A stretch of DNA of 13,886 nt, taken from a bacterium (GTDB lineage Bacteria > Zhuqueibacterota > Zhuqueibacteria > Oceanimicrobiales > Oceanimicrobiaceae). Position numbers and translations under genes: made by a program. The notes under the pieces are model-generated. The model ran no database searches, was not told the origin of the DNA, and was given only the letters and a program-made list of their open reading frames with translations. Positions 1-13,886 of this stretch are shown piece by piece. How positions within the stretch are numbered: position 1 is the first letter of the stretch; every line of letters begins with the position of its first letter. The stretch spans positions 1 to 13,886 of the forward strand of contig JBHHXT010000118.1 in NCBI GenBank assembly GCA_046757165.1, written 5' to 3'.

Positions 1-59
1 CAGTTTACCCACTTATTCTTTATTATGAGTGCTTTACTTTATTACTGCTAACGCCCGGT

Positions 60-383
60 TCACGGAATCCGGGCAAGCTTGATCGCCGTCCCCTCGACGT
101 AGACTTGATAGCAGCCCAGATCGGCCTGGTGCGGCCCTTCCAACCCCTTGCCGGTTTTCAAGTCAAACCTGGCGCCGTGCCAGGGACAGGTGACCACCCC
201 ATCTGCGACCTCGCCGGTGCTCAACGCCGCCTGGCGGTGGGGACATAAATTGTCGACAGCAAAGAACTCGCCGTTGACTTTGAAAATTACGATTTCTTTC
301 TGCTTGAAATAGACCACACGACGGCTCGTCGCTACAAAGTCATGTGTGGTTGCCAGCGTTGGCGGATGATTCTCGTCCTGCAT
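60..383 (-). CDS. Rieske [2Fe-2S] ferredoxin (NirD/dioxygenase ferredoxin-like), 107 aa
   Basis: Both Rieske boxes present: FAVDNLCPHRQA (CxH) and VTCPWHGARFDLKTG (CxxH). Same strand as, and downstream of, the sigma-54 activator. Confidence 0.9.
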   Translation of the reverse strand: MQDENHPPTLATTHDFVATSRRVVYFKQKEIVIFKVNGEFFAVDNLCPHRQAALSTGEVADGVVTCPWHGARFDLKTGKGLEGPHQADLGCYQVYVEGTAIKLARIP

Positions 384-410
384 GCTCTTCGATTTGAATG
401 ATATTACTTA

Positions 411-514
411 CTGGTTCCCACGCTCCGCGTCAAGCAAAGGGACGCAGAGCGTCACGCCCGGGGGTTCCAACGCAGAGCGTCACGCCCGGTTCCAACGCAG
501 AGCGTTGGAACCAG
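411..514. repeat. REP/MITE-like palindromic element
   Basis: Terminal inverted repeat CTGGTTCCCACGCTCCGCGT (411-430) / ACGCAGAGCGTTGGAACCAG (495-514), 18/20 match. Core ACGCAGAGCGT at 442, 470 and 495. Perfect hairpin GGTTCCAACGC-AGA-GCGTTGGAACC at 488-512. Confidence 0.75.
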
Positions 515-548
515 ACTAGACTACCAGACCGTTCAACCAGACCGTTCA
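510..548. repeat. 13-bp-period tandem repeat overlapping the activator stop codon
   Basis: ACCAGAC at 510, 523 and 536. ACCAGACCGTTCA is duplicated exactly at 523-535 and 536-548. Confidence 0.7.
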
Positions 549-2504
549 CTGCGAAATATTGTACTCTCTCATCTTGCGCCACAACGTGGTTCTGCCAATG
601 CCCAGAATCTTGGTGACCAGATCATAGTTCCAGTTGTGCTGCCTGAGCAGAGAGGCGATGTGGCGCTTCTCCAGCTCCTTGAGCGTCAGATCGCCTGAGT
701 AGAGATTGTGATGTGAAGGCTTGCTGTTGGTCAACGCCGGCGGCAGATCTTCCACGCTCAGGAACTGACCGGAAGCAAGCGCGACGGCTCGTTCGATCGC
801 ATTCTCCAGCTCGCGTACATTGCCCTGCCAGGAATAGTCGCACAGCAGCTTCTGCGCTTCCTCATCCAGGCCATAGACTGTTTTGTGGATTTGAGTCGCA
901 TACTTCTTGATGAAGAACTCTGCCAGGGGCAGAATGTCCTCGGTGCGTTCCCGCAGCGGGGGCAGCGTAATCTGAATGACGTTTAGACGGTAATATAAAT
1001 CCTTGCGAAATCGACCTTCGTCGACCATTTGCGCCAGGTCCCGGTTGGTTGCGGTGATGACGCGCACATCGAGCTCGAGCGTTTCGTTGCTGCCCACCGG
1101 TTTGACTTCGCCTTCCTGCAGGAAGCGCAGCAGTTTCACCTGCGTCGCCGGCGAGGTCTCGCCGATCTCGTCAAGAAAAATTGTACCGCGGTTGGCGGCT
1201 TCTATCAGCCCCTTCTTGTTGCTGCTGGCGCCCGTGAAAGCCCCTTTGACGTGCCCAAACAGTTCGCTCTCCAGCAGCGTCTCAGGAATTGCGCCACAGT
1301 TCACCGCGATGAAAGGATGGTTGACGCGCGCGCTGTGTTCGTGAATCGCCTTCGCCACCAGCTCCTTCCCCGTGCCGCTCTCACCATCGATCAACACGGA
1401 AATGTCGCTCTGGGCAATGCGGGCCACCAAATCCATGATTTTCTGCATGGCCTGACTCTTGCCGATGATGTTGCCAAAGCGGTAGTGTTCGTTGGTTTTC
1501 ACCCAGGCATAAAAACTGCTGACTTCGCGCTCGATCAGGCGGTGGATGGAAACGGTAATTTTCTCATGCTCCTTGAGATTGGCGTTGACGATGTCTTCCA
1601 GGTCATCCTTGTCGTAGGAATAGACATTGTAGTGTCCGGTCAGCTTCGGCTTGTGGTCAGCCGCGTCAGGTCTCTCCAGCAGAGAAACCAGCAGCAGAGG
1701 CGCATTGTGGCGCTTGTGCATAATGCGAGAAATCTGGAGATCGAGCAGGGCCTCGCTCACCTGCTCGTCAAACAACAAGATCATGTCAACGCTCGGCACG
1801 ACCGCGGCCAGGGTTTCGCGTGCCACCAGCTTGCCACCGTAAGCGTCACATACCGCCTGAATCTCCTGACCCGTGTCGATAAACAGCAGGTGCCCGGCGT
1901 TTTTCTCCAGCAGTTTCTTTGCAAAGGGGACACACTCCTCCGTCTTCGCTGCAATCAGGGCGGTGTGGTTCTGAAGATCGCCAAAGATTTTCTGCGCCAA
2001 ATCGGAGACCACAGACGCCGGCGTGGTGGCGTTTCGTTGCAAATTATGCTCGATGCGCGTCTTTTCCGCCAACCATAAGCTGCGCTGATACAGCTTGCTC
2101 AGATGGGGCCCGATCAAATTGGCCTCGCGCGCTGCCGCAAACTGCTCGCGGAAACTCTGGATGTCCGGATCCGTAGCGCCCAATTCCCGGAGGCCAATCG
2201 CCCGCCGAAAGAACTCACGCAACGCCTCTGCCCCATCTTTGCCAGACAGATGTCTTGACAATTTTCTGCCGGACATGCCCAGGGTTCTTTCAAAGGCTTT
2301 TAGAAGCTCGGATTCGACCCTCTTTCGCTGTTCCGTTGATACGAACGTCTCGAGGACGTCCACACCCCGGCACACAAATAGCTCACTGACCTCAGTCTTT
2401 TGTGCAAGCTTGCGCAAAAACTCAGGGGTGACAGTCACATTCTGTACGATCTTGCCCCGGACTTCTGCTGTGTGCGAATCTATGCCAAAACAATGTATGG
2501 GCAT
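546..2504 (-). CDS. Sigma-54-dependent transcriptional activator (bEBP) with an N-terminal degenerate glutamyl-tRNA reductase (HemA)-like region, ~652 aa
   Basis: C-terminal half has Walker A GESGTGKE, LLESELFGHVKGAFTGA, Walker B FLDEIGE, FRKDLYYRLNV, WQGNVRELEN and a Fis HTH ILGIGRTTLWRKM. N-terminal half follows HemA landmarks (FGIDSHTA, EFFRRAIGL, LSKLYQRSLWLAEKTR, SDLAQKIFGDL, NVYSYDKDDLEDIV, EREVSSFYAW). ATG at 2504 is preferred over the track start at 2585 because it matches the HemA N-terminus and lies 7 nt past the upstream stop. Confidence 0.9.
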   Translation of the reverse strand: MPIHCFGIDSHTAEVRGKIVQNVTVTPEFLRKLAQKTEVSELFVCRGVDVLETFVSTEQRKRVESELLKAFERTLGMSGRKLSRHLSGKDGAEALREFFRRAIGLRELGATDPDIQSFREQFAAAREANLIGPHLSKLYQRSLWLAEKTRIEHNLQRNATTPASVVSDLAQKIFGDLQNHTALIAAKTEECVPFAKKLLEKNAGHLLFIDTGQEIQAVCDAYGGKLVARETLAAVVPSVDMILLFDEQVSEALLDLQISRIMHKRHNAPLLLVSLLERPDAADHKPKLTGHYNVYSYDKDDLEDIVNANLKEHEKITVSIHRLIEREVSSFYAWVKTNEHYRFGNIIGKSQAMQKIMDLVARIAQSDISVLIDGESGTGKELVAKAIHEHSARVNHPFIAVNCGAIPETLLESELFGHVKGAFTGASSNKKGLIEAANRGTIFLDEIGETSPATQVKLLRFLQEGEVKPVGSNETLELDVRVITATNRDLAQMVDEGRFRKDLYYRLNVIQITLPPLRERTEDILPLAEFFIKKYATQIHKTVYGLDEEAQKLLCDYSWQGNVRELENAIERAVALASGQFLSVEDLPPALTNSKPSHHNLYSGDLTLKELEKRHIASLLRQHNWNYDLVTKILGIGRTTLWRKMREYNISQ

Positions 2505-2511
2505 GGCCGTT

Positions 2512-3336
2512 CTATTGAAAGTTGTGGAATTTTGAGAAGAACGTCGTGACAATGATAAACGAAAAAAGTAACCAGTTGAATCCAACGACCGAAACGATAG
2601 CGGCGCGTTTTCCTTGCCATCCGATGGATCTTCTGGTCACAAAATGCACCAGATAGATGGCCCAGGAAACTAAGACTGCCAGCAGCTTCGGGTCGAGCAC
2701 CCACCGGCCTTCCCAGACGCTTAGACCCATGTATACTCCCATCAAAATGCCAACACTCACCAGCACCAATCCGATATTCACCGCCTGGTTGCTCAACCGG
2801 TCAAAAAACTCCAGCGAGGGCAGCCGTTCAAAGAAAATCCCCAGCTTCTTGCTCTGCATTTCCCGGGAAAGCAGAATGTACATGACACTTGTAATGAAAG
2901 AAATGGTGAACGCGGCGTAAGCCGATATCATGATCGCCACGTGCACCTCGAAAAACAAGCGGGTCAGCACAGATGCGAGGGGTTGGTCGATGTTGATGAA
3001 CAGATTGGAAATACACTGGAGCAAAACGATGACCGGCAAAAAGAAAACGCCCATGGTCATTTCTTTGAGCCGGATTTCCAGAATGAGGTAAACCAGGACG
3101 AAAAGCCAGGCAGAGGTGGTCAACACCATGAATGTGTTCCCCACCGGCAGATGACCTGAGTGCAAGCCCAATAGCAGCAGGTACACCGAATGCACCCCCA
3201 CCGCGCTCACCATCCATCGCCGAGTCAAGGTTGCCATGTGCTCTGTTTTGTGTCGAAACAGCGAGAGATAATACCAAAAGCTGGTCATGTAAGCGCCTAA
3301 GAGAAACCATGAGAATAAGCCGAGCAGTGTCTTCAC
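2512..3336 (-). CDS. ccsA: Cytochrome c assembly (CcsA/HemX-family) polytopic membrane protein
   Basis: About 8 hydrophobic segments, WWD-like motif WEGRWVLDPK, LPSLEFFDRL, and His at VGVHSVY, FEVHVAI and C-terminal FHNF. GTG at 3336 is preceded by GGGGAAGGA; TTG at 3351 is the alternative start. Confidence 0.85.
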   Translation of the reverse strand: MKTLLGLFSWFLLGAYMTSFWYYLSLFRHKTEHMATLTRRWMVSAVGVHSVYLLLLGLHSGHLPVGNTFMVLTTSAWLFVLVYLILEIRLKEMTMGVFFLPVIVLLQCISNLFINIDQPLASVLTRLFFEVHVAIMISAYAAFTISFITSVMYILLSREMQSKKLGIFFERLPSLEFFDRLSNQAVNIGLVLVSVGILMGVYMGLSVWEGRWVLDPKLLAVLVSWAIYLVHFVTRRSIGWQGKRAAIVSVVGFNWLLFSFIIVTTFFSKFHNFQ

Positions 3337-3381
3337 GGTATCCTTCCCCAAGTATTTTCGAGACTTGTTCAGATGTGACTT

Positions 3382-3396
3382 TTTTCATTTTGAAAA
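3382..3396. promoter_or_regulatory. Palindrome, candidate bEBP upstream activating sequence or autoregulatory operator
   Basis: TTTTCA-TTT-TGAAAA, a perfect 6+6 inverted repeat about 125 bp upstream of the candidate -24 box. Confidence 0.4.
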
Positions 3397-3520
3397 TATG
3401 AAATCAGGACTTGAAACGCAAGAAGTTTGAACATTTGATTGCAGGGTCGCAGCGGGCTGCAGTACGCGTCAAAAGCGGCTGGCACAAGCACGTAATCTGT
3501 GTGAAATATTTGTTTCATTT

Positions 3521-3537
3521 TGGCAACGTTTCTGCTA
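3521..3537 (+). promoter_or_regulatory. Candidate sigma-54 (-24/-12) promoter
   Basis: TGGCAACGTTTCTGCTA has exact GG-N10-GC spacing with TGGCA and TGCT flanks. It lies in the intergenic region divergent from the bEBP operon. Confidence 0.6.
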
Positions 3538-3549
3538 TATTGGGCTTTT

Positions 3550-3668
3550 GTGAAACGGCAAATGTGAAACAGCCAAGCCGGAACCTGGGAGAGCACTTGC
3601 TTGCTATTATTTCCCCAGCTCTCACCCCACGTTTCACGTTCACATCTGCCGTTTCACGTCTCACGTCT
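3550..3668. repeat. Inverted repeat built from heptamer units
   Basis: GTGAAACGGCAAATGTGAA (3550-3568) / TTCACATCTGCCGTTTCAC (3639-3657), 18/19 match. The right arm has ~7-nt periodicity: CACGTTT CACGTT CACATCT GCCGTTT CACGTCT CACGTCT (3628-3668). Confidence 0.7.
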
Positions 3669-3685
3669 AGCAGAGATAAACCAGA

Positions 3686-4381
3686 ATGAACAGGATCCGC
3701 TCTTTGCGCAAGCTGTGCTCGTTCATCTTTCGTGAGCACCGGGACAAGCTGCTCGGCAAACGCTTTCAGCCGAAACACAAACCCTGGATGAGGTACCGCG
3801 AGATTGAAGTCGTGCAAGAAATCTTGCGCAACCTGAACCCCGTATCGTGTCTGGAGTGGGGCGCCGGCTATAGCACGCTGTTTTTTCCACCGCAGCTCGC
3901 CCGCAAGGCCTCCTGGCTGGCGGTAGACCATGACGAGGCGTGGGCCCGGGAGATTCAGAACCAGCAGCCGAGGGCGATTGTTCGGATTCAGTACGTCGCC
4001 CCGAACCATTTTCCCTGGACCGACCCGTGGCAGGACGGCGCCTACCCGGACCTATTTGACTACGTAGAATATCCGCAGCAATTCGCCCCTTTTGACTTCA
4101 TCCTGGTCGATGGGCGTGCCCGAAACGACTGTATCAGAAAAGCGGTTACGCTCATCAAACCGGAAGGGATTGTCATCCTGCATGACGCCAATCGAGAGTA
4201 TTACCACCCCGAAACGGCCGCGTTTACGCACCAGATGCTTCTCAAGGGGTATCGCAAACATGCAGGAGGCCTCTGGATCGGCAGCCGGGCGCGCGCCATA
4301 GAAGAGGTGCTGGATGTGCAATTTCACCAAAGGGTCTGGCGACTTTGCCGACTCACGGGCGGAGCCAGGATTAAGTGTTGA
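3686..4381 (+). CDS. Class I SAM-dependent methyltransferase-like protein, 231 aa
   Basis: Motif I CLEWGAGYST, acidic AVDHD, FDFILVDGRAR and LIKPEGIVILHDA, typical of small glycan-cluster-associated methyltransferases. Confidence 0.8.
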   Translation: MNRIRSLRKLCSFIFREHRDKLLGKRFQPKHKPWMRYREIEVVQEILRNLNPVSCLEWGAGYSTLFFPPQLARKASWLAVDHDEAWAREIQNQQPRAIVRIQYVAPNHFPWTDPWQDGAYPDLFDYVEYPQQFAPFDFILVDGRARNDCIRKAVTLIKPEGIVILHDANREYYHPETAAFTHQMLLKGYRKHAGGLWIGSRARAIEEVLDVQFHQRVWRLCRLTGGARIKC

Positions 4382-4442
4382 TCTTCGTGCACCGTTAGAA
4401 TACATTTAGCCGTCGAAGTGGGCAAAATAGGAGGAGAACAAA

Positions 4443-5681
4443 CTGGTTACCATCGCCTGGATTGACGCACGGCACCCCATGTGCAACACAGTCTCGTGGG
4501 GATTGACGCTGCTGGAGAGAAATCTGCGCGTCCTGGAGAAACTCGGCATCAAGACCGTGGTTCTTCTGACGCCGCCGGATGTGGAGCCACACGCTCATTT
4601 TCGCCACCCCCTACCGAAAGAATTATCCATCCGTACCCACCGCGCCACGCAGGATGACCCCTGGCGCTCCCTGCGCAACACCCTCGCCGCTCAGGAGTCT
4701 GCCATTCTCGTTCTGGAAGGCAATTCGATCAACGACCCCCGCATTCTGTCACTGCTCATGCGTGCCGGCGACCCTTGTGCCGTTATTTCCCCTAACGGCA
4801 CCCATCCTGCGGGCGCAGGGGTCTTATCCGCAAAAGAAGCCCGCCTTTTCAAAAAGAAAAGCAACAGCACGCTAACTGAAGTTCTGCGCACCAACCTTCA
4901 CACGGCCAGACTGAGGCGCCTCGAGCTCGGAGACTTCGATTCATACATGAAGAATTTGCGCCGGCACATCTCGCCTTTCCTCATCCTGGTTGAAAACAAG
5001 GAGCAGATGCAGAACGCTGACCACTATCTCAAACAAACCGTGCACAAAGGAACCAACGACCTGGTGGCGAAGACGATCCACCCACCGCTCGAGTTTGGCT
5101 TGACTCGGTTGCTCGCGAGCACGCCCGTAACGCCTAACCTGGTCACCGGTGTCGGCATCCTCCTTTCAGCCTGCACCGTTTATTTGTTCGCCAGCGGGAA
5201 CCTGCTCACAGGCATCCTTCTCGCAGCGGTCAAAGGCGTCCTGGACGGTGTTGATGGCAAGCTGGCGCGTCTGCTGCTCAAATACAGCAAGGCCGGAGAC
5301 TTGCTCGACCACGTCGGCGACACCGTGTTCGATGCTCTCTGGTACCTGGCACTCGGGTGGCATTTCTCGCAAGGGGAGGTGACCTCCCCGGCAGCCGTCA
5401 TGACCTGGATTCTTTTCGGGGCCTACTGGGTAGAGCGCATCGTGCCCGGGATTTTCAAGAAACTGCACGGATACGAAATTTACGATTATGCAAAAGTCGA
5501 CCGGTTCATGCGTCTCATTGGCAGCAGAATGAACAACAATGTCTGGGTTCTGATGATAGGCATTCTTTCAGGGTTTGCCCGGGAGACTTTTTATTTTGTC
5601 AGTTTGTGGATGCTGGCGACAGCAGGATGGCACAGCTTCAGGTTGGTCTACGTCACACTCCGATCAGCCCGGCAGGATTAG
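4443..5681 (+). CDS. CDP-alcohol phosphotransferase family protein with a degenerate N-terminal nucleotidyltransferase-like domain (IPCT/DIPPS-like architecture)
   Basis: Signature LDGVDGKLAR...GDLLDHVGD plus VTPNLVT and C-terminal TM helices. N-terminal GLTLLERNLRVLEKLGIKTVV resembles NTP-transferase domains. Start probably CTG 4443 (AGGAGG 8 nt upstream); the first ATG is at 4479. Confidence 0.85.
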   Translation: MVTIAWIDARHPMCNTVSWGLTLLERNLRVLEKLGIKTVVLLTPPDVEPHAHFRHPLPKELSIRTHRATQDDPWRSLRNTLAAQESAILVLEGNSINDPRILSLLMRAGDPCAVISPNGTHPAGAGVLSAKEARLFKKKSNSTLTEVLRTNLHTARLRRLELGDFDSYMKNLRRHISPFLILVENKEQMQNADHYLKQTVHKGTNDLVAKTIHPPLEFGLTRLLASTPVTPNLVTGVGILLSACTVYLFASGNLLTGILLAAVKGVLDGVDGKLARLLLKYSKAGDLLDHVGDTVFDALWYLALGWHFSQGEVTSPAAVMTWILFGAYWVERIVPGIFKKLHGYEIYDYAKVDRFMRLIGSRMNNNVWVLMIGILSGFARETFYFVSLWMLATAGWHSFRLVYVTLRSARQD

Positions 5682-5682
5682 T

Positions 5683-5719
5683 GGGGTGTTCACGCTTTAG
5701 CGTGTTTTCCCCTCACCCC
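5683..5719 (+). terminator. Possible weak terminator hairpin between convergent genes
   Basis: CACGC-TTTA-GCGTG (5691-5704) followed by TTTT, inside an outer GGGGTG/CACCCC pair. Confidence 0.3.
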
Positions 5720-5794
5720 GGCAAGCTGAAGCTTGTACACCAACCCCCCCCGGTCACGCAGCCTAACCAAAAGTCTACAGCCTATCTACCTGAA

Positions 5795-7318
5795 TTATCT
5801 CACCTTCACGCCCACAAGACTTGCCAGAAACTTCAAATCTGTCTTTTGGCAGACACCGGTTGCAAGCGCAACCGTTAGATAACTGGCCACGTACGTGGTG
5901 GACTTGGCCGCCAATGCGACGGCCGGGCCCGCATGGAGCCAGCGGTCTAAAAACAGCGCCGGCAGCGCAGCCACGCAAGCGACAAGCAAGGTTTTCAAAT
6001 AGGAACCGAATGGAAAGACGTGTCTGAATTCCACTTCCAGAGCCTGCTTGATCTTGACCAGAAGATAGAACCAGGTCACAAAGCTCGCCACGACGGTCGC
6101 AATCGGTGGCCCGGCAACTCCCATTACCATACACAGCGGGATACTCAACACGACATTGAGCAGAACAACGTAAATCGCGTGATTCGTGACAGCACGCGTC
6201 TGCCCGACCGCCTTGAGCACGGCACTATAGGAGGTCACGCGTTGAAACAGAATCAGGGTGTAGATGCGAAACGGAAGCGCAGCGTTGGCATACTTTTCGG
6301 TAAAGGCCACCACGATAAACTCGTCCGCCACCACGATGAACAGCACCATGACCGGCAAGATGAGCAAAGAGACTTTGCGAATCGCCTGGAACCAGAGCGA
6401 AAGCAGGGTCGTTCGGTCGCCCTGCACGTAGGAAGCCACGAGCTGCGGCATCATGACCATGGCGACTGAATAAGCGATGGTCGGGACAAACGGAATTTCC
6501 TGAGCGCCGATGGAATACTCCGCATAAACAGCCACGGGCAAGAACGCGGCCACGATGTATTTGTCGACATACCGGTTCAGGGTCCAGAGAATGTTCGCCA
6601 CCGCCAGCGGCACCGCGTAGCTAAACGCGGAACCAACGATGCCACTCGGTAGCTCCCCGCCGGCCGTGCGGAAATTTCTCAGAAAAAAACCGCTACTGAC
6701 GAGAAAGCGAAGAATACCATAGCCAACCAGGCAAAGAACGATCACCGACAACGGCTGGCCGAGAAGCGCGGGCACCACAGTGGCACCAAAAAGCACACTG
6801 CTGTTGATCAAATTGAACCAGGCCGCTTGCGTCGTCCGGTCGATGGCCACCAGGACATTCGGCGTCAGGGAGCAAGGCAGGTCCATGAGACACAGAAGGA
6901 CCAACGGCAAGAACAGCCAGCCGACCTCAAACCCCCACATCGGCGCGATAAATGTCAGGCCGATCAGAATGAGCGAACCCGCCGCTCCCAGCAAAAAGAG
7001 CACTCTCGCCATCAGAAGGGCGTAAGTCTTGCGGGATTCGGGGCCGACTCTCTCAAAAAAATAGAAGACGCTCTCCGGAAGACCCAACTGCGACATCATA
7101 CTGACAGTTAGATAAGCGGTCAGAATGAACTGCAACAGCCCGAACTCCTCTTTTGCCAGAACACGTGCCAGAATCACCGCTGAAACAGCCGCAACCAGCT
7201 TGCTGACCGCTCTGCTGACGATAATGACGGTGGCCTTCTTCGCCGTCCTCCGCCCCGATGATTCGGACCGTTTCTCGGTTCGTGCGTCCTGCTGATTGAT
7301 GTCGTCTAACTTGGTCAT
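5795..7318 (-). CDS. Wzx-like oligosaccharide flippase / polysaccharide biosynthesis protein (MOP superfamily), 507 aa
   Basis: About 12-14 hydrophobic segments. Typical segments ILARVLAKEEFGLL, SQLGLPES, FSYAVPLA, VDKYIVAAFL, YAEYSIG and AFTEKYANAA. Confidence 0.85.
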   Translation of the reverse strand: MTKLDDINQQDARTEKRSESSGRRTAKKATVIIVSRAVSKLVAAVSAVILARVLAKEEFGLLQFILTAYLTVSMMSQLGLPESVFYFFERVGPESRKTYALLMARVLFLLGAAGSLILIGLTFIAPMWGFEVGWLFLPLVLLCLMDLPCSLTPNVLVAIDRTTQAAWFNLINSSVLFGATVVPALLGQPLSVIVLCLVGYGILRFLVSSGFFLRNFRTAGGELPSGIVGSAFSYAVPLAVANILWTLNRYVDKYIVAAFLPVAVYAEYSIGAQEIPFVPTIAYSVAMVMMPQLVASYVQGDRTTLLSLWFQAIRKVSLLILPVMVLFIVVADEFIVVAFTEKYANAALPFRIYTLILFQRVTSYSAVLKAVGQTRAVTNHAIYVVLLNVVLSIPLCMVMGVAGPPIATVVASFVTWFYLLVKIKQALEVEFRHVFPFGSYLKTLLVACVAALPALFLDRWLHAGPAVALAAKSTTYVASYLTVALATGVCQKTDLKFLASLVGVKVR

Positions 7319-7396
7319 AGAATTTCACGTAAAACAGCAGCTAATATATTCCTTTTCTCAGGGTTTTGCAACCATAAATCCTGCCGGGAGATAACA

Positions 7397-7597
7397 GCCA
7401 CCCACAAGGGGTGGCGGGTACGGGTGGCGAATTGACACCCGTTTGGGATTGCGTTGACAACACAGCCCAGGGTCAGCGAATACAAAACCCTGGTGAAAAG
7501 GGAAAAGCCAATAAGACAAGTTTCCCAGGAGGGGAACTTCGGCCCTGCGGGCAGGACCGAACTCAGAGGGTTGTGAACCCAAGTGGTCCCGCCCGCA
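7397..7597. other. Array of five GC-rich hairpins; candidate structured RNA or leader
   Basis: Stems at 7397-7403/7409-7415, 7420-7426/7436-7442, 7467-7473/7487-7493, 7518-7526/7531-7539 and 7546-7558/7585-7597 (with inner 7568-7572/7576-7580). No RNA family recognised. Confidence 0.45.
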
Positions 7598-7635
7598 AAG
7601 GAACCCACATTGAAGTTAAGATAACGACAATTTGC

Positions 7636-7663
7636 TTTACATTTGGATCTGCAATTCTATATT
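7636..7663 (+). promoter_or_regulatory. Possible sigma-70 promoter for the ThDP enzyme operon
   Basis: TTTACA-N16-TATATT ending 44 nt before the ATG at 7707, which has an AGGAG RBS. Confidence 0.3.
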
Positions 7664-7706
7664 ACGGTAGCTTTACGAACCATTTATCTCTGGCAGGAGG
7701 CAGCGT

Positions 7707-9347
7707 ATGAAGGCATCCGATCTATTTGTCAAAGCCCTTGAAGCTGAAGGGGTAGAGTTTGTTTTCGGGATTCCGGGCGAGGAGAATCTGGACCTGCTCA
7801 ATTCCCTACGTGGCTCAGCGATCAAGCTCATTCTGACGCGCCACGAGCAGGCGGCCGGCTTTATGGCCTCAACCTATGGGCGTCTCACAGGACGGGCAGG
7901 TCTGTGCCTGTCTACGCTGGGACCGGGCGCGACCAATCTCGTGACAGCCGCGGCCTACGCGCAGCTCGGCGCCATGCCCATGATGATGATCACGGGGCAG
8001 AAGCCCGTCAAGAGCAGCAAGCAGGGTCACTTCCAGATCGTCGACATCGTCGACATGATGCGGCCGTTGACCAAGTACACCCGGCAGATCGTGAGCGGAG
8101 ACAATATTCCCTCGCGGGTGCGCGAGGCGTTTCGCCTGGCGGAGGAGGAGCGGCCCGGCGCGGTCCATCTCGAGCTGCCGGAGGACATCGCCGCAGAAGG
8201 TACCGATGAAGCGGTCATTTGCAAAAGCAAAGTTCGGCGGCCAATCGCTGAGGAGAAGTCTATCGAACAGGCGGTCGAAACGATCGAGCGCGCTCAAAGG
8301 CCTCTGCTTCTCATCGGAGCGGCGGCGAATCGCAAACTCACCTCGAAGATGCTGCGACGCTTTATCGACCGCACGGGCATCCCGTTCTTCAGCACGCAGA
8401 TGGGCAAGGGCGTGCTCGACGAACGCGACCCGCTCTTTCTTGGCAATGCCGCGCTCTCCGACCACGACTTCCTGCACCGCGCTATCCGGCGGGCGGACTT
8501 GATCGTCAACACGGGGCACGATGTGGTGGAAAAACCCCCCTTTTTTATGAAAACCAATGGCGTCAAAGTCATTCACATCAATTTTTCCTCCGCGGCGGTG
8601 GACCCGGTCTACTTCCCGCAGGTCGAGGTCGTCGGCGATATCGCCAACAGCCTGTGGCAGATTTGCGAGAGAATTGAGCCGCAAGAATCATGGGATTTTT
8701 CTTATTTCATGAGGGTAAAGGAACACGTGGAAGCACATCTCATGGAAGGCTTTGATGATGATCGCTTCCCGGTTTATCCCCAGAGGCTGGTGGCGGACGT
8801 CCGCAAGGTCATGCCCTCTGACGGTATCATTGCGCTTGACAATGGTGTCTACAAAATATGGTTCGCAAGAAACTACAAGGCCTATCAGCCCAACACGGTG
8901 CTGCTCGACAACGCTCTGGCTTCGATGGGGGCGGGTCTCCCCTCAGCCATCGCTGCGCACCTGGTTTACCCACAGCGTAAGGTGATGGCCATTTGCGGCG
9001 ATGGCGGCTTCATGATGAACTCGCAGGAGCTCGAGACGGCCGTGCGGTTGAAAATGAATCTCGTGGTCCTGATACTCCGCGATGACGCGTACGGAATGAT
9101 CAAATGGAAGCAGGCCAATATGAACTTTCCCAACTACGGGCTGGATTTTGGTAATCCGGACTTTGTCAAATATGCCGAAAGCTACGGCGCATACGGTCAC
9201 CGGATTGAAAGTGCGCAGGAGTTGGCGCCGCGGCTGTTGGAAGTCCATGACACGCCTGGCGTGCACGTCGTCGATTTGCCAGTGGATTACTCCGACAACG
9301 ACCGCATCCTGAACCGTGAGATCAAGCAAAAGAGCAAGTTGATTTGA
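7707..9347 (+). CDS. Acetolactate synthase large-subunit-like ThDP-dependent enzyme, 546 aa
   Basis: VFGIPGEENL, TRHEQAAGF (ThDP-activating Glu), STLGPGATN, RPGAVHLELPED, ThDP motif GDGGFMMNSQEL and NPDFVKYAESYG. RBS AGGAG. Confidence 0.93.
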   Translation: MKASDLFVKALEAEGVEFVFGIPGEENLDLLNSLRGSAIKLILTRHEQAAGFMASTYGRLTGRAGLCLSTLGPGATNLVTAAAYAQLGAMPMMMITGQKPVKSSKQGHFQIVDIVDMMRPLTKYTRQIVSGDNIPSRVREAFRLAEEERPGAVHLELPEDIAAEGTDEAVICKSKVRRPIAEEKSIEQAVETIERAQRPLLLIGAAANRKLTSKMLRRFIDRTGIPFFSTQMGKGVLDERDPLFLGNAALSDHDFLHRAIRRADLIVNTGHDVVEKPPFFMKTNGVKVIHINFSSAAVDPVYFPQVEVVGDIANSLWQICERIEPQESWDFSYFMRVKEHVEAHLMEGFDDDRFPVYPQRLVADVRKVMPSDGIIALDNGVYKIWFARNYKAYQPNTVLLDNALASMGAGLPSAIAAHLVYPQRKVMAICGDGGFMMNSQELETAVRLKMNLVVLILRDDAYGMIKWKQANMNFPNYGLDFGNPDFVKYAESYGAYGHRIESAQELAPRLLEVHDTPGVHVVDLPVDYSDNDRILNREIKQKSKLI

Positions 9348-9408
9348 GCGTTGTAGTCAGGGTGCCTAAGCCGGACAAGCCCCGAAAAAGACTCGGGATC
9401 TGTGACCG

Positions 9409-9576
9409 GAAATCCCAAATATCAAGTAACAAATCCCAAATAAATCTCAACCTGCAAATCACAATAAACAAAACAACAGCCTCAACACCACTTGCAGAAC
9501 TTTGTTTTTTGTTTGAAATTTAGGAACTTGGGCATTGGGTTTTATTTGTTATTTGGCTTTTGCGATTTGTGATTTC
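9409..9576. repeat. AT-rich long imperfect inverted repeat of degenerate heptamers
   Basis: Left arm AAATCCC AAATATC AAGTAAC AAATCCC...AAATCAC AATAAAC; right arm ...TGTTATT TGGCTTT TGCGATT TGTGATT. The ends GAAATCCCAAAT (9409-9420) / ATTTGTGATTTC (9565-9576) match 11/12. Confidence 0.75.
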
Positions 9577-9679
9577 AAGTCTTGCCCCGACAGTCATCAT
9601 AGGCATATAATTAGGACGGTCGGGGCTTGCCAAAAGACGTCAAGACTTTACAACCAAGGGATTAAAGAAGGACAAGATC

Positions 9680-11119
9680 ATGGCTGAAGAATTTCCCCTT
9701 TTGGTTGCCGGGGCCACGACAAACGATGGACAGGTTGAAGTCACCGCGCCCTACGATGGGACCCCCATCGCAACGGTCACGGCCGCTGATGGCGCCGCGG
9801 TTGAAAAGGCGCTCGAGAACGCTGACAACCTTTATCGCGACCGCGATGCCTGGCTCAAGCCCTATGAAAGAATTCAGGTGCTGGAGAAGGCCGCTGCAAT
9901 TATGTCTCAACGTGCCGAGACCCTGGCTGTGGAAGCTGCGCGTGAAGGGGGGAAACCGTTGCTCGACTCGCGTGTCGAAGTGGCAAGAGCCATCGACGGG
10001 GTCAAAAATGCCATCGAGATCGTGCGCACACAGTCTGGCAAGGAAATTCCCATGAGCTTGAACCCGGCCTCAGAAAACCGGTTGGCTGTCACGCGCAAGG
10101 AGCCGATTGGCGTCGTGGTTGCGGTGAGTGCGTTCAACCATCCGTTGAATTTGATCATCCACCAGGTGGTGCCGGCCGTCGCAGTCGGCTGTCCGGTGAT
10201 TGTCAAGCCAGCCGAGGACACGCCGCTCTCCTGTATGCGGTTGGTGCAGATTCTGCGCGAGGCGGGGTTACCGGAAGAATGGTGCCAGGCTCTGCTGCCC
10301 GGAGATATCAACCTGGCGACTAAGCTGGTCACCGATGAGCGCGTGGCTTTTTTCTCCTTTATCGGAAGTGCGAAAGTCGGGTGGATGCTGCGCTCAAAGC
10401 TGGCTCCGGGCACGCGCTGCGCGCTCGAGCACGGTGGTGCGGCGCCCGTCATTGTTGCCGGCGACGCCGATTTGTCCCGGGCCGTGCCCCTGCTGACAAA
10501 AGCCGGGCTTTATCATGCAGGACAGGTGTGCGTGTCGGTGCAACGAATCTTTGCCCATGAATCGATCGCGCAGGAGTTGACCCGGCGGTTGGCAGAATCC
10601 GCCAGCCAGTTGACCATCGGCGATCCCACGCTTGAGGAAACGCAGGTTGGCCCCCTGATTCGTCCGGCAGAGGTGAACCGGGTAGAGACGTGGGTCAGGG
10701 AAGCGGTGGAAGAAGGGGCCGAAATGGTCACGGGGGGACGCCGTTTATCGAATTCAACGTTCGAGTGCACCGTGCTTTTGAATCCCTCTCTGGATTCAAA
10801 AGTGAGCAAAATGGAAATCTTTGGACCCGTGATCGTTGTTTATCCATATACCGACCTCGATCAAGCCATTGCGCAGGCGAACGCGCTGCCGTATGCTTTC
10901 CAGGCTGCCGTGTTCACGCAAGACCTGGACACCGCGATGCGAGCCTACGCTCGCCTGGATGCGTCAGCGGTCATGGTCAACGACCACACCGCATTTCGGG
11001 TGGATTGGATGCCGTTTGCCGGACTCAAAAGGTCCGGGTTGGCCGTTGGCGGCATACCTTATACGATGCACGATATGCAAATTGACAAAATGTTGGTCGT
11101 GCGGTCCCGGGAGCTTTGA
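9680..11119 (+). CDS. NAD(P)-dependent aldehyde dehydrogenase, 479 aa
   Basis: EPIGVVVAVSAFNHPLNL, VKPAEDTP, SFIGSAKVG, catalytic Glu in LEHGG, catalytic Cys in AGQVCVS, EIFGPV and MPFAGLKRSG. RBS AAGGA. Confidence 0.95.
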   Translation: MAEEFPLLVAGATTNDGQVEVTAPYDGTPIATVTAADGAAVEKALENADNLYRDRDAWLKPYERIQVLEKAAAIMSQRAETLAVEAAREGGKPLLDSRVEVARAIDGVKNAIEIVRTQSGKEIPMSLNPASENRLAVTRKEPIGVVVAVSAFNHPLNLIIHQVVPAVAVGCPVIVKPAEDTPLSCMRLVQILREAGLPEEWCQALLPGDINLATKLVTDERVAFFSFIGSAKVGWMLRSKLAPGTRCALEHGGAAPVIVAGDADLSRAVPLLTKAGLYHAGQVCVSVQRIFAHESIAQELTRRLAESASQLTIGDPTLEETQVGPLIRPAEVNRVETWVREAVEEGAEMVTGGRRLSNSTFECTVLLNPSLDSKVSKMEIFGPVIVVYPYTDLDQAIAQANALPYAFQAAVFTQDLDTAMRAYARLDASAVMVNDHTAFRVDWMPFAGLKRSGLAVGGIPYTMHDMQIDKMLVVRSREL

Positions 11120-11167
11120 GAACCCGGGCCGGTGGCTGACTCAGAAGGAATCTCGATACGGGCACTC

Positions 11168-11824
11168 ATGTTTCTGTTTAAGCAGCTACAACATCTGAAA
11201 CACAAGGCTGAACGCGAAACGCCTGCCGGGGAGAAATCCATTCTGAACCGGTCCGTGGACACGCTGAAAAGGAGTGATCTCGCGGAACAAGCCGTTGGCA
11301 TCGGTGACCGGATGCCCGTCTTTGTGCTCGAGAATGCCGCGGGGGTTGCCATGAGCTCGCAAGAGTTGCTTGCCGACGGTCCGTTGGTGATCAATTTCTA
11401 CCGCGGCAAGTGGTGACCGTTTTGCAATTTGGAGCTGGGAGCTCTGAGAAAAGCCTTGCCAGAATTTCATGCACTCGGTGCGACGCTCGTTGCCATTTCG
11501 CCCCAGTTGCGAGAATTCAACCAGGCGGTCAGCGAGAAACGCCGACTGAATTACGACATTCTGGCGGACCCGGGCAATCGTGTCGCAACCCAGTTCGGCA
11601 TCAGCTACCCGGTCGACGACAAGCTGCGGCAACTTTATCTCAGCCATGGCGTGGACCTGCGCAAATACAATGGCGATGACTCCTGGACGCTTCCCATGCC
11701 TGCCCGGTTTGTTATGGATGCGGCAGGAACTATTCGGTACGTAAGCATCAATCCTGACTACCGCGACCGCGCCGAGCCTGCTGATACCGTGGCGGCGTTG
11801 AGGAATGGGGTGCTGAAGTGGTAG
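11168..11824 (+). CDS. Peroxiredoxin-like (AhpC/TSA, thioredoxin fold) probable selenoprotein with a UxxC motif, ~218 aa
   Basis: Track ORFs 11132-11416 and 11429-11824 share one frame and are separated only by TGA 11414-11416. Read-through gives GPLVINFYRGKW-U-PFCNLELGAL, matching the family motif FYRGxWCPxCNxEL. ATG 11168 is preferred; GTG 11132 is possible. Confidence 0.85.
11429..11447 (+). promoter_or_regulatory. Candidate bacterial SECIS hairpin
   Basis: UUGGAGCU-GGG-AGCUCUGA forms an 8-bp stem (2 G-U pairs). The G-containing apical loop starts 21 nt after the UGA. Confidence 0.6.
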
Positions 11825-11834
11825 GGGAGGACGT

Positions 11835-12185
11835 TTGCAGATAACCAGAATCTACTGTGACTCGAAAGGGGAGTCCCGTTTTCAGGACATTGACATTCCT
11901 CTGAGGGATGCCGGCGAGATTGGCCGGCTCTCTACAAACCTGCCTGTCAACGGTATTGTCTTCCGCGAAAACGATGCTGATTACAACTATGACTGGCATA
12001 CGGCACCACAAAAGCAATACATCATCATGCTGGATGGTGAAATAGAAATTGAAGTCAGTCATGGTGAAATCCGTACGTTCCGTGGCGGTGACATTCTGCT
12101 GGTCGAAGACACGCACGGCAAAGGCCACAGGACTCGGATAACAAACAACCGCCCTCGACGGTCCGTTTTCGTGACGTTGGAGTAG
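11835..12185 (+). CDS. Cupin-fold protein, 116 aa
   Basis: WHTAPQKQYIIMLDGEIEIEVSHGEIRTFRGGDILLVEDTHGKGH carries both cupin motifs. TTG start with a GGGGAGG RBS, 10 nt after the Prx-like stop. Confidence 0.85.
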   Translation: MQITRIYCDSKGESRFQDIDIPLRDAGEIGRLSTNLPVNGIVFRENDADYNYDWHTAPQKQYIIMLDGEIEIEVSHGEIRTFRGGDILLVEDTHGKGHRTRITNNRPRRSVFVTLE

Positions 12186-12332
12186 ATGGGCACCATCCCT
12201 GCAGGATTCACTCCATTCCAAAGCCGCTAGCCCCGCCTGCCATTGGACGCAGCCTCCCTCCGTAACCGCCGGAGATTGCTTCGCCCCGCAAAAAACGCGG
12301 CTCCGCCGGCCTAACTAGTTAGACTCGTTTCT

Positions 12333-12857
12333 TTACTTCTCCGCGATTTCCGGTTCCGTGTACATGCCGCTTCCTATCGCCACCACCCTGTCGCCCAACT
12401 TTGCCTTCATGACGTAGGATGCTTTGGCTGAGGCCTCCGTGGCGCCGGGCCTGGGCCATTTGTAGGAAATCCAGCCGGCCTCGTTGCTCTCGAGCACAGC
12501 CAACATCTCGCGGGTGGGAGATATGCCATCCTCGTCTTGCATGTCGAGCAGGCTCGTCCCCTCCAGATCGGGATTGGCTGCATGGCAGAGCGTGTTGCCC
12601 TCCAGGTCGATCACAAACAGGTACCTGTCTCCCTGAAACCATTTGCTGCCGGCTTGCCGGAAATCAGCGAAAGCCGCTTCACCCCTTGCTTCCAGCTCCG
12701 TCGCGGCCATTTCCACGAAGGCCACGAGCTCGGCCCTGGGGTCAACGGTCTGGCTTTCGGCTGTTTCGTCAACTTCCTCTTGCTTCTGACAACTTATTGC
12801 CAGGCTGGCGATAAGGCACAACCCAATCGCACTGCGAACCCATTGTTTTGTCTCCAT
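12333..12857 (-). CDS. Lipoprotein with a single Cache (sCache_2-like) ligand-binding domain, 174 aa
   Basis: Signal peptide with lipobox LAISC. Cache pattern GDRYLFVIDLEG..LCH..NPDLEG..LLDMQDEDG, GWISYKWPRPG, KASYV and IGSGMY. RBS GGAGG. Confidence 0.85.
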   Translation of the reverse strand: METKQWVRSAIGLCLIASLAISCQKQEEVDETAESQTVDPRAELVAFVEMAATELEARGEAAFADFRQAGSKWFQGDRYLFVIDLEGNTLCHAANPDLEGTSLLDMQDEDGISPTREMLAVLESNEAGWISYKWPRPGATEASAKASYVMKAKLGDRVVAIGSGMYTEPEIAEK

Positions 12858-12933
12858 CGGTTCTCTCCTCCGTTATTTGATGGGTAACATTTGGTTTGAA
12901 CGACAATGAAGGCAATCTAAACGTCGATGTCAA

Positions 12934-12945
12934 GCAAACGTTTGC
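12934..12945. promoter_or_regulatory. LacI-family-type operator candidate
   Basis: Perfect palindrome GCAAACGTTTGC with the central AAACGTTT typical of LacI/PurR-family sites, 77 nt upstream of the Cache gene start. Confidence 0.5.
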
Positions 12946-13166
12946 ATTTTTCCGGACAAAGTGTAACTTTGGTACGACTGGTTCGTCTCAGGACATATGC
13001 ATTCTGATGGGGTCGAGGTGTTCAACCCACTCTGCTTAGTCCCGTGTTTTCTCTGATAAAATAGAAGACTTGATCGATTAAGACATGGCGACCCGGCTCG
13101 AAGTCGCGCCAAATTGAACGCTGCATTTGGCGCGAATGAGCGGTTTGTCAAACAACTCGCGGCAAA

Positions 13167-13188
13167 AGCTTTGCACTTGTGCAAAGCT
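13167..13188. promoter_or_regulatory. Perfect 22-bp operator-like palindrome
   Basis: AGCTTTGCAC-TT-GTGCAAAGCT, 31 nt before the ATG at 13220. Confidence 0.6.
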
Positions 13189-13219
13189 CATTGGTAATTA
13201 CCAAAAAGAGGAGAAGCCC

Positions 13220-13681
13220 ATGGACATTCGCAGTTTCTACCAGGCGCTCCAGGGCACCTGGGAAGGTACATATCATTTGTGGCTGAATCCAGCCAATCCG
13301 CCTGTAACTTCCAAAGCACAGGCCACGGTCAAGATGGTTGCAAATGCAGCCTATTGCCTGTTCATTTATCAATGGGCGCGGGGGGGAGCAGCTCATGAAG
13401 GCGTCTTCCTGCTGGGCGGCGCGGGGGATAAAGTGACCGCAACCTGGGCAGATAGTTTTCATAGTGCACCCGAGCCTATGCACTGCAAAGGGCGTTTGGA
13501 AAGTGGGCGGCAAAAGCTCGTTTTCGACGGCAAGTATTCAGGCGGTGCCGGTGAACCGGATTGGGGATGGCGCACCGAGATTTCACTTCTGGAATCAGGG
13601 CAGTTGAGAATGGAAGCCTATAATATTTCTCCTGAGGGCCAGGAGGACATCGCCGTACGCTGCGAAATGAAGAAAAACTAA
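13220..13681 (+). CDS. DUF1579-like beta-barrel protein, 153 aa
   Basis: LQGTWEG, ATWADSFH, WGWRTEI and YNISPEGQE resemble DUF1579. ATG 13220 has a GAGGAG RBS and is preferred over the track TTG at 13127. Confidence 0.75.
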   Translation: MDIRSFYQALQGTWEGTYHLWLNPANPPVTSKAQATVKMVANAAYCLFIYQWARGGAAHEGVFLLGGAGDKVTATWADSFHSAPEPMHCKGRLESGRQKLVFDGKYSGGAGEPDWGWRTEISLLESGQLRMEAYNISPEGQEDIAVRCEMKKN

Positions 13682-13732
13682 ATGATGCAGATCATTCATT
13701 AATAATTGTTTCCAAAACAACTGGAGGAAAGA

Positions 13733-13886
13733 ATGATTCGATTTGCGCCTTTCTATTTAGCGTTTCTGTGTTTTCTTGGGCTTTGGGGTGTAGTTGTCAT
13801 AGAACTCCAAGCCAAGCCATCTCAAAAGAAGATCTCTTCAAACGAAGAGACCCGAACGAAAACCGCAAAAGCTTTCTATGCAAAAT
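13733..13886 (+). CDS. 5' part of a predicted secreted or membrane-anchored protein (runs off the window)
   Basis: GGAGG RBS, then ATG 13733 and an open frame MIRFAPFYLAFLCFLGLWGVVVIELQAKPSQKKISSNEETRTKTAKAFYAK with a hydrophobic N-terminus. Confidence 0.6.
   Translation, partial: MIRFAPFYLAFLCFLGLWGVVVIELQAKPSQKKISSNEETRTKTAKAFYAK

Follow-up and report, generated by a model that had tools for sequence, protein, structure and literature searches.

NifL-NifA and PspA-PspF are systems in which a sigma-54 enhancer-binding protein is under the in-trans control of a partner protein. The HrrSA and ChrSA systems of corynebacteria are heme-responsive two-component systems that act by phosphotransfer, according to the part of PMC10991733 devoted to them. 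The sections of PMC5801465 on hemX place this gene next to gtrR (hemA) in 106 of the 113 hemX genomes, and never without gtrR among 978 genomes. HemX reduces GtrR/HemA levels in Staphylococcus aureus and Bacillus subtilis (same sections, and those on HemX in PMC10991733). In those latter sections, the 2024 review still gives the mode of HemX control over HemA as undetermined, and by the account in the former neither a HemX partner nor heme binding by HemX had been shown.

Here we describe a locus in which a HemX/CcsA-family membrane protein gene precedes a gene for a HemA-like protein fused to a sigma-54 activator. It lies in a window of 13,886 nucleotides (the whole stretch of DNA analysed). 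Our literature search found no earlier description of such a pseudo-HemA/sigma-54/HemX system.

A dead HemA module fused to an intact sigma-54 activator

The first-pass annotation had described a CcsA/HemX-family gene 7 nt upstream of a gene whose product begins like HemA and ends as an intact bacterial enhancer-binding protein (bEBP), with neither receiver, PAS or GAF domains nor an adjacent kinase. Sequence and Pfam matches confirm this observation. The fusion starts with an ATG at 2504, which leaves an intergenic gap of 7 nt (Table 1). Its N-terminal part matched the hemA model TIGR01035 over residues 6-339 (E 5e-30; 104.7 bits, cut-off 209.55), GlutR_N over residues 12-151 (40 bits, Pfam cut-off 27) and, weakly, the Pfam family Shikimate_DH over residues 168-305 (E 0.028). 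In the same protein, Pfam placed Sigma54_activat at 346-512, AAA_lid at 518-599 and HTH_8 (PF02954) at 607-648, the PF00158 match having an E-value of 1.6e-74. The AAA+ domain carries Walker A (GESGTGKE, 374), GAFTGA (421) and Walker B (FLDEIG, 443), as well as RKDLYYRL and RELEN; arginine-finger and sensor II motifs are both present. GAFTGA is kept in 39 of 41 fusion family members; it is absent from the protein of genome G011, where the hemA promoter scores under threshold. The Pfam scan reported no receiver, PAS or GAF domain in the fusion, its coverage of 13 window ORFs turned up no kinase, and no NCBIfam activator model reached cut-off among the 25 matches shown.

Table 1. Features of the locus, in window coordinates
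Feature	Position	Strand	Evidence
Pseudo-HemA::sigma-54 enhancer-binding protein, 652 aa	546..2504	-	ORF; Pfam/NCBIfam matches
HemA-derived GluTR module, residues 1-339, catalytically dead	1488..2504	-	TIGR01035, model, fold match, alignment
LAQKIFG motif, residues 169-175, top-conserved surface patch of GluTR module, predicted HemX contact	1980..2000	-	
AAA+ sigma-54 activation domain and lid	708..1469	-	Pfam; motifs located
Fis-type HTH, recognition helix IGRTTLWRK	561..686	-	PF02954; helix near-invariant across fusion family
Rieske ferredoxin gene, downstream of fusion, outside conserved core	60..383	-	Pfam; neighbourhood comparison
HemX/CcsA-family membrane protein, 274 aa, GTG start	2512..3336	-	PF01578, E 1.9e-26
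Palindrome TTTTCA-TTT-TGAAAA, single-copy candidate operator, about 50 nt before hemX start	3382..3396	.	

One contig from a sequencing run that is possibly the source run covers 736-3700 with zero differences; among the contigs of a second run, none spans the fusion junction. The fusion is real and not an assembly artefact, because the identical architecture was found in many other genomes. Far from being unique to this assembly, the fusion domain occurs in 65 of the 167 genomes of the host phylum, an uncultured and little-known group, the closest named relatives being KSB1, and the fusions form a monophyletic group in our tree. As to the HemA lineage ancestral to the module, tree support is weak around the fusion clade. 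The Rieske ferredoxin gene also trails the fusion in several loci of the same family.

The structure model of fusion residues 1-340 (pLDDT 89) found its best PDB match with Foldseek in the GluTR of M. kandleri (1gpj; E 2.5e-18, TM 0.66), and ranks 1-7 were all GluTR, so that profile and fold both uphold the HemA similarity of this domain. The catalytic Cys, present in 37 of 37 HemA proteins, is found in 0 of 45 fusions, and in the window fusion the TCNR of the STCNR motif has become GVDV. Nor is the NADPH glycine motif preserved: its second Gly is kept in 4% of fusions, and the window protein reads AAKTEE. The C-terminal dimerisation domain has been swapped for the AAA+ domain, the TIGR01035 match ending at model position 337 of 416. 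An active glutamyl-tRNA reductase was rejected on these three losses and on the TIGR01035 score. Compared with glutamyl-tRNA reductase structures (PDB 1gpj, 4n7r, 5yjl), the module has the same fold of the catalytic and NADPH domains and the same long linker helix, but lacks the catalytic Cys and glycine motif and has an AAA+/HTH unit where the enzyme dimerises. Among candidate heme ligands, the module showed no invariant His, Cys or Met besides the initiator Met; HemA residue H99 is kept in 53% of fusions. Judged from its sequence, pseudo-HemA is a new kind of input domain for sigma-54 activators.

The HemX-family partner and its predicted contact

The membrane protein matched TIGR03144 with 117.4 bits, under the cut-off of 187.6. 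Its histidines H132 and H271 are shared by all 39 sequences and align with H761 and H897 of the CcsBA structure 7s9y, which are the periplasmic heme ligands P-His1 and P-His2 (numbering from Table 1 of PMC11322641). The TM-His1 position has no exact counterpart, and the WWD stretch is degenerate (WEGRWVLDPK against WGxxWxWDPKE). A conserved RLPSL loop on the cytoplasm side, at residues 171-175, is the predicted docking site. A crude hydropathy scan yielded 7 segments; the HemX treated in the relevant section of PMC5801465 has 8 predicted transmembrane segments. CcsB/ResB (PF05140) was not found in this genome, the search controls being positive, and CcmC-like and CcmF-like genes are present. 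A cytochrome c synthase (CcsA) was rejected on the missing CcsB/ResB partner, the WWD stretch and the TIGR03144 score. The protein has the PF01578 core and both P-His positions in common with CcsBA, and departs from it by the lack of a CcsB partner, the degenerate WWD, the inexact TM-His1 and the additional RLPSL loop.

Modelling of the pair had been suggested in the first-pass annotation. The complex model of HemX with the GluTR module scored 0.77, against 0.00 for the best control; in our benchmark the score mark was reached by 116 of 157 solved pairs and by 2 of 215 mismatched pairs. Across runs at least 95% of contacts agree, and partner pLDDT is at least 77. The modelled interface joins conserved patches of both proteins, LAQKIFG and RLPSL among them, and its residues are conserved above average in both families. 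The model supports a contact between HemX and the module, and suggests how HemX may grip its classical HemA target.

Distribution and pairing

The hemX gene lies immediately upstream of the fusion in all 62 assessable loci, and the ccsA adjacency of the window is hence conserved across genomes with the fusion. As anticipated, this genome has a separate canonical hemA; it has no ccsA/hemX neighbour, nor do the mapped canonical hemA loci of fusion genomes. (In scans of the genome contigs, a single-protein query matched nothing and two broad alignments proved too distant; a closer alignment succeeded.) In the non-fusion genomes G075, G084 and G085, ccsA is found directly before canonical hemA, an arrangement seen in many loci of other phyla too. 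The proposal that a duplicated ccsA-hemA pair had been co-opted needs one refinement, since hemX did not duplicate together with hemA: in fusion genomes it accompanies pseudo-HemA, and the enzyme gene no longer has it.

In 11 genomes of at least 90% completeness the fusion and hemX pair is kept while hemA and hemC are absent. The search for hemA absence covered 22 genomes; run again with hemC included, it detected all three positive controls. Nine of these 11 genomes have a receptor operon with promoter and enhancer signals.

Sigma-54 promoter and enhancer signals

A -24/-12 promoter together with a TTTTCA-N3-TGAAAA enhancer was found at the heme-synthesis operons of 37 of 40 fusion genomes (G069 taken as one of them) versus 0 of 6 non-fusion genomes, related genomes being non-independent samples. 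G061, G052 (hemA at contig end) and the second hemA-like gene of G007 were left out of the promoter counts. Shuffle controls gave a mean of 3.7 and a maximum of 11 of 41 for the promoter (G067 and G069 grouped with fusion genomes), and a mean of 0.7 and a maximum of 3 of 39 for the enhancer. The enhancers lie 70-220 bp ahead of the -24/-12 promoters, often as two tandem copies with a spacing of about 20-22 bp. In this genome, which has rpoN, the hemA operon on contig C124 is both the top matrix match and the only strict enhancer and promoter match. Its enhancer occupies C124 positions 3654-3668 and its -24/-12 promoter 3808-3821. The hemA promoter escaped the strict TGGCAC-N5-TTGC consensus, since most of the family has TTGA or TTGT at -12 (20/39 and 14/39).

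The palindrome ahead of hemX is the third-best match genome-wide for a matrix trained without this genome, and a palindrome precedes hemX in 11 of 39 loci, against a shuffle mean of 0.34. It is probably an autoregulation site. Upstream of hemX we found neither a -24/-12 site on the strand of this gene nor a sigma-70-like one.

The signals were also found at two types of receptor operon, making three operon types in all. Promoter and enhancer are both present at 19 of 20 assessable lipoprotein-TonB receptor operons. The best NCBIfam match of this receptor is a heme/hemoglobin model, below cut-off; the lipoprotein matches no family in Pfam or NCBIfam, its Atlas clusters are unnamed, and the enhancer was absent at seven distant lipoprotein matches. 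The TonB receptor-HmuY operon carries the signals in G138, G139, G140 and G141, and in 0 of 6 such operons of other non-fusion genomes; the G135 operon has an internal receptor gene, its head lying outside the assessment. Four HmuY-like matches, those of G161 and G057 among them, have no adjacent receptor, and one signal-bearing receptor of G161 is FecA/siderophore-like. No target was found in G087 and G159.

A loose version of the enhancer and promoter pattern occurred in 123 of 167 genomes; as it did not tell fusion and non-fusion genomes apart, we set it aside as evidence. The strict pattern occurred in 41 of 66 fusion versus 19 of 101 non-fusion genomes. In three loci of family f9 this strict pattern is next to an activator pair of the ordinary kinase/receiver kind. 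The fusion was not found, yet a tandem enhancer was, in G076 (94% complete), and both signals were in G140 (90% complete) and G163 (75% complete). By these sequence comparisons the palindrome is not private to the fusion family, and a similar one appears to serve other activators of the phylum.

Discussion

We give a probability of about 70% to the locus being a two-protein heme-homeostasis switch, in which HemX senses heme and restrains an activator of heme-supply operons. The soluble fusion protein would be a sigma-54 activator that binds TTTTCA-N3-TGAAAA upstream of -24/-12 promoters, and its regulon would consist of the heme-synthesis operon, of TonB-receptor operons that resemble heme uptake, or of both. 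Its input domain would be a dead HemA retaining the surface bound by HemX, which would report heme status through its conserved two-histidine heme site. With sufficient heme, HemX would tether the HemA module to the membrane, or direct its degradation, and the AAA+ ring would be blocked; when heme is short, the activator would be released. We infer from these data that the fusion reads these sites, that the signal is heme and that the effect of HemX is inhibitory. The interpretation in the first-pass annotation is supported to this extent and gains candidate targets; that the system responds to heme and is governed by the membrane protein is its inferred part.

Our best reading is that a post-translational HemX-HemA feedback became transcriptional control of heme supply. 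In the fuller form, to which we would give only slightly better than even odds, HemX truly acts as a membrane heme receptor and directly grips HemA via the LAxKIFG helix; one lineage fused the helix-bearing domain to a sigma-54 activator, the enzyme was freed from HemX, and heme synthesis and uptake came under one transcriptional switch that survives in heme auxotrophs. Counting against the heme-homeostasis switch are the shared palindrome, the signals in genomes where the fusion was not found, the receptor match below cut-off, the FecA-like receptor of G161, the inexact TM-His1 and the two genomes with no target; LAxKIFG is also retained in several HemA enzymes that have lost the hemX neighbour.

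The complex model is directionless, and the same parts and targets could be wired in reverse, with heme-free HemX activating by concentrating the activator there, in the membrane's vicinity; or else the HemA module could bind heme, with HemX as anchor or donor. GtrR of Salmonella and S. aureus do bind heme (sections on GtrR in PMC5801465 and PMC10991733), and the invariant HemX histidines match a periplasm-facing site, far from the cytoplasmic module. HemX is nevertheless negative for HemA in both organisms studied, as the HemX section of PMC10991733 has it, and the module offers no invariant ligand besides its initiator Met; we consider these arrangements unlikely. That iron or redox state is the signal, and general iron supply the regulon, would suit the dtxR-like, feoB, FTR1 and Rieske genes that recur in the vicinity of either the fusion or the hem operon, as well as the FecA-like receptor of G161. 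The best-supported targets are however heme-synthesis operons and the HmuY operon, the partner keeps heme-ligand histidines, and the divergent dtxR-feoAB on C124 has no promoter match on its own strand, all of which makes this quite improbable.

Since other activators share the palindrome, and the genome holds about 45 bEBP-like genes, of which some encode related helices (for example IGRTTLYRK on C30), another activator with a similar HTH might read these promoter signals, the fusion having different targets. We regard this as very improbable: the fusion lies 3-18 kb from the hem operon, or adjoins a receptor operon, in many genomes, the site recurs ahead of the fusion's own operon, its recognition helix is nearly invariant, and none of the six hem operons of non-fusion genomes has the enhancer and promoter. 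It is hardly credible that the module is a sensor of a pathway substrate (Glu-tRNA, NADPH, glutamate semialdehyde), or that the membrane protein serves as a cytochrome c synthase with no relation to the activator. The module does have the whole GluTR fold as far as the NADPH domain, but the residues for substrate and NADPH binding are lost and the pair outlives hemA and hemC; CcsA belongs to PF01578, but the genome has CcmC-/CcmF-like genes instead of ccsB/ResB and the WWD is degenerate.

If the fuller form is correct, the modelled interface would also be the HemX-HemA contact of Bacillus and Staphylococcus, with residues to probe now named on both sides. With the part of HemA that faces HemX naturally joined to a transcriptional output, the fusion would be a ready reporter for the HemX-HemA question. 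The system would place heme supply under sigma-54, and would be a clear case of an enzyme retained solely for its regulatory surface.

As far as the sections cited describe it, the HemX-HemA (GtrR) system of B. subtilis and S. aureus likewise has a PF01578 membrane gene beside a hemA-like gene and a link to heme synthesis; in the present system the adjacent gene encodes a dead HemA fused to an activator, the real hemA has no hemX neighbour, the predicted output is transcription, and hemX persists in genomes without hemA and hemC. With NifL-NifA and PspA-PspF the fusion has in common an AAA+ domain with GAFTGA, a Fis-type HTH, upstream palindromic sites and no phosphorylation input, whereas its input is a GluTR pseudoenzyme, its partner an integral membrane protein of heme type and its predicted targets are in heme supply. 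With HrrSA/ChrSA, as outlined in the part cited, it would share transcriptional heme feedback on heme-synthesis genes via a membrane sensor, but the proteins are unrelated, there is no kinase, and sigma-54 takes the place of phosphotransfer.

A HemA-like pseudoenzyme fused to a sigma-54 activator

Residues 6-339 of the fusion protein match the hemA model TIGR01035 (E 5e-30, under the model cut-off), and residues 346-648 make up a sigma-54 activator that has both Walker motifs (A and B), GAFTGA and a Fis-type HTH. The AlphaFold2 model of residues 1-340, the HemA module (pLDDT 89), has GluTR chains as its top seven PDB matches, the best being 1gpj (E 2.5e-18, TM 0.66). When 37 canonical HemA of Zhuqueibacterota (the phylum) were aligned with 45 fusion domains, the catalytic Cys was found in 37/37 of the former versus 0/45 of the latter, which also lack the other residues of STCNR, GExQI, and the NADPH motif's second glycine. 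Judged by these residues, the module is a pseudoenzyme. A surface set is still conserved in it (E41, G104, G132, K172-I173-F174-G175, R265-P269, N293, D301 and W334), and the long helix 299-336, which in GluTR leads to the dimerisation domain, continues into the AAA+ domain in the fusion.

The first-pass annotation had proposed that a duplicated ccsA-hemA pair was co-opted here, and a separate, full-length canonical hemA was recovered from the same genome, at the head of hemA-C-D-E-N-H-Y-B on contig C124, with no ccsA/hemX beside it. The genome also has rpoN and CcmC- and CcmF-like genes, and a search of it for ResB/CcsB gave no match.

Features of the window
Feature	Coordinates	Strand	Remarks
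Short direct repeats	420-545		between Rieske gene and fusion 3' end
Fusion gene	546-2504	-	652 aa; 7 nt after hemX end
hemX (PF01578, CcsA/HemX)	2512-3336	-	274 aa
AhpC/TSA-like gene	11132-11824	+	single in-frame TGA, context RGKW*PFC

The TGA of the AhpC/TSA-like gene sits at the first Cys position of a CxxC motif, and the sequence is probably that of one selenocysteine (UxxC) redoxin, not two genes. At the direct repeats, loose ends and a form shorter by 35 nt appear in the contigs of two runs, as for a dispersed repeat.

Conservation of the fusion and of its HemX neighbour

In a search with an N-terminal-domain profile, 72/167 genomes of the phylum gave a match, 65 of them with the fusion type (both tallies take in the unpublished G158 and G162, which are used for no other conclusion); G167 and G168, beyond this set, each carry a fusion too. 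The expectation that the architecture would recur beside hemX was borne out: the AAA+ domain is in frame in all 63 loci examined of the 65, and in 62/62 loci the gene immediately upstream, in the same orientation, is hemX; this count leaves out G062, whose locus is cut by a contig end. One fusion copy (G069) is cut at its 5' end. The 45 fusion domains form one clade in the tree (support 0.995), and we regard the fusion architecture and hemX pairing as essentially certain. Among the matches in other phyla hemX mostly precedes canonical hemA, as it does within the phylum in G075, G084 and G085. Since hemX lies beside the fusion and is absent beside the enzyme hemA in fusion genomes with a mapped hemA locus, HemX went with the dead copy.

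A predicted HemX-module complex

H132 and H271, invariant in 39/39 HemX, correspond in the alignment to H761 and H897 of CcsBA (7s9y), named P-His1 and P-His2 in PMC11322641 Table 1 (also consulted on CcsBA: PMC10663686, and PMC6299221, where a term search gave no hits). Further histidine candidates are H49 (kept in 90%) and H231 (77%). For HemX, heme and residues 1-340 together, the complex prediction gave a score of 0.77, the best control reaching 0.00; in the tool's calibration, a rough guide here, 116/157 solved and 2/215 mismatched pairs attain that mark. Contacts agree by at least 95% between runs, with a partner pLDDT of at least 77. Only two CcsBA-type chains were found as solved relatives of HemX, and a remembered HemX-HemA complex is therefore unlikely.

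The modelled interface comprises HemX 156-177 (the RLPSL loop) and 239-244, and module residues 169-176, 266-269 and 292-308. Its mean conservation exceeds the overall value in HemX (0.71 vs 0.56) and in the module (0.63 vs 0.38), a comparison not independent of the model because the same alignments fed the prediction. Of the fusions, 98% have I173 and 91% G175; of 13 diverse hemX-adjacent HemAs, 92% and 69%; and of 29 orphaned HemAs, 41% and 10%. The LAxKIFG motif that holds these residues is still present in several orphaned HemA enzymes.

Sigma-54 signals at heme and uptake operons

A sigma-54-type promoter, TGGCA(C/T)-N5-TTG(A/T), lies upstream of the first heme-operon gene (hemA or sirC), mostly 45-95 nt before the start. 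At the -12 element, 34/39 heme-operon promoters of the phylum have TTGA or TTGT, the usual form being TTGC. An unbiased palindrome count found TTTCA-N3-TGAAA in 31/39; the full enhancer, TTTTCA-N3-TGAAAA, often occurs as two copies spaced 20-22 bp, at 70-220 bp upstream of the promoter. Both signals occur at the heme operon in 37/40 fusion genomes versus 0/6 without fusion (groups corrected), shuffled controls averaging 3.7/41 for the promoter and 0.7/39 for the enhancer. The promoter threshold is reached by 268/1864 operon-leading genes of the window's genome, where a matrix trained without that genome ranks the hemA promoter 1 and a site at window 3382-3396 rank 3. A site like the latter precedes hemX in 11/39 loci, all of the window's family. 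Outside the set, one hemA copy of G167 combines a promoter with a degenerate tandem enhancer, and G168 has a perfect promoter before sirC with no matching enhancer. In G011, GAVAEA replaces GAFTGA and the hemA promoter is sub-threshold. In the window's genome, 3-4 tandem repeats of the 10-nt unit TCACAATCGT lie downstream of the hemA promoter and ahead of the start codon (L003:3838-3870, contig C124).

Both signals also head a lipoprotein-TonB receptor operon in 19/20 assessable loci (G162 left out; G160 without upstream DNA), whose receptor has a heme/hemoglobin model as its best NCBIfam match, below cut-off. They head the TonB receptor-HmuY operon in G138, G139, G140 and G141, and those of other non-fusion genomes in 0/6 cases. 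The same searches found neither operon in the window's genome. At L075:7962-11494 (G145) and relatives, a TonB receptor and a membrane protein of 7TM-like type are encoded with an unnamed lipoprotein, which has a conserved WPP(M/A)GPP motif and is tandemly duplicated in genus g71; this set is a candidate unit for heme uptake, possibly including a new hemophore.

Searches for hemA and hemC came back empty for 22 fusion genomes, 11 of them at least 90% complete (the hemC search detected three positive controls), and 9 of these 11 have a signal-bearing receptor operon. Retention of the fusion without hemA/hemC points to heme rather than an intermediate of the pathway as the managed quantity, although a gene missing from a draft genome is not thereby proved absent, and hemL adjoins the fusion in G096.

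Proposed assignment of the sites to the fusion activator

The palindrome is common to other activators of the phylum. A loose enhancer-promoter pattern occurs in 123/167 genomes and a strict one in 41/66 fusion versus 19/101 non-fusion genomes. Because the genomes are related, these counts and those given above overstate independence. The strict pattern adjoins an ordinary kinase/receiver pair at three loci of family f9, and signals are present in G076, G140 and G163, where no fusion was found. Iron genes recur near fusion or hem loci, and one signal-bearing receptor (G161) is FecA-like. It is by linkage, autoregulatory sites and co-occurrence that we infer the candidate sites to belong to the fusion activator.

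Three loci of genomes without the fusion (L283, L284 and L285, of G110, G112 and G111) carry a PAS kinase and a sigma-54 activator of the receiver type, with a small coiled-coil gene in divergent orientation, and use the same TTTTCA-N3-TGAAAA site. In the window's genome, the variant palindromes GTTTCA..TGAAAC and ATTTCA..TGAAAC with strong -24/-12 elements stand before unrelated genes (C12:28030, C32:15727, C273:335) and are likely targets of paralogous activators. A three-gene block of ~430, 190 (weak FMN_bind) and 180 aa, with no family assigned, occurs in family f1 with dtxR, FTR1 or feoB, divergent from hemA or near the fusion (L045:1548-4081; also L041, L042, L086, L092, L094, L098, L105).

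Proposed mechanism and relation to known systems

We propose that HemX, when loaded with heme, would use the HemA module to hold or destabilise the activator, which a shortage of heme would free to switch on synthesis and uptake genes; we give this whole reading a probability of roughly 0.7. The direction of the HemX effect, most likely as stated, is taken over from the situation in B. subtilis and S. aureus: there, according to PMC5801465 and PMC10991733, HemX lowers GtrR post-transcriptionally by a mechanism not yet known. The main text of a cross-phylum sigma-54 regulon study (PMC12316311) mentions none of heme, hemA, porphyrin or KSB1. Neither a HemA-activator fusion nor sigma-54 control of a heme operon was found in a search of mostly open-access full texts, exclusive of supplements, which may list such a fusion. 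Sigma-54 activators with a partner protein include NifA with NifL and PspF with PspA. The regulator class itself is already known; by the searches above, the input module, the partner and the regulon appear to be undescribed.
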